Below, one piece after another: positions 1 through 64,000 of a stretch of DNA of 64,000 bases. A program made the translations under genes and the position numbers. Numbering within the stretch: position 1 is the stretch's first letter; each line of letters begins with the position of its first letter. Source of the stretch: Rebecca billardiae RCC1528 (Eukaryota; Protista; Haptophyta). Location of the stretch: positions 2,666,001 through 2,730,000 of the forward strand of contig OZ251224.1 in the NCBI GenBank assembly GCA_965240325.2, given 5' to 3'. The notes under the pieces were generated by a model. The model worked only from the letters and a program-made list of their open reading frames with translations. It was not told the origin of the DNA and did not search any database.

Positions 1-226
1 TGATGCACACGTCCAGGGCCAGGACGAGCATGGATCTCTCCGTGACGAAGAGTAGCATCACTACCAACAGCGTGTTCAGCAGAATCAGCACGGCATAAAA
101 TGCCTGGTACTCGCGCGAGTACAGCAGCCGGTTGCCGATGATCATCAACATCTCAGACAACGTGGGCGTGTGGTCGGGGTGCTCATCGGTCGAGATGGAG
201 AGGCTCACACGGACCCCTTCCTGCAT
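1..226 (-). CDS. 5' part of a membrane protein, possibly a voltage-sensor/ion-transport domain (runs off the window edge)
   Basis: Manual translation from ATG 226: [75 protein letters not shown]. Two hydrophobic helices with an S1-like 'LILLN' and an S2-like acidic residue. Not in the ORF track because it is truncated. Confidence 0.55.
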
Positions 227-555
227 GGCTGGCGCCTCGCCCGGGCACACCGCGCGAGGGGGCTCGCCCGAAGCAGGAGCCTGCGCCGCGATCGTGCTGT
301 GCTGTGTCGTCGCCGCGCGTCGCGGGCTGCTGGGTGCTCGCGCAGCACCCGTCCTGTTCTCGCCGGTGCGCAGCCGGCCACCCCGGCAAAAAGGCGCAAA
401 GAAGCCATGCGGACGCGGGGATTCTTTCATTTCTTTGTTGTTGGGATCAGCATGGCCGCCGTCGTCCACGGATGCATGCTGTCCTGCTCGCCCCACGACG
501 GGCAGAGTCTACAACGAGGTGGCATCTAGACAGGCACGACGGCATCAGATCTGTG

Positions 556-2935
556 TCATGCATTCCCTAAGATCTTCTTGATGATCTTGACGAGCGAGTC
601 GACGCCGGTCAAGTAGCCGTCCTCGTCTGTGCCCTGCTTCCACGCGGCGCGGTGCGTCAGCTTGCGGCTGTCGGCGACGCGGTGTGAGTGGGCGAAGTCG
701 ATCATCTTCACCTCGAGCGCCGCGGGGCTCGTGATCGAGATCAGGTCCTCCGCGCTGCCGCCTTGCTTGATGAGCTTGGCGTGCGCGTCGTGGTCGTACA
801 CGATCAGAATCGACGAGCGCACAAACGCGTGCTTGTGGAAGAAGGTCGAGCGCTCGAGCGCGCTGCGCATGTGCTCGAGCTTGATGAGCACCGCCTTGAG
901 CAGCACGGGCGACGCCTGGAAGAACGTCTCCATCGTCTTTACGACCTGCGCCTCGTCCTTGAGCGCGCGGAAGTTCACGTCGATCGGCTGCCGCTTCTTG
1001 CCCTTGTCCTTTGAGATCATCGCCGCGTCGATCCGGAAGCCGAGGGTGGAGGTGGAGGTGAGCGTGTCGCGGTAGCGCAGGTAGCGCACCTTCGTCACGC
1101 CCCCGGCCGCCCGCTCCTCGGCCTTCGCCTCGTTCTTGTCGATCGCGTCCTGCGCGCGCGCGGGCGTGCGTGGCACAGGGCGGGAGTGCACGGCGCGGGT
1201 GAGAGCGCGCTGCGCCGCGCGCCGCCTGCGCACGGCCGCGGCCGCAGCGCACCATCTTCTTGAGGAGGTCCGGGCGCGGCGTCTTGTCGCTCAGCTCGGC
1301 CTCCAGCACCGTGCGCGTGCCCATCTTGATATCCATCACGCACGGCGACGACATCCCGGCGGTGAGGTCCTGCACGAGCACGCTGACCGAGTGCTCGAGG
1401 TCGATGTCGTGCTCGCTCCGCGTCTCGGAGCGGCCGGTGAGCGCCTGCGCGCGCGCGTTCGCGTCGCTGTCCGCGTCCTGCAGGCCGTAGAGGATGGGCG
1501 CGTACGAGGAGACGTCCGAGGCGGAGAAGGCCTTGTAGAACTCGTACTCCTCCTGCGACGTCTTCTTCACCAGCGTCGTCTGCCCCGCGCGGCGCAGCGT
1601 GCCCTCGTGCCCCGCCACCTGCATGAGCGGCGTGATCGCGTCCTGAATGTCCTGGTCAGTGACCTGCACGCGCACGTTAGGCTGAGCGGCGAGCGGCTGC
1701 TTGTCGTTCTTGGTGAGCCACGCGTTGAGCCGGAGCTGGTTGAGCGTCATGCGCTGGTCGCTCGCCTTCGTCAGCATCGCGCTGATCAGCGCCTTGAGCC
1801 CGTCGCTCACCTTGGCCTTGCTGTCCTTTGGCTGCTCCACCACTGGCGGACATCTCTGCGCGGCGCGCGGCGCGCAGTGCGGCGGCGGGTCGCGCCAGGC
1901 GCGGGCGCGCCGCGGGCGGGAGAGGCCGTGAGCGCGCGCCAGGCGTGCGCCGGGCCGCGCGGGCTTGGCGAGGGCCGGCCGTCGCGCGCCGCCGCGCGCC
2001 GCCGCGCACCGCGATCTTCTCCATGATCAGCATCGGCGTGGCCTCGTTGAAGGGCGCGCTCGCGTACACCCACAAGTGCAGGGTCACTCCGAGCGCCCAC
2101 ATGTCACACATGCGCCCGTCGAACTTGCCCGACTGCGCGGTGTCGCACATCTCGGGCGCGAAGAAGGCCGGGGTGCCCGCCGTCTTCTGCGAGTCCGCAG
2201 ACGCCTCGGCGAAGATGGCCGTCCCGAAGTCAGCGATCTTCAGCACGCCATCGCGCCTGCGCGCGGCGCGCGGCGCGCAGCCGAGCGGAGCGCACGCGCA
2301 CGTGTGAGCGCGGAGCGGCGCGCATGACCGTGGCGCCGTGAGCGGCTGGCGGGCGGCAGGCGGGCGGCGCGCGCCGAGGGCGCGCACTTGGAGACGAGCA
2401 GGTTGTCCGGCTTGATGTCGCGATGCACGATCCCGTTCATGTGCAGGTACTCGAGGCCGAGCACGAGGTGCCGCATGTGCGACCAGATCGCCGCCTCCTT
2501 GAGCGGTATTGGCGTGCCGTCGCGGCCGAGGGCCTGGGAGGAGCCGCCGTCGACGAACTCGAGGACGATGAAGACCTCGTCTGCGCTCGGGTCGTCGATC
2601 ACCTCGTGCATCCCCACGCAGTTCGGGTGGCGGATCTTCTTCATGAGCGCAATCTCCGCCTTCACCGTGTCGAGCGCCGAGCCAAACTTGCCCTGCCGCT
2701 GCCGCTTGAGCGCGGACTTTTTGAGCATCTTGATGGCGACCTTCTGGCCCTTCGCCGTCGCCAGGTACACCTCGCCGAACGACCCCTTCCCCAGCTGCTT
2801 CGTCACCTGGTACTCGTTGACGCTCTTCACCCACACGCCCTGCTTGATGAGCTGCGCCTTGTTCGACAGCCGCGGCTCGGGCATGCTCGCCGTCGCCTGA
2901 CGGCCTTGCTCGCTGGCGGAGTGAAAGTTCCCCAT
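556..2935 (-). CDS. CAMKK-like Ser/Thr kinase fused to a C-terminal inositol polyphosphate kinase (IPK) domain, 4 exons
   Basis: Exons 2935-2388, 2256-2010, 1855-1253 and 1149-556 join in frame (1992 nt) via GT-AG introns. Kinase motifs GKGSFG, VAIK, HRDIKPDN, DFG, GTPAFFAPE. IPK motifs PCVMDIKMG, STSTLGFRI, SSILIVYD, MIDFAH, DGYLTGVDSL. Confidence 0.9.
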
Positions 2936-3345
2936 GGTTTGCTGCTGGCTGGATGCTGCCCGCGCGCACCCGTTGCCCATGCACTCTCCGCCGAGCCGGA
3001 GGAACAAGCCGTCCCCGGGCAACCGGGCTTGCAGGGGGGGGGGTCGCCGGCGCCGTCAGGCAGGCGCGCTTGAGCGCCAAAATACATATTTGAGTGGGGC
3101 GGAGGTAGCGGAGGCGGAAAAGCAAGTCTGAGTTTGACGACGTTTCGGCCCTTCGGCTTGGTTTCGGCAAAACGACTTCTGTGCAAGTCAGCAACGTCAG
3201 CATGGCTGCGTCGGCAATCCCCTTCACACGACATGCACGACATGCAGTTCTCTCATTCTTTATAGTGCGGCGGTGCGTTGACACGGCATTCGTTCGTTCA
3301 CACGGCTGAACATTCACACGGCATGCCTGAACGCGGGCGGAGCGC

Positions 3346-5346
3346 TCAGGCAGGGCCAGCACGCGCGTACCGCGCGAACCAGCGGCGTGGCGCCTCGTGG
3401 ACTTCAAAGAAGCCGCGCCAGGCGGCACGCCTGGCCGTCGAGGGCGCGATGAGCGGGTCGAGCCACAGCCGCACGTGCTCGCTGCGTAGGAAGCGGCGCA
3501 GCGCGTCGCGTCCGGCGTCCGTCTCCATTGCGGCCGCGTCCGAGAAGGCGGCGCAGAACGCCTTGGCGCGCGGGTTGGCGGTGATCGTGCTCGCCGAGAA
3601 GTTGGCGACCTCCATCCCCTCCAGCGTCCGGCCGCGACTGAGCGCGACGTACCCCTGCCCCTCGGCGAAGACACCGCGCAAGTCCACCTTCACGCGGTCG
3701 AGTGTCGCGCCCTGCGCCTTGTGCACCGTGAGCGCCCACGCGAGCTTGAGCGGGAGCTGCACGCGCACGCACTTGCCCCTAAGGTACACGTCCTTCTCGA
3801 AGCGCTCAGGCACGATCGTCTTGGTGCGCCCGTTTGCGAAGACCACCTGCGGGCAGAGCGGCCCGCGCGGCTCGCGAGCCGGAGCGGCAGCGTCCGCGCG
3901 CGGCCGTTTCCGTGCGGGCGACGCGCCCCCGGCGGCGCGCGCGCCCTCCTCCTCCTCCGGCGGCTCGACGAACGCGCGCACCACGCCGCGACTGCCGTTC
4001 ACTAGCCGCGCGGCCGGGGGCACGCCGTCGCCCACGTCGAGATTCTTGACGAGCATCACCTGCGCTCCGACGGCGAGCTCGAGCTCAGGCGGCACGCGGC
4101 ACAGGCCGGGCTTGGAGAAGAAGTCGTCGCGGCGCAGCGCGTCGCGCACCCACTCGGGGGCCGAGCCGGCCGGCTCGACGCTGTCCACCGCGACGAAGCG
4201 GTGGCGCGGGCCGCCAAGCCTCAGCAGCTCCGCAGCGTTGAGCTCGTCGACCCGTGCGTTGGTCGCGTGCAGCACGGTAGGCTTCACGCCGTCGGCGGAC
4301 TCGCCGAGCGGGCGGGCGAGCGTGCGCGAGAAGAGCGTGTCGGCCTCGCCACCGGGGGCCACCTCGCCCTGCCGCACCGCCTCGAGGCAGCGCACAAGCT
4401 GCTCGTCGGCCTGGCGGAACACGCGCTTCAGCTCGACGCACGCAAACGACGCCTCGCGGAAGCACGCGCTCTCGAAGGCGAGCCCGCCGAGCTCAGCGAC
4501 GCCGATGGGCACGTTGCCGTGGACGCGCTGCGCGCCGTGGGGCGGGTCGCCCGCGTCGAGCGAGACCCGCCTCTCCGGCACCGGCGGCAGCTGCAGCATG
4601 TCCCCGCACAAGACCAGCTGCAACCCACCGAACGGCGCGTCCGAGCCTCGGAGCGCGCGCACCGAGTGATCGATCCAATCGAGCAGCTCGGCGGAGAGCA
4701 TCGAGACCTCGTCGAGGACGAGGGTGTGCAGCCGGCGCCACGCGGCCTTGGGCGCGCGGCTCCACATCTTCTCCATGTCGCGCGCGCACACGGGCACACC
4801 GCAGCCCGCGAGTGAGTGCAGCGTCTGGCCCGAAACGCTGATGGCGGCCACACCGGTCGGCGCGGTCGCGGCGTACTCGATCTGCCGCGCGCGGAGCTCA
4901 CGCAGGGCGAGCTCGAGCGCGAACGACTTGCCCGTGCCCGCGACGCCCTGCAGGAGCACGTTCTCCCCCTGGAGCACGAGCTCGACGAAGCGCCGCTGCT
5001 GCGCGTCCAGTGTCGGCGGCAGGTCGGGGCGCGCCGAGCGCGCGCGCGGCGACGCCGGCGCTGCTGGCCCGGCCGCGTCAGCGGGCTTGTGCGCGAAGGC
5101 GCTAAAGTCGACGAGGTCGGCCGTGGGCTTCGCCTCGGGCGAGTGCGTCGCAGCCGCGCGATGGCCGCTTGCCGGCGCGTGGCCCGCCAGCCACGCGCTC
5201 GCCTCGGCAGCGTCAGGGAAGGACTTGTGCAGCGCGCCAGCGAAGCCATTGACCTGGGCGGAGGCGTCGTCCCACGTGGTGAATACGCCGGTCTGCCGCC
5301 CGACCGCGACCGCATACCAGCGTGGCCCCTTCTTCCCCTTGGGCAT
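3346..5346 (-). CDS. PIF1: Pif1-family 5'-3' DNA helicase with an N-terminal RNase H1 hybrid-binding (caulimovirus viroplasmin-like) domain
   Basis: Single exon. Motifs GVAGTGKS, TAPTGVAA, LDEVSML, PFGGLQLVLCGDMLQLPPV, VFRQ, GAQVMLVKN, QLPLKLAWALTVHKAQGATL, GQGYVALSR. N-terminus WYAVAVGRQTGVFTTWDDASAQVNGFAGALHKSF. Confidence 0.92.
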   Translation of the reverse strand: MPKGKKGPRWYAVAVGRQTGVFTTWDDASAQVNGFAGALHKSFPDAAEASAWLAGHAPASGHRAAATHSPEAKPTADLVDFSAFAHKPADAAGPAAPASPRARSARPDLPPTLDAQQRRFVELVLQGENVLLQGVAGTGKSFALELALRELRARQIEYAATAPTGVAAISVSGQTLHSLAGCGVPVCARDMEKMWSRAPKAAWRRLHTLVLDEVSMLSAELLDWIDHSVRALRGSDAPFGGLQLVLCGDMLQLPPVPERRVSLDAGDPPHGAQRVHGNVPIGVAELGGLAFESACFREASFACVELKRVFRQADEQLVRCLEAVRQGEVAPGGEADTLFSRTLARPLGESADGVKPTVLHATNARVDELNAAELLRLGGPRHRFVAVDSVEPAGSAPEWVRDALRRDDFFSKPGLCRVPPELELAVGAQVMLVKNLDVGDGVPPAARLVNGSRGVVRAFVEPPEEEEGARAAGGASPARKRPRADAAAPAREPRGPLCPQVVFANGRTKTIVPERFEKDVYLRGKCVRVQLPLKLAWALTVHKAQGATLDRVKVDLRGVFAEGQGYVALSRGRTLEGMEVANFSASTITANPRAKAFCAAFSDAAAMETDAGRDALRRFLRSEHVRLWLDPLIAPSTARRAAWRGFFEVHEAPRRWFARYARAGPA

Positions 5347-5588
5347 GGCGGTCCTCACCACGTTGGACACGCGTGGGCCGCCGCCATCATTGCGGTGTCC
5401 GGACCGGCCGACCGCGGTCCGCGCGGGCGGGCCCGCGCGGGGCCGCCGATCCTGGTCAAGTTGGAGTCCGGGTGCCTAGCGGGGACGCCATTTCTCTCGA
5501 TCGGCTGCTCGCCGAAAGGGCGGCGGCGCCTGCTGCACGCTCACGGCGGCGTTGCGACGCGCGGTCTCCGCGCGAGAGGCGCTGCGCG

Positions 5589-8500
5589 ATGAGCTCTAGC
5601 GCGAGGAGGAACTCGCACCCGCCGAATGCGGCGGGACCTAGCGGCGCCACGGCGCGGCCCGTCGCGGTGCAGAAGTCGGGCTCCAGCGCTTCGTTGCGCT
5701 CACAGTCGTCGAGCGCGCCGACGCACCACGTGGCGGCGATTCAGAACAACCCGAGGGTGCGTCGCCCGGCGCGCCCGGGAGCACGGTCCGCGTACGCACC
5801 ATAGCACCCGCCTCACGCCGCGTGCCCTCGCGCGATCGCGCGCTGCCCGCGCGCACGCGCGCGCCGGGTGCGGTCGCGTGCGCACGCAGCCTTCCATCTT
5901 CTCCGTCATCTCTGGGGACGAGTATGAGAGCTGGTACGAGATGGCGACGGACTTCACCACGCCGGCGAGCTCGGCGTCGTCGTTCGCGCCCTCGCTCGAC
6001 CCCTCCTCCGCCGAGGCGAGGGCGCTCAACGAGGCGAGCCTCGCCGAGTTCGGATCGTACTTGAAGACTGTCGGTGAGCCCTACAGCCAGTTTGCCGCCA
6101 ACAGGCGCGAGCCGGTGCCCGAGCAGGCGGGCAAGGCGCGCGAGGGCGAGCCGGCCGGCGGCGCGGTGCGGCAGACGATCGCGCCGGTCACGGCACAGCC
6201 CGTCAGCCTGGAGGAGGTCCCCGAGGTACGCGCAGGCGCAGCCGCGCGCTGCGCGCGCGCGCGTGCTGCGCGCTGCGAGCGCAGCCCTCACCCCTCGCGC
6301 TGCCGCGCCGCGCGCGCGCGCGCGCAGGTGCTGTTCGACGAGAACTTCCGGCTGGAGGACCCGGAGACGTTCGCGTTCTTCTCGCCCGAGGGCACGCCCG
6401 CCTCGACGATGGTGCTGCAGGAGCGGCTCACGCACTACCTCGACCTCGTCGAGGTGAACCTGCTCCATGCAGTTTCGACCCGCTCGGAGGACTTCTATAC
6501 TGCGCTCGGCTCGTGGCAGGAGCTCACGGAGGAGGTGAAGCGCGGGTGCGAGCAGATCGACCGGCTGCGCGCGCACGTGGGCGCGATCGACCAGCGCCTC
6601 GCGCGCACCGCGCTCCGCCTCCCCTTCCTCGGCCGGAAGCGCTCCAACCAGCTCCGCCTGCATAAGAAGTTGTCGCTCCTCGCGACCATCCGAAAGGCGC
6701 AACCGACCATCCAGGCGCTACTGCTGGCGGAGGACTTCGTCGGCGCGCTCGAGCTGATCAGCTCGACGCAGGCGGTGCTGCGCGACGAGCTCGCGGGCGT
6801 GCGCTGCTTCATGCACCTCGACGAGCAGCTCGCCGAGACCGCGGCGATGCTCTCGCGGCTCATGACGCAGGTGCGCTCGCCGCGCGCTGAGCCGGCGCGC
6901 GCCGCGCGCGGCCGGGGCAGTTGGTTGTGTCTGTCCGCCTGTGCCCGAGGCAGTTGGTTGTGTCTGTCTGTGCTCTCGCCCTCGCCCTCACAGCCGCGCT
7001 GCCGACGCACGCGCGCGAGGGCACGCGTGCGCGCGCGGGCCTGGCGCGCCGCCCTCGCTCACGCCCGCGCCGCGCGCGCCGCCCCGACACGGCGCAGGAG
7101 TTCATGCGCACCATGCTGCCACGTCTTGTGACAGACGTCGATGGCGCCGACGGCGGCGGCGCCGACTCCGGCGGCGGCGCCGCGCCCGCGCGCGCGGCGG
7201 GCACGGACGCGGCGGGCAAGCCGCTCTCGCTCGACGCGCTCGGCGCGCGGATCACGCCGCTGCTGATCGGGCTCGTCCGCCAGCGCGTCGCCGCCGAGTG
7301 CCTCAGCGGCTACTTCGCCAAGCTGCAGGCTGAGCTGAAGGGTCTGGTCAAATTCTGCGTGAGCGCGGGGCTTTCGGAGCAGCGGTCGATCTCCAAGGCG
7401 GAGAGTGGCGGCGGCGGCGGCGGCGCGGACGGCGCGGCGCGGCCGACGGAGCTCTCCGCCGCGGCGGTGGGCGCGGCGCGCGCGCTGACGGACGAGGCGG
7501 ACGCCTCCGGCGCGGCGGGCACCATCGCCGACCAGCTCAGCGCGCTCAGCACCGAGCAGTTCATCGCCGTGCTCGGCGGCGTCGAGGGCGCGCTGATTGC
7601 TGAGCTCGAGCGCGCCGCGGTCGCGTGTGATGCACTCAAGGTGATCGTCGAGGGGCGGCGCAAGCTGCGCGGCGCGGCGGAGGCGCGGGCGCGCGGCGCG
7701 GGCGCGGCGCGCGCGAAGGAGAACGGCGACGTGCCCGCCGACGCCGCCGACGCCGACGCGGAGGCTGCGCCGCCAGCGGCCGCGGCCAACGGCGGCAGCG
7801 GCGCCGAGCGCGCGCCGGCCGCCGCCGCCGCGGCCGACGCAAGCGCGGCGGCTGCGCAGGATGCGAGCGACGGCGAGCTGGACACCGCGCTGCTCGCGAG
7901 CGCGACGCGGGAGTTCGGCGCGGCGTGCGAGACGGCGGCCGAGCGCTTCGCCAAGCTCCTCGGCGCGCGCGTCGACGTGCACGTGCGCGCGGCGCTCGGC
8001 GACTTTGTGTCGACGCACCGCGCGGCGCTGCGCTTTGCGACGACGGTCGAGCGACTGGGCGGCGAGCCGTGCGCCTCGCTGCGGAGCACGCTCGCGGCGC
8101 AGGCGCGCGCGTTCGCGGACAACTCGCACGACGCGACGAAGCAGAAGCTGCAGTCGACGCTCGACTGCGAGCGCTGGGCGCAGGCCGAGGTGCACCCGCG
8201 CTTCCAGGCCATCGCCGACGCGATCGTCGAGACGTCCACCGCCGCTGACGAGGCCGCAGCACTCACGCTCGGCGAGCGTGCCGACTCTGCGTCTGGCAAG
8301 CCCGCGCCCGCCATCGTGGTCGACGGCTCGCCGTTCCGCACGGTGGGCTCGGCGCTGCTCCTGGTCGAGCTGCTCGGCCACTACGTCCAGCTCGCGCGCC
8401 TCTTCCCCGCCATCGCCATCCACCTGCTGCCGCAGCTTGTCGACGCGCTCGCGCTTTTCAACTCGCGCTCGTGCACGCTCGTCCTCGGAGCGCAGGCGAT

Positions 8501-9246
8501 CCAACTGGTTGGGCTCGCGCGGATCTCGTCCAAGATCCTCGCGCTACTCTCGCAGTCGCTCGGACTGTGCATCGCGCTGATGCCGCACATCCGCGCGCAC
8601 CTCGCCATCCAGCTGCCCACCAAGCACCACGGCATGCTCTCGCAGGTGTGCGCGCCGCGCTGCGCCTCACCACCCCGCCTCGAGCGCACATCCGCCGGAC
8701 GCCGCCTGCGTCGCGCGCGTCGCGCGTCGCGCGCGCGCCGCGCGCCGCCCCGCGCTGAGCTTACCCCGCGGCACGCCCGGCGCGCGCGCGCGCGCGCGCG
8801 AGCAGCTCGACCGCGTCCTGCACGACTACCGCGAGCACCAGAAGAAGGTCTTCGCCAAGCTCGTCTCCATCATGCTAGACCGGGTGGACAACTCGGACGG
8901 CATGCAGGCGGCTCTCTCGGGCGCGGTCGCCGTGATGCCCGGCCAGCCGTCGCAGTACATGACCGAGCTGGTGAAGGATGCGCAGAACCTGCACCGCGTG
9001 CTGCTGCCCATCCTCACGCGCGAGCAGATGGAGGACGTCTACTCCCAGATCCTCGCGGGCTTCGACACCAAGCTCGTCTCGATCTACTCGTCGACCAACT
9101 ACTCAGACCAGCGCGTGTCGCACCGGATCACGACCGACATCGCGCACCTCATCACGTCGATGATGCAGCTGCAGCCCGACTCGACGCAGCTGTGCTGCCC
9201 GCAGCTCGCCAAATTCGCGCAGAACATCTCCGGTGGCGCCGGCTGA
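5589..9246 (+). CDS. VPS54: GARP complex subunit Vps54, 5 exons
   Basis: Exons 5589-5756, 5890-6225, 6328-6870, 7098-8645 and 8806-9246 are all phase-consistent. Motifs NNPR, FDENFRLEDPETF, LQERLTHYLDLVEVNL..RSEDF, LDCERWAQAEV, FNSRSCTLVLGAQAI, DYREHQKKVFAKLVSIM. Confidence 0.92.
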
Positions 9247-10820
9247 GCCGTGCACCCGAGCTGGTAGCATCTAGCAGCCGGTCAGCGACTACGGTTCAGC
9301 GGCCAGTCTGGCTATGGCGGCTCTGGGTCTGGGACGCATGCGCGCTTGCGAACGGCCTCAGGCTCAGCCCTGCCGATGCCAGGACGGTTACGAGCTTACG
9401 ACCAGCAGGTCCAGAACTACTGCTCACTGATTATCACTGCGCGCTGCATCATATATATGATTGATGCGCCCGCGGCGGCGGATGACTCCGCACCCGCATC
9501 ACCGTCGACGACTCAGGGCCTGTTTTATTTCTACCAGATTCCATTTACTATGTCACGGCGACAAACCCGTGCTCGCCAGTGGGAATCGGTGTCACGCTCC
9601 GTTGGGTGTACCTCTCACGGCCGATGGCGGCCCCCACGTGCGCAAGGAATGCGATTCGTGCACTCCTCGGTGACCGGTGAGTGCACGAATCCAGTTGCGG
9701 CGCTCGTCCGCCTCGTCGTTGTCGCACACGAGGTACACCCAACACCATGGGTCGGATCCCAGAACTCTCCGCGCGCTCGCGCCTGCGCGGCACTGGCAGG
9801 CTTGTTCTCATCATCTTGGCCAAGACTGCAGCCTGAAAGATGCGCGAGGGCGCGTGTGCACGCCTTTCCGCGCGTCATGGGTGCGCGTGGCACGCACCTT
9901 GTAATATTATACGCCGAGGAGGCCTGAGCATCCGGCCTACTAACCTTCCGCGATCACGTTCAAATGCAGGCAGCAAGCTGCAAGCAAGCGCACGCCGAAC
10001 GGAAGCATCTCAAGCTCGACAAGGTAGTGGCGGCGGAGCGTTTAGAGCTGGTGGCGATTGCAGTCCATCTGGCTGTGAACTGGTCGCTAACTGACACGGG
10101 TGCGACGCAGCAGCCAAGGCAGAGTGCTTGCAGCTTGCAGAGGGCCTCCAGCTGCAGCGCCGGTTTGCCGCCGCTCGCCGCCGCTGCATCGTGCACACTG
10201 CCGTGCACCGCGAGTGACCCCTGTGTCAAGGCGAAGCACCACGGCAAGGCGAATCAGCATGTCTGACAACACCCTTCGCCACAGCGCAGCGCCTCAACAC
10301 GAGAATGCGCGAATGACGTGCCATCACTTCTCCGGACTAGCTCCGGGGCCCGCACCAGCGGGCAAGCCGCCATTGTACCGCGTTTTGGCGAATGTCGCCT
10401 TTGGGCTCTCGTAGAAATAAAACAGGCCTCAGACATCCGCCACATCCGACATCGCCATCGGACTGCTGGCATCATCAGTGTCTGCTGCTGAAATCTGATC
10501 CACGGGCACGGTGGCGACTGCGGACTGGCGAGTGGCGTAGCCGTAGGTCGGTGGCGGACTGATTAGACGGACTCCGTCTACTCATCAGCTCAGTCACGAC
10601 AGATCGACGCAAAGGCACAATATATTATAACCGCGGCATCACTCCGTGCCGGATATGGACGACGACTGCCGCCGCTGCTAGCTGGCCGCCCAGCTCAGAT
10701 AAGTGTAGTCGTCTGAAGTGATGATATATACCGCCACTCGCCAGAGCTCGCAGCGCGGCAGGCGGCAGCGTCATCAGGCTCATCAGAGGCAGCCAGCTCG
10801 GCGCACGCTCGTCATAGTCG

Positions 10821-12337
10821 TCATAGGAACAGCAACGACGGGGCCGCGCGCGTCTGGTTCTTGAAAGTCTCGAACTCCTCGACCTGCCAGCTCGGCGTGT
10901 CCTCTGCGAAGATGGGCAGGAACTTGGTCTGCCGCTCGGGCGAGCGCGAGACCATGTTCTGCACCAGCCCGTGCGCCATGTTCTGCACGAGCTTCTGGTT
11001 GGGGTGGAAGCACGTGATGGGGTCGCAGAGGCGCGACTGAAACGCAAACGTCATCATGAACGGGCGGAAGCGGACGATGAAGTTCCTCCCGTTGTCGTAG
11101 TCGCGCGCGGTCTCGCGCAGGATGTCGTTGATCTGCGCCGCGTACTCGTCCGCGCCCTCGCCCGAGTTGAAGACCGTTCCCTCGCGCTTGAACGCCTGCG
11201 CCTTCCACACCTGGATGCCCATGCGGCACCACGCGTGCAGCTGCTGCACGTCGTCGAGCGAGGAGACGCGCTCGCTCACGCCCACCAGGTTGACGTACGT
11301 GTACGGCAGGCTGACCGACATGAAGTTGAAGAGCCCCCGCACCTTGTGCCGGATCAGCGTGGTGTTGCGCTCGCTCCACCACATGTCGCCCCAAGAGACC
11401 ATCAGCGTGAGCACCTTCCACTGGGTGCGCAGCTCGGGGTGCTCGTGCGCGATCCAGCGGCGCAGGTCCATCGCCTCGTCCATGAGCGTCGTGTTGCGCT
11501 CGTGCGTCCCCGCTGCCTTGTGCGCGTTCGTGTTGCTCAGGAGCGAGGCGCCGTCTGTGGCCGCGTTCAGGCCGCAATTCTGGCTGCATGCAGCGGCGCA
11601 CCGCAGCCGGAGCACGGGAGCGCACGCGGTGCGCGCAGGGCGCGGCGGTGGCATCACGCGTTGAGAGGCGCTCGCGCAGCGCCGAGCCGATGCGCACACG
11701 TGCCGCCGGCGCGCACGCGGACGCACCGGTGGACCTTGCACGGGTTGAGCTCAAAGGACATGTAAGTGCCCGATGAGAGCCCGGCCAGCTTTGGGTTGAA
11801 GCGGTGCAGGATGGTCCCCAGCGTCTCGACCTTGGCGCCTCCGGTGAGGACGCCGTCGCCGCATCCCCACGAGCCCCCGCGGTAGTCTTGCATCACCCGA
11901 GCGTAGTGGCCGTCGCCCACGCCCACGTTGAGGCCGGTCTGCCACGAGTCGCCGAGGCACATGACCGCCGCCACCTGGGACGCGTTGATGCCGCGGAAGC
12001 CGCGCGTCCAGGGGTAGCCGCCCGACGCCCCCGCGTTCGTGTCTGCTGGGCGTATGAACGAGTTGGCCGGTTTGACCGGGGCCGCCGGTTTGGCCCCGCC
12101 GCCCGCGAGGTGCTCCTCGAGTTGGAGGAGGGCTTTGCCCGCAAGCTGCTCCGCGTTGAGCCCCGCGAGCTTGCTCGGGTCGAACCCCCCGAGTTTACCC
12201 GCACCGAACCCGCCGAGCTTACCCGCACCGAACCCGCCTTTCCCCTTCGCGAACATCTTGGCGAGGGGCTGTGCTCTGGCGAGGCCGAGCGCCAGCGTGA
12301 TCAGAGCGCACGACCATCGTCGCCCTCCGCGCGCCAT
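10821..12337 (-). CDS. Secreted phospholipase B1-like SGNH/GDSL lipase, 2 exons
   Basis: Signal-peptide-like N-terminus. VAAVMCLGDSW (GDS nucleophile), DYRGGSWGCG, TLGTILHRFNPKLAG, LNAA, WKVLTL, CFHP. One intron at about 11585-11729 joins ORFs 11654..12397 and 10821..11741. Confidence 0.8.
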
Positions 12338-12814
12338 GGTGGTTCTGTCGTCCTGGAGCTTGGAACCAAAAATGATGCTTGTCGACGATGCCGCCACAGG
12401 GCCGCACCGGCGCGACTTTTACTCATAATAAAACGGTGAGACTGATCATGAATGATGTCATCAGGCATTTATGAGACAGCAGGCATCACGACTACGTACT
12501 CTTGAGCATCACTCGACAGACACTCGCCGACTTCGTACTAGTCGTCTTACTGCTCGTCTGCAGCAGAGCCGCAGCCCGCAAGGATGACGACGTGCATGTT
12601 GCACCACTGTCCGCTGCACCGCCACGCGTGGACCCGTGAGCCGCGTGAGCGTGCACAGTCATACGCGGACCGGCTCCAGAGTACTGTAGTCGCGCGGGTC
12701 GGGAGCCTGAACCCTGCGACGACTGGCATCATCAGATCATGGCCGCACTCTCGCCCGCATGCAAGGGTCATCAAGCAAAGCTCTGGGCCGCGCTCCGTGC
12801 CGCTCACCCCGTGC

Positions 12815-14969
12815 TCATGAGAGCAGGCGGCGCAGGTACTCCTGAAAGCTCCCCGAGACCTCCTTGCAGCTGGGCTCGAGCAGCGCCCGGAGCGCGCCCA
12901 GCCCCTCGTCGGAGCGCGCCGCGTCGATGGCGACGTCAATCTGCTTCACGCCCGAGCGCGCCACGTCCAGCCGCTCCGCCAGCGGCTTCTCCTCCGCCTG
13001 TGCGGGCGACGGGTGGGGAGGGCGGGTGGCGCGCGTGCGGGGTGACGGGCGCGAGCGCGCGCACGCCGCGCACGCCGCGCACGCCGCGCGGCGGGCAGGC
13101 GCGGCGCGCGCCGCGCTCACCAGGAGACGATTGACCTCGCGCTGACAGCGCGCGCGCTGCTCCGACAGCCGAGCGCGCCTGCTGCCGGCCGCAGCCTCCG
13201 CCGTGGCCGCGTCGGGCGCGGCCGCGGCGGCCGCGTCCATCTGAGCCTGCAGCGCCTGCGCCGCGTCCAGCTGCAGCTGCACCTCCTCGCGCTGGGTGCT
13301 CAGCACGTCCAGTCGCTCCTCCAGGCTGCGGGCGCGCACGCGGCGCGCGGCGCGCGGCGCGGGACGCGGCGCGGGCACGCAGTGCGCGCGGCGTCCGTGC
13401 GTGGGCGACCCGGGGGCACGTGGCACGAGCACGGGGTCGGCGCGGGTCGCATGGCGCGGCGCGCGCGTGCGCCCACCTCAGCGCGGTGCGCTCCGTCTGC
13501 TCACGCAAGGCAACGAGCTTGCGCGAGACGCTCGCTGCGAGCGCCCGCTCGGCGCGCCGCCGCGCCATGCGCGCCACGCGCTCCTCATCCGAAGGCTGAG
13601 TCGTTCTGGCCGCGAGTGCGGCCGGGCTCGGGCTGACAGGCTGCGGTGGCAGCGCCAGCTCCGCCGCCGCACGCCGCTCGGCGGCGCCGTCGACCGGCGG
13701 CTTCTCCTCGTCGAGCTCGGGCAGCGGCGCCGCCGCGCTCGCGTCCACCTCGACGCTCCCGGGCACATCGACGACTGCGTCGGCGCGCAAGTCATATGCA
13801 TCCGCCGCGCCGTCGGCGGCGGCGCTCGGGAGCCAGCCGGCCGGCGCGTCAGGCCGACGCGCGCGGGGCGCGTCCGCGCGTGCGGCGCGTGCGCGGCCCG
13901 TCGCGCCGCGGGGCGCGTCGTACACGTACCCGTCCGCCGACGCGCCGCCGTACGGGTCGTACGCCGCCCGCTCCGCGCCGCCAAAGCGCACATCGTCGCC
14001 ATCGCCCTCCCAGCCTGGTGGCGGCGGCGGGCGGCGCGGCCGGCCCGGACCGGGCGCAGCGGCGCGCGGCGGCGGGCGTGCGGAGCCGCGGCGGGGGCGG
14101 TCGTACGCGGGGTCAAGCTCATCGTCGTACGACTCAGCCGCGGCATACCGCGCCCGTCGCGCACCCCGGCGCGGCGGCGGCGCGTCCTCGAAATACGGCC
14201 GCGCGCTCGCGGCCGGCCCGCGCGCGGCGGGCGGCGGCGGCTTCTGCGCCTCGAAAAAATCGTCGGGCTCGACCGTGTCCGGATCGCCCCAGAGGCGCAG
14301 CCACGCGGAGAAGAGGTTGAGCCGCCAGTCGCCCTCCTGCCGGATGTTGCGCGCGAACTCCTTCATCCGCGGGTCGCCCGGCGTGCCGATCTCGAACGCC
14401 TCCTCGTCATCGCGCAGAGGCGCCGCGCCCGGCACGCGGCCCGAGCGGCGCGTGCGCGGCGGCGTCTCGGCGACCACCTCCTCAAAGTCGGTGAGCGAGA
14501 CCATGGGCTCCTCGTACACGTTGCCCACCTCGAACTCGGCCTCGTCGTACACGCTCTCGTCCACGTACTCGCTCTCGTCGTACACCGCGCTGCTGCCCAC
14601 CCGACGTCGCGGGCGCGAGCGCCGCGCCGGCCTGCGGACCGGCTGCACGACGTAATCGCCCTCGTCCTCGTCGAGCAGGGCGTCGTCCTCCTCCTCCTCC
14701 TCGTCGAAGTCGTATGCGCGGTTGAACGCCTGGCGCGCGCGGTCGAGCGGGCCCTTGCGGGCCTCGTCCTCCCCGTCAGCTCGCTCACCGCCGCGGCCGA
14801 AGATGGCACACACCGACGTGCGCTCGCCCGAAGCGCGCGCCGCCGTCCACGCGCGCGCAGGCTGGCTCGCGAACGAGGAGGCGGGCCGGACGCACGCGAT
14901 GGCACCGATCGTGACGAGGAGCACGCGCCGCCATGGGTGCGCCCCCGCGCGAGGCGGCGCCGTCAGCAT
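12815..14969 (-). CDS. Hypothetical protein with predicted signal/transit peptide, acidic/low-complexity middle and C-terminal coiled coil, 3 exons
   Basis: Coding-like codon use. Hydrophobic stretch then PASSFASQPA. GT-AG introns at about 13327-13476 and 12998-13120 join ORF 12936..15074 to ORF 12815..13432. Confidence 0.65.
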
Positions 14970-15256
14970 GTCCACGGCCGGTGGGAGTGCAGGCACGCGC
15001 AGGCTGGGAGCGACCTCGCCGCCACGTGCTGGGCGGCCGCCCGCCGATCGAAAGCCTTGCGCCGCGAAAGGCACCGCAGCGGCGCAGCCGCAGCGGCGGG
15101 GACTTCAGACTGGCAGGGTGGTCTCTGCGGGAGGCTGCGCGGGCCGGCGGGGCGGCCGCGACGCGCGCAGCCACGCAGAACTTTACGTCGCTCGTCGGCG
15201 CCCCCTGGCGTGGGGGCGCCGGCACGATTGAGGCCGCGCAGCACCTGCTCGACAGC

Positions 15257-18200
15257 ATGCGCCGCCCGTCGAACGCCGACGCCGGCGCGGATGTGCCGGC
15301 CGCGGGCGGAGTCGAGCACGAACGGCCCGAGCTGCCATGCCAGCAGCAGCTAGACCACCTGCACAACGTGGCGAAGAACCTGATGCTCACCGCCGTCGTT
15401 GACGAGCCCGGCGCCGCCGCCGTCATCACCGACGACAACCCTCACGTCGCCGAGCTGTGCGCGTGCGTGCGCACCATTCTCGAGCACGGCCTGATCGGAC
15501 TGGCGGCCGCGCAGCGGCTCGGGCTGCCCGCGCAGGCGGGCTCGCCGACGGCGTGGCGCGTGGTGCGCCAGTCGGCGCCGGCGCTACACCTGCCCTCCGC
15601 GCAGTCCGTCGCCTTCGTCTGCGGCCTCAGCGCCGTCGACGACGACGCCGAGAGACTGCGGCTGTGGCTGCGCCATGCGCTCAACGACAGCTCGCTCGTC
15701 GACGCGCTGGACGCGCTGCTCGCGGACGAGCGCACGATGGCGCTGTGGTACAGCCCGGGCGCGGCCGTGCGCCACGCCGACGTCAAGACCGTGCTGCTCA
15801 CCGCGCTCGAGGCGCTCAAGGGCGTCGGCTTCCGGCTCTCGGTGACAAGTGGCGAGTGGCTGCCCGCCGCGACCTCTGCCGCCAGCCTGCCAGGCAGCTT
15901 CGCGCTGTCGGAGCGGCGCGCGAGCGGCGGCACGGAGGAGCGCGAGGCGGCGGGCGAGGGCGAGGAGGGCGCCGACGCGCGCGCGCGCCGCGCGCGCAAG
16001 CCCAAGCGCGTCGCGGAGATCGGCAAGGTGCCCCGTGCGCCCGCGGCCGCTGCCACGGCCGCGCTCGCCGCGGCTGGTGGCGCTTCGGCGGGCGGTGCAG
16101 ATGCTGGCGCCGCCGCGCTGGCGGGCGCGGCGGCGGACGACGATGCGGCCGCGCCCGCGGCGGACGCGCTCCCTGCGTCGCTGAGCACAGCCGACGCCGA
16201 CGCGTGGATCGCCGCTGCCCCGCCGCCGCCGCCGCTGTCGATTTCGCTGGCGCTCAAAGCCGCCGGCGCGGCGCCGGAGTCGCTCGACACCTCTGGCGGG
16301 CTGCCAGAGTGGGTTGCGGCTGAGAAGGGCGTGGCGGACAGCGGCGCGTCGGGCGGCGGCGCGTCGGGCAGCGGTGCGGCGGCCGGCGGCGTGGCGGGCG
16401 GGTGCGTCGAAGAGGCCGGCGCGTCGGTCGACGGCGCGGGCGCGCCGCCCCCCGGGCCAAACGTGGCCGTGTCGGCATCGCCATCGGCCGGGCAGGCCGC
16501 GCCGCCGCCCGCCTGCTTGGGCTCTGGACCGAGTGGGGCGGCGGCGGCGGCGGAGAGCTTGGCTGCGCGCGGCGCGCACGCAGCGCTGCTCTCCACTGCC
16601 GACGAGAGCGGCGGTGCTCCGCGCGCGAGCGCGGGGGCTGCGCCGATGCCTCCGCTGGGTGAGGCGGGGACCGCGCGCACTCAGAGCAAGGCGGTGCACA
16701 CGGCCGCTGCCACTGGGTGCGTCGCCCGCCCGGACTCACAGTCCGCCGCCGCTCCCGCGCTGGAGCCCGCCGGGCCCTCGGGCGTAACGGCTGCGCGCGC
16801 GCCCGTCCCCGAGCGCCCGCACGCCGCTGTATCGCCGTTGGCTGCCGCCCCGCGCGACGAGGGCCGGGTGGCGGGCGCGCCGGCGGGCGCGCTGCGGCGG
16901 CCGGCGGCACAAGCGATCCCGCCGCCACTGCCTGTGCTCACGGCACCAGAGCTTGCTGTGCCACCGGCGAGCCCGGCGGGCGTGGGCAGCGACGCGGGCG
17001 GTTCAGAGGGCGCGGCGCAGCGCACGACCCCGACCCCCGACAGCGCGCACAGCCGCGCGGCGGCGCGCTCGCAGCTCTCGCGCGGAGGCAGCTCAAGCGC
17101 CGCGTCCGACCAGGGCGTGCTCACGTGCGGTGGAGGCGGGCTGCTGCTTGACAGCATCCCGGCCGGCGCGAGCCGCAGCGGCGCGCTCGCGCGCGTGCTG
17201 ATCGCCTCCGAGCGCGAGGAGGGCATCGTGCTGCGCGTGCACGAGAGCGCGCACACGCTCAGCGAGGAGAGGGACGCCGACCTGCGGCGGCACAGGCCGC
17301 ACCGCGAGGGCGACGAAGGCGGCGCGGCGGCAGCCGGCTCGGACATCGACCTGACGGCATATCTCGTCGGCGCCGACGGCGGCGCCGAGGGCTTCAGCGA
17401 GTGGTTCGGCGAGGCGGGCGCTCCGCGGCCGCGCGCGGCGGGGTCGGCGGCGTCGGCCGCGGCACCGCCCGCCGCTTCGCCGCGCGCGCCGCCGCCGCCC
17501 TCGGCGGGGCGGCCGCCCGCGGTGCTCATTCTGAAGGTCGTCGGCTCGTGCACGCGCGCCGATGGAGCGACGCGGCCGCACACGCTTTATCGGCTCGAGT
17601 GCCAGCTCGCGACGGAGTGCCGCACGGTGCTGCGGCGGTACTCGAGCTTCGTCGGGCTGCACAAGCAGCTGTGCCGCGCGTTCCCCGACGCGGGCCTCTC
17701 GCGCAAGTGGGACCTGCGGCTGCTGCGCGCCAAGGCGTCAATGGGTGAAGGCAAGCTGGCGGCCGCGGTCGTCGCGCGCCGGACGCAGCTTCTGCGGGAG
17801 TACGTGGCGGACCTGATGGTGCTGCCGGGCGTGCCGCACTCCGCGCCGCTGGCGCAGTTCCTCGGCGTGCGGCTGGGCGCGGGCGGCGGCGTGGCGCTGG
17901 GCTCGCCGCTCGCCGAGGCGCGCGGCGCGGCCGTGCCAGCCGGCGACATTCTTGCAGACGGCGCGGGCGGCGGCGGAGGAGGCGCCGAGCCCGCCGCCGA
18001 CGGCGGTGACAACGGTCGCAGCGTGCCTGCGCACGCCGCGCGCGCCACGTCGCAGCCCGAGGCCGAGCCTGCAGGGCGGCACATCAAGCTGCTGCTGGAT
18101 CCTCCGGCGCCGCGCCCGTCGGATGGCGCGCTGCTCGCCGCGCAGCGCGGCCGATGCGCGGGCTGCGGCGCTCGCATTGGTGAGCCACCCTCGCCTGGCG

Positions 18201-19706
18201 GAGACGCGCGCGCGCGCGCGCGCAGTGCCGCTGCGGCCAAGCGCGGCGCAGGCAGCGCCGCGATTGCATCGCTCACGCACTCGATGTCCTCCTCCGTCTC
18301 AGCCGCGCGCAGCACGCTCGGCGGGCTCGCCGGCGCGCTGGTCGGCGCGCCGCGGTACTGCGAGTACACCCGTCAGCTGTTCTGTCATGGCTGCCACGCG
18401 GGCGCGGAGCGCGCGCTGCCCGCGCGGCTTGTGCACCGCTGGGACGGCAGGCCTGCCAGGGTGCGCGCCGCGCGGGCGCTGTGCGCGCGCGCGCTCGCCG
18501 CCTCCCACCTTCCCGCCGCCGCCGCCCCTCGCCTGCCCCACAGGTGTGCGAGTGGGCGGCGCAGTTTCTGGATGTGATCCAAGGGCAGCCATTGCTGTGC
18601 GTGTCGGCACACAATCCGGCGCTGTTTCAGACAGTGCCGCAGCTGGAGCTGGTGCGCGCGCAGGCGCCTGCCTGCCTGTGCGGCGCGGCGCGGCGCGGCG
18701 CCCACGGCGGCCGGCGCGGCGGGCCGCGCGGCGCGGCTGCGCGCCAAGCTGACGGCCTCCCTTCGGCGCGCGCGCGCGCACGCGCGCGACCCTTCCCTCC
18801 CGCGCGCCGCGCGCCGCGCGCCGCGCGCCACGCGTTGCGCGCCAGCTCCGCCGGTTGCGCTCGGAGGTGCACAGCCTGTGCCTCGAGCTGCGCGGGGTCG
18901 AGCCGGCGCGCCGCGCGCAAGCAGCCCTGGCCGTGGATGCGGCGATGGCGGACGCGGCGCGCGCGAGCACGAGCGCTCGCGCGCCTCCGAGTGCCGCGCT
19001 CGGAGCCGGCCCGGGCGCCTCCCCGGGGCTCGGCGTCGGCTGGCCGGCCCAGCGGCCGAGCCAGCCGCGCGCGGCCACGGGCGCCGAGCACGCCAGCCTC
19101 ACGGACGGCGGCTCTCCCCTCGCCGCCGGGGCCAGATGGGGCGGGGCGGCCGACGACGCCGGGGGCGAGAGCGCGGCCCCGCTCCCCACGCGCGTCGCGC
19201 AGCTCATGACCAACCCTGAGCTCTTCTCGGTCGCCGAGCTGCTGCTGATCTGGCGCGGCGCGGAGGCGGGGACGCTGCTCGTGCTCGAGCGCGCGCACCG
19301 CGAGCTCACGGCGCAGCTCTTCCTGCAGCAGCCGCGCTCCGAGCCGCGCGCGCCAGGGCTTGCGCCGCCGGCTTGGCACGCGCCGGCTGGGTCCCTACCG
19401 CTCGACGGCTCGGCGCAGCCACTCGCGCGGGCCGCAAGCACGGCGGCGCAGGGCGACGGCTTGGAAGCTGGCTTCGCGGCGAGCGTGAACGAGAGTCTCC
19501 GCGAGGCCGAGCAACTCGTCAGTCAGCTCTCGGCCGCCATGAGCTCATCAGCGTTTGACGGCGGGAGCGCGGCGGCGGTGGCCGGCTCCTCTGTGCCGAC
19601 AGGAGTCTCGGCCGGCGGGCCCGAGACAGAGGGCCGTGAAGAGGGCGATGTCGACGACGACGCAGTCGATGCGGTGCTCGCCGAGGTGATCGGCGGTCCG
19701 CGGTAG
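15257..19706 (+). CDS. RUN + PX + Rubicon-homology (zf-RING_9) domain protein (PLEKHM1/Rubicon/DEF8-like), 3 exons
   Basis: RUN: LCACVRTILEHGL...RLWLRHALND...LWYSPGA...LEALKGVGFRL. PX: HTLYRL..VLRRYSSFVGLHKQL..RRTQLLREY..LAQFL. RH: QRGRCAGCG..RYCEYTRQLFCHGCH..LPARLVHRWD..VCEWAAQFL..NPALF. Confidence 0.85.
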
Positions 19707-19904
19707 CGTTGTCACAGCCGGTTGCTGAATGCTGAGTGATGGGCCGTTCTGGAAGCTCGGACGCCATCACCATGATAAGTAGTCAGTACCGGCGGATAAC
19801 AGTCCGGGCGCAGCGCGCCGGAGCGCTCTGGCTGCCTTGCTCAATCGGTTCGCTGCAGCGGTCGCCCAGTGCTCACACGCTACCGCGCCTCCAACGACTC
19901 CGCG

Positions 19905-20501
19905 ATGGTGGGCGGCCCCGCGCGCACCCAGCCAGGCCACGTCAGCGTGCGTGCTTATGCCGCGATCCTGGCGCGCGTTCCAACATGCGCGCGCACTCCG
20001 CCACCCGCGCTCCGCGCGGCCGTGCGCAGGCGTCCGATGAGCCTGCCGCCGAGCAGGACCCGACGCAGCTCCAGTCCACGCAGGAGCTCACCGTGTTTGT
20101 GCAGAACCTCTTGCAGCAGATGGTGCCCAGCACGTCCGCACCACCGCGATTGCCCGACGCGATGCGACCCTCACCCGCCCGTCCCGCCGCTGCCTCACGC
20201 GACGTCCGCACCGCCTGCCCGCGCACTCGCCTGCCCGCGCGCAGCAAGGGCGGTTCGCCACCATGTCAGATCAGATCATCTCCCGAATCGACGAGATGGG
20301 CAGCCGCATAGATGAGCTCGAGAGCTCGATTGGCGAGCTCATGGCGCAGGTGAGCTGGCTCCGCGTGCGCGAGCCGGAGCGGCCTTCGCCCTGCGCTCAC
20401 CCCGTGCCGCCCGCTCCCGATCCTTACTCGCGCAGGCTGGCGTGGAGGAGGAAGCAGGCGGCGAGGCAGCAGGAGGCGAGGTGGCGGAAAACGCAAAGTG
20501 A
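19905..20501 (+). CDS. HSBP1: Heat shock factor binding protein 1, 4 exons
   Basis: Spliced product M|[31 protein letters not shown]|[35 protein letters not shown]|AGVEEE...AK* matches the HSBP1 consensus. Confidence 0.9.
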
Positions 20502-21249
20502 GGAGAATGATCGCGACGGCGCTGGAAGAGCGCAGCGCATTTCGTGGCACGCGCCGTGCCACCTGGCCTGAATCTTGGTGCGCTCGTGGCTCTACAGAGC
20601 TGGACAGGTGGCCCGGTGACGGCGCTGCTCGAGTCTCCCCACACGCAGAGTGCACCACGCGGGCGTCCGCACGTCCGTGGGCCGTGAGGCATGACTGGTG
20701 CAATGAAGGGGGGATCCTCGGACGGGTATCCGGCCGCAGCTTGGCAATTCGGACAAGACGGCGCCGGCACCGCCGCCGCAGAGTCACGCCTCACGGCACG
20801 CGATGATGGCGCGGCACGCGGTACAGGCCCCACTCCCTACTCTAGCTTACTTCACAGTGAGTTCACTCTCCAGCGCGACTGTCACCGCAGTCGGCATGGC
20901 GGCCACCGCCACCAGAAGTCAGCGTGGTCCTAGCAGCGCTGTCGGCTGTCGCTAGGACCGCGGAGTGCGTAAGCGCGGCTGTGGCACTGTTAGTGTTAAA
21001 ATTCCAGTCTTACTCTTAGTAGTCTTAACTCACGACGGTTTGTTTGATCGTGACTCTGTCTGTCAAGTGTAGATCTACACAGAACTGTATCGTAGAGTAC
21101 AGTCGTGCTAGAGACAACCTTACCAGGCGGCGACCTGTCCACTGTCAGACCAAAGGAATTCAGACCAGCAGCTGCTTGCTTGTTTCCGCTCCTCCGTCGC
21201 ATCCGGCAGCAATCATTTTCATCAGGATGGCTTCCGCGGCAAACGCGGC

Positions 21250-22155
21250 ATGGACGAGGACTTCGTGATCACCGACGCGCAGTCCGGGGCGGATGTCATC
21301 CAGGCCGGGGCCACTGCCGCGACAGGCGGGGCGACGGCGGCGCCGAAGGATGTTGCTGAGCGCGAAGGCTTCCAGTATCGCGAGCGCGCCATGGGCATGA
21401 GCCTGGACGACCTCATCCAAGAGACTGGCGGAGGTCGTCGCGGTCGAGGTGGGAAGCCGAAGCGTGACGGCGGTCGGGGCGGGGGCAGGCACGAGGGCCA
21501 GCGGCGTCGCCACGGTGTTGGGCGGGGCCGTGGTACTGGCGGCGAAGCGTACCGTGCGCGGGGCGCAGTTTCGATTGAGAAGCGCGGCCAAGGTGAGCCG
21601 CACGGCGCGCGCTGCCCAGCTGCCTCGCGCTGAATGCCTGGCTCACGCAACGCACGCGCTCCGCCGCCCGCAGGCAACTACACGGTGCTGCAACACGGGA
21701 TGGCCATTGTTGACGTGCAGGACGGCGACATCACTATGAACACGTCCGGCCAGCACACCGCCGAGTCGCTGATGACGCTGAACCGCACGCTCAACAAGTA
21801 CGGCTTCCGCGTGGTGGCGACGCAGTCCGGCGAGTGGCTTGTCAGCGGCCAGAACAAGTCCTCGCGCTTCTTCGACGGGATGGTGCTGCACGGCGTGGCG
21901 CGTTGGTCGGGCGAGCCGGGGGCGGCAGGCGGCGCCGGCCGCGTGGCCGACATGAGCAACGTCGCGCAGCCGCCGGCGCAGTTTGGCATGCACGTCGACA
22001 TGAGCGCCGTGCCGCAGCACCGCATCCGACAGCCGCGGCCCGGTGAGACGCACGAGCGCGAGCTGCCGCCGGTCTTCTCGCGCCTGGGCCCGCGGCCGGG
22101 AGGCGCGGTGCGCACGGGCGGCGCGGCACAGCAAGGGCGCTTCAACCCGTACTGA
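21250..22155 (+). CDS. Putative nuclear RNA-binding/export adaptor-like protein (SLDDLI motif, RGG region, small globular domain, VFSRLG, C-terminal RFNPY), 2 exons
   Basis: ORFs 21250..21633 and 21634..22155 are joined by intron CAAG|gtgagc...ccgcag|GCAAC. MSLDDLI resembles the ALYREF/Yra1 UAP56-binding motif. C-terminus resembles a PY-NLS. Confidence 0.65.
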
Positions 22156-22712
22156 CCTCTCTTCATGTCGGGTGCAGCCCTGTGGCCGTCTTCGCGGTTC
22201 CCGCGCTTGGCCTGCTGGCCCTCGCACGTTCGCCGGGATTTGGTCACACCGCGCCGCCGGCGATGATGATTCATCGCGAATCACTGCCGGTCACCTCGTG
22301 TTGCGATGTGCCAGTGGCCAGCATCCGTAAGGGGGTGCGTGGAGATCAGACTATCGGCCAGGCCGCCATCGTGGCAACGGCGAGCGTCTGCGTCCCGTGC
22401 AGCGCGGCGCACTCATGGTTGCCGGTTCACAGCACGCGCTAGAGCCTATCTATCATAGAAGGTACCTTTGACTCACATACAGTTGTACTCACCAAATACT
22501 GTACAGTACGAGTTGAGTGATCTCATATTCAAGTTCAGTCGCGTCATCAATCATCATCAATATCGTTCGATGGGCTGCGTTACGTTTCCCGCGAGTGCGA
22601 CGGTTAGCGCAGCAAGCGCGACTGTTGCTCAGTTTGCCGGCCACCCTGTGAGACAGGAGCGGGTCGGACCCACCCTCAGTCCCGGTTGGCAGGGCGCGCG
22701 CCTGCAGCAGGG

Positions 22713-23192
22713 ATGGGGTGCGGCGCGTCGAAGGCGAAGACTCCCGAGCCGGCGGCCCCCGTCGACAAGAAGCCCGCGGACGATACGCCCGTCAAGCCCG
22801 CGAAGGCAACCGAGGCGGAAAAACCACCAGCTGCGCCGACAACAGAAAAGCCTGCGGCCGCTACAACGCAGAGCACACAACCCAAGCCGGCGGCGGAGGA
22901 GGAGGAGATGCCGCCCGCGGAGGAGCCTCCGAAGGAGCAGCCCGCACCAGAACCCACGCCTCTCGCTGCCGAACAGCCGCCGCCCGAGCCAGTCAAGGCC
23001 GAGCCACCGAAGGAGACACCACCGGCGCCGGTCGAGCAGGTTGCCGCCGTGGCACCAAAGGAGGTTGTGGACTCGCTCATGCGAACAGCCGGGGGTGGAG
23101 CGTCTGCAGACGCACCGGCGGCTGACGGTGTCGCCGACACGGGCCCCACCCTAGCCGCAGGCGGCTATGCAGATGCACCGATGTCTGACTGA
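22713..23192 (+). CDS. Small dually acylated low-complexity (P/E/A/K-rich) membrane-anchored protein
   Basis: Starts MGCGASK (myristoylation/palmitoylation consensus). Open 159 aa. Confidence 0.7.
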   Translation: MGCGASKAKTPEPAAPVDKKPADDTPVKPAKATEAEKPPAAPTTEKPAAATTQSTQPKPAAEEEEMPPAEEPPKEQPAPEPTPLAAEQPPPEPVKAEPPKETPPAPVEQVAAVAPKEVVDSLMRTAGGGASADAPAADGVADTGPTLAAGGYADAPMSD

Positions 23193-23980
23193 GCTGGCAC
23201 GTGCGCCTCGCTCAGTCCCTCTCTTCGGCCTGCACCGCTGACCGCACAGTGTGGCGTGCGCACGCAGTGCGCGGCGCGCGTCGCACACATCCGGTCCGAG
23301 CAGCAGCGACGCCTGCGCTCTTTCTGCCTCGGTCCGCCGCCGCGCAGGATTCACACGCTGTGTACTTTGCCCGATGCCGGCGGGGAGTTGTCGCTTGCCG
23401 GGCAGGCGGCCGTTCCGCGGTCCGGCGTTCGGAGAGTGGAGTGGCGCCGCGGCTAGGCGGCGCTATTCCCGCCGGCGGAGCCTGACGACTCATCACGGCC
23501 GGCGGGCCGCGCTGTCGTACAGTCGTTTGGCTGACTAACTGTGACCCTCTCAGGGCACCAGCGGCCGGCTCAGATTCTGAGCGCATCGTATGCCAGAGCC
23601 CCGGCGCAGGATGCTGCGCGTGTCGGCGCATGTGTCACTGGTTGACGCTGCTATTAATCCGCCGCGAAGATCGAAATAAAGCGCTTTTTGCCTTATTTTT
23701 TCCTGGCGGTCAGCATTTTCTGAATTTCCTGCTTCCTTCGGCAACTCGAGTCGTTCGGCAGCTTGTGTCGGCGTTTGTCGCCGGCGAAGATGGACCCTGG
23801 AAATAAGGGACCGACCGTTTGTGCCACTGCTCGACTCTCGAAGCTGCACGCGCCACGCGACCGCGGCAGATCCGGTGAAGTTGCATCGAGATTCACGGCC
23901 GGCCATTCCAGCCAGGGTCCACGCCCGACATCTCGTTGTCGTGACCGAACGGCGCCGTGGCGCGCACGCCTCGTTCCCCC

Positions 23981-26900
23981 ATGGATGTCGAGATCACGCC
24001 AAAGTCCCCAGCACTCACGCCTCCAGCGTCGACACCCAAGGCATCAGGGCGCAGCACGCCCAAGAGCGTCTCGGACACGGGGTCTGCCGCGCGCAGCGAG
24101 CAGGCTACCGCCAAGGGCGAGACCGCGGTCGCGCAGTCTGAGGAGGAGCCGCCTCTCAAGGCCGGGTGGCTCACGCGCGCGGTGGTGAAGCGCCCATGCT
24201 GCGTCGCCTTCCTCATTCTCATCGTCGCCTTCGCCTTCTCGCTGCTTGGCATGGCCGTCGCGGCGCAGCGGCACGAGAACTTTGGCGACGCGATCACTTT
24301 CATCTCTGGCGACAAGGTGCCGTCGCACCCGGACACGCTGCGCACCGAGGCGTTTAGCGTGATGGTGGACGACGGGTACGATGGCAAGGAGGAGGACAAC
24401 GACGACCCAGTCGAGCGCGAGCGGCAGTACGCCGCCGCCCCGATCTCGCTCGTGTACGAAGACCTGTCGGCCGGCGCCAACATGCTCACGCGCGAGAACG
24501 TCAAGAAGATCGCCAAGGTCGAGCGTGCGATCCTGGACGAGCCCGCGTGGCGCCGGGTGTGCCAGCTTCGATTCACGTGGAACAAGCAGATGTCCGCCTG
24601 CGCCAAGCCGACCACCATCCTCAACACGCTCTTTGTCAACGCGGACGAGCACGAGGCGCAGTGCAAGAAGGGCTTCTGCGAGGCCGGGCCGGCAGCGAGC
24701 GACACGGTGTGCGGCGATGGCGAGGGGCGCACGCCGTACGGCGAGCCGCCGTGCGTCTCGATGGTGTACGACTGGCGCGAGGGCACGCTCGCCGACGAGG
24801 CCGACTGGCCCAGCCTCCTCCGCACGCGCGTGTGCGGCAACGAGTTTGAGGAGACGTTTGTGCTCGACAAGGCGGCGATCGAGCTCGTGTGCAAGAGCGG
24901 CAAGCGCGGCGCGGCGCGCACGCTGCACACGCGCTCGCGCTACCTGACGGGGCAGCCGTTCGACGGGTTCCGCAACCGCGAGGACCGCGAGCGGGAGCAG
25001 GACGAGCTGCTCACCGGCGACGTGTACGACACGAGCTCGCCCGGCGGCCAGATCGAGGCCGCGCTGCAGCGCGCGACCGAGGACGTCTCCGCGACGCCGT
25101 ACCAACCGTCCGCGTCGTACGTCGGAGCGGCGCAGGGCGAGCGCAACATCAACGTGCTCATCACGAACAACGGCGTGCAGCGCTTCCTCCGCGTGCTCAC
25201 CTTCGACGTGCTCTGGGCGCTCATCTCCTTCCTCTTCGTCTACGTATACATCGCCTCCAACGTCGGCTCGTTTGCGCTCGCGCTCGCCGGGCTCGTCGAG
25301 ATCATGCTCTCGCTCCCGCTGGCGTACTTCTTCTATTCGGTGCTGATGAACCAGCAGAAGCTCGAGTTCACCTCGTTCCTCACGGTGTACCTGATCATGT
25401 GCATCGGCGCGGACGACATCTTCGTCTTCTACGACTCGTGGCGCGAGTCGCTCACCCAGCCCGAGCGCATCTCTGGCTCTCTCGAGACGCGGCTCAAGTG
25501 GACCTACTACCAGGCGGGCATGGCGATGCTGATCACGACGCTCACGACTGTCATCTGCCTCACCGCCACCGCCTTCTCGTCGATCCCGTCGATCTCGTCG
25601 TTCGGCTCGTTCACCGCGCTCGTCGTGCTCTTCAACTTCCTCCTCGTGATGACGTGGTTCCCCGCCGTCGTCGTCGCGCACGCGGTCCACCTCAAGGCGT
25701 GCTGCAGGTGCTGCTCGGTCGGCGGGCTGTGCCGCGAGCAGGAGGCCAAGCCGGGAGAGCCGGCCGCGCTGCCGCGCCACGTGCGCTTCCTGCGCGAGCG
25801 CGCGCTGCCCAAGCTCTTCGAGTACCGGTACGCGCTGCTCGGCTTCTCGGCGTGCGCGACGGTCGCGATGGTCGTCACCTTCGCCGTGCTCTTCCAGGTC
25901 GACACGGGCGGCTTCCAGTTCCTCGTGCAGACGAACCCGTGGCAGGTGGCAACCGACACGCAGGACGAGTCGTTCTATGTGCCGGAGGACTGGCAGTACT
26001 CGGTGCAGGTGGTGTACGGCCTGGACACGAGCCGGCCGATCTCCTACCCGGCTGACGGGCAGATCCTGCGCACGCTCGACGACGACGACGGCACGCTGCA
26101 CTACCTCTCCAACTTCACGCTCACCGAGCGGCTGCAGGAGGCGCTGGTCGCCGACTGCGACGAGGCACGCAAGGACCGGCGGCGCGTGCACGAGCGCGAG
26201 GCGTACTGCGTGCTCAACGAGCTCAAGGCGTGGCGCGAGGATGCATTTCCGTACGAGGACGAGCGCGCGCTGCGCAAGGCACTCGACTCCTTCTACAACT
26301 CGCCCAAGTACCTCGAGCTCGCGCTCGCGCGCGAGGACTTCCGGCAGAACACGGGCTTTGTGCCCGACGGCGACGACGGCATCAAGGCGCTGTGGGTGTC
26401 GTACAACTCGACCATCCCGCGCGAGGCCACGTCCGCGCCGCAGACCATCGCGCCGTACTACGCGGACTGGGACGCGGTGCGCGCGGACTGCGCGTTCGAG
26501 TGCTTCCACGTGCTCCTGGGCGGCCCCGTCTTCTCCTCCGCCAACTGGCTCGAGTACCGCTACTTGTACGCGCTGGCGCGCGTGCGTGCGCCCGGCGCGG
26601 CGCGGCGCGGCGCCGCGCGGCGCGGCGCGGCGCAGTACGGCGCAGCGCGGCGCAGCGCGGCGCGGCGCGGCGCGGCGCGGCGCGGCGCGGCGCGCGTGCG
26701 CACACGTGCGCACACTTGCGCACGCCAGGCGCTGAGCGACGCCCGCGCGCCCCGACCCACGCCATCTCGCCTTGCCCCTCCCCGCAGCGAGCGCCTGCTC
26801 GAGGAGTTCGGCCAGTCGATCGGGATCTCACTGCTCTGCGCCACGGTGCTGATGCTGCTCTCGACGCGCAACTGGATTGTCTCTGCGTGTGTGATGGTGA

Positions 26901-27604
26901 CGATCATGTCGACGGTCGTCTCCGCGCTCGCGTGCGTGCTCGCCGCGGGCAACAAGATCGGCTCGCAGGAGGCGACGTACACGGTGCTCACGATCGGCCT
27001 GTCGATCGACTACGCGGTGCACCTCAGCCACTTCTACGTGCACGCCGCAGGCTCGCGGCTCGAGCGCGTGCGCGAGTCGATCACCAAGGTGGGCGCGTCG
27101 GTGATCGGAGGCGCAATCACGACGGGCGCGGCGGGTCTGCCGCTTTTCGCCACATCCTTCACCTTCTTCTTCAAGTTTGGCTTCGTGAGCGCTCGCGCGC
27201 GCGCGCGCGCGCGCGCTCGGGCCGGCAGGCGTTGCGCGCTGTCGCGCGCATCGCGCCCGTCCGCAGCGCCGCGTCTCACCCGCTGCGCGCCGCTGCTTCC
27301 CGGCCGCGCCTCCCGGCCGCAGTTCATCCTGTTCACGTCGCTGTGGGCGATCACCTACTCCTTCACCATGCTGCTGCCGTTGCTGCTGATCCTCGGTCCA
27401 GAGGGGCGGCAGGGCAGCTTCGACATGTGCACCCCCGCGCGCTTCAGGGCAAAGGAGTCAGGGGACAGCGAGGCGGCAGCTGCGCCGGCCGCCCCGGTGA
27501 GCGCTGTGCGCGGAGCCGACGAGGCATCAGTCGCCGGCGGAGACGACGCTGCCAGTGGTATCAGCCGCAGCGCTTCGTCGTCGGAGCACGACCGACGAGT
27601 GTAG
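23981..27604 (+). CDS. Dispatched/Patched-family RND transporter with sterol-sensing domain, 3 exons
   Basis: 1+5+1+5 hydrophobic helix pattern. CIGADDIFVFYDSW (TM4 GxxxDD) and GLSIDYAVHLSHFY (TM10). Two in-frame GC-rich introns (about 26582-26787 and 27185-27322) are read through in the ORF track. Confidence 0.9.
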   Translation: MDVEITPKSPALTPPASTPKASGRSTPKSVSDTGSAARSEQATAKGETAVAQSEEEPPLKAGWLTRAVVKRPCCVAFLILIVAFAFSLLGMAVAAQRHENFGDAITFISGDKVPSHPDTLRTEAFSVMVDDGYDGKEEDNDDPVERERQYAAAPISLVYEDLSAGANMLTRENVKKIAKVERAILDEPAWRRVCQLRFTWNKQMSACAKPTTILNTLFVNADEHEAQCKKGFCEAGPAASDTVCGDGEGRTPYGEPPCVSMVYDWREGTLADEADWPSLLRTRVCGNEFEETFVLDKAAIELVCKSGKRGAARTLHTRSRYLTGQPFDGFRNREDREREQDELLTGDVYDTSSPGGQIEAALQRATEDVSATPYQPSASYVGAAQGERNINVLITNNGVQRFLRVLTFDVLWALISFLFVYVYIASNVGSFALALAGLVEIMLSLPLAYFFYSVLMNQQKLEFTSFLTVYLIMCIGADDIFVFYDSWRESLTQPERISGSLETRLKWTYYQAGMAMLITTLTTVICLTATAFSSIPSISSFGSFTALVVLFNFLLVMTWFPAVVVAHAVHLKACCRCCSVGGLCREQEAKPGEPAALPRHVRFLRERALPKLFEYRYALLGFSACATVAMVVTFAVLFQVDTGGFQFLVQTNPWQVATDTQDESFYVPEDWQYSVQVVYGLDTSRPISYPADGQILRTLDDDDGTLHYLSNFTLTERLQEALVADCDEARKDRRRVHEREAYCVLNELKAWREDAFPYEDERALRKALDSFYNSPKYLELALAREDFRQNTGFVPDGDDGIKALWVSYNSTIPREATSAPQTIAPYYADWDAVRADCAFECFHVLLGGPVFSSANWLEYRYLYALARVRAPGAARRGAARRGAAQYGAARRSAARRGAARRGAARVRTRAHTCARQALSDARAPRPTPSRLAPPRSERLLEEFGQSIGISLLCATVLMLLSTRNWIVSACVMVTIMSTVVSALACVLAAGNKIGSQEATYTVLTIGLSIDYAVHLSHFYVHAAGSRLERVRESITKVGASVIGGAITTGAAGLPLFATSFTFFFKFGFVSARARARARARAGRRCALSRASRPSAAPRLTRCAPLLPGRASRPQFILFTSLWAITYSFTMLLPLLLILGPEGRQGSFDMCTPARFRAKESGDSEAAAAPAAPVSAVRGADEASVAGGDDAASGISRSASSSEHDRRV
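26594..26692. repeat. (GCGCG/GCGGC)n pentanucleotide-type tract inside a Dispatched intron
   Basis: Direct reading: ggcgcggcgcggcgcggcgcc... repeated. Confidence 0.8.
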
Positions 27605-28623
27605 CGCAGTAGAGTCGCAATGACGAGGCGGATGCTGACTGATGTGACGACGCGCGATATAGCAGTATATTAGACTCTAGTCAGCAGACGAGACATCGTC
27701 TAACTTAATCAGCGCGCGGACGTTTATTCTGTATTCAGCGCGCGCAGCGCCGCGCTCGGCGCTGCCGTTACTGCTAGTGCTCAAGTCGTGCGTGTGATGC
27801 AGAGTCTCTCAGCAGTAAGCAGATATCAGCATCGCACGCTATTCACTGCAGTCCAGACTATATCGCTCCGCCCGAGGCGCCTCCGGCTCCGGCCCCGGGA
27901 CCGGGCCGGGCGGGCGCGCTCCGCGGCCCCCGGGGACGACCGGTCACCGGGGTCCGGGCGCGATCGTGTCATCGTCGCTCGACGGTATTTACGTATTATT
28001 CTCGTCCGCCTGGCGGAGGCTAGAGCCGAATACATACGGCGAATACCCGACGATTCCGAGACCGGTCACCTAGCAGTAGCGGGCGTGGCCGCGTGGCACA
28101 GCGGCCAGCGCGGCAGCGGCGCCTACGGTATCGATCAGCCCGAGACCTAGTACGCGCCCGCCTAGGCGGCGGCGCTAGGCGCCTCTAGGCTCTGATAGGC
28201 CGCTCTAGGCTCTAGCGACTAGCCCGGTGCTGATGCCTGATGCCAATGATATAACCGTCACCGTCTCGGACCCGAATCGGCCAAACCTTATTCCTTAAAT
28301 CCGCCTTTTAAACCGCAGCCTTTACGTACACGCGACTATAAGGGCATCATCGCGTGATCAACTGCCGCCTTAATTGCGCGTTGCGCTGTTCGGCTGTAGA
28401 TGATGCTCGCGCCAAGACCGGACGAAGCAGGCCCACATCGCCAGAGCGCTGGCTGTCGGACCATGCCGCACGCGCAGCTTTGTTCCATGACCAGCGCGGG
28501 CGCTGCGCGCAGGCCGGCGTGACCAGCCTCTGCACTCAACCTGGCAGCGCGAGCCGGGTGCGAGCCCACGGTCCAGACCGCGAGGCCGCGGCGCGAGCCG
28601 CACAACGTTGCATGACGAGGCGC

Positions 28624-30644
28624 TCAGCGCGTCATCACCATGTCGTCGATCTTGAGGATCATGCGCACGCACTCGGTGGCGAGCGAGATGGCCGAGGTGT
28701 ACACCAGCAGTGGTACCAGCACGTTCTCCTCGCGGATGTCGCCGATCGCCCCCTTGCGCACGTTGATCCCCGCCGACGCCTCGCCGGCCGCATGCCGGTT
28801 GCGCAGCTCTGTCACCATGCTGATGGCGTTCAGCCCCGCGTTCTCCGAGAGCGTGTACGGGATGACCTGCGCGGCGCGGAGGAGCAGAGCGAGCGCCGAG
28901 CGCGTGAGCGCGTGGAGCCGCGGGCCGCGAGCGCGCGCTCGCCCCGACCGGACGCCACGGGCGCGCGTGCGCCCGTGCGCGTGCGCCCGTGCGCGCGCTC
29001 AAGCGGCTACCAGGCATGCAGGCTTTCAGCGTCAAGGCGTTCGCAACCGCGTGCGATGTGCGCGTGCACGCGCACGCGCGTGCGCGCGCGCGTGCGCGCA
29101 CATCGAGCGCGGTCGCAAACGCCTTGACGCAGTAAGCCTGCATGCCTGGTAGCTCGTTTGACCAGTGCGCGAGCCGGAAGGATGCCTCGGCCTCGGGCGC
29201 GCCGCCGCCCGGCGTGAGGTAGCGCTTCTTCACCAGGCAGCGCAGCACGCACAGCGCGTCGTGGATCGAGCGGTCCGCCTGCGCGCGTGCGGTGTGGCGG
29301 CAGTTGGCGCGCGGGGCGTAGTGAGCAAACCTACGGGGAGAGGGACGGGGGCGCGAGCGGGCGCGCACCTCGTCGAGCGTCATCTTGTTGGAGGCGCGGA
29401 CGAAGATGGTGACGGTCTTGCCCGGGTTGGGCACGCCGGACACGCGCACGATCTTCGAGTCGGGCGTCGCCTCCTCCGCGACGAGATCGGCCTTGCCAAG
29501 CTTCTCGGCGGTGAAGGTCTCGATCGAGGCCGCGGGCGTGCAGCCGACCGTCTTGCAGATGAACTCGATGTCGTCGCGCTCGATGTCGTTGACGACGAGG
29601 ATCTTCATCTTCGCGAGGAAGTGGAGCGACAGGTCCGTCACCGCGTCGCGCAGGATGCTCTTCTGGATGAAGAGCACGTTGCACCCCGTCTTCTGGATCT
29701 TTTTGCAGAGGTCGAGAATGTACTTGCGCTCCTCCTTCAGGATCCGGTCCATCTGCGCGTAGTCGGAGACGATGACCGACTGGTCGATGTCGGTCTTGGG
29801 CGGGGAGAGGCAGAACTGGATGAGCCCGATCTTCGCGTTCGGCACGCGCGTCGGCCCGCCCGCCGCCTTCACCGCCTTCTGCGTGAAGACGAGGCCGTCG
29901 ACCAGCTCGGTGTCGTCGATCGTGCCGCCGATCTTCTTCACGATCGCCACGTCGCGCAGGTCGACGTTGGTCGCGGTCGTCGGGTCGATGATGCGGAGCA
30001 TCGCGTCGACCGCGACCGGCGCGAGCACCTGCGCGTTCTGCGAGACCACCTTCGAGTTGAGCGACGTGCTCGCCACCTTGATCAGCTGCTCGCGGTCGGT
30101 GAGGTCGACCGGCGACGAGATCGCCTCGATGAACTTCACCGCCTGCTGCTCGGCGACGACGAAGGCCTCGGAGATGATGGTCGGGTGGATGCCCTTCTCG
30201 AGCAGCTTCTGCGCCGCGTCGAGGAACGCGCCGCACAGCACCGTCACCGACGTCGTGCCGTCGCCCGCCTCGGTGTCCTGCGCCTTGGCGAGGTCGACGA
30301 GCATCTTGGCGGTCGGGTGCGCGACCTCCATCTGCTGCAGAATCGTCGCGCCGTCGTTGGTGATGATCACCTCGCCGCTCTTCCCCGCGATCATCTTATC
30401 CATCCCCTTGGGCCCCAGGCTCGTCCGCACAGCATTGGCGACAGCTGCGCGCACGGTGGGCGCGCGGAGAAGGCGCCCGCGGGTCACGTGGGCGCGCGCG
30501 CGCCGCGGGCGCGGCGGGGGGCGAGGCGGACGGCGGTCGTCACAAGCGCGTACCCTTCGCCGCGCCGATGTTGTTCTCGCGCACCGTCTTCTCCTGCCCG
30601 CGCTGCCGCAGCATGTCGCCGCGCGTCGACGCATTGGGCACCAT
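28624..30644 (-). CDS. CCT4: T-complex protein 1 subunit delta (group II chaperonin), 4 exons
   Basis: [10 protein letters not shown]|[95 protein letters not shown]. Confidence 0.96.
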
Positions 30645-30974
30645 CGCAACGGGAGTTGCGCAGCGACAGCAGGTGGCGCGCAGCAACGCCGTGCCGTTGA
30701 GCGCCTGAGCGGGCCGGTCCGGGCGGCTTGGGCGTGAGTTCCCGGACCCTGAGTTTTAACGGCCGTCCGCAAGGCTTCGCCTGGGCGTGACGGGCGTGGG
30801 CTGGGCGGAGCAAGCTGGTCTCGGCCGTCGACACTCTCACAGGCTCACAACCTGACGGTAGCTTGGCAGCTCTGACACCGAGCGCTAGCGGGCTAGGAAG
30901 CACCTCGCGCGCGCGAGGAGCAGCACTTCCCCGGATGTTGAACCCATGATGATGGGTAGCTGTCACGACGGCCG

Positions 30975-33404
30975 TCACTGAGACTGCGCCGCGGCCGCCA
31001 GCACCGCCTGCAACGCCAGCCCGGCGGCTGCCATCTCCGCCGCCTTCTTGTTCGCGCCAGAGCCCCTGCACGGGGGCACGACTGGCTGATCACGATTGAT
31101 GTCCGAGACTGTGACCGTCGAGGTGTAGCCGCCGTGTTGCGGGTCGGGCTGGGTCACGTACTGAGGCATCTTTAGCTGCTTGTTCGCCATGCACCACTCC
31201 TGAAGCTGCTCGCATTCGCGGTGACAGCGGTTGGTGCGGCCGGCCGGCGCGCGAGCGTAAGCGTGCGCACGCTCGCGATGAGGCACGGGCGTTCAGGCCG
31301 CGGGCACTGCCAGGCCGGACGCAGCGCACCTGGTTCTTTGGGTTCGAGGACGTGCTGTTGTTACTCCTCGCGCCGGCTGGATGATTTGACGGCGTGGGCG
31401 CGTTCAGGCTGAGCCCTGCCTGCAGCATCCCGGCGATGGCGTGGATGTCGTCCGCGTCGCCGTCCGCTGTGGCTCCGCCTGACGCGTGTGCCGCGGGGAT
31501 GCCCAGCGCGCCAAGCCGAGCCAGAGCGCTCCGCGCGGCGGCCATCTCCGCCGCCTGCTTGCTCGCGTCCTCGCCGACAGGCGCCGGATCGAGCATCTCC
31601 TTGCCGTCCAGCGCGCTCACGCCCACTTCGGCGCGCCAGAGGAGCACGGCGCCGCTGGGGCCGAGGATCGCCTGCGAGCGATACACAGGCGGGCGCAGCA
31701 TGGATCCTGGCCGCTCGCAGAGCTCCTTGAGCTGCGACGAAGCACGCACGTTTGGAGCGAAGCAGGTCACGGGAGGGGCACGTAGCGCGCAACGTGTAAG
31801 CACGCACGGGCCGCGCACGGTGGCGCGTGCGGCGCGGGGACCGGCCACCGTGACTGACTGACTGACCGCGCGAGCGCCAGCGTGCCGCGCACCTTGGTCT
31901 TCGCATCGGCATTTGCGGGGAAGCCCGGGGGAGCCGATTCCGCAGCTGCATGGAGCAGACTCGTCACGACCAGTGGCACGGCATCCGCGAGGTCGAGCGC
32001 CTTCATCGACGGCGACTGCGGCCTTGACGACGAGGACACAGAGGGCGCATCTGTGGGCGCCCCGCCGAGCTTGACCGCGGCGCGGTCGGGCGACGCGCCA
32101 GCCGGGCCAAGCGGGTGCGCGTAGGCCGGGCTCGCCTTGTCCAGAGATGGCGGCCGAGCCTCTGCGTGGACGCTCCGCTCCGCGGCGTGCATCACGCTCG
32201 GGGGCGACGAGCCTCCCCGGCCAGGCACAGCCTCGCCGTCCTCGTCGCGCGATGTGCGCTGCCGCTTCGCCTGCGCGTCCAGCTGCTCGCGCAGCTGTGT
32301 GATCTCGCTCTGCTGCTTCTCGCTCTCGGTCCGCAGCTGGGCGACATCCGTGCGCAGAGCCTGCACCACGGACAGCACCTGCGCCATCTGGTCATTGGGC
32401 ACATGCTGCGCAGCCGGGTCGATGGGCACCGCAGGGACGGCCGGGGCAGCGTGGAGCTGCGGCTGCTGCGCGTGGAGCAATTCGGCAGGCACGGGCAAAT
32501 CGTGCAGTGGCCCTGATGGACACAGCGTGGCTGTCTCAGTCAGTGGCCCGTCCTCTGGCCTCGGCGTGCTCACGCTTGGTCCAGCCGCCAGCAGTTCGCG
32601 CTCCAGTATCGCCAAATGGTCGTCTGGGAGTACGTCGACCATTTCACTGAGGCCGAGTGCGCACGCCCGCCGGCTCGGTGTGCGCGGAGCGCGCGCGCGC
32701 TTGGGAGACAGCTTGACGTACGCCCCGGCGCGCTCGCGCTCGCGCCATACGGAGTGCTGGAATAGCTCATCGCGTGTCAGCCTGATCTTGATGCGGCCCA
32801 TGTGCGTCAAGCCGTGGAGTGTGATCTCACGGTCAGTGCTCGCGCCGCGCGTCTCGCCGCGAAGCTTGACTGCTTGCATCTCGATGATACCCTCGCCGGA
32901 CAGAGACTCGAGCTTCACGACGATACGCTCCCCACCGTCGTCGAGGATGTCGATCAAATCGTTGGGTGCCATGTCGTCGCCGGCAACTTCCAGCAGGCGC
33001 GTGTACTTGAGCCCAGCCCACTGATCTTGCGAGTCTTCGGGCCAGAGCAACGGCGCCGTCGGATCCCGCGGGCCCAGATTTCGCACGCACAGCATCCCCG
33101 TCACGGTATTATTGGCGTCGTCTCGCTTCACATAGTACGTTGGGTTGGCCGGCTTGACGGGCGTCGACGACGCTCCACCCTCTGCCGCTGCCTCTCCGGG
33201 CGCAGTGCCCTTCAGGAAGAAGCAGCGCTGCGGCGGGTCAGCTCCCAGCACATCACGGAGGGGAGGTATGACGTGCCCGCCGCGGACAGGGACGCCGGCG
33301 TGAAGACTGCCCACCTCCTGCTCTGCACTCAGGCCTTCCAGACTCGCCAGGATCATCTCATCGCTCGCATCGAGCGGAAGTTCGAGCGGCGGGGTCGCCG
33401 ACAT
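30975..33404 (-). CDS. Protein with two C-terminal dsRNA-binding domains, a central coiled coil and an unrecognised N-terminal domain, at least 3 exons
   Basis: Exons 33404-31893, 31731-31330 and 31205-30975. dsRBD1 NADAKTK|LKELCE..PPVY..GEDASKQAAEMAAARSALARL. dsRBD2 NPKNQ|LQEWC..PQY..YTSTVTV..GSGANKKAAEMAAAGLAL. Confidence 0.8.
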
Positions 33405-33502
33405 GAGGCGGGACGACGAGTCGATCAAGGTCTTGGTCGCCAGCGACCCTGCTGACGAAGCGATATTGCCCGATTCCGCGCGCAAACCTCAAATACGCGT
33501 AT

Positions 33503-36477
33503 CGAGACCACTCCACCGAAATCGAGCCCGGCCAGGGCTTCGGCCGCCCACTGGAGGCCAGGGCTTAGCCCTGGCCGCGCCGAGCGCGGCCAGGGCTTCG
33601 CTCGCCAGCGCGAGATAGTATTGAGCTCATAGGCGATGCCGCCGCGCCGCGTGCGAGCCCTCCGTCTCGCGCTGGCTGCGGCCGTGAGCGCGTGCGGCGA
33701 GCCGTGGCGTGCGGTCGCGCACCGGCGCTGAGGTATGGTGTGCCCATCCGTGCCCTTGGCTCGTGCCCGCGCGCCCTGCTCCGCCGCTGCGGGGCGCGCG
33801 TGTGGTCGCGCCGCCTTGCTCGCTGGGCGCACCGAAAGCGCGAGCGCGCAACGAGTCACCTGTGGCGTGTCGGACCCAGTGCGTGCGCGCCTGGCGTATG
33901 GTTTGTGTTTGGCATGGCCCTGGTCACGCGCGGCGCCGGCCGTGCCCAGCGTCTGACCGCGCGCAACGCGCGCAGTACTGGTGGTGCCGGCTAGGGTCGA
34001 GCTGACCCCTCGGGGCTCGGCGGCACCCAGCCACTGGTAGGCGGCCGCGATGGGTCGACGCGTCGGATGGATGGCGGCTACACATCATGCTGGTCGCGCT
34101 CTGCCGCGTGCAGGGCGGTTGCACGGCGACAAGTGCCCCCGCGATCGTGCCGCGCTCGGGTACGAACCGGAGCAGTATGTTGCATGCGTGCCGCCCGCAG
34201 GTCGCGAGCTGGGGCGTGCTGGTCGGTGTGGCTGACGGGCGCGCTCGCGCGCGTGGCATGTGCGAGCGCGCCGCCGCCCACGCGTGCCGCCCACGCCGCG
34301 CGGCGCGCGCCGCGCGCCGCGCGCCGCGCGGCCTACGTCGCCTCGGTGCTCGCGCGGCCGGCAGCTCCGGACGGCAGCGTGACTCGGGTCCGAGTGGCTG
34401 TCGTGTGCCAGCTGCAGAGCTGGTCCTTACTAGTACACGGAGTGGGCGGCGGGTGAAGTGGTTGTAGCCGCGGTCTTGCGTCTGTGGGCGTCCGCATGCC
34501 GCGTGTCTCTTCGTACCCTGATGTACGTCATTGCCCACGGATTCTGGGGTCATATGGGCACAACGGGCTGACTGACGTCCGCTGCAACCCGTGGTGCAGG
34601 CTCGGCGTAGATGACCGTGAAGATGGCCGGTCACAAGACACACGAGCAGAAGGTATGCACACGCACCGAGGTGATGCATCGCCCCTCTTACCTTTGTGGT
34701 GGAGACCCGGAGGCGTGCGGCTGCCTGCGCATGCGCCAGAGTCGAGATGCGTAGCTCGGACGCTGCACGGGCTCGATGTGAGCGGCACTGCCTCTACTGT
34801 ACTCGTGAGCGGCTGCAAGCGCACGCACGCCTCAAGAGCCGGATGCTCGCCGCGGCTGGTTTCGGCATGTAGCGCGGGCCAACGCTCTCAACGAAGTAGG
34901 ATGGAGCCTAGAATAGCGTCAGTTGTGGCGTTGGCGCCTGCCACGGCCGCGGTGTCTGATGAACGACTGTGGGAATGATTGTAAGTGCGTGACAAGCGCT
35001 TCACTGGAGTATGAGCTGACAGCAGCAGTTCCTGGCGAGGCTTCTATTGCACACAATCGTGCCGACCTTCACTGTCTGTGGCTCACAGCAACACTGGTCT
35101 AGTGGGTCCACGCGAGGGTGCACGCGTGGTGGGAGCAGGCTGCGCTGCTCATCATCCACACATCACAGCTGAACACGACGCTTAGCGCGCGGAGCTGCTC
35201 GGCAGCTACCAAGTACGGGACGCTAGCCAGTGACAAGGCTGAGCCACGGCTACAGTATGCGCGTGCTGATGGCTATGATCGGCTCGGTACCCGGTGATGA
35301 AGTTCGCCAACTCCCGCCCTTCTACGGTGGCCGGCCTGAGCACAACACTGATGGTACACCACGATGCAGCGCAGTTACAGTTGTCAGCTGAACACTTTCC
35401 GAATACCCAGTCACGGAGCATGCAGATGGTGCTGAACTGCTGTGTATCGTCCATCTCATCATGCGCTCACGGCTTGATACCAAGACAGTGGCAGTGGCCA
35501 CGACCTACTACGCAGCTAGCTGTTTCCGTATGCCAAGAGGATGGACGACTACTGCAGCTTGTTTGCCAGCCTTGAGCAGCTGGCACACGACAGCCACTCG
35601 GACCCGAGTCACGCTGCCGTCCGGAGCTGCCGGCCGCGCGAGCGCCGAGGCGACGTAGGCCGCGCGGCGCGCGGCGCGCGGCGCGCGCCGCGCGGCGTGG
35701 GCGGCACGCGTGGGCGGCGGCGCGCTCGCACATGCCACGCGCGCGAGCGCGCCCGTCAGCCACACCGACCAGCACGCCCCAGCTCGCGACCTGCGGGCGG
35801 CACGCATGCAACATAATGCTCCGGTTCGTACCCGAGCGCGGCACGATCGCGGGGGCACTTGTCGCCGTGCAACCGCCCTGCACGCGGCAGAGCGCGACCA
35901 GCATGATGTGTAGCCGCCATCCATCCGACGCGTCGACCCATCGCGGCCGCCTACCAGTGGCTGGGTGCCGCCGAGCCCCGAGGGGTCAGCTCGACCCTAG
36001 CCGGCACCACCAGTACTGCGCGCGTTGCGCGCGGTCAGACGCTGGGCACGGCCGGCGCCGCGCGTGACCAGGGCCATGCCAAACACAAACCATACGCCAG
36101 GCGCGCACGCGCTGGGTCCGACACGCCACAGGTGACTCGTTGCGCGCTCGCGCTTTCGGTGCGCCCAGCGAGCAAGGCGGCGCGACCACACGCGCGCCCC
36201 GCAGCGGCGGAGCAGGGCGCGCGGGCACGAGCCAAGGGCACGGATGGGCACACCATACCTCAGCGCCGGTGCGCGACCGCACGCCACGGCTCGCCGCACG
36301 CGCTCGCGGCCGCAGCCAGCGCGAGACGGAGGGCTCGCACGCGGCGCGGCGGCATCGCCTATGAGCTCAATACTATCTCGCGCTGGCGAGCGAAGCCCTG
36401 GCCGCGCTCGGCGCGGCCCTGGCCTCCAGTGGGCGGCCGAAGCCCTGGCCGGGCTCGATTTCGGTGGAGTGGTCTCG
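33503..36477. mobile_element. Non-autonomous foldback-type DNA transposon with ~900-bp terminal inverted repeats and 3-bp TAT target-site duplication
   Basis: Left arm 33503-34415 (913 bp) is the reverse complement of right arm 35576-36477 (902 bp), with an 11-nt indel and few substitutions. Flanks tat|CGAGACC...GGTCTCG|tat. Repeated subterminal GGCCAGGGC motifs. No transposase ORF in the 1160-bp spacer. Confidence 0.88.
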
Positions 36478-37452
36478 TATCCAGGCCCGGCTGCCCAGCG
36501 TGTCGAACACGCATAAATTCCCCTTTATTATTATTATAACGGCCTCCGGGTGATCAGACTGGCGAGCGGCCGAAGCCTCCAGCCCTACCCTGGCCAAGGG
36601 TGTCCAGCGTCCGCAACAGCCAGTGCGCAGCGCGGCAAGAGGCTGTGTCATCGCAAGGTCGCCGCTCGCCAGTGGCACTCGCCCGCCTACCGGAGTACCG
36701 CCGTGCACGGCGGCGGGGCCGCGCTCGCGCCGTGCGCTCCTGCGTCGGCCGTCGGATCGGGCTGCGTAGGCGGCGCGTGGCTTGGGCCGTCGCAGAGCCA
36801 CCCAGCGCCCCTCTCTGCGCCACGCGCCTTCCTCGTCCTCGCCTCCTCCGCGCCTTGGAGCAGCACGCACACGCACGGCGCCGCACAAAGGCAGCCCAGG
36901 CGCTCGCGTCGGCAAGCGTGCGCGCGCGCACGGCGCGACGGGCTCGACTCAGCCGGCTATCGCCGCTGCGGGGGCATGCAACACCGTATCATGCGCGCGC
37001 GACGCCACCTCGAGCCTGCGAGTTTGACCGTCAGTGCACGCCGATGCACGTTAGCGGCCAGTGGCGCACATACGGGTCCCGCATCCGCCATCGTGCCTGC
37101 CACTGCCGGGGCACGTCACCTCCGACGATCCCGGGATGTGGCCCAGTCCGGACGTCACGCGATCCGGGACGACGAATACGATTCGCTCGTAACGAACCGT
37201 TACGCTAAAGCCACGTCCGGCTCACCGTCCAGATCGTGACTTTACTTAAGGAAAATCGTGGGCGCGCTCTTTTTCGGCCTAATAGACCTCTCTATGCGAT
37301 CGTCTCAAAAACTCGAAACTCGGTCTCCGCCAGCTGCCTACAAATGTCAAATCGCCCCCCGTCCCTTTTTTCTTGATCAAAGATCTTTTTGAAACGTGGT
37401 TCGGGCCCGCAGTGCGGGCTCCACGCTGCGCGCTCCGCGCCCTGCACCGCGG

Positions 37453-37622
<170 letters not shown>

Positions 37623-38167
37623 GTTGAAGTACGTGATGACTGAATATCTGCCGGATTCTGCTCAACTCAGTTGAGGCTCCGCCATTCGCCAACGGTCACT
37701 CAGTCTCACAGCTACTGATTCACAGTGATTGTGAATCTAATAATATGGCGCGATTAGTGCATACTGCATATGCCCGCTACTGCGACCCTACTCCTATCTG
37801 CGCTGCTACATCTAATGTGGCCATGTCTGTGATGTCGCCGTTTGACGATGGCATCATCAATAAAGTACTGGATGAGATCGTCGACACGCGCCACTTGTGA
37901 GACCCGTCGGATCGTCCGAGTCCGACAGTCTCACGGACACGGTTGGCGCCAATCGGCTGGGTGGCGCCCAAAGATGCACCCGCCTGCGGTGCAACCCACG
38001 ACTCATCCGGCGCCTCCAGCTTCACCGCGTCCGCAGACGCCGGCCAGCGGCGTGCGCGCACAGGGCGCGCGCGCATGGGGTGCGCACTAAGAGCCCCCAC
38101 CAGCTCGTCCGTCGCCGTGGCAGGCGGCGCGGAGCCGAGGGCGTGGCCTGAGAGATGCCAAGGGCAC

Positions 38168-39064
38168 TTACAGCATCTCCGTGTCCTTCTCCTCGAGCTC
38201 CTTGAAGCTCGTCGGGCTACGCGAGCGCACGTGGACGACGGCGGCCGCCACGAGCAGCGCCGCGCCCACCGCGAGGCAGCCGTACGCCGCAAGGCGCAGG
38301 GCGCCTGGGCGCCCCGCCCTCGCGCTGAGAGGGCTCGCCTTCGCCTCGGCCTTCTCAAACATGAGCTGGTTGGCGACGTCGCGCACGCGGTCGAGGGCGC
38401 CCATCATGGAGTTCATCATGTCCTCCATGTGCTTGGCGGCGTCGCTGTCCTTGCCCTTCTTGCACGACGCCTCGATCTCCGACTGATAGCCCACCGCGCC
38501 CCGCGACGCAAAGCTCTGTGCCACCGACTGCACGCGTGCGCCGAGCGGCCGCCGGCGCGCGGAGCGGGGTGACGGGGTGGACGGGCGGTGAGCGGCGCGC
38601 GAAGAGCGCGCAACGCGCGACCGCCGAGCGCGCGCCTAGCCCCCGTGCGCGAGGGCGCGCGCACGCACCTTGTACTTGTCCATGCAGCCCGACGCCGAGC
38701 ACACCGCGTGCGCGCCCGAGCTCGTGATGCGCTCCTGGGGGTGCTTGTCGCCAAGGTAGGTCACGCCCTCGCGGATCGGGCCGACGCACTTGTCGTCGCA
38801 GAAGAAGTTCAGCGCAATCTTCGCATTCTCGAACTGATCGGCGATGTCGGGGCTCAACTCCTTGAGCGTGTCGAGCAGGCCGGGGATGCTCGAGCAATCA
38901 ACGCCGCCGTCGTGCGGACCGCCCTTCTTGCACACGTCCTTGAGGATCCTGCTCATCGGCCAGGACGAGTCGATGTCCGTGACCGGCGGGCAGGCATCCT
39001 GCGCCGCCACCGCCGCCACGCCCGCAAGGAGCACAAGGCCGTTGAAGCGCGCGTGCGTGAACAT
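38168..39064 (-). CDS. Cys-rich type I membrane/secreted protein of unknown function, 2 exons
   Basis: Signal peptide MFTHARFNGLVLLAGVAAVAAQ, Cys-rich ectodomain, intron at about 38531-38668, C-terminal TM LAAYGCLAVGAALLVAAAVVHV and short tail. Confidence 0.75.
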
Positions 39065-39527
39065 CCCGAGGCTCACGTTTGTTTCCTCGCAGACGGCAAG
39101 ACTGAGGCGGGGCGCCGCGTGGGGGGAGCTGGGGCGCCGAGAATCCCTTGCAACGCAAGCAAGTCCGAGTCCGGGGGATGGCGCCTTTTCGGCGGCGGCG
39201 GTACCGGTAGGCGGCTTTGTGTTCTCAGTCGCTCGAGAAGGGATCCAAGCTGGCTTTACTAGTATGGGATTCAACATTTCGGGATCGTCCTACCCGCACA
39301 TGGTTTAACAACACCAGAGCGGGTAACAAGGAGAAAGCACAGCTCTCCACTCCGGCTGTGAATTCCCCGGACTTCTTTGTCAACGGCGGGACCGCAGCGG
39401 AGCCGACCGTGCGCGCGCGCGGTGTGCCGCGAGACCGCGACACCGAGTGCGCCACGGCCCACGGCCCGGAGAAGGCGCCTCGAGAGGCAAGCTCGTCGGG
39501 GAGGAACCGTACGCAGGGTGCCCACCA

Positions 39528-40850
39528 ATGCCGTCCATGCACCCCGCCTCGGGCTCCGCGCTTGCTCTGCTTGTCATTGGAGGCGCGTGCGTGCTCCGCG
39601 CGTTGTGGTGGCGGCTGCATCACAGGCATGCCCTCGCCCGCGCTCCCGCGAGCGCGGCCGACGATCTCTTCGGCGCGCTCAACGAGCTCCTCATACGCTG
39701 CACGCGGCTCACCAACGCAGGCGTCAGCGGTCTCGACCCAGTCCGTGAGCAGGTGGTCGCGCTCGCGATCAAGCACCGCGCGCAACAGCTGAACGCAGCA
39801 CCGCCCGATGCCCAGGCGCGTCGCGCCAACCTGAAGCTCGCCGCCGCAAAGATCGACGCGCTCCTGTCCGCGCTCGAGGCGAAGACGCCCGGCGTGCACG
39901 TTTCCGAGGGCACCGCCGGCGCCCCAGCCGCGCACGACGACGGCGCCGCCGCCACGTTCCGCGAGCAGCTCGTCGACGAGGAGGACGGCGCGCTCGACGC
40001 GTACGTGCAGCAGGCGCGCGAGGAGGGCGACGAGGCGCTGGTCGCGCGGCTCGACGTGCTGTGCGAGGCGATCGACAGCATGCGCGCGATCGAGGAGAAC
40101 TTCGACTTCCACGCCGGCCTGCTCCAGGCGCACGCCAAGCTGGCCGCGGCGCACGGATGGTCGGAGGCGAATTTCTCGTACGGCTCGACGCCTTATCACT
40201 CGTGGCGCGCGCTGCACGACGCGTGCCCGCCGCTCGCGCGCGCCATGCGCGCATGCGGGGAGGCTGGGGAGTGCGTGGTCTTCGGCTCCAGCCTCGGCTG
40301 GCTCTGCGTGTACGCCGCGTGCACCTTCGGCGTGCGCGCCGAGGGATATGAGATTGTGCGCCCGCTGGTGCAGCTCGGGACCAAGCTGGCGAAGCGGCAT
40401 GGGCTCGACGGCCAGATCAGCATGCACGCCGCCGACATGCTCGGCGCGGATATCTCCAGAGCGCGCGTCGTCACGCTGACGAGCAAGTGCTGGGACGCGG
40501 GGCTCAAGCAGGCCGTGGCCACCAAGCTCGCGGCGGAGCTTCCGGTCGGCAGGTGCGCGCCCACACCCGCTGCGCGCGCCGCGCTGGCTCACTCCCGCGG
40601 CGCGCCGGCCCGCGCTCCGCGACTGCAGCTGAACTGTGCCGCCGCCCCCCCGCCCCTCCGCATCGCTCCCCTGCTGGCGGCCGCGGCGGCCGCCTCGCGG
40701 ACGGCTGCGCGCAGTCTCGTCGTGGACTACTCGGATGAGCTCGCTCGCTCGCAGGCTCCCGCGACATTCGAGGTGCTCACTCGTGTGCACGTGGCTGTGT
40801 CGTGGGCGAAGGCGCAGGAGATGGCCGTGATGCGTAAGCTCGTGCTATGA
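39528..40850 (+). CDS. Class I SAM-dependent methyltransferase, DOT1-like fold, 2 exons
   Basis: FSYGSTP, VVFGSSLGW (motif I variant), GYEIV, ADMLGADISRARVVTLTSKCWD, LPVG|SLVVDY, VAVSW. In-frame intron at about 40553-40713. N-terminal hydrophobic anchor. Confidence 0.7.
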   Translation: MPSMHPASGSALALLVIGGACVLRALWWRLHHRHALARAPASAADDLFGALNELLIRCTRLTNAGVSGLDPVREQVVALAIKHRAQQLNAAPPDAQARRANLKLAAAKIDALLSALEAKTPGVHVSEGTAGAPAAHDDGAAATFREQLVDEEDGALDAYVQQAREEGDEALVARLDVLCEAIDSMRAIEENFDFHAGLLQAHAKLAAAHGWSEANFSYGSTPYHSWRALHDACPPLARAMRACGEAGECVVFGSSLGWLCVYAACTFGVRAEGYEIVRPLVQLGTKLAKRHGLDGQISMHAADMLGADISRARVVTLTSKCWDAGLKQAVATKLAAELPVGRCAPTPAARAALAHSRGAPARAPRLQLNCAAAPPPLRIAPLLAAAAAASRTAARSLVVDYSDELARSQAPATFEVLTRVHVAVSWAKAQEMAVMRKLVL

Positions 40851-41552
40851 TGCGTCGCACATGCCCCGCTCAGGACTTGAGTGAGTGCGTCAGAGTCCGG
40901 CCTAGGGCGGAGGGCCATCGCCGAGCGTGCGCCGCGGCGCCTTGGACGGCGGTGCCGCCGCCGGCACGACCCGCGTGACGGCTGACGAGACACAGCAGAC
41001 CGCACCGACCTGGAACTTTGCGCGCTGGGCAGTGGCCGAGTGATGCATGAGCCAGTGTCAGCATATATATATATATGCATTAATAATATATATAATAATC
41101 ATCGCGGACGCTCGGACAGCTCGGCGTCGGGCGGCGTGCAGTGGGACTCCCGTCGCGCGGCCCCGCAGGCCGCAATCTGCCACACTCACAGGGTCCGCAC
41201 GCCAGACGGGCCATGGACCGCCATGGCCCCGCTCCAGTCGCCTGAGTCGGGCAGTTTCAAGTTAATAGTTACTCGGACGCCGCCGACGGCGTGCGGCGGC
41301 ACTCGGCGGGTGCGGCCGCCGCCGCCCTCGCTGGCCACGCTGGTCGGCCAGGCGCCGACTGCAAACGTTAGTCCGCGCGCGAGATCGTCTGCATCGTCAG
41401 CATCAGCATTCATTCGCAGCGTCACTGTCACTTCTTGGTCAGAAGCCGCGCTGGGATGAGACAATCACAGCTTGAGTCTCCACGTCAATGCAGACTCGAG
41501 GTATGCTCAGCAGTGTGTTCGACGCTGGTGCGGCGGGTGCAAAGAGCTGGGC

Positions 41553-42038
41553 TCACCTTGCGGCCTGCGCGTGAAGGCGTTGAAGCTCTTCTTCCAGCTC
41601 CGCAACGTTGGCGCGCGTCTGTGCCACCGACGCCTGGAGCTCTGCAATCTTGTGCGCACGCCGCCGAGCGGGTGCAGACGCCCTCGGCGGAGCATGCAGG
41701 GCGTTGATGGGGTCGATCTCGTCCTTCCGCCAGCGCGAGATGGCGTGCTCGCGCGGAGCGATCCAGATCGGCGCCTCGGCCTTGAGCATCCCCACCCGCC
41801 GTCGCCCGTCGAAGCGCGCACGCGCCCAATGCCGCTCGGCCACCGTGAACGTCGAGACCGAGCTGGTCATTGGCGTGTGCTTGAGCGCGGACAGGTTGAC
41901 ACTCCAGAGGTCCGTCGAGCCGTGCAGGTCGACAGACGGAATGGGGATGGACGTGCGGTACGGCTCGGGGTGCGCGTGCCGCCGCAATCGCCGCCTCGGC
42001 TGCTCGGGGGCCGTCGCTGGGCGCTCCACGGCCTGCAT
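41553..42038 (-). CDS. Hypothetical protein with C-terminal coiled coil
   Basis: 161-aa ORF from ATG with protein-like composition (KIAELQASVAQTRANVAELEEELQRL). No recognisable domain. Confidence 0.5.
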   Translation of the reverse strand: MQAVERPATAPEQPRRRLRRHAHPEPYRTSIPIPSVDLHGSTDLWSVNLSALKHTPMTSSVSTFTVAERHWARARFDGRRRVGMLKAEAPIWIAPREHAISRWRKDEIDPINALHAPPRASAPARRRAHKIAELQASVAQTRANVAELEEELQRLHAQAAR

Positions 42039-42407
42039 CGTGCCAGGCTGCGGTAGTTACTACCGCCGCGGGTACAAGACACTGCTGCTGTACAGCTGTA
42101 GTGCTGTACCAAAGGAATCCATGTATCTACAAGTACTGCAAGTACTTGTTTCCGGAGTCAGTAGAATGTACGACCTACTTTAGCGAACGTTCGAGAGATG
42201 ACCTTGCAGGAAGAGAGGCAGAGAAGAACCGGACAACGACGACCTCCCGCGGCGAAGACGACGACGACAAACCCAGGCGGTCGTTTCGTTCATGCGGTTT
42301 TTCCGAATCCAACGGGCGCAAGCGCCCGCGCCAACGGCAGCGTCGGGCGTGAGCGGAAGTAGCGCCGTGATCTGCTGCTGGCAGTTCTCACCGGCCCGCA
42401 CTACGCG

Positions 42408-43767
42408 ATGACGTCCAACGCACCCGCGCCGCCGATCGTCGCGCTTGTGGACGTGCTACCGGAGCACATCCTCGTGGAGGTCCTGTCGCGGCTTGTCGAA
42501 GCCGTCGGTCTGCGCACCTCCGTCGCCGCCGCGCGCTCGGTCAGCCGCCTCTTCCGCGCGTGCACGAACGCGGCGCTGGCGCAGGCGCTCGGCTCCATCA
42601 CGTCGCGCGCGCTCGACAACGAGGGCGTGCGTCAGCTGGTGCACAACGTGCTGTACGACCGGTGTGGTGGTATCGTGCCGCGCTCGGCCTCGCCGCACTT
42701 CGCCTCGCTCAAGAGCGTCACTCTCACCGGCTGCGCGGGCGTCGATGCGCACGGCACCGGCCTTCTTCTCGCGCACGCGCCCGCGGTCGAGGTGCTGCAC
42801 GTGGAAGGGACGGAGATCAAGCCCGAGGAGACGCACGCGCTCGCGCACATGACGCGCACGCCCATTGCCGCCTTCCGCCTCGGCATGTGGACCCCGCTCC
42901 ACGAGGCCGTCTCGTCGGCGCGTCGGTTCGCCGAGGCAGTTGAGAGCGGCGCGCTTGCGGAGGGCGGTGCCCTCAGGGGCATCTACGTCGACGTGTGCAA
43001 CGAGCGCGGGTACGCGGCGCGCGCGCGCGCGCGCGCACACATGCGCGCGAGACGCCCTGCACGCCCCCGCTCCCTCGGCGCCCGCGCACTGCACTCACCG
43101 GACCCCCCCGCCCGCGCGCCCCCGACCACGCAGGCTGACGCCTCTGCTTGTTGCCTCGTACAACGGCGTGACCGAGGCGGCTGCGTGGCTGCTCGCGCAC
43201 GGCGCGTGCCCGGACGCGTGCGACTGCTACCACGTCAGCGCGCTGATGAAAGCGTCCTACTTCGGCCACGCCGACACCGTGCGCGAGCTGCTCGCGCACG
43301 GCGCCAACTCGTCGCGCGTGGACATGTATGGCGCGGGCGCGCTCGCCAAGGCTGCTTATCGGGGGCACACGGCAGTTGTGCGGCTGCTGCTGGCGGCCGG
43401 CGCGCGCACGGACGGCGAGGACCTGTACGGCAACCGGCCGCTGCACTCCGCCGTTGCGAGCGGGCATCGCAACATCGCGATGCTGCTGCTCCAGTACGGC
43501 GCGACGGACACGACGCGCGGCTCAACGACCGCGCGCGCGCACAGGAGGCCGAGCGGCGGCGCCGGCGGCGGCCACGGCGGCGCCAATGGCGACGGCAGCG
43601 GCGCGGGCACATCCGGCGCGCTCACGAGCCGACCGCCGTTCGAGCACCCGCGCGGCATCCCCGCGGCGGGCGCGATGCTGCCTGCCGCCGCCCTGACGGG
43701 CGCGCACACGCCTCGCAGCCTGCCCCACGTCTCGGTCTCGCCGACCCTCATCGCGCTCGGCTCGTGA
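42408..43767 (+). CDS. F-box-like/LRR-like N-terminus plus ankyrin-repeat protein, 2 exons
   Basis: LPEHILVEVL (F-box-like), LKSVTLTGCAGV (LRR-like). After intron about 43010-43133: LTPLLVASYNG, SALMKASYFGH, ALAKAAYRGH, GNRPLHSAVASGH. Confidence 0.8.
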
Positions 43768-44163
43768 CCGGCATTGCCAATTCTGTGCCACGTCCGACTT
43801 TGCTGATGCTCCGCGGCTGCGCTGATGGCGATGCTGCGACTGCTGCCAGACGCCACACCGCCCATGGCGGGTGGTGCGACGTCGGCGACGCTCTCGTCGC
43901 CACGCGCGAGTGCGTCACACGCACCGCCCGATCCGGACGCGACTCGCCAATCCTCGTGCACATGGGCGGCCCGCCAAGACTCCGACGCCGGTGCCAGGTC
44001 GTCGTCAGATCACAGATGTCAGGCTGCTGAGAGCAACGGTGATTCGGTGAACAACCGCCGCCAATGAAAGTCATCATACTGTATTATAATAAAATGAAAC
44101 GCGTGTAGTGCTTTTCGTTCGGCCGGCACGCAATCTGATGCTGGCAAGTCGGGACTCGGGACG

Positions 44164-45864
44164 ATGGCGGCGCCACACTCCTCGAGGTTGTGGGTTGTCG
44201 CTCTGCTCGTGGTTGTGGGTGCGGATGTCGGACCGTCTGGTGGCGGCGACACGCCGGACGCCGCGCGCTCACTCACGACCGATCCATCGGCGGCTGAACT
44301 CGGGGCCTCACCCTTCCGTGTCGAGCGCGTGTACAGCGCGACGTGCACGAGCAGCTTTCCGAGCGATAAGCCGAGACCGCCATGCGCAGCGTTCGACGAG
44401 GCGCTGCGCGCCTACGGATCAGCGGTGCAGGTTGCGCCCGCAGCGGGACATGCTGCGCCACCGCCGCTCCCGGCGCGCATCCTCGTGCTCCACGACGCGT
44501 TCCGCCCCATCGGCCTCTCGGGCCACTGGCTGCGCAGGCAGACGGCGCTCTGGCTCGGGCTGGCCACCGGGCGCGCGGTGTTTGTCAAGCGGTGCCTCAA
44601 GCCCACCGGCGGCGGCGCCCCGGTGCGCAAGACGCGGATGCCATCGTGCGACTCCGCCTACTTCGACCTCAACGAGTTCGTCCGGCTGCGCCATGGCGGC
44701 TCTTTTGCGATGCGGCCGGATGTGCTCGCTGCCCTTGAGGCTTCGCGCGTGCCGCCGTGCGCCAACCACACGGAGCTCTTCGCGCCGGCGTTCGCACGCG
44801 AGCCGTTGGTGTCGATGCACGTGTTCTGGAACAACAACCAGGTCAAGGATCTGCTGCGGGAGCTGCAGCGCTACGCACGCACCGCGGCGCAGCTGCACGT
44901 GCGCACCGAGCTACTCACCTCGTGCTTCAGCCGCTGCTCAGGCTTCGCCCTCTCGAGGCCGGACGAGTCGCTCACGCCGCAGCTGGCGCCGCTCGTGCCG
45001 CGGCTGGCGCGCGCCGCGGTGCGCATCGGGCTGCACGTGCGCACCATGGCCGTCGACAAGCCCGTCTGCTTCCCCGCCGACACGCCGCCGACGCGCTCCG
45101 CCATCGACGCCGCGTTCGGCAACAACGTGTGCATGCGGAAGGCGTTCGACAATTGGCGGTTCAAGCTGAAGCCGGCGAAAACCTTCAGGAAGCGCAGCGG
45201 GCCGATGGGCACGGCGCTCTGCCCCGCGGTCCACCTCGCCGACAGGCTGCCGCTCTCCGCCTGGTTCACGTGCGCGGTCACACTCGCACGCACACGCCCG
45301 GCAGCCAAGTGGCTGTACCGCAGCTCAGCCGGGTCTTCGGGCGCGCGCGCGGCGGCCGCAGGATCGGACGGTTCGACCGCGGTCTTCTTCACGACGGATG
45401 CAGAGGCGCTGCACAGGTACGCGGTCACGGCGGACCCGCTGGCGGACGACGCGTTTGGTGGCGGCACCAACTCGAGCATGCGCCGCGCCAGGCTGTACAC
45501 TCTGCCCGGCTCGACAGAGGTGGGCCACAACGACCTCACGTATGATGGGCGCACGGCGTTCGAACACAGGCGCCGCGTGTTCGCGCGCGGCGCGGCGGAC
45601 TGGTTCCTGCTCTCGCTGATGGACATCATACTGCAGCCCGTGCAGTCCGGCTTCTCGCTCTCCGCCTGCATACCCTTTGCCGCTCCAGGGGAGTGCGCCG
45701 TGATCTCGCCCCGGCTCGAGCGGCTCTCTGCCACGGGTGGGCTGCATTGCGGGCTGGAGCAGTGCTTCCCCGGGCGGTTCCACTGCAAGGGGTGCGCGTG
45801 GGTGGGCGAGTACATGCACGCGCCTTACTTCCGCACGATGAACGCGTCCGCTTCGGGCGGCTAG
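44164..45864 (+). CDS. Fucosyltransferase-like glycosyltransferase (GT-B; alpha-1,2/1,6/O-fucosyltransferase motif set)
   Basis: Signal/anchor N-terminus. Motif I RIGLHVRT, motif II VFFTTD, motif III ADWFLLSLMD..SGFS. Confidence 0.7.
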   Translation: MAAPHSSRLWVVALLVVVGADVGPSGGGDTPDAARSLTTDPSAAELGASPFRVERVYSATCTSSFPSDKPRPPCAAFDEALRAYGSAVQVAPAAGHAAPPPLPARILVLHDAFRPIGLSGHWLRRQTALWLGLATGRAVFVKRCLKPTGGGAPVRKTRMPSCDSAYFDLNEFVRLRHGGSFAMRPDVLAALEASRVPPCANHTELFAPAFAREPLVSMHVFWNNNQVKDLLRELQRYARTAAQLHVRTELLTSCFSRCSGFALSRPDESLTPQLAPLVPRLARAAVRIGLHVRTMAVDKPVCFPADTPPTRSAIDAAFGNNVCMRKAFDNWRFKLKPAKTFRKRSGPMGTALCPAVHLADRLPLSAWFTCAVTLARTRPAAKWLYRSSAGSSGARAAAAGSDGSTAVFFTTDAEALHRYAVTADPLADDAFGGGTNSSMRRARLYTLPGSTEVGHNDLTYDGRTAFEHRRRVFARGAADWFLLSLMDIILQPVQSGFSLSACIPFAAPGECAVISPRLERLSATGGLHCGLEQCFPGRFHCKGCAWVGEYMHAPYFRTMNASASGG

Positions 45865-46156
45865 CGGGGCGGCAGAGGCCACCGCGCCTCTGGCAGCCCT
45901 AACTCGTCGGAGCGTCAAGCCCGGCCGTGAGCGGTGTGACGGTGTTCACTGTCCTCGTCCTCGAGCGGACGAGGACGGATTCAGCGCCGCCAGGATGAGC
46001 GGCCGAGGAGCCAGAGGCACAAGCTCGCCGCTATTAAGTCGGGCTGGATGAGCTACTGCTCCGGAGCCGCTGCCGCCGCGCTCATGCGACGACGCGCAGC
46101 GCCCTTTAGTTTCGTCAGGCCAGAATTGCTGCGATGAATGTATTCGGGGTGAGATT

Positions 46157-47594
46157 ATGGCGGGCCGTAGGTCCGCCCCTTGTAGTGCCCGGGAAAAAGA
46201 TAAGAAAAAGAAAAGGAAAAAAGAAAATCGCCTCGCAAAGAAAAGAAAATCGCCTCCCTCACTGCCGGGTCGCTTCGCTCACTACCGGGCGCCCTCGCAG
46301 CTCCCACTGGGGACGCTCGGCCGAAAACCATCTCCCCGATGGCGCGGAGCGCGTGGGCGGCGCGCGCCAAATCCAACGCCGGCGCGGACATCGTGAGAGG
46401 ACTCCCGAGACGGGTTTTCGCCCGATTCGCGATTGCTGCCCTCGTCGTCTCGCGTGCAGGTCGAACGAGGGCCAAAGTCGACCCGTTTGGAGGTACGCTC
46501 GGCGCGTCGACACGATCGTGCGACCTGGGGCGGTCCTCGCCCGACTTGCACGTCGAGCGCTCGCACCGGCCATAGCATCAAGCGCTGCGCACGATGGCCG
46601 CCTCGCGCGATTCACCGCCGCGCGTCGGGCTCGGTACGGAAAGGCCCTCAGCACGAGGTGTCTCGCGGGTGGGAAGCGCCATCGCACGCGACGCAAGCTT
46701 TGGCGCGGCCTTCTGAACACCATAACCGGAATCCACACACCGGACTGTCGCGTGCCCCGCGGTGGCAAGGTCGGGCGCATGCAAATCCGTTTGCTTGACG
46801 GTCGGTGGCGTTCCAGAGCGAGCGCTCATCATTCGCGCTCGCGAGCTCGCGGCCAAAGATCGCTCGGCGCTCGGGGGCCCACGTCCGGCCTGCATGGCGT
46901 CGACGGTGACCAATGCGACGGAGGCGCAGCGCAAAGCGGCGTACGACGCGCACCGCACGCACCTCCCGGGTTTGCAGCCGTGGAAGGAACCGCATCGTGG
47001 CGAGTCGGCGGCCCTCGTCGCACAGCGCTATGACCGATCCAAAGCGCACATCCGCGACGAGCTGAAACGCCGAGCGTGCAAGATCGCCGCCCCATGCGCT
47101 GCGCTTCCTGTGCCTGCTCGAGCAGCGCGTGCCCACCCTCGATCGCGAGTGGCACACGCTCTCGCACTGCGCGCGCGCGCACCGCACTTCCAGACGACCT
47201 AAACAAATGAAACATGACATCACACGCCGCCACCACTGTTGAGCTCCGAGGACACTGAACCGTCACCGTCAGGCGTCACAAGCAAGCCGCCGTCGCACGC
47301 CAATCAGTTGGCAACGTGCGTGCGCGCAGTCGACGGCTCGGCACGATGACGAGTAGCGCAGTGGGTGCACGAATACACGCGCAATCGGCACACTGTCGGT
47401 GAGATCACCAGAGTCATCTGTCGCGTTATTATTCGTCAGTGAGTCAGGTAGCTCACCATCATCTGTGTGTCGCATTGTTATTCGTCATCCTGCCCGTCAA
47501 ACCGCTAAATAAAAGGCGCGAACCCGCTGCGGGGAAATATTGCGACAGCACTGGCACGGCCCGCCGACCCCCCCGCCCGCCAGGGCAGAGTTTA
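46157..47594. mobile_element. Copy 1 of a ~1.45-kb non-autonomous element with Helentron/Helitron2-like termini
   Basis: 5' GGCGGGCCGT (46159-46168) with adjacent partial inverted repeat GGTCCGCC. Its complement ACGGCCCGCC lies ~30 nt before the 3' end (47556-47565), followed by a short GCCC-gcca-GGGC stem and TTTAAT. Aligns along its length to copy 2. Confidence 0.7.
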
Positions 47595-49077
47595 ATGGCG
47601 GGCCGTAGGTCCGCCCCTTGTAGTGCCCGGGAAAAAGATAAGAAAAAGAAAAGGAAAAAAAAAAATCGCCTCGCAAAGAAAAGAAAATCGCCTCGCTCAC
47701 TGCCGGGTCGCTTCGCTCACTACCGGGCGCCCTCGCAGCTCCCACTGGGGACGCTCGGCCGAAAACCATATGGCGCCTGGCGCGGAGCGCGTGGGCCGCG
47801 CGCGCCGAATCCAACGCCGGCGCGGACCATCGCGCGGGGATTCACGAACGGTGTTTTCGCCCGATTCGCGATTGCTGCCCTCGTCGTCTCGCGTGCAGGT
47901 CGAACGGGCGCTAAATCGACGCGTTTGGAGCGGTACGCTCGGCGCGTCGACACGATCGTGCGACCTGGGGCGATCCTCGCCCGACGTGCACGTCGAACGC
48001 TCGCACCGGCCATAGCATCAAGCGCTGCGCACGATGGCCGCCTCGCTCGATTCACCGTCGCGCGTCGGGCTCGGTGCGGAACGGCCCTCATCACGAGGCG
48101 TCTCGCGGGCGGGAAGCGCCATCGCACGCGACGCAAGATTTGGCGCGGCCTTCTGAACACCATAACCGGAATCCACACACCGGACTGTCGCGTGCCCCGG
48201 TCCTTGGCAAGGTCGGGCGCATGCAAATCCGTTTGCTACGATCGGTGGTGTTCCTCGCGAGCTCGCGGGCAAAGATCGCTCGGCGCTCGAGGGCCCACGT
48301 CCGGCCTGCATGGCGCCGACGGTGACCAATGCGACGGAGGGGCAGCGCAAAGCGGCGTACGACGCGCACCGCACGCACCTCCCGGGTTTGTAGCCGTGGA
48401 AGGAACCGCGTCTTGGCGAGTCGGCGGCCCTCGTCGCACTGAGCGCTATGACCGATCCCAGAGGCGCATCCGCGACGAGCTGAAACGCCGAGCGTGCAAC
48501 ATTGTCGCCCCATCCTCCACCATGTCACGAGCGCTGCGGGACGAGGCCGACGTCGTGAAGCCAGTGGCACGTGCGCTGCGCTTCCTGTGCCTGCTCGAGC
48601 AGCGCGTGCCCACCCTCGATCGCGAGTGGCACACGCTCTCGCACTGCGCGCGCGCGCACCGCACTTCCAGACGACCTAAACAAATGAAACATGACATCAC
48701 ACTCCGCCACCACTGTTTAGCTCCGAGGACATTGAACCGTCACCGTCAGGCGTCACAAGCAAGCCGCCGTCGCACGCCAATCAGTTGGCAGTGCGTGCGC
48801 GCAGTCGACGGCTCGGCACCCGGGACTTGACGAGTAGCGCCGAGTGGGTGCACGAATAAATAACACGCGCAATCACACTGTCGGTGAGATCACCAGAGTC
48901 ATCTGTCGCGTTATTATTCGTCAGTGAGTCAGGTAGCTCACCATCATCTGTGTGTCGCATTGTTATTCGTCATCCTGCCCGTCAAACCGCTAAATAAAAG
49001 GCGCGAACCCGCTGGGGAAATATTGCGACAGCACTGGCACGGCCCGCCGACCCCCCCGCCCGCCAGGGCAGAGTTTA
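47595..49077. mobile_element. Copy 2 (head-to-tail) of the same element
   Basis: Same 5' and 3' termini (ACGGCCCGCC at 49039-49048, ...GGGCAGAGTTTAAT). Differs from copy 1 by substitutions and internal indels. Confidence 0.7.
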
Positions 49078-49260
49078 ATATAGAATAATCGTCTGGTCCA
49101 AATCAGTCCGGGTCTTGATCCGGAGTCATCTACCGATGATTGACCCACAGGATGGGTGAGTCAGGTGTCCAACGGTCATCGCTCAATTCGCCTCAAGGAC
49201 AAGGACGGCGGCAACGCGCCCTGCGCCTCCACACAGACCTACAAGGAGCCGTACGTACAG

Positions 49261-50718
49261 ATGGACGAAGGCAGCGCCGCGGTGAAGCTGCTTCGGCGCA
49301 AGTCGGCACGGGGTGACGAGCGCGCCACGTACCTCCTGGCTGTTCGCTTCGCGCGTGGGGACGGCGTCGCGCAGAACGAGCGCGAGGCGGCTTGCCTGTA
49401 CCACCTCGCCGCCGAGCGTGGGTTGGCGGATGCTCAGCTCGCGCTTGGCGACGGTTATGATCGGGGCGAGCTTGAACTGGGCCAGGACGTCATCAAGGCA
49501 GTGCACTGGTATCGGCTGGCGGCCGAGCAGGGCAATGCAAATGCACAGTGCAACCTGGGCGTTTGCTGCACGATTGGCAAGGGCGTGCCGCAGGACGTGG
49601 CCGAGGCGGTGCGCTGGTACCGGCTGGCAGCCGAGCAGGGCCTGGCACGGGCGCAGTTCAGCATGGGCGCGTGCTGCGCAAAGGGCGAGGGCGTGCCGCA
49701 GGATATGGCCGAGGCGGCGCGCTGGTATGGTCTGGCAGCCGAGCAGGGCTACACACCCGAAGGCGTGCGCTGCGCGAAGGGCCAGGGCGTGCCGCAGAAT
49801 ACGGCCGAAGCGGCGCGCTTGTTCCGGCTGGGAGCCAAGCAGGGCCACGCATTTGCGCAGTTCAATCTAGGCGTGTGCTGCTCAAAAGGCGAGGGCGTGC
49901 CGCAGGACTGGGCCGAGGCGGCGCGCTGGTACCGGCTGGCGGCCGAGCAGGGCCACGCAGATGCGCAGTTCAACCTGGCCTTGTGCTGCAAGAATGGCGA
50001 GGGCGTGCCGCAGGATGTGGCCGAGGCGGCGCGCTGGTACCGGCTGGCGGCCGAGCAGGGTTACGCACCTGCGCAGTTCAACCTGGGCGTGTGCTGCCGA
50101 AAGGGGAAGGGCGTGCCGCAGAATATGGCCGAGGCTGCGCGCTGGTACCGGCTGGCGGCCGAGCAGGGCTACGCACGGGCGCAGTGCGACCTGGGCTGGT
50201 GCTGCCAGAACGGCGAGGGCGTGCCGCAGGATATGGCCGAGGCGGCGCGCTGGTACCGGCTGGCCGCCGAGCAGGGCGACGCAATTGCGCAGAACAACCT
50301 GGGTTTGTGCTGCGCAAAGGGCGAGGGCGTGCCGCAGGACAGCGCCGAGGCGGCGCGCTGGTACCGGCTGGCTGCTGATGGTGATCAGCCAAACGCTCGT
50401 TTCGCGCTTGGGCTGCTGATGCTGGTAGGCACGGGCGTGAAGCGCGATGTGGTGGAGGGTGCGCGGCTGCTGCGCCGTGGGCACGAGCTCGACAGCACTC
50501 TCGACCCTGGTGAAATGCTCGTCGCCGGGTTTGCTGGGGATCGCGAGGTGGTGTCCAAGTGCTGCCTCGTGTGTGCCAAGACGGACCGTCGCACCTTGAA
50601 GAAGTGCGACCGATGCCACGTGGCGGTGTTCTGCTCGCACGACCACCTGCGGCTGGCGTGGAAGGCGCACAAGCCGTACTGCAACGAGTGGCGGCAGCAG
50701 CCTGGACCCTCAGTATAG
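49261..50718 (+). CDS. Sel1-like repeat (11 units) + C-terminal MYND zinc-finger protein, paralogue A, intronless
   Basis: 36-aa repeats AQFNLGVCCxxGxGVPQDxAEAARWYRLAAEQG. MYND CLVC..KKCDRCHVAVFCSHDHLRLAWKAHKPYC. Start set by homology to paralogue B (MDEGSAAVKLL). Confidence 0.92.
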   Translation: MDEGSAAVKLLRRKSARGDERATYLLAVRFARGDGVAQNEREAACLYHLAAERGLADAQLALGDGYDRGELELGQDVIKAVHWYRLAAEQGNANAQCNLGVCCTIGKGVPQDVAEAVRWYRLAAEQGLARAQFSMGACCAKGEGVPQDMAEAARWYGLAAEQGYTPEGVRCAKGQGVPQNTAEAARLFRLGAKQGHAFAQFNLGVCCSKGEGVPQDWAEAARWYRLAAEQGHADAQFNLALCCKNGEGVPQDVAEAARWYRLAAEQGYAPAQFNLGVCCRKGKGVPQNMAEAARWYRLAAEQGYARAQCDLGWCCQNGEGVPQDMAEAARWYRLAAEQGDAIAQNNLGLCCAKGEGVPQDSAEAARWYRLAADGDQPNARFALGLLMLVGTGVKRDVVEGARLLRRGHELDSTLDPGEMLVAGFAGDREVVSKCCLVCAKTDRRTLKKCDRCHVAVFCSHDHLRLAWKAHKPYCNEWRQQPGPSV

Positions 50719-50719
50719 A

Positions 50720-50901
<182 letters not shown>

Positions 50902-51247
50902 TATCTATCACCGGGTCATAAGAAGACTATGATCGGCTACGCCGATCTTCGGGTAGTAAACAACGAAGTTGAGGGCGCACGGCCCGATAGTGGCTGCTAG
51001 TTGTCGCGTAGTTCTTTCTTCGTCACGAATCACGCAGCTTGTGAGCAGCAGCCGGCTTGTGACGACACGGTCGGACGGTCGGACGGGTGCATGCGCCGAA
51101 TGCAGCCGAGTCACTGGCGAGTCCGACAGCCGGGCGGCGGCGCCGGGGGTGCACGCGAGCTCGCACGCGCGTTGTGTGCGCAGCCGCGCTGCGCGCAGAG
51201 CAGCCACTCAGCGCCGCGCCCGACCACTACGCGAGAAGCCGCTGCGC

Positions 51248-52085
51248 CGCGCGCAGCGGCAGCAGCGGCGCCTCCGCTGTCCGCAGCGCGCGCCGAGCCG
51301 CCGCCTCCCGCCCGTCCCGCCTCGGCCGCGGCCGCGGCGCGCGAGCGACTTGCGGCTTGCGGCGGCGGCGGGCAGCGGCGGCGCGGCGAGCGCGCACAGC
51401 GGCCCCTCGAGCGTGCGGCCGAGCGCCGCCGCGTACGTCGGGTCGCGCGCCGCGCGCCATCGCCCACACGGCCGCGGCCCAGTGCGCCGCGCCGTCCGCC
51501 ACGAGGCGCGGTGCACGGTGGTGCACACATTTTGGAGGCGCGCGCCGTCGAGGCGCGGGACGGGCGGGAGGGCGGACGGGGGCGGGGGGAGCGGCGGCGG
51601 CGGCGGCGGCGCGTTGCGCGAGCCGCAGCGTACGCCCGCGCCGATCTTGAATGATGAATCTCGACGGCGGCGCGCGCGCAGCGGCAGCAGCGGCGCCTCC
51701 GCAGCGCGCGCCGAGCCGCCGCCTCCCGCCCGTCCCGCCTCGGCCGCGGCCGCGGCGCGCGAGCGACTTGCGGCTTGCGGCGGCGGCGGGCAGCGGCGGC
51801 GCGGCGAGCGCGCACAGCGGCCCCTCGAGCGTGCGGCCGAGCGCCGCCGCGTACGTCGGGTCGCGCGCCGCGCGCCATCGCCCACACGGCCGCGGCCCAG
51901 TGCGCCGCGCCGTCCGCCACGAGGCGCGGTGCACGGTGGTGCACACATTTTGGAGGCGCGCGCCGTCGAGGCGCGGGACGGGCGGGAGGGCGGACGGGGG
52001 CGGGGGGAGCGGCGGCGGCGGCGGCGGCGCGTTGCGCGAGCCGCAGCGTACGCCCGCGCCGATCTTGAATGATGAATCTCGACGG
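51248..52085. repeat. Near-perfect tandem duplication, period 418 bp
   Basis: Both units end GATCTTGAATGATGAATCTCGACGG (about 51667 and 52085) and share the internal sequence. Confidence 0.92.
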
Positions 52086-52443
52086 TGTGCGCGGCGGCGC
52101 TGGGCGAGTGCGCCAGCCTCTCGGGCAGCACACGCCCCGCCGCGCGCCCGCCGCCGCCCAGGCTCCCGCGCCCGGCCGCGCGCCGCGCCGCCGCGCGCGC
52201 GCAGAGGCCGCGCGCGACGATCGGCTCGTACTCGTCGTGTTTTGCGCGAGCCGGCCGGCGCAACGTGACGCCTCGCGATCTGAATCGTCACGCGTCCAGG
52301 ACACTACTGGTAGTCTTATTTTCAGAGAGCTCCTATAATGATTGCAGATGGATCATAACGTCGAATCACACCCGCATTTGGCTTTGAATCAATTCGTCGT
52401 ACTTGAAGCGGTAGAAATTCTTATGCTCATGAGATTTTAGGCT

Positions 52444-52504
52444 CGTCAATGCGGGTGGCAATCCATTCTTGCAATCCAAGAATGGATTGCCACCCGCATT
52501 GACG
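52444..52504. repeat. Perfect 28-bp inverted repeat with 5-nt loop
   Basis: CGTCAATGCGGGTGGCAATCCATTCTTG-caatc-CAAGAATGGATTGCCACCCGCATTGACG. Confidence 0.95.
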
Positions 52505-52987
52505 TCGTATCAACAGATGACCAAAAGTATATCAACAACAGTAGCTTGCTAACCGTATGATACCAGGGCGCGCGGGATTCGGCGGGAAGGTCGATTCAAG
52601 CTACCCGCGCAATACCATATCGCGTCGCTTTGATGAATCTGATGAGTGAACAGCTATCCAGAGAATTCGTTCGATATCTCACCTTTTTATGGTCAGTTCA
52701 ACACACGAATCTTGACTATCAGAAAGGTATTAGAGATGACTTCGTCCTATTTGCTTCCGATTTCTTCTATTACTTACTATCCAAGGATTAAGGAGCAGTA
52801 CAAACGCAATCATGAGCAGCGAAATGGGGTCTCTATGCTGCGGATTTCACACCTAAATCCACCTACAAAAATCCCCCCAAATCCTGCGCGCATCCTCGAT
52901 CTTTTTGATTTTGCGGAGCACGTGCGCCGCCCCCCCCGGCTTTCGCTCACGCTCAGACCTTTCGGGGGGGCCGTTCGCCATGACGCG

Positions 52988-52991
<4 letters not shown>

Positions 52992-53084
<93 letters not shown>
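52992..53084. repeat. (TA)n microsatellite
   Basis: Direct reading. Confidence 0.98.
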
Positions 53085-53086
<2 letters not shown>

Positions 53087-53316
53087 TTTATTCGTCAATA
53101 TAGATCATCGAGTTTATTTAGCAGTATATTGTCTGACATAATTCAGGAATCAGGTCCGAGTCCGAGAGACTGACTCCGACGAGTTACTCGCGTATCACTG
53201 TGTGATGCCGCGCGGCGTCAGCACCACGCGCCATGATGCGGAGAGGTCAGTGGCACGTCCGCTGGTCAGCCGGCCTGCGGCACCGCTGCAGGGCTCGATC
53301 TGACATCCGACGGTCA

Positions 53317-54618
53317 TCAGGTGTTCATGGCGATGAATTCGTCGAGCGAGATCTGATCGTCGCCGTTGAGGTCCGCCGCCCTGTACATGGCATCGATCTC
53401 CTCGGCCTTTGCCCTGCCTTCGAGCCGCCTGAGGAAGCCGGCCAGCTCCTGCTTGCTGATGTGCCCGTCGCCGTTCGCGTCGATGAGCTGGAACGCGCGC
53501 TCGAGGGCGGCGCGGTCCTCCTCGGCTGTCAGGAACAGCCGCTCGTGCCCGAACCACTTTGTGAGCGCAGCCGTGGTCGCGTTGCGCCACGCCCGGCGCG
53601 CGTCGTTGAAGTCCTTGAGCCGGACGGCGGTCGAGTGCAGCGGACGGTCCGGCGCGTCGTCGCCACGCAGCCACGGGTGCTGCAGCGCCTGCGAGGCCGT
53701 CATCCGCTGCCTCGGGTCGCGCTGCAGCAGCTGCTTGAGCAGCGACTTTGCCGACTCGCTCACCTGCTCCCACGACTCGTCTTCAAAGGTGTACGCGCAC
53801 AGCTGCGTGCGCCGGTTGATCGTCGCGTCGTCGGCGGTGCAGTCGGGGTCGAACGGGTGGTACCCGCCGAGCAGGATGTACAGGATCACGCCGAGCGAGA
53901 ACTCGTCCACTCGCTCGTCGTACTCGGCGCTCGGCGTGCGCAGCTGCTCGGGCGCCAGATAGCCGACAGTGCCGGCGGCGCCGGTCAGCGGCGGCGCGCC
54001 GCGCGTCACGTCACCGGCGAGGCCGAAGTCGCACAATCGCACGTCCACCTCGCTGTCTTTGGAGGCGAGCAGGATGTTCTCCGGCTTGAGATCGCGGTGG
54101 CACACGCCGCGCGCGTGGCAGTGCTCGACGGCGCTCATCACTGCCCGCATCAGGTCGCTCGCGTCTGCCTCCGTGTAGTGCCCCTTCTCGAGGATGCGCT
54201 CGAAGAGCTCGCCGCCGTTGGCGAGGTCCATCACGATCACAAAGTGCTCATCCGTCTCGAAGCTATCCCGCAGGTTGACGATGTGCGGGTGCCAGAAGAG
54301 CTTGCGCATCAGCTCGGTCTCAATCTCGACGAGCGGGCGCAGCTTCTTGTCCGCGGCAAGCTTCTTGGGGATGAGCTTGACCGCGACGGACTCGCCCGTC
54401 GCCTTGAGGATGCCGCGCTTCACCGCTCCGAACTTACCCGTGCCCAGCGTCTCGTGTAGCTCGTAGCTGTCGATATTCGAGGAGGTGGCTGATCGCGTGT
54501 CGGGCGACACAGGCGAGCTTTGTGGCGCAGTGCCGTGGGACATGTCGCGGCCGAGTGACACGGGCAGCCACGACGCGCAGCGTGGACGTGCGACCTCCGT
54601 GTCGTGGATGTAGTGCAT
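53317..54618 (-). CDS. CaMK-group kinase with two C-terminal EF-hands (CDPK/CCaMK-like); start uncertain (54618 or 54543)
   Basis: GTGKFG, VAVK, HRDLKPEN, DFG, GTVGYLAPE. EF-hands DANGDGHISKQEL and DLNGDDQISLDEF. Intronless. Confidence 0.9.
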   Translation of the reverse strand: MHYIHDTEVARPRCASWLPVSLGRDMSHGTAPQSSPVSPDTRSATSSNIDSYELHETLGTGKFGAVKRGILKATGESVAVKLIPKKLAADKKLRPLVEIETELMRKLFWHPHIVNLRDSFETDEHFVIVMDLANGGELFERILEKGHYTEADASDLMRAVMSAVEHCHARGVCHRDLKPENILLASKDSEVDVRLCDFGLAGDVTRGAPPLTGAAGTVGYLAPEQLRTPSAEYDERVDEFSLGVILYILLGGYHPFDPDCTADDATINRRTQLCAYTFEDESWEQVSESAKSLLKQLLQRDPRQRMTASQALQHPWLRGDDAPDRPLHSTAVRLKDFNDARRAWRNATTAALTKWFGHERLFLTAEEDRAALERAFQLIDANGDGHISKQELAGFLRRLEGRAKAEEIDAMYRAADLNGDDQISLDEFIAMNT

Positions 54619-55058
54619 CGTCGCCACGCCCCCCGCCAGGGCCGCGCCCGTGCGTCGCGAGCACGCCCTGCCAAAGCGGCCCGCAGCGCCCCTCCACATC
54701 GTGCGCGACCCAGCTCACCCGTCACCGCCCCTCGCGCCTGGCCAACTTGTGAGCCGGTGATGGCGGTGAATCCGCAGATTCACGTTTGATGTCATGATCA
54801 TCGAATTTCAGCCGGCACATTTTCGTCGTCATCAGACCAAACGGTCCGGGTCGGCCGGACCTCCTACCGGCTGCCCACCGACTGCACGGCCACTGCGGAA
54901 GGAGGGGCCCAGCGGGCGCGAGCTGCCGCCCGGCGCGCGGTCGCGGATTCTTGCCGCGTCGTGGTTGGCGGCCGGGTGTTTGCGATACAGCGGGGGCACC
55001 GGCACGGGTGCGTGCACCCTCCCCGCCTCCCGAGAGGCCCGCCGGCATCGCCACAAAT

Positions 55059-57236
55059 ATGCTTGCTTGGGCCGCGTGGGCGCACGCGCTCGTCGCGGCG
55101 GCCACGTCATGCAGTGGTGCGCGCAACTGCATGTTCTTCTCCGAGGTCTTTGATGGGGCGCCCCTCAGCTACAGGTACGTGGAGGTTGTCAACCTCTGCG
55201 ACTCGGTCCAGGCGACGCGCGAGTACATGCTGCGCATCTGGCACGCGGACGGCGAGACAAGCGCGCTTCAGAATGACTTTGAGGTCAACCCGGGCGAGAC
55301 CTTTGCCTACTTCGCGGGAGAGCGAGGCACGATCGCGAACGATGCCTTCCGCATATCCTACCGCGTCACCGCGCTCGTCGACCAAGACGGCTCCGGCGCC
55401 ATGACGGAGCGCTACGCGCTCATGCGCGACAGCGTCGTGATCGACATGATCGGCCCGAGCGACTCGGCTGCGGACATGGCGAATGGTATCACGGTGGCCG
55501 GAGTCGGCGACGCGCTCACGAACGCAAAGGCGGTGCGCAAGGCGATGGTCACGCACGGCAACTGCGGCGACTGGGCTCGCTCGGCAGGTGTCGACCAGGC
55601 GAGCTCGGAGTGGCTACTCTTCCCGAGCGACGCTGCGGACGTCGATGAGACGCTCGGCGGCCACCAAACGGCGGGCCCGCCATCGCCGCCGCCCGCACCG
55701 CCGCTCCCGCCGTCGCCCGCGGGCGGCCGGTGCTACGGCGGCTGCCTCTTCTTCAGCGAGTACTACGAGGGCGAGCTGGACGAGGACGCCTACTTCGAGG
55801 TCTTCAACGCGTGCGACGAGCCGATCGAGCTGCAGCGAGTGGAGATCAAGTACTGCGTCAGCCCGGGCTGCGCGGCCAACAGGTGGGCGAACCGCCGCGA
55901 CCTGGGCGCGGGCACGCTGGCACCCGGGCACACGTACCTGGTCGCCGGCTTCGGCGCGCGCTCCCAGATCCTCGCCCTCGCCGACGCCGTCTGGTCCGAC
56001 CTGCCCGACGGCGACGACGCGCTCAGCCTGTGGTGGAAGCACGGAGACGTGCTCGTCGATCAGATCGGCCGCACAGGGGTCTGGGACCAGGCGGCTTGGG
56101 ACGTGGCCGGCGTGTCGGGCGGCGCGCGGGACCACCGGCTGGTGCGCAAGCCGAGCGTCTCGTGGGGCAACTGCGGCGGCTGGTCGAGCTCCGCCGGCAC
56201 GACCAGCGACAACTCGGAGTGGTACGTGTGGGGCACGGCCGAGCTCACAGCCCTCGGCCACCACGAGTGCGAGGGCTGCCCGACGCCCGCGGTGCCGAGC
56301 GCTGGTGGCGAGGGGGAGGGCGGCAGCAGTGCTGATGGGGGCGGTGGCGGTAGTGGCGACGACGACGACGACGGTGACGACGATGATTCGAGCGCGCCAG
56401 GCACGGCCGACGCCCCGGCCCTCGTCGCCCCGGCCGGGCAGCTCACGCTGATCCTCGTCTCGTCAGCGCTGAGCGTGCTCGTGTCGCTCGTGCTCACGTG
56501 TGCGTGCTGCTACTTGAACCGGCGGTGCCCGTGGTACAAGCTCAGGCAGGTGAAGCAAAACACCGTGAGCGCGACGATCGTCACAGAACCGACGCTGGAG
56601 GGTGTCGAGGTGCGCCGCGAGCCCGCGCGCGCCTTCTCCGCCGGTCCGCAGCGGCGGCTGACCAGAACCGGGGCCGCCCCTGCGCGCCTCGCTTGCGCAC
56701 AGATTGCGGCGCTGCCCATCGCGGCGGTGCCAACAGCTGTGGGCGCCGAGGCGGGGTTCAGTCCGAATTACGACGCCAGGCCGATCAGCGCCGCGCGCGA
56801 CCCCTCCGCTGGGCCCACCACGGCGCCCCTGCGCTGGCCGCCAGAACCGTCGCCCGCCCCCGGCCCAGTGGGAGCGGCGGCTCACGAGCCGGCAGCTGCT
56901 GCTGCGTGGAGCGAGCGAACGGCTGCGTACGTGCCCACTGCTTCTGTGGTGGAGGCCCCAGCACGTCCCCTGGCGGAGCCCAACCCCTTCTGGATGGACG
57001 ACAATCCTTTCCATCTGGACGCCTCTGGCCCGCCCGGCAGCGCTGGGCCGCTGTCACATGGTCAGGGACAAGCCCAGCTGCAGCATCGGAGGCCCCACGG
57101 TCCCCAGACTGAGACTCAAGCGCAGAGGCCTGGGGATGCCGCAGTTGGGATTGCTGCCGTCGAAGGAGCGCGTGACGCCATTGTCGTCGCCAATGCGACG
57201 CCGAACAGTGGCGGCATGCTTGAGCTGTCGGTGTAG
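55059..57236 (+). CDS. Type I membrane protein with two tandem lamin-tail-like (LTD) extracellular domains, 2 exons
   Basis: Signal peptide. Two repeats FFSE..G....Y(V/F)EV.N...DQIG...VAGV....VRK...GNCG.W..SAG....SEW....LG.H. Pro-rich linker. TM LILVSSALSVLVSLVLTCACC. In-frame intron about 56610-56702. Confidence 0.8.
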   Translation: MLAWAAWAHALVAAATSCSGARNCMFFSEVFDGAPLSYRYVEVVNLCDSVQATREYMLRIWHADGETSALQNDFEVNPGETFAYFAGERGTIANDAFRISYRVTALVDQDGSGAMTERYALMRDSVVIDMIGPSDSAADMANGITVAGVGDALTNAKAVRKAMVTHGNCGDWARSAGVDQASSEWLLFPSDAADVDETLGGHQTAGPPSPPPAPPLPPSPAGGRCYGGCLFFSEYYEGELDEDAYFEVFNACDEPIELQRVEIKYCVSPGCAANRWANRRDLGAGTLAPGHTYLVAGFGARSQILALADAVWSDLPDGDDALSLWWKHGDVLVDQIGRTGVWDQAAWDVAGVSGGARDHRLVRKPSVSWGNCGGWSSSAGTTSDNSEWYVWGTAELTALGHHECEGCPTPAVPSAGGEGEGGSSADGGGGGSGDDDDDGDDDDSSAPGTADAPALVAPAGQLTLILVSSALSVLVSLVLTCACCYLNRRCPWYKLRQVKQNTVSATIVTEPTLEGVEVRREPARAFSAGPQRRLTRTGAAPARLACAQIAALPIAAVPTAVGAEAGFSPNYDARPISAARDPSAGPTTAPLRWPPEPSPAPGPVGAAAHEPAAAAAWSERTAAYVPTASVVEAPARPLAEPNPFWMDDNPFHLDASGPPGSAGPLSHGQGQAQLQHRRPHGPQTETQAQRPGDAAVGIAAVEGARDAIVVANATPNSGGMLELSV

Positions 57237-57427
57237 GCAGTAGTCTGTGTAGCTAGCACGGAGTCCGGAACATATATCGCCATATATATAGCGAGCGCAG
57301 TAGCCAGTATAGTGCCACGTATACGGCCTGCTGCTGAGCTAGTGCCTGATCATCAGGCAGAGGCGCCGAGCTCAGAGACCGAGAGGCAGCGGGCGAACTG
57401 GACTACTGACGATACATCATCCGAAAA

Positions 57428-57461
57428 CTCTCTCTCTCTCATCTCTCTCTCTCTCTCTCAC

Positions 57462-57507
<46 letters not shown>

Positions 57508-57512
57508 CTCTC
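57428..57512. repeat. Imperfect (CT)n microsatellite followed by a (TGA/GAT)-rich tract
   Basis: Direct reading. Confidence 0.9.
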
Positions 57513-57626
57513 TGATGACGATAATGCTGACGATGATGAGTGACGACACTGATATGATGACGACGATGAGGATGAGTGATGAGTGTGCCCGGACGCCTGA
57601 CGATGCCGCGGATGTCAAGTGTACTC

Positions 57627-59204
57627 TTAGGCTGCGGGTCCCTGATGCCGCCACGCGTTGCAGTACGGCTTGTGCGTCTTCCACGCCAGCCGCAGGTGGT
57701 CGTGCGAGCAGAACACCGCCACGTGGCATCGGTCGCACTTCTTCAAGATGCGACGGTCCGTCTTGGCACACACGAGGCAGCACTTGGACACCACCTCGGG
57801 ATCCGCCGCAAACGCGGGGGCGACGAGCACTTTACAGACGTCGAGAGTGCTGTCGAGCTCGTGCCCACGGTGCAGCAGCCGCGCGCCCTCCACCACGTCG
57901 CGCTCCACGCCCTGGCCTACCAGTACTTGCAGTCCAAGCAAGAAATGAGCGCGTGGCTCATCACCGCCAGCAGCCAGCCGATACCAGCGCGCCGCCTCGG
58001 CCAGATCCAGCGGCACGCCCTTGCCAGACTGGTAGCATGTGCCCAGATCGAACTGTGCGGGTGCGTAGCCCTGCTCGGCAGCACGCCGGTACCAGCGCAC
58101 CGCCTCGGCCATGTCCCGCGGCACGCCCTTGCCCTTCTCGCAGCACTTTCCAAGATTGCACTGCGCAGTTGCTTCGCCCTGCTCGGCCGCCAGCCGACAC
58201 CAGCGCACCGCCTCGGCCGTGTCATGCCGCACGCCCTCGCCCTTCAGGGAGCACGCGCCAAGATTGTTCTGCGCGCCTTTGTGGCCCTGCTCGGCAGCCA
58301 GCCGGAACAAGCGCAACGCTTCGGCAGTGTCCTGCGGCACGCCCCTGCCATACTCGTAGCAGCAGCCCAGGTTGAACTGCGCATCTGCGTCACCCTGCTC
58401 GGCTGCCAGTCGGTACCAGCGCACCGCTTCTGCCATATCCTGCAGCATTCCCAGGCCCTGCTCACAGCACACGCCCAGGTTGTGCTGCGCGGGTGCGTGG
58501 CCCTGCTTGGTGGCCATCCGGTACCAGCGCACCGCCTCTGTCTTATCCTGCGGCACGCCCTCGCCCTTCTCGAAGCACACGCCCAGGTTGAACTGCGCAT
58601 CTGCGTGGCCCTGCTCGGCCGCCAGCCGGTAGCAGCGCGCCGCCTCGGCCACATCCTGCGGCGCGCCGTCGCCATTCTCGCAGCACACGCCCAGGTTGAA
58701 CTGCACATCTGCGTCGCCCTGCTCGGCTGCCAGCCGGTACCAGCGCAACGCCTCGGCCATGTCCTGCGGCACGCCCGCGCCCTCCTTGCAGCAGGAGCCT
58801 AGGTTGAACTGCGCATATGCGTAGCCCTGCTCGGCTGCCAGCCGGTACCAGCGCACCGCCTCGGCCATGTCCTGCGGCACGCCCTTGCCAATCGTGCAGC
58901 AACCGCCCAGTTTGCACTGTGCATATGCGTTGCCCTGCTCGGCCGCCAGCCGATACCAGTGCACTACCTTGATGGCGTCCTGGCCCAGTCCAAGCTCGCC
59001 CCGATCATGACCGTCGCCAAGCGCGAGCTGAGCATCCACCAGCCCACGCTCGGCGGCGAGGTGGTACAGGCGCGACGCCTCGCGCTCGTTCCGAGCGACG
59101 CCGTCTCCACGTGCGAAGCGAACAGCCAGGAGGTACGTGGCACGCGCGTCACCCCGTGCCGATCTGCGCTGAAGCAGCTTCACCGCGGCGCTGCCTTCGT
59201 CCAT
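57627..59204 (-). CDS. Sel1-like repeat (12 units) + C-terminal MYND zinc-finger protein, paralogue B, intronless
   Basis: Same architecture as 49261-50718, with near-identical N-cap, C-cap and MYND finger. Confidence 0.92.
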   Translation of the reverse strand: MDEGSAAVKLLQRRSARGDARATYLLAVRFARGDGVARNEREASRLYHLAAERGLVDAQLALGDGHDRGELGLGQDAIKVVHWYRLAAEQGNAYAQCKLGGCCTIGKGVPQDMAEAVRWYRLAAEQGYAYAQFNLGSCCKEGAGVPQDMAEALRWYRLAAEQGDADVQFNLGVCCENGDGAPQDVAEAARCYRLAAEQGHADAQFNLGVCFEKGEGVPQDKTEAVRWYRMATKQGHAPAQHNLGVCCEQGLGMLQDMAEAVRWYRLAAEQGDADAQFNLGCCYEYGRGVPQDTAEALRLFRLAAEQGHKGAQNNLGACSLKGEGVRHDTAEAVRWCRLAAEQGEATAQCNLGKCCEKGKGVPRDMAEAVRWYRRAAEQGYAPAQFDLGTCYQSGKGVPLDLAEAARWYRLAAGGDEPRAHFLLGLQVLVGQGVERDVVEGARLLHRGHELDSTLDVCKVLVAPAFAADPEVVSKCCLVCAKTDRRILKKCDRCHVAVFCSHDHLRLAWKTHKPYCNAWRHQGPAA

Positions 59205-59373
59205 CTGTACGTGCGGCTCCTTGAGGTTCTGCGTCGAGGCGCAGGCGTGTGCGCGAAGACCGTTGGGCGGGCGCTGTCCATGGGTAGGTCAGAAATCTCC
59301 GCTAAATCAGGGTCCGGGAAACCACTCCGGGGGCGCCGAGCGAGGTGGATGATGCCGTTCACGGACACTTTCA

Positions 59374-60503
59374 CAGGGGCGTTCCCGGGCTCCTGCCACA
59401 CGCTCCGCGAGGGGTTTTGGCCCCCGGGGGGGGCCAAAACCCCTCCGGACTGGCGCTGCGCCAGTGGCGGCCGCCAACCCGGACTGCGGCGCACCAGCGC
59501 TTGGCGCGCGCGCGGCGCGGCGCGCTGCGGCCGTCGAGTTGCCGTGCGAAGGCGGGGCGTTGCGTGCGTGGCATCTGAACGCTGCCATGCTCCGCACTGC
59601 GCCCCGCAGCTCGCTCCTCGTCGACTTGACCGCGCCTACGATCAGCGCGCATGCGAGCGTCGCCTCGGAATGAGCAGCACGCGCCGGCCTCAGCTGTGAG
59701 CGCCCGCCTGGCGCGCGATGCTGTCAACTCGGGGCACGAGCTGCGGCTGAGCGAGGAAGCATGTGCCTGCGCGCAAGCCGCGCCGCCTTGAGACACCGAT
59801 CGTGAGGATGGCATGCACCTTGCACGCAACTATTCTTCTTGCCCTTGCGAATGTTGCGCTGCCCTTGAATGGACTCCTCATCAGAGCAACTACTCAAGCA
59901 TGGCATGACGGCAGCCACGCGCGCAGGCGATGCATGGATGTACACGAGTCACTGCGCGCACACGCAACCCGAAGACTCCTATTCATCGCTTCAGGGCGCT
60001 CACGGTCTGTTGTTTCATCTCCACTGCATGCAAGGCTCGTGCAGGCTGATCGGCATTCGTTGACAGCCGTCTGAAGCTGCATCAACGCGCACGATCGATG
60101 TCTCAAGGCGGCGCGGCTTGCGCGCAGGCACATGCTTCCTCGCTCAGCCGCAGCTCGTGCCCCGAGTTGATCGCATCGCGCGCCAGGCGGGCGCTCACGG
60201 CTGAGGCCGGCGCGGGCTGCTCATTCCGACGCGACGCTCGCATGCGCGCTGATCGTAGGCGCGGCAAAGTCGACGAGGAGCGAGCTGCGGGGCGCAGTGC
60301 GGAGCATGGTCGTGTTCCGGTGCCACGCAAGCAACGCGCCGCCTTCGCACGGCAACTCGACGGCCGCAGCGCGCCGCGCCGCGCGCGCGCCAAGCGCCCA
60401 TCGACGCCAGCGCGCCTTCGCGCCAAGCGCGTTTTCATTTTCCGCGCTTTGTTTTCGCGCGTGAGTTTTTATTGGCGCATGACCCGCGCGGGGAACGCCC
60501 CTG
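59374..60503. mobile_element. Second foldback/MITE-like element: short outer inverted repeats, GC hairpin and 308-bp internal inverted arms
   Basis: CAGGGGCGTTCCC (59374-59386) / GGGAACGCCCCTG (60491-60503). 17-bp stem hairpin 59409-59445. Arms 59497-59804 and 60090-60397 around a 285-bp spacer. No target duplication found. Confidence 0.65.
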
Positions 60504-60660
60504 AGGAAGTCAATGTCATCACAGGGACAGCGTAACAGTATTAGTAGTAGTAGGGACTCTGGCGAGTTCACTCTTCTTCCTCACACAGGTCATCATACGA
60601 TGACAGCCAACGCATATCGTATCGCGCCATCACTGGATAGAGTCATCATCGTCGTCGTCG

Positions 60661-62733
60661 TCACACGAAGCTGGCGCCCAGCTGCCTGTTCCACGCCTCG
60701 TACTGCCCGAGCGAGGCGGCCGGCACGCTCGGCTTGATCACGTGCAGCGCCCTCGCAAAGTCGACCTTCTCGATCGGCCGGATAGCCTCGAGCTCCGCGC
60801 TGTAGATGTCGCTGCCAAGCTCGCGCACGGGCCCCATGGCCGCCTCGCGGCACAGGTTGGCCAGGTCCGACCCAGAGTAGCCGTCCGTCATCTCGGCGAG
60901 CTCCCGGAGCTCAGCGTCGCCAAACTCGCGCCCCTGCTTGCGCATCATGTTGCTGATGAGCGAGGCGCGCGCGTCGGCCGAGGGGAGAGGGATGTACACG
61001 CGCTTGGTCAGCCGGCGCACCGCCGCGTCGTCGAGCTCCTGCGGCCTGTTCGTCGCGCCCATCACGAGCACGCGCGCCGCGTCCGCGCCGTGCGAGAGCA
61101 CGCCGTCGAACTGCACGAGGAACTCCGTCTTGAGGCGGCGGCTCGCCTCGTGCTCTGAGGAGGAGCGCGCGGTCAGGATCGAGTCGATCTCGTCGATGAA
61201 GATGACGGAGGGCTGCTTCTGCGCGGCCACGGCGAAGAGCGCGCGCACGAGCTTCTCGCCGTCCCCGAACATCTTCGACGTGAGCGACGACGCGGAGATC
61301 GAGAAGAACGTCGCCCCGGATTCGGCCGCCACCGCCTTTGCCAGCAGAGTCTTGCCCGTGCCGGGCGGTCCAAACAGCAGCAGCCCGCGCGGCGGCGCGC
61401 GCAGCCCGGTGAAGATCTCCGGGCGCAGGGCGGGCAGGATGACGATCTCGCGCAGTGTGGCCTTGGCCTCGTGTAGCCCGGCTGCGTGCGTGGCGGGCAG
61501 GCACGCGGCCGCCGCGGGTGGGGAGACCGGCGGTTGCGCGCACAGTCGGGGCGGGGAACAACGGTCAGCGGCGGGCGCGCGTGCGCGGAGGCGGTGGCGC
61601 GCCATCACGCGCGCCTCGGGCTCAATCAGCGGTGCGCGGGCTTGGGGGCTGCGTACACGCTCGCGCACGCGCGCACCAATGTCGTCCCAGCCGACGGCGG
61701 GGCTGCGATCGACGATGTCCCCCATGATCATCTTCGCCATCGCCGGGTCGACACCCTGGAGCGCGTTGGGGTCTGCGACCGGCTTGTCGCGGTTGCTGCC
61801 ATTCTGCCCGCGGCCCGTGGGCGCGCCGGCCGACGAGCGGCGCGCACCCGCCCGTGCGTGCATGTCCGAGGAGCTGTGCCGGCGCAGCGGCGCGACAAAC
61901 CCCGGCGACGAGCGCTTCCGGATGCCGCTGCTCTCGCCCGCCGCCCGGGCGGCGATCGGGCCGCTGCCCCCCGTGATGCCTCCCGGCCTGAACGGTGGGC
62001 GCGCGCCGCCGTGCGCGTGGGCGCGCAGCGCCGACGGCGACTTGTGGGGGCTCGCGCGCACGGATGCGCCGATCGACGACTTGCGCTCGGGCTTCGCTGG
62101 AGACGCAAGCGGCGCCGGCGCGTGCGCGCGCTCGTCACGCGCCGAGCTGCCCGGCGTGCTCGCCCTGCTCGGGGCCGCGCTCGGTGGCGGCTGCGCGCAG
62201 TGGCTTGCCTTTGCCATGATCTCGTCGGCTGCGCCCTTGAGCAGTGGCGCGCATGGCGCTGGAGCGACGTTGGGACGCGTGCTCGGCATGAGGACTGACC
62301 CGGCCCGCGGCGGAGCCTCGCCCATCTCGCCGATGGTGGTGACTGGCGGCGCCGCAGGCGCATCGACGGCCGGCGCGGAAGTAGGCGTGCCGGCCGACTG
62401 GGCGTCGTTGACCGTGGGCGTGGTGTCCGCCGGCATGGCATCGCAGCTCACGTCGGTCGAAAGGGCGGTCGTCCCTTCGGGCCGAGGCGCGCCGACATCC
62501 ACCTCGTCGTCCACGACGTCCGCGCTGCCAGCCTGCGTGGACGCATGCGCCAGGAAGTCCTCTCGGCCGCGCGCGGATCGCAGCTCGAGCAGCTTGTTCA
62601 CAATCGCCTCGGACTTGAGGTTGGCTCTGATGGCGTGCCTCTTCGCAAGCCGCTGGAGCTCTTTCCTGCCGAGCATGAGCACGAGCGCCCCTTGGGGCGG
62701 CAGCGCTAAGAGGTCGTCGTCGCACGCCGTCAT
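60661..62733 (-). CDS. Spastin-like microtubule-severing AAA ATPase (meiotic clade) with N-terminal SAP-like motif, 2 exons
   Basis: VGWDDI|[73 protein letters not shown]. In-frame intron about 61482-61677. Confidence 0.9.
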
Positions 62734-63135
62734 GTGAGCAGCAGAAGCGGGCGTGCCGCGTGCGTGTTGGAGGGTTGGGCGTGATCGCCAAAGAGGCGTT
62801 TCGGCGGCGGCTTGCCCGTCCGGACGCCCGTTTTGTTTATTCATTCCGGGTTTCGTTGTCCGGTAACACCGGTCCCGCACTCCCGCTGCAACCTCGGACC
62901 AGAGGTACCCGCAGCCCTCCTGTTGCCCTCGCATGCCAGCGCGCGGCCACGCGTCGCGCTCCGATTGGCGCGGCGCATTCCGAGCCGGCAAGGCTGCCGT
63001 TTGCATTACTCTGCTCGTGAGCACTCGGTCTCAGTGTCGGACTCGGTGTTTCGGCTTTCGGCGACTTTCGGCGTGGAGACGGCCATCCGTCTCATCCCGC
63101 CGACATCCGAGTCAGACCGAGAGTGGCGGGAGCCG

Positions 63136-64000
63136 TCACGCTTCTGGCGGAAGCTGCGCTGAGGCCGGTCTGCCCGAGAGGCTCGCGCTCGTAGCAGCGC
63201 CGCTGTCGTCTGCACGGCTCGCGCGCTCGTCGGGGAAGAGCTCCTCCGGCTCGGCGCGCGCACCCGGCGGCGGCGTCTCCCCGTCCAAGCCATCCACCTC
63301 GCCGGTGGCGGTATCGACGTGCCACTGCGTCAGGTAGTGCGAGTACCCGCCCAGGGCGAGCTCGGCGCGCACGCGCTCCATCTCGCTCTCCACGTAGGCG
63401 GCGCGGTCCTTGAACTCCTCCAGCGCACCGCGCGCGTCCGCCTCCTGCTCCACCAGCTCACGGAGCAGCGCCTCGCGCATCTGCTCGTCGACCACGGTGC
63501 GGCGCGACCGCTCCTCGGCCGCGGGCGCGCCATCCGCCTCCATCTGCCTCACGATGAGCGCCGCTCGCTTGCTGGGCGAGGGGCGGCTGGCGTTCGGGTC
63601 GATGGGCTCGGCCACTCGCATCCCCTTCATCTCATTGCGCACCGTCTCCATGCGCTGCGTCGCCACCGCGAACGTGTCCGCCCCGAGGAGATGGGCGACC
63701 GCTTGCTCGCCAGCTGGCAGGTCGGGGCCAAACGGGACGGGCTCAGGCTCGTCGTCGTTGGGGTCCTCCTCGTCGACGATGGCTGAGGGCCAAGGGGCGG
63801 CCTCGAACGCCTCAGCGACCGTGGTTGCCTTCTCGATGACCTGATCCGCCTGTGCCGTCGCCTCCGCGACGAGCTTGGACTTTGGGCGCGCCGGCGGGCC
63901 GCGCGGCGCCCGCGTCGGCCGGCTCGGATGGAACAGCCCCGGCAGCTGCTTGCGGAGCTGGTTCTCCTGCTTCGCCGCCTTGCGCAGGAAGTCGTGCCGC
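63136..64000 (-). CDS. 3' part of a hypothetical coiled-coil protein (starts beyond the window)
   Basis: Frame of ORF 63136..63666 stays open to the window end (RHDFLRKAAKQENQLRKQL...). Confidence 0.6.
   Translation of the reverse strand, partial: RHDFLRKAAKQENQLRKQLPGLFHPSRPTRAPRGPPARPKSKLVAEATAQADQVIEKATTVAEAFEAAPWPSAIVDEEDPNDDEPEPVPFGPDLPAGEQAVAHLLGADTFAVATQRMETVRNEMKGMRVAEPIDPNASRPSPSKRAALIVRQMEADGAPAAEERSRRTVVDEQMREALLRELVEQEADARGALEEFKDRAAYVESEMERVRAELALGGYSHYLTQWHVDTATGEVDGLDGETPPPGARAEPEELFPDERASRADDSGAATSASLSGRPASAQLPPEA

Follow-up and report, generated by a model that had tools for sequence, protein, structure and literature searches.

An RNase H1-type hybrid-binding domain joined to a Pif1 helicase core in a haptophyte alga

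The gene and its genomic setting

The window, i.e. the whole stretch of 64,000 nucleotides from Rebecca billardiae RCC1528 that was analysed, contains a single-exon coding sequence (CDS) at 3346..5346 on the minus strand that comprises 666 codons and a TGA stop at 3346-3348. The CDS is defined by the list of open reading frames (ORFs), Pfam matches and GC3, and encodes an RNase H1-type hybrid-binding domain (HBD) fused to a Pif1 helicase. The surrounding ORF extends over 3346..5370 on the same strand, with the first in-frame ATG at 5346 resulting in a protein of 666 aa plus stop, i.e. ORF list and first ATG yield exactly the span (3346-5346) that a sequence-only reading had proposed. Met1 is the sole in-frame Met ahead of the Walker A motif. 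Thus, any protein that starts at an AUG and contains the whole helicase core includes the HBD, and an HBD-less helicase cannot begin at an internal AUG. A short out-of-frame upstream ORF, read from the genomic DNA sequence, is located at 5355..5390 on the minus strand (11 codons plus stop) and ends 8 nt before the main ATG.

GC3 is 0.91 across the whole CDS and stays between 0.86 and 0.98 in each 50-codon block, HBD and linker included; therefore, a single reading frame appears to be coding over the entire ORF. This periodicity throughout the ORF, together with the strong family matches, rules out an artefactual ORF of a GC-rich genome. A near-identical protein, P0001, is called on two independent Logan genomic contigs (L017 and L018), and an orthologue, P0002, has an identical layout with 48% identity over the full length. 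None of these contigs could be taken as transcript evidence, since L017 and L018 are pieces of genome on which the neighbours lie on either strand, and the JGI contig encoding P0002 (L019) has no poly(A) tail and carries opposite-strand ORFs downstream.

The flanking genes, encoding Vps54, a protein kinase and an inositol polyphosphate kinase, are ordinary eukaryotic ones, and the GC3 of the CDS fits the genomic contig around it, which has roughly 70% GC. In a whole-genome scan with PF01693 the HBD of the fusion, its site scoring 70.6 bits, is the only one detected in the 72-Mb genome. The genome's RNase H genes all lie at other loci and no HBD was found in them; one of them carries a SAP domain instead. 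A second Pif1 paralogue (L001) is present and has no HBD. What is new here is this distribution, with the genome's only detected HBD on a Pif1 helicase and RNase H genes without one.

Domain architecture of the fusion protein

The RNase H1-type HBD comprises residues 10-53 (5188..5319, minus strand), as defined by PF01693, by matches to 1qhk and 3bsu, and by the AF2 model. PF01693 (Cauli_VI / RNase H1 N-terminal domain) matches residues 10-52 over profile positions 2-44 of 44 with E 4.4e-18 and 65.7 bits (cut-off 21), and among solved structures the N-domain of RNase H1 from yeast (1qhk, E 5e-9) and the HBD of the human enzyme (3bsu, E 1.4e-7) are matched too, in agreement with the RNase H1 N-terminal/viroplasmin similarity that had been recognized at the N-terminus. 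AF2 predicts, with pLDDT >90, a strand-strand-helix-strand-helix topology (E10-15, E20-22, H25-32, E39-43, H46-55). With the HBD alone (residues 1-60) as query only its own sequence was retrieved, the domain being too short, at 44 residues, for any match to become significant in a database of 5.8 billion.

In the alignment with the human HBD the contact residues Y29, W43 and K59 are retained as Y11, W25 and K41, and two of the five contact positions are changed, F58 to His40 and K60 to Ser42. Simultaneous mutation of the W43/K59/K60 triad abolishes binding by the human HBD, and members of the HBD family bind dsRNA as well. The W43/K59/K60 triple alanine mutant is a mutant construct used beside the wild type (PMC8677849). 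The F58 to His and K60 to Ser changes in the algal domain may thus alter its affinity for hybrids.

The HBD is followed by a P/A-rich flexible linker (residues 54-112; 5011..5187, minus strand), identified by its composition and AF2 pLDDT. About 55 residues are predicted to be disordered, with pLDDT <50 over residues 61-109 and 10-residue block means of 31-38, so that the P/A linker described earlier between N-terminal domain and helicase is confirmed. The linker has a GC3 of 0.86 and aligns poorly with that of P0002, which is of similar length.

The Pif1 SF1B helicase core extends over residues 113-591 (3574..5010, minus strand), as derived from PF05970, PF13604, PF21530 and an alignment with ScPif1. 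PF05970 (PIF1) matches residues 121-258 (E 3.7e-27, 95.8 bits; cut-off 25.9) and PF21530 (Pif1 2B domain) residues 420-457 (30.5 bits; cut-off 23.9), and PF13604 is also matched in the core. The 666-aa protein hence contains both PF01693 and PF05970, the pair of families by which the sequence-only reading had suggested to recognize the fusion. The helicase body matches ScPif1 (8xak/5o6b) with E about 1e-62 and human PIF1 as well, and a Foldseek search with the AF2 model identified human PIF1 (6hpt, E 7.6e-40, TM 0.87 by target). The sequence matches of both HBD and helicase are much stronger than chance would give. On the minus strand, the codons of the Walker A motif occupy 4924-4947 and those of Walker B 4699-4719. 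The Pif1 signature motif (4624-4686) lies between motifs II and III, and motifs III, V and VI are encoded at 4579-4608, 3979-4005 and 3628-3660, respectively. A residue-by-residue comparison with ScPif1 shows intact ATPase/helicase motifs, from the GxGKS of Walker A and the DE of Walker B to motifs III-VI, and an intact Pif1 signature, and in an alignment of 64 proteins the Walker residues K140 and D212/E213 fall into invariant or near-invariant columns. As all motifs, the signature and the 2B domain are found in an uninterrupted ORF, the core is indeed complete in one exon, as had been claimed. An RNase H catalytic domain (PF00075) was not found by Pfam in the 666-aa protein. A Helitron Rep/Hel transposase was considered and rejected, as Pfam detected no HUH Rep nuclease domain, the match to Helraiser has E 1e-18 as compared to 1e-62 for cellular Pif1, and the flanking genes are ordinary cellular ones.

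Just past the Pfam match of the 2B domain (420-457) lies a low-complexity insert (residues ~461-497; 3856..3966, minus strand) with pLDDT <50 at residues 475-493 in the AF2 model. It contains a basic RKRPR motif (3898-3912), which may be regarded as a candidate nuclear localisation signal. The protein ends in an ordered helical C-terminal tail (residues 592-666; 3349..3573, minus strand), as seen from AF2 and the P0002 alignment, with helices at residues 592-605, 609-620, 638-648 and 651-660. The pLDDT means of its 10-residue blocks are mostly >90 (84-97), with 59 at residues 661-666. The tail is common to P0002, which aligns through to the end, and has conserved W/P positions in the family consensus. 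Altogether, the predicted structure of the 666-aa protein has a mean pLDDT of 86.6; HBD and helicase are modelled with confidence, and the linker between them as disordered.

Like ScPif1 and human PIF1 (5o6b, 8xak, 6hpt), with which it has 30-34% identity, the algal protein contains the full core with Walker A/B, the signature and an SH3-like 2B domain. In contrast to the yeast and human proteins, however, a folded, tethered HBD takes the place of an N-terminal domain that is long, disordered and not assigned to a known family, the low-complexity insert after the 2B match and the ordered helical tail are additional elements, and there is neither a mitochondrial presequence nor an alternative start codon. 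The order of modules, i.e. an N-terminal domain of the HBD family, a flexible linker and then an enzyme, is that of eukaryotic RNase H1 (3bsu, 1qhk), and action on hybrids is predicted here, too; but the enzyme module is a helicase instead of a nuclease, and the HBD deviates from the human one at F58 and K60.

Recurrence and phylogeny of the fusion

The combination of HBD and Pif1 occurs in 14 of the 119 other relatives listed, the carriers among these being metagenome proteins, a basidiomycete, an amoebozoan and a heterolobosean. The HBD is N-terminal in 13 of the 14 and C-terminal in the heterolobosean Acrasis kona, which thus differs from the algal protein. Companion domains in the fused relatives, i.e. 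G-patch, BRCT, GRF zinc finger, RNase H domain and uracil-DNA glycosylase (UDG), all stem from nucleic-acid or repair proteins. Database models with PF01693 and PF05970 come from Planoprotostelium, Acrasis and Tricholomella, and a preprint (Andis et al. 2018, bioRxiv 10.1101/163188), which cites a bioinformatic survey as its ref. 14, mentions 'RNase H1-like RNA binding' accessory domains in PIF1 helicases from amoebae. The algal protein shares the domain combination with these models and with the amoebal helicases, but Planoprotostelium, Acrasis and Tricholomella belong to other eukaryotic supergroups, and the algal protein and their helicase cores do not group together in a single clade.

The fusion is also present in 2 of 80 giant-virus loci, the IMG/VR MAGs L024 and L027. 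Their HBD-Pif1 and HBD-Pif1-UDG proteins likewise have, within one ORF, an N-terminal HBD and directly after it a Pif1 core, but with a very short linker; they are encoded by AT-rich genomes (36-43% GC), and the helicases are located in a clade separate from that of the 666-aa algal protein in an unrooted tree. One of the two bears a C-terminal UDG, a layout not shared by the algal protein.

With the same architecture in distant eukaryotes and giant-virus genomes, and with amoebal cases mentioned as early as 2018, the fusion is not a one-off; other genomes have it, too, and it had been noticed before. The suggested tie to an extremely GC-rich genome does not hold either: as the carriers include viruses, on contigs of 36% and 43% GC, the link is unsupported, and an adaptation to high GC is rejected. 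The statement that no characterised example is known stands, as the literature searched on Pif1 in combination with HBD and RNase H1 gave general R-loop reviews only and no biochemical study of an HBD-Pif1 protein was found.

An AU test rejects one clade of HBD-bearing cores (delta lnL 760, p 1e-82) and thereby a single origin for all HBD-Pif1 proteins. Thus, the domain was gained or lost repeatedly, with the count of gains and losses being inflated if some of the tree rows without an HBD are truncated gene calls. Recurrence and AU result together imply that selection has repeatedly joined HBD and Pif1 or kept them together. Apart from P0002, the closest relatives are helicases of roughly 510-640 aa, one model having 737 aa, that group in one clade, and the two inspected contigs of this clade look viral, with dense family-less small ORFs, a poxvirus-type PARP_regulatory match and ankyrin repeats. 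The top HBD + PIF1 cluster of the Atlas is 82% viral.

Putative targeting of RNA:DNA hybrids

Pif1 helicases are implicated in R-loop removal, and in yeast hybrids are found partly via the disordered N-terminal domain. RNA-DNA hybrid forks boost unwinding by ScPif1 >7-fold, with the N-terminal domain contributing (PMC6628001). An HBD that steers the helicase to RNA:DNA hybrids is plausible, being a reasonable assumption that fits the published biochemistry of ScPif1. We think it likely that the locus harbors a real nuclear gene for an active-looking Pif1-family 5'-3' DNA helicase, the N-terminal HBD of which, carried on a disordered tether of ~55 residues, would dock on hybrids and aid RNA unwinding. 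The HBD would bind the RNA:DNA duplex portion of an R-loop or another hybrid, presumably the substrate in vivo, and this docking may increase the local concentration of the helicase motor, which could then load on neighbouring single-stranded DNA and peel the RNA away. Hybrid recognition would finally be coupled to unwinding, and not to RNA degradation as in RNase H1. More tentatively, we speculate that the sensor for RNA:DNA hybrids may have passed from nuclease to helicase in the lineage of this alga and that the repeated gains or losses of the HBD on Pif1 in eukaryotic supergroups and giant viruses, with one C-terminal placement among them, might be a 'Rosetta-stone' sign of an ancient core job of Pif1 helicases in hybrid removal, a possibility we regard as somewhat doubtful.

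A Pif1 protein with a folded and well-understood HBD would constitute a clean model to ask if hybrid tethering suffices to direct unwinding, and the recurrence of the fusion among distantly related eukaryotes and in giant viruses lends evolutionary support to a functional link between Pif1 and hybrids. If the proposed mechanism is true, HBD-Pif1 proteins are compact natural R-loop-directed helicases that may be studied or used as tools; what makes them valuable is their breadth and their accessibility to experiments, and they do not represent a novel type of system.

Yeast Pif1 generates flaps at Okazaki fragments and displaces telomerase. In line with these established roles, the HBD might target short hybrids, i.e. 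the RNA primers of Okazaki fragments or the telomerase-RNA/telomere hybrid, instead of co-transcriptional R-loops. BRCT, GRF zinc finger and UDG as companion domains point to replication/repair over transcription, and the HBD-less paralogue L001 would permit specialisation; nevertheless, we consider short hybrids an unlikely target, as telomerase is absent from the giant viruses with the fusion and the sequence offers nothing to tell hybrid types apart. It appears more improbable still that the N-terminal domain has lost its role in hybrid targeting and functions in dsRNA binding, protein interaction or autoregulation, comparable to the ScPif1 N-terminal domain, which modulates DNA binding. 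The domain scores 65.7 bits to its family model, keeps the Tyr, the Trp and the first Lys, and was repeatedly kept on or added to Pif1 in distant lineages, which argues for a canonical nucleic-acid function, although the His and Ser at the positions of F58 and K60, the presence of G or S at the K60 position in most Pif1-fused HBDs and the tighter ssDNA binding of ScPif1 once its N-terminal domain is removed (PMC6628001) would be compatible with such a loss.

Finally, the protein might be a domesticated or remnant giant-virus helicase outside the host genome-maintenance set, which we regard as very improbable. The two viral-looking contigs in the nearest clade after P0002, the predominantly viral Atlas cluster and the giant-virus MAGs that carry the fusion would fit such an origin, but L024 and L027 belong to a different clade, in a tree that, being unrooted, does not reveal the direction of transfer. 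Moreover, the gene lies among those for Vps54, a kinase and an inositol polyphosphate kinase, and its GC3 of 0.91 fits a contig of roughly 70% GC.

Reading frame and gene context

The sequence-only reading had placed a Pif1 helicase fused to an RNase H1-type RNA:DNA hybrid-binding domain (HBD) at window positions 3346-5346, and these coordinates were reproduced: an open reading frame spans 3346-5370 on the minus strand, its first in-frame ATG lies at 5346 and, ending with the TGA at 3346-3348, it encodes 666 residues. It was taken as a single continuous ORF, with no need to assemble exons into a spliced model, and both domains indeed reside in it, PF01693 at residues 10-52 (Pfam E 4.4e-18, 65.7 bits vs a cut-off of 21, profile positions 2-44 of 44) and PIF1 (PF05970) at residues 121-258 (E 3.7e-27), followed by a Pfam match to the Pif1 2B domain (PF21530) at residues 420-457. 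Many spurious long ORFs occur across all frames of the window, owing to its GC content of ~72%. Third-position GC of the HBD-Pif1 ORF is 0.91 overall and 0.86-0.98 per 50-codon block, HBD and P/A-rich linker included; among the codon positions, GC2 ranks lowest in all blocks, and GC3 ranks highest with the exception of one block. As this pattern holds throughout, the whole ORF behaves as a coding sequence in one frame.

Met1 is the only in-frame methionine ahead of Walker A (residues 134-141), the next one being Met191, which rules out that an active helicase lacking the HBD is produced from an internal AUG. No further ATG is present in the 43 open codons upstream of the start. On a Logan contig the gene is flanked upstream, at a distance of ~530 nt, by a divergent Vps54-like gene (Vps54_N domain; window 5626-7131, plus strand) and downstream, ~370 nt away, by a protein-kinase gene on the same strand (window 1677-3022, minus strand), leaving little space for additional exons. 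The kinase gene appears to be split by introns. An out-of-frame upstream ORF of 11 codons with two consecutive ATGs (window 5355-5390, minus strand) stops 8 nt ahead of the HBD-Pif1 ATG and, should it be part of the 5' UTR, may serve in translational control.

Helicase core, HBD and a possible mechanism

In a sequence search of solved structures the head of the protein resembles the N-domain of yeast RNase H1 (1qhk, E 5e-9) and the human HBD (3bsu, E 1.4e-7), and the body resembles human PIF1 and ScPif1 (8xak, 5o6b; E about 1e-62); Helraiser, a Helitron helicase, reaches just E 1e-18. Matches in NCBIfam were partial only, and the families hit were an HBD-bearing RNase H and the helicases RecD2, RecD and TraA. 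Aligned with ScPif1, the protein has intact Walker A and Walker B (DE) motifs, an intact Pif1 signature motif and intact motifs III, IV, V and VI; its catalytic positions show no or almost no variation among 64 aligned relatives. An AlphaFold2 model from a 64-sequence alignment (mean pLDDT 86.6, pTM 0.80) predicts a strand-strand-helix-strand-helix HBD (residues 10-55, pLDDT above 90), an unstructured linker (residues 61-109, pLDDT 31-38), a confidently predicted helicase (residues about 113-591) and a C-terminal tail of four helices (residues 592-660, block-mean pLDDT mostly above 90). The insert after the 2B-domain match (residues 475-493) contains RKRPR and is predicted to be disordered. 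The top Foldseek match of the model is human PIF1 (6hpt, E 7.6e-40, TM 0.87 by target), and the next ranks are taken by Pif1 structures from Candida albicans, S. cerevisiae and bacteria.

By alignment, Y11, W25 and K41 are the retained equivalents of Y29, W43 and K59 of the human HBD; F58 is replaced by His40 and K60 by Ser42. Alanine substitution of W43, K59 and K60 together abolishes hybrid binding of the human HBD. This triple mutant has been used as a construct alongside the wild type (PMC8677849). As G or S also occupies the K60 position in most other Pif1-fused HBDs, loss of this second lysine is not peculiar to the protein studied here.

RNA-DNA hybrid forks raise ScPif1 activity more than 7-fold, with a contribution of the ScPif1 N-terminal domain (Nickens et al. 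2019, PMC6628001), and a hybrid-binding N-terminus on a Pif1 helicase is thus functionally sensible. We lean towards a mechanism in which the HBD would tether the Pif1 motor to RNA:DNA hybrids, the most likely of those considered; the candidate hybrids are R-loops, primers or telomerase RNA.

Spread and origins of the fusion

The protein belongs to an HBD-Pif1 architecture that is already known. The sequence-only reading knew of no characterised example, and in the literature searched we found neither a paper joining PIF1 with Cauli_VI nor a description of an HBD-Pif1 enzyme; the architecture as such, however, was noticed earlier, as Andis et al. (2018, bioRxiv 10.1101/163188) mention "RNase H1-like RNA binding" accessory domains for amoebal PIF1 helicases. 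Our analysis adds that the two domains are joined repeatedly, in eukaryotes as well as in giant viruses. In a word-index protein search PF01693 and PF05970 occur together in 15 of the 120 listed relatives, the window protein counted. According to Pfam, the plain HBD-Pif1 layout is found in P0002, a 48%-identical orthologue on a JGI contig of 70% GC, and in P0079 from the basidiomycete Tricholomella, and other database proteins are arranged as HBD-G-patch-Pif1 (P0019), HBD-G-patch-Pif1-BRCT (P0067), HBD-Pif1-BRCT (P0115) and HBD-Pif1-GRF zinc finger (P0037). P0028 (938 aa, ENA metagenome) carries HBD and RVT_3 RNase H upstream of Pif1, i.e. a complete RNase H1-like unit, and is thus predicted to combine a nuclease and a helicase, both acting on hybrids, in a single polypeptide. 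The HBD is N-terminal and partial in P0093 from the amoebozoan Planoprotostelium and C-terminal in P0091 from Acrasis kona. The ESM Atlas cluster closest to the query has the HBD plus PIF1 combination in its name, and viral members (Nucleocytoviricota) make up 82% of it. Of the 80 best-matching Pif1 loci in IMG/VR, two encode both domains in single ORFs: L024, an HBD-Pif1 from a giant-virus MAG (43% GC), and L027, from a giant-virus contig (36% GC), where one 845-aa frame (2947-5481, plus strand) reads HBD-Pif1-uracil-DNA glycosylase. The GC content of these viral carriers does not bear out the suggestion that the fusion is explained by a GC-rich genome.

Trees were calculated from the helicase core only, with the HBD columns excluded, by quick, unrooted IQ-TREE searches, 25 near-duplicate rows being left out of the second tree. 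The window protein groups with P0002 (SH-aLRT 99), and the viral pair L024 and L027 groups with other viral helicases, distant from it. A single clade of all 16 HBD-bearing cores was rejected by the AU test (delta lnL 760, p 1.3e-82). The trees need 12-13 changes of the HBD label, 6-8 of them forced by well-supported branches, gains not being separable from losses as some HBD-less rows are possibly truncated gene calls. That the HBD is C-terminal in Acrasis independently indicates that the fusion arose more than once. Next closest to the window protein, behind P0002, is a clade of helicases of roughly 510-640 aa (one model 737 aa). Two contigs inspected from this clade look viral, with dense family-less ORFs, a poxvirus-type PARP_regulatory match and ankyrin repeats, and virus-host exchange is therefore possible somewhere in its history; the window gene itself is host-like in composition and has host genes on either side.

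HBD, RNase H and PIF1 loci in the source genome

New here is that the sole HBD detected in the genome sits on Pif1. A six-frame scan of the whole 72-Mb assembly (41 contigs) found no PF01693 outside the HBD-Pif1 gene, and a profile from 14 Pif1-linked HBDs recovered the window site alone, even at E up to 1. All RNase H-domain loci found in the genome lack an HBD, i.e. an RNase H that carries a long extension at its N-terminus (L012), a near-identical pair of 260-aa frames (L013:1447-2226 and L014:1180-1959) in which RVT_3/RNase_H precedes a C-terminal SAP DNA-binding motif, located at C1:2308236-2308640 (plus strand) and C1:2410027-2410431 (minus strand) of the assembly G000, a further RNase H (L015) and an ORF resembling a retroelement, with an RNase H domain (L016).

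A second genuine Pif1 paralogue without HBD (L001, 618-aa frame) is found on the same contig at a distance of 375 kb and is placed in a different part of the Pif1 family tree. Two near-identical giant frames of 3519 and 3640 aa (L002 and L003; G000 C23:67122-67679, plus strand, and C33:780942-781499, minus strand) contain a PIF1-like helicase domain (99.7 bits) and could represent a Helitron-like element, an insertion of viral origin or a single giant gene with many domains. A 357-aa frame present in four copies (G000 C5:2212530, C14:276281, C5:3546279 and C5:3547852; loci L009 and L010) matches PIF1 partially and identically each time (35.1 bits) and is probably a repeated element with a helicase fragment.
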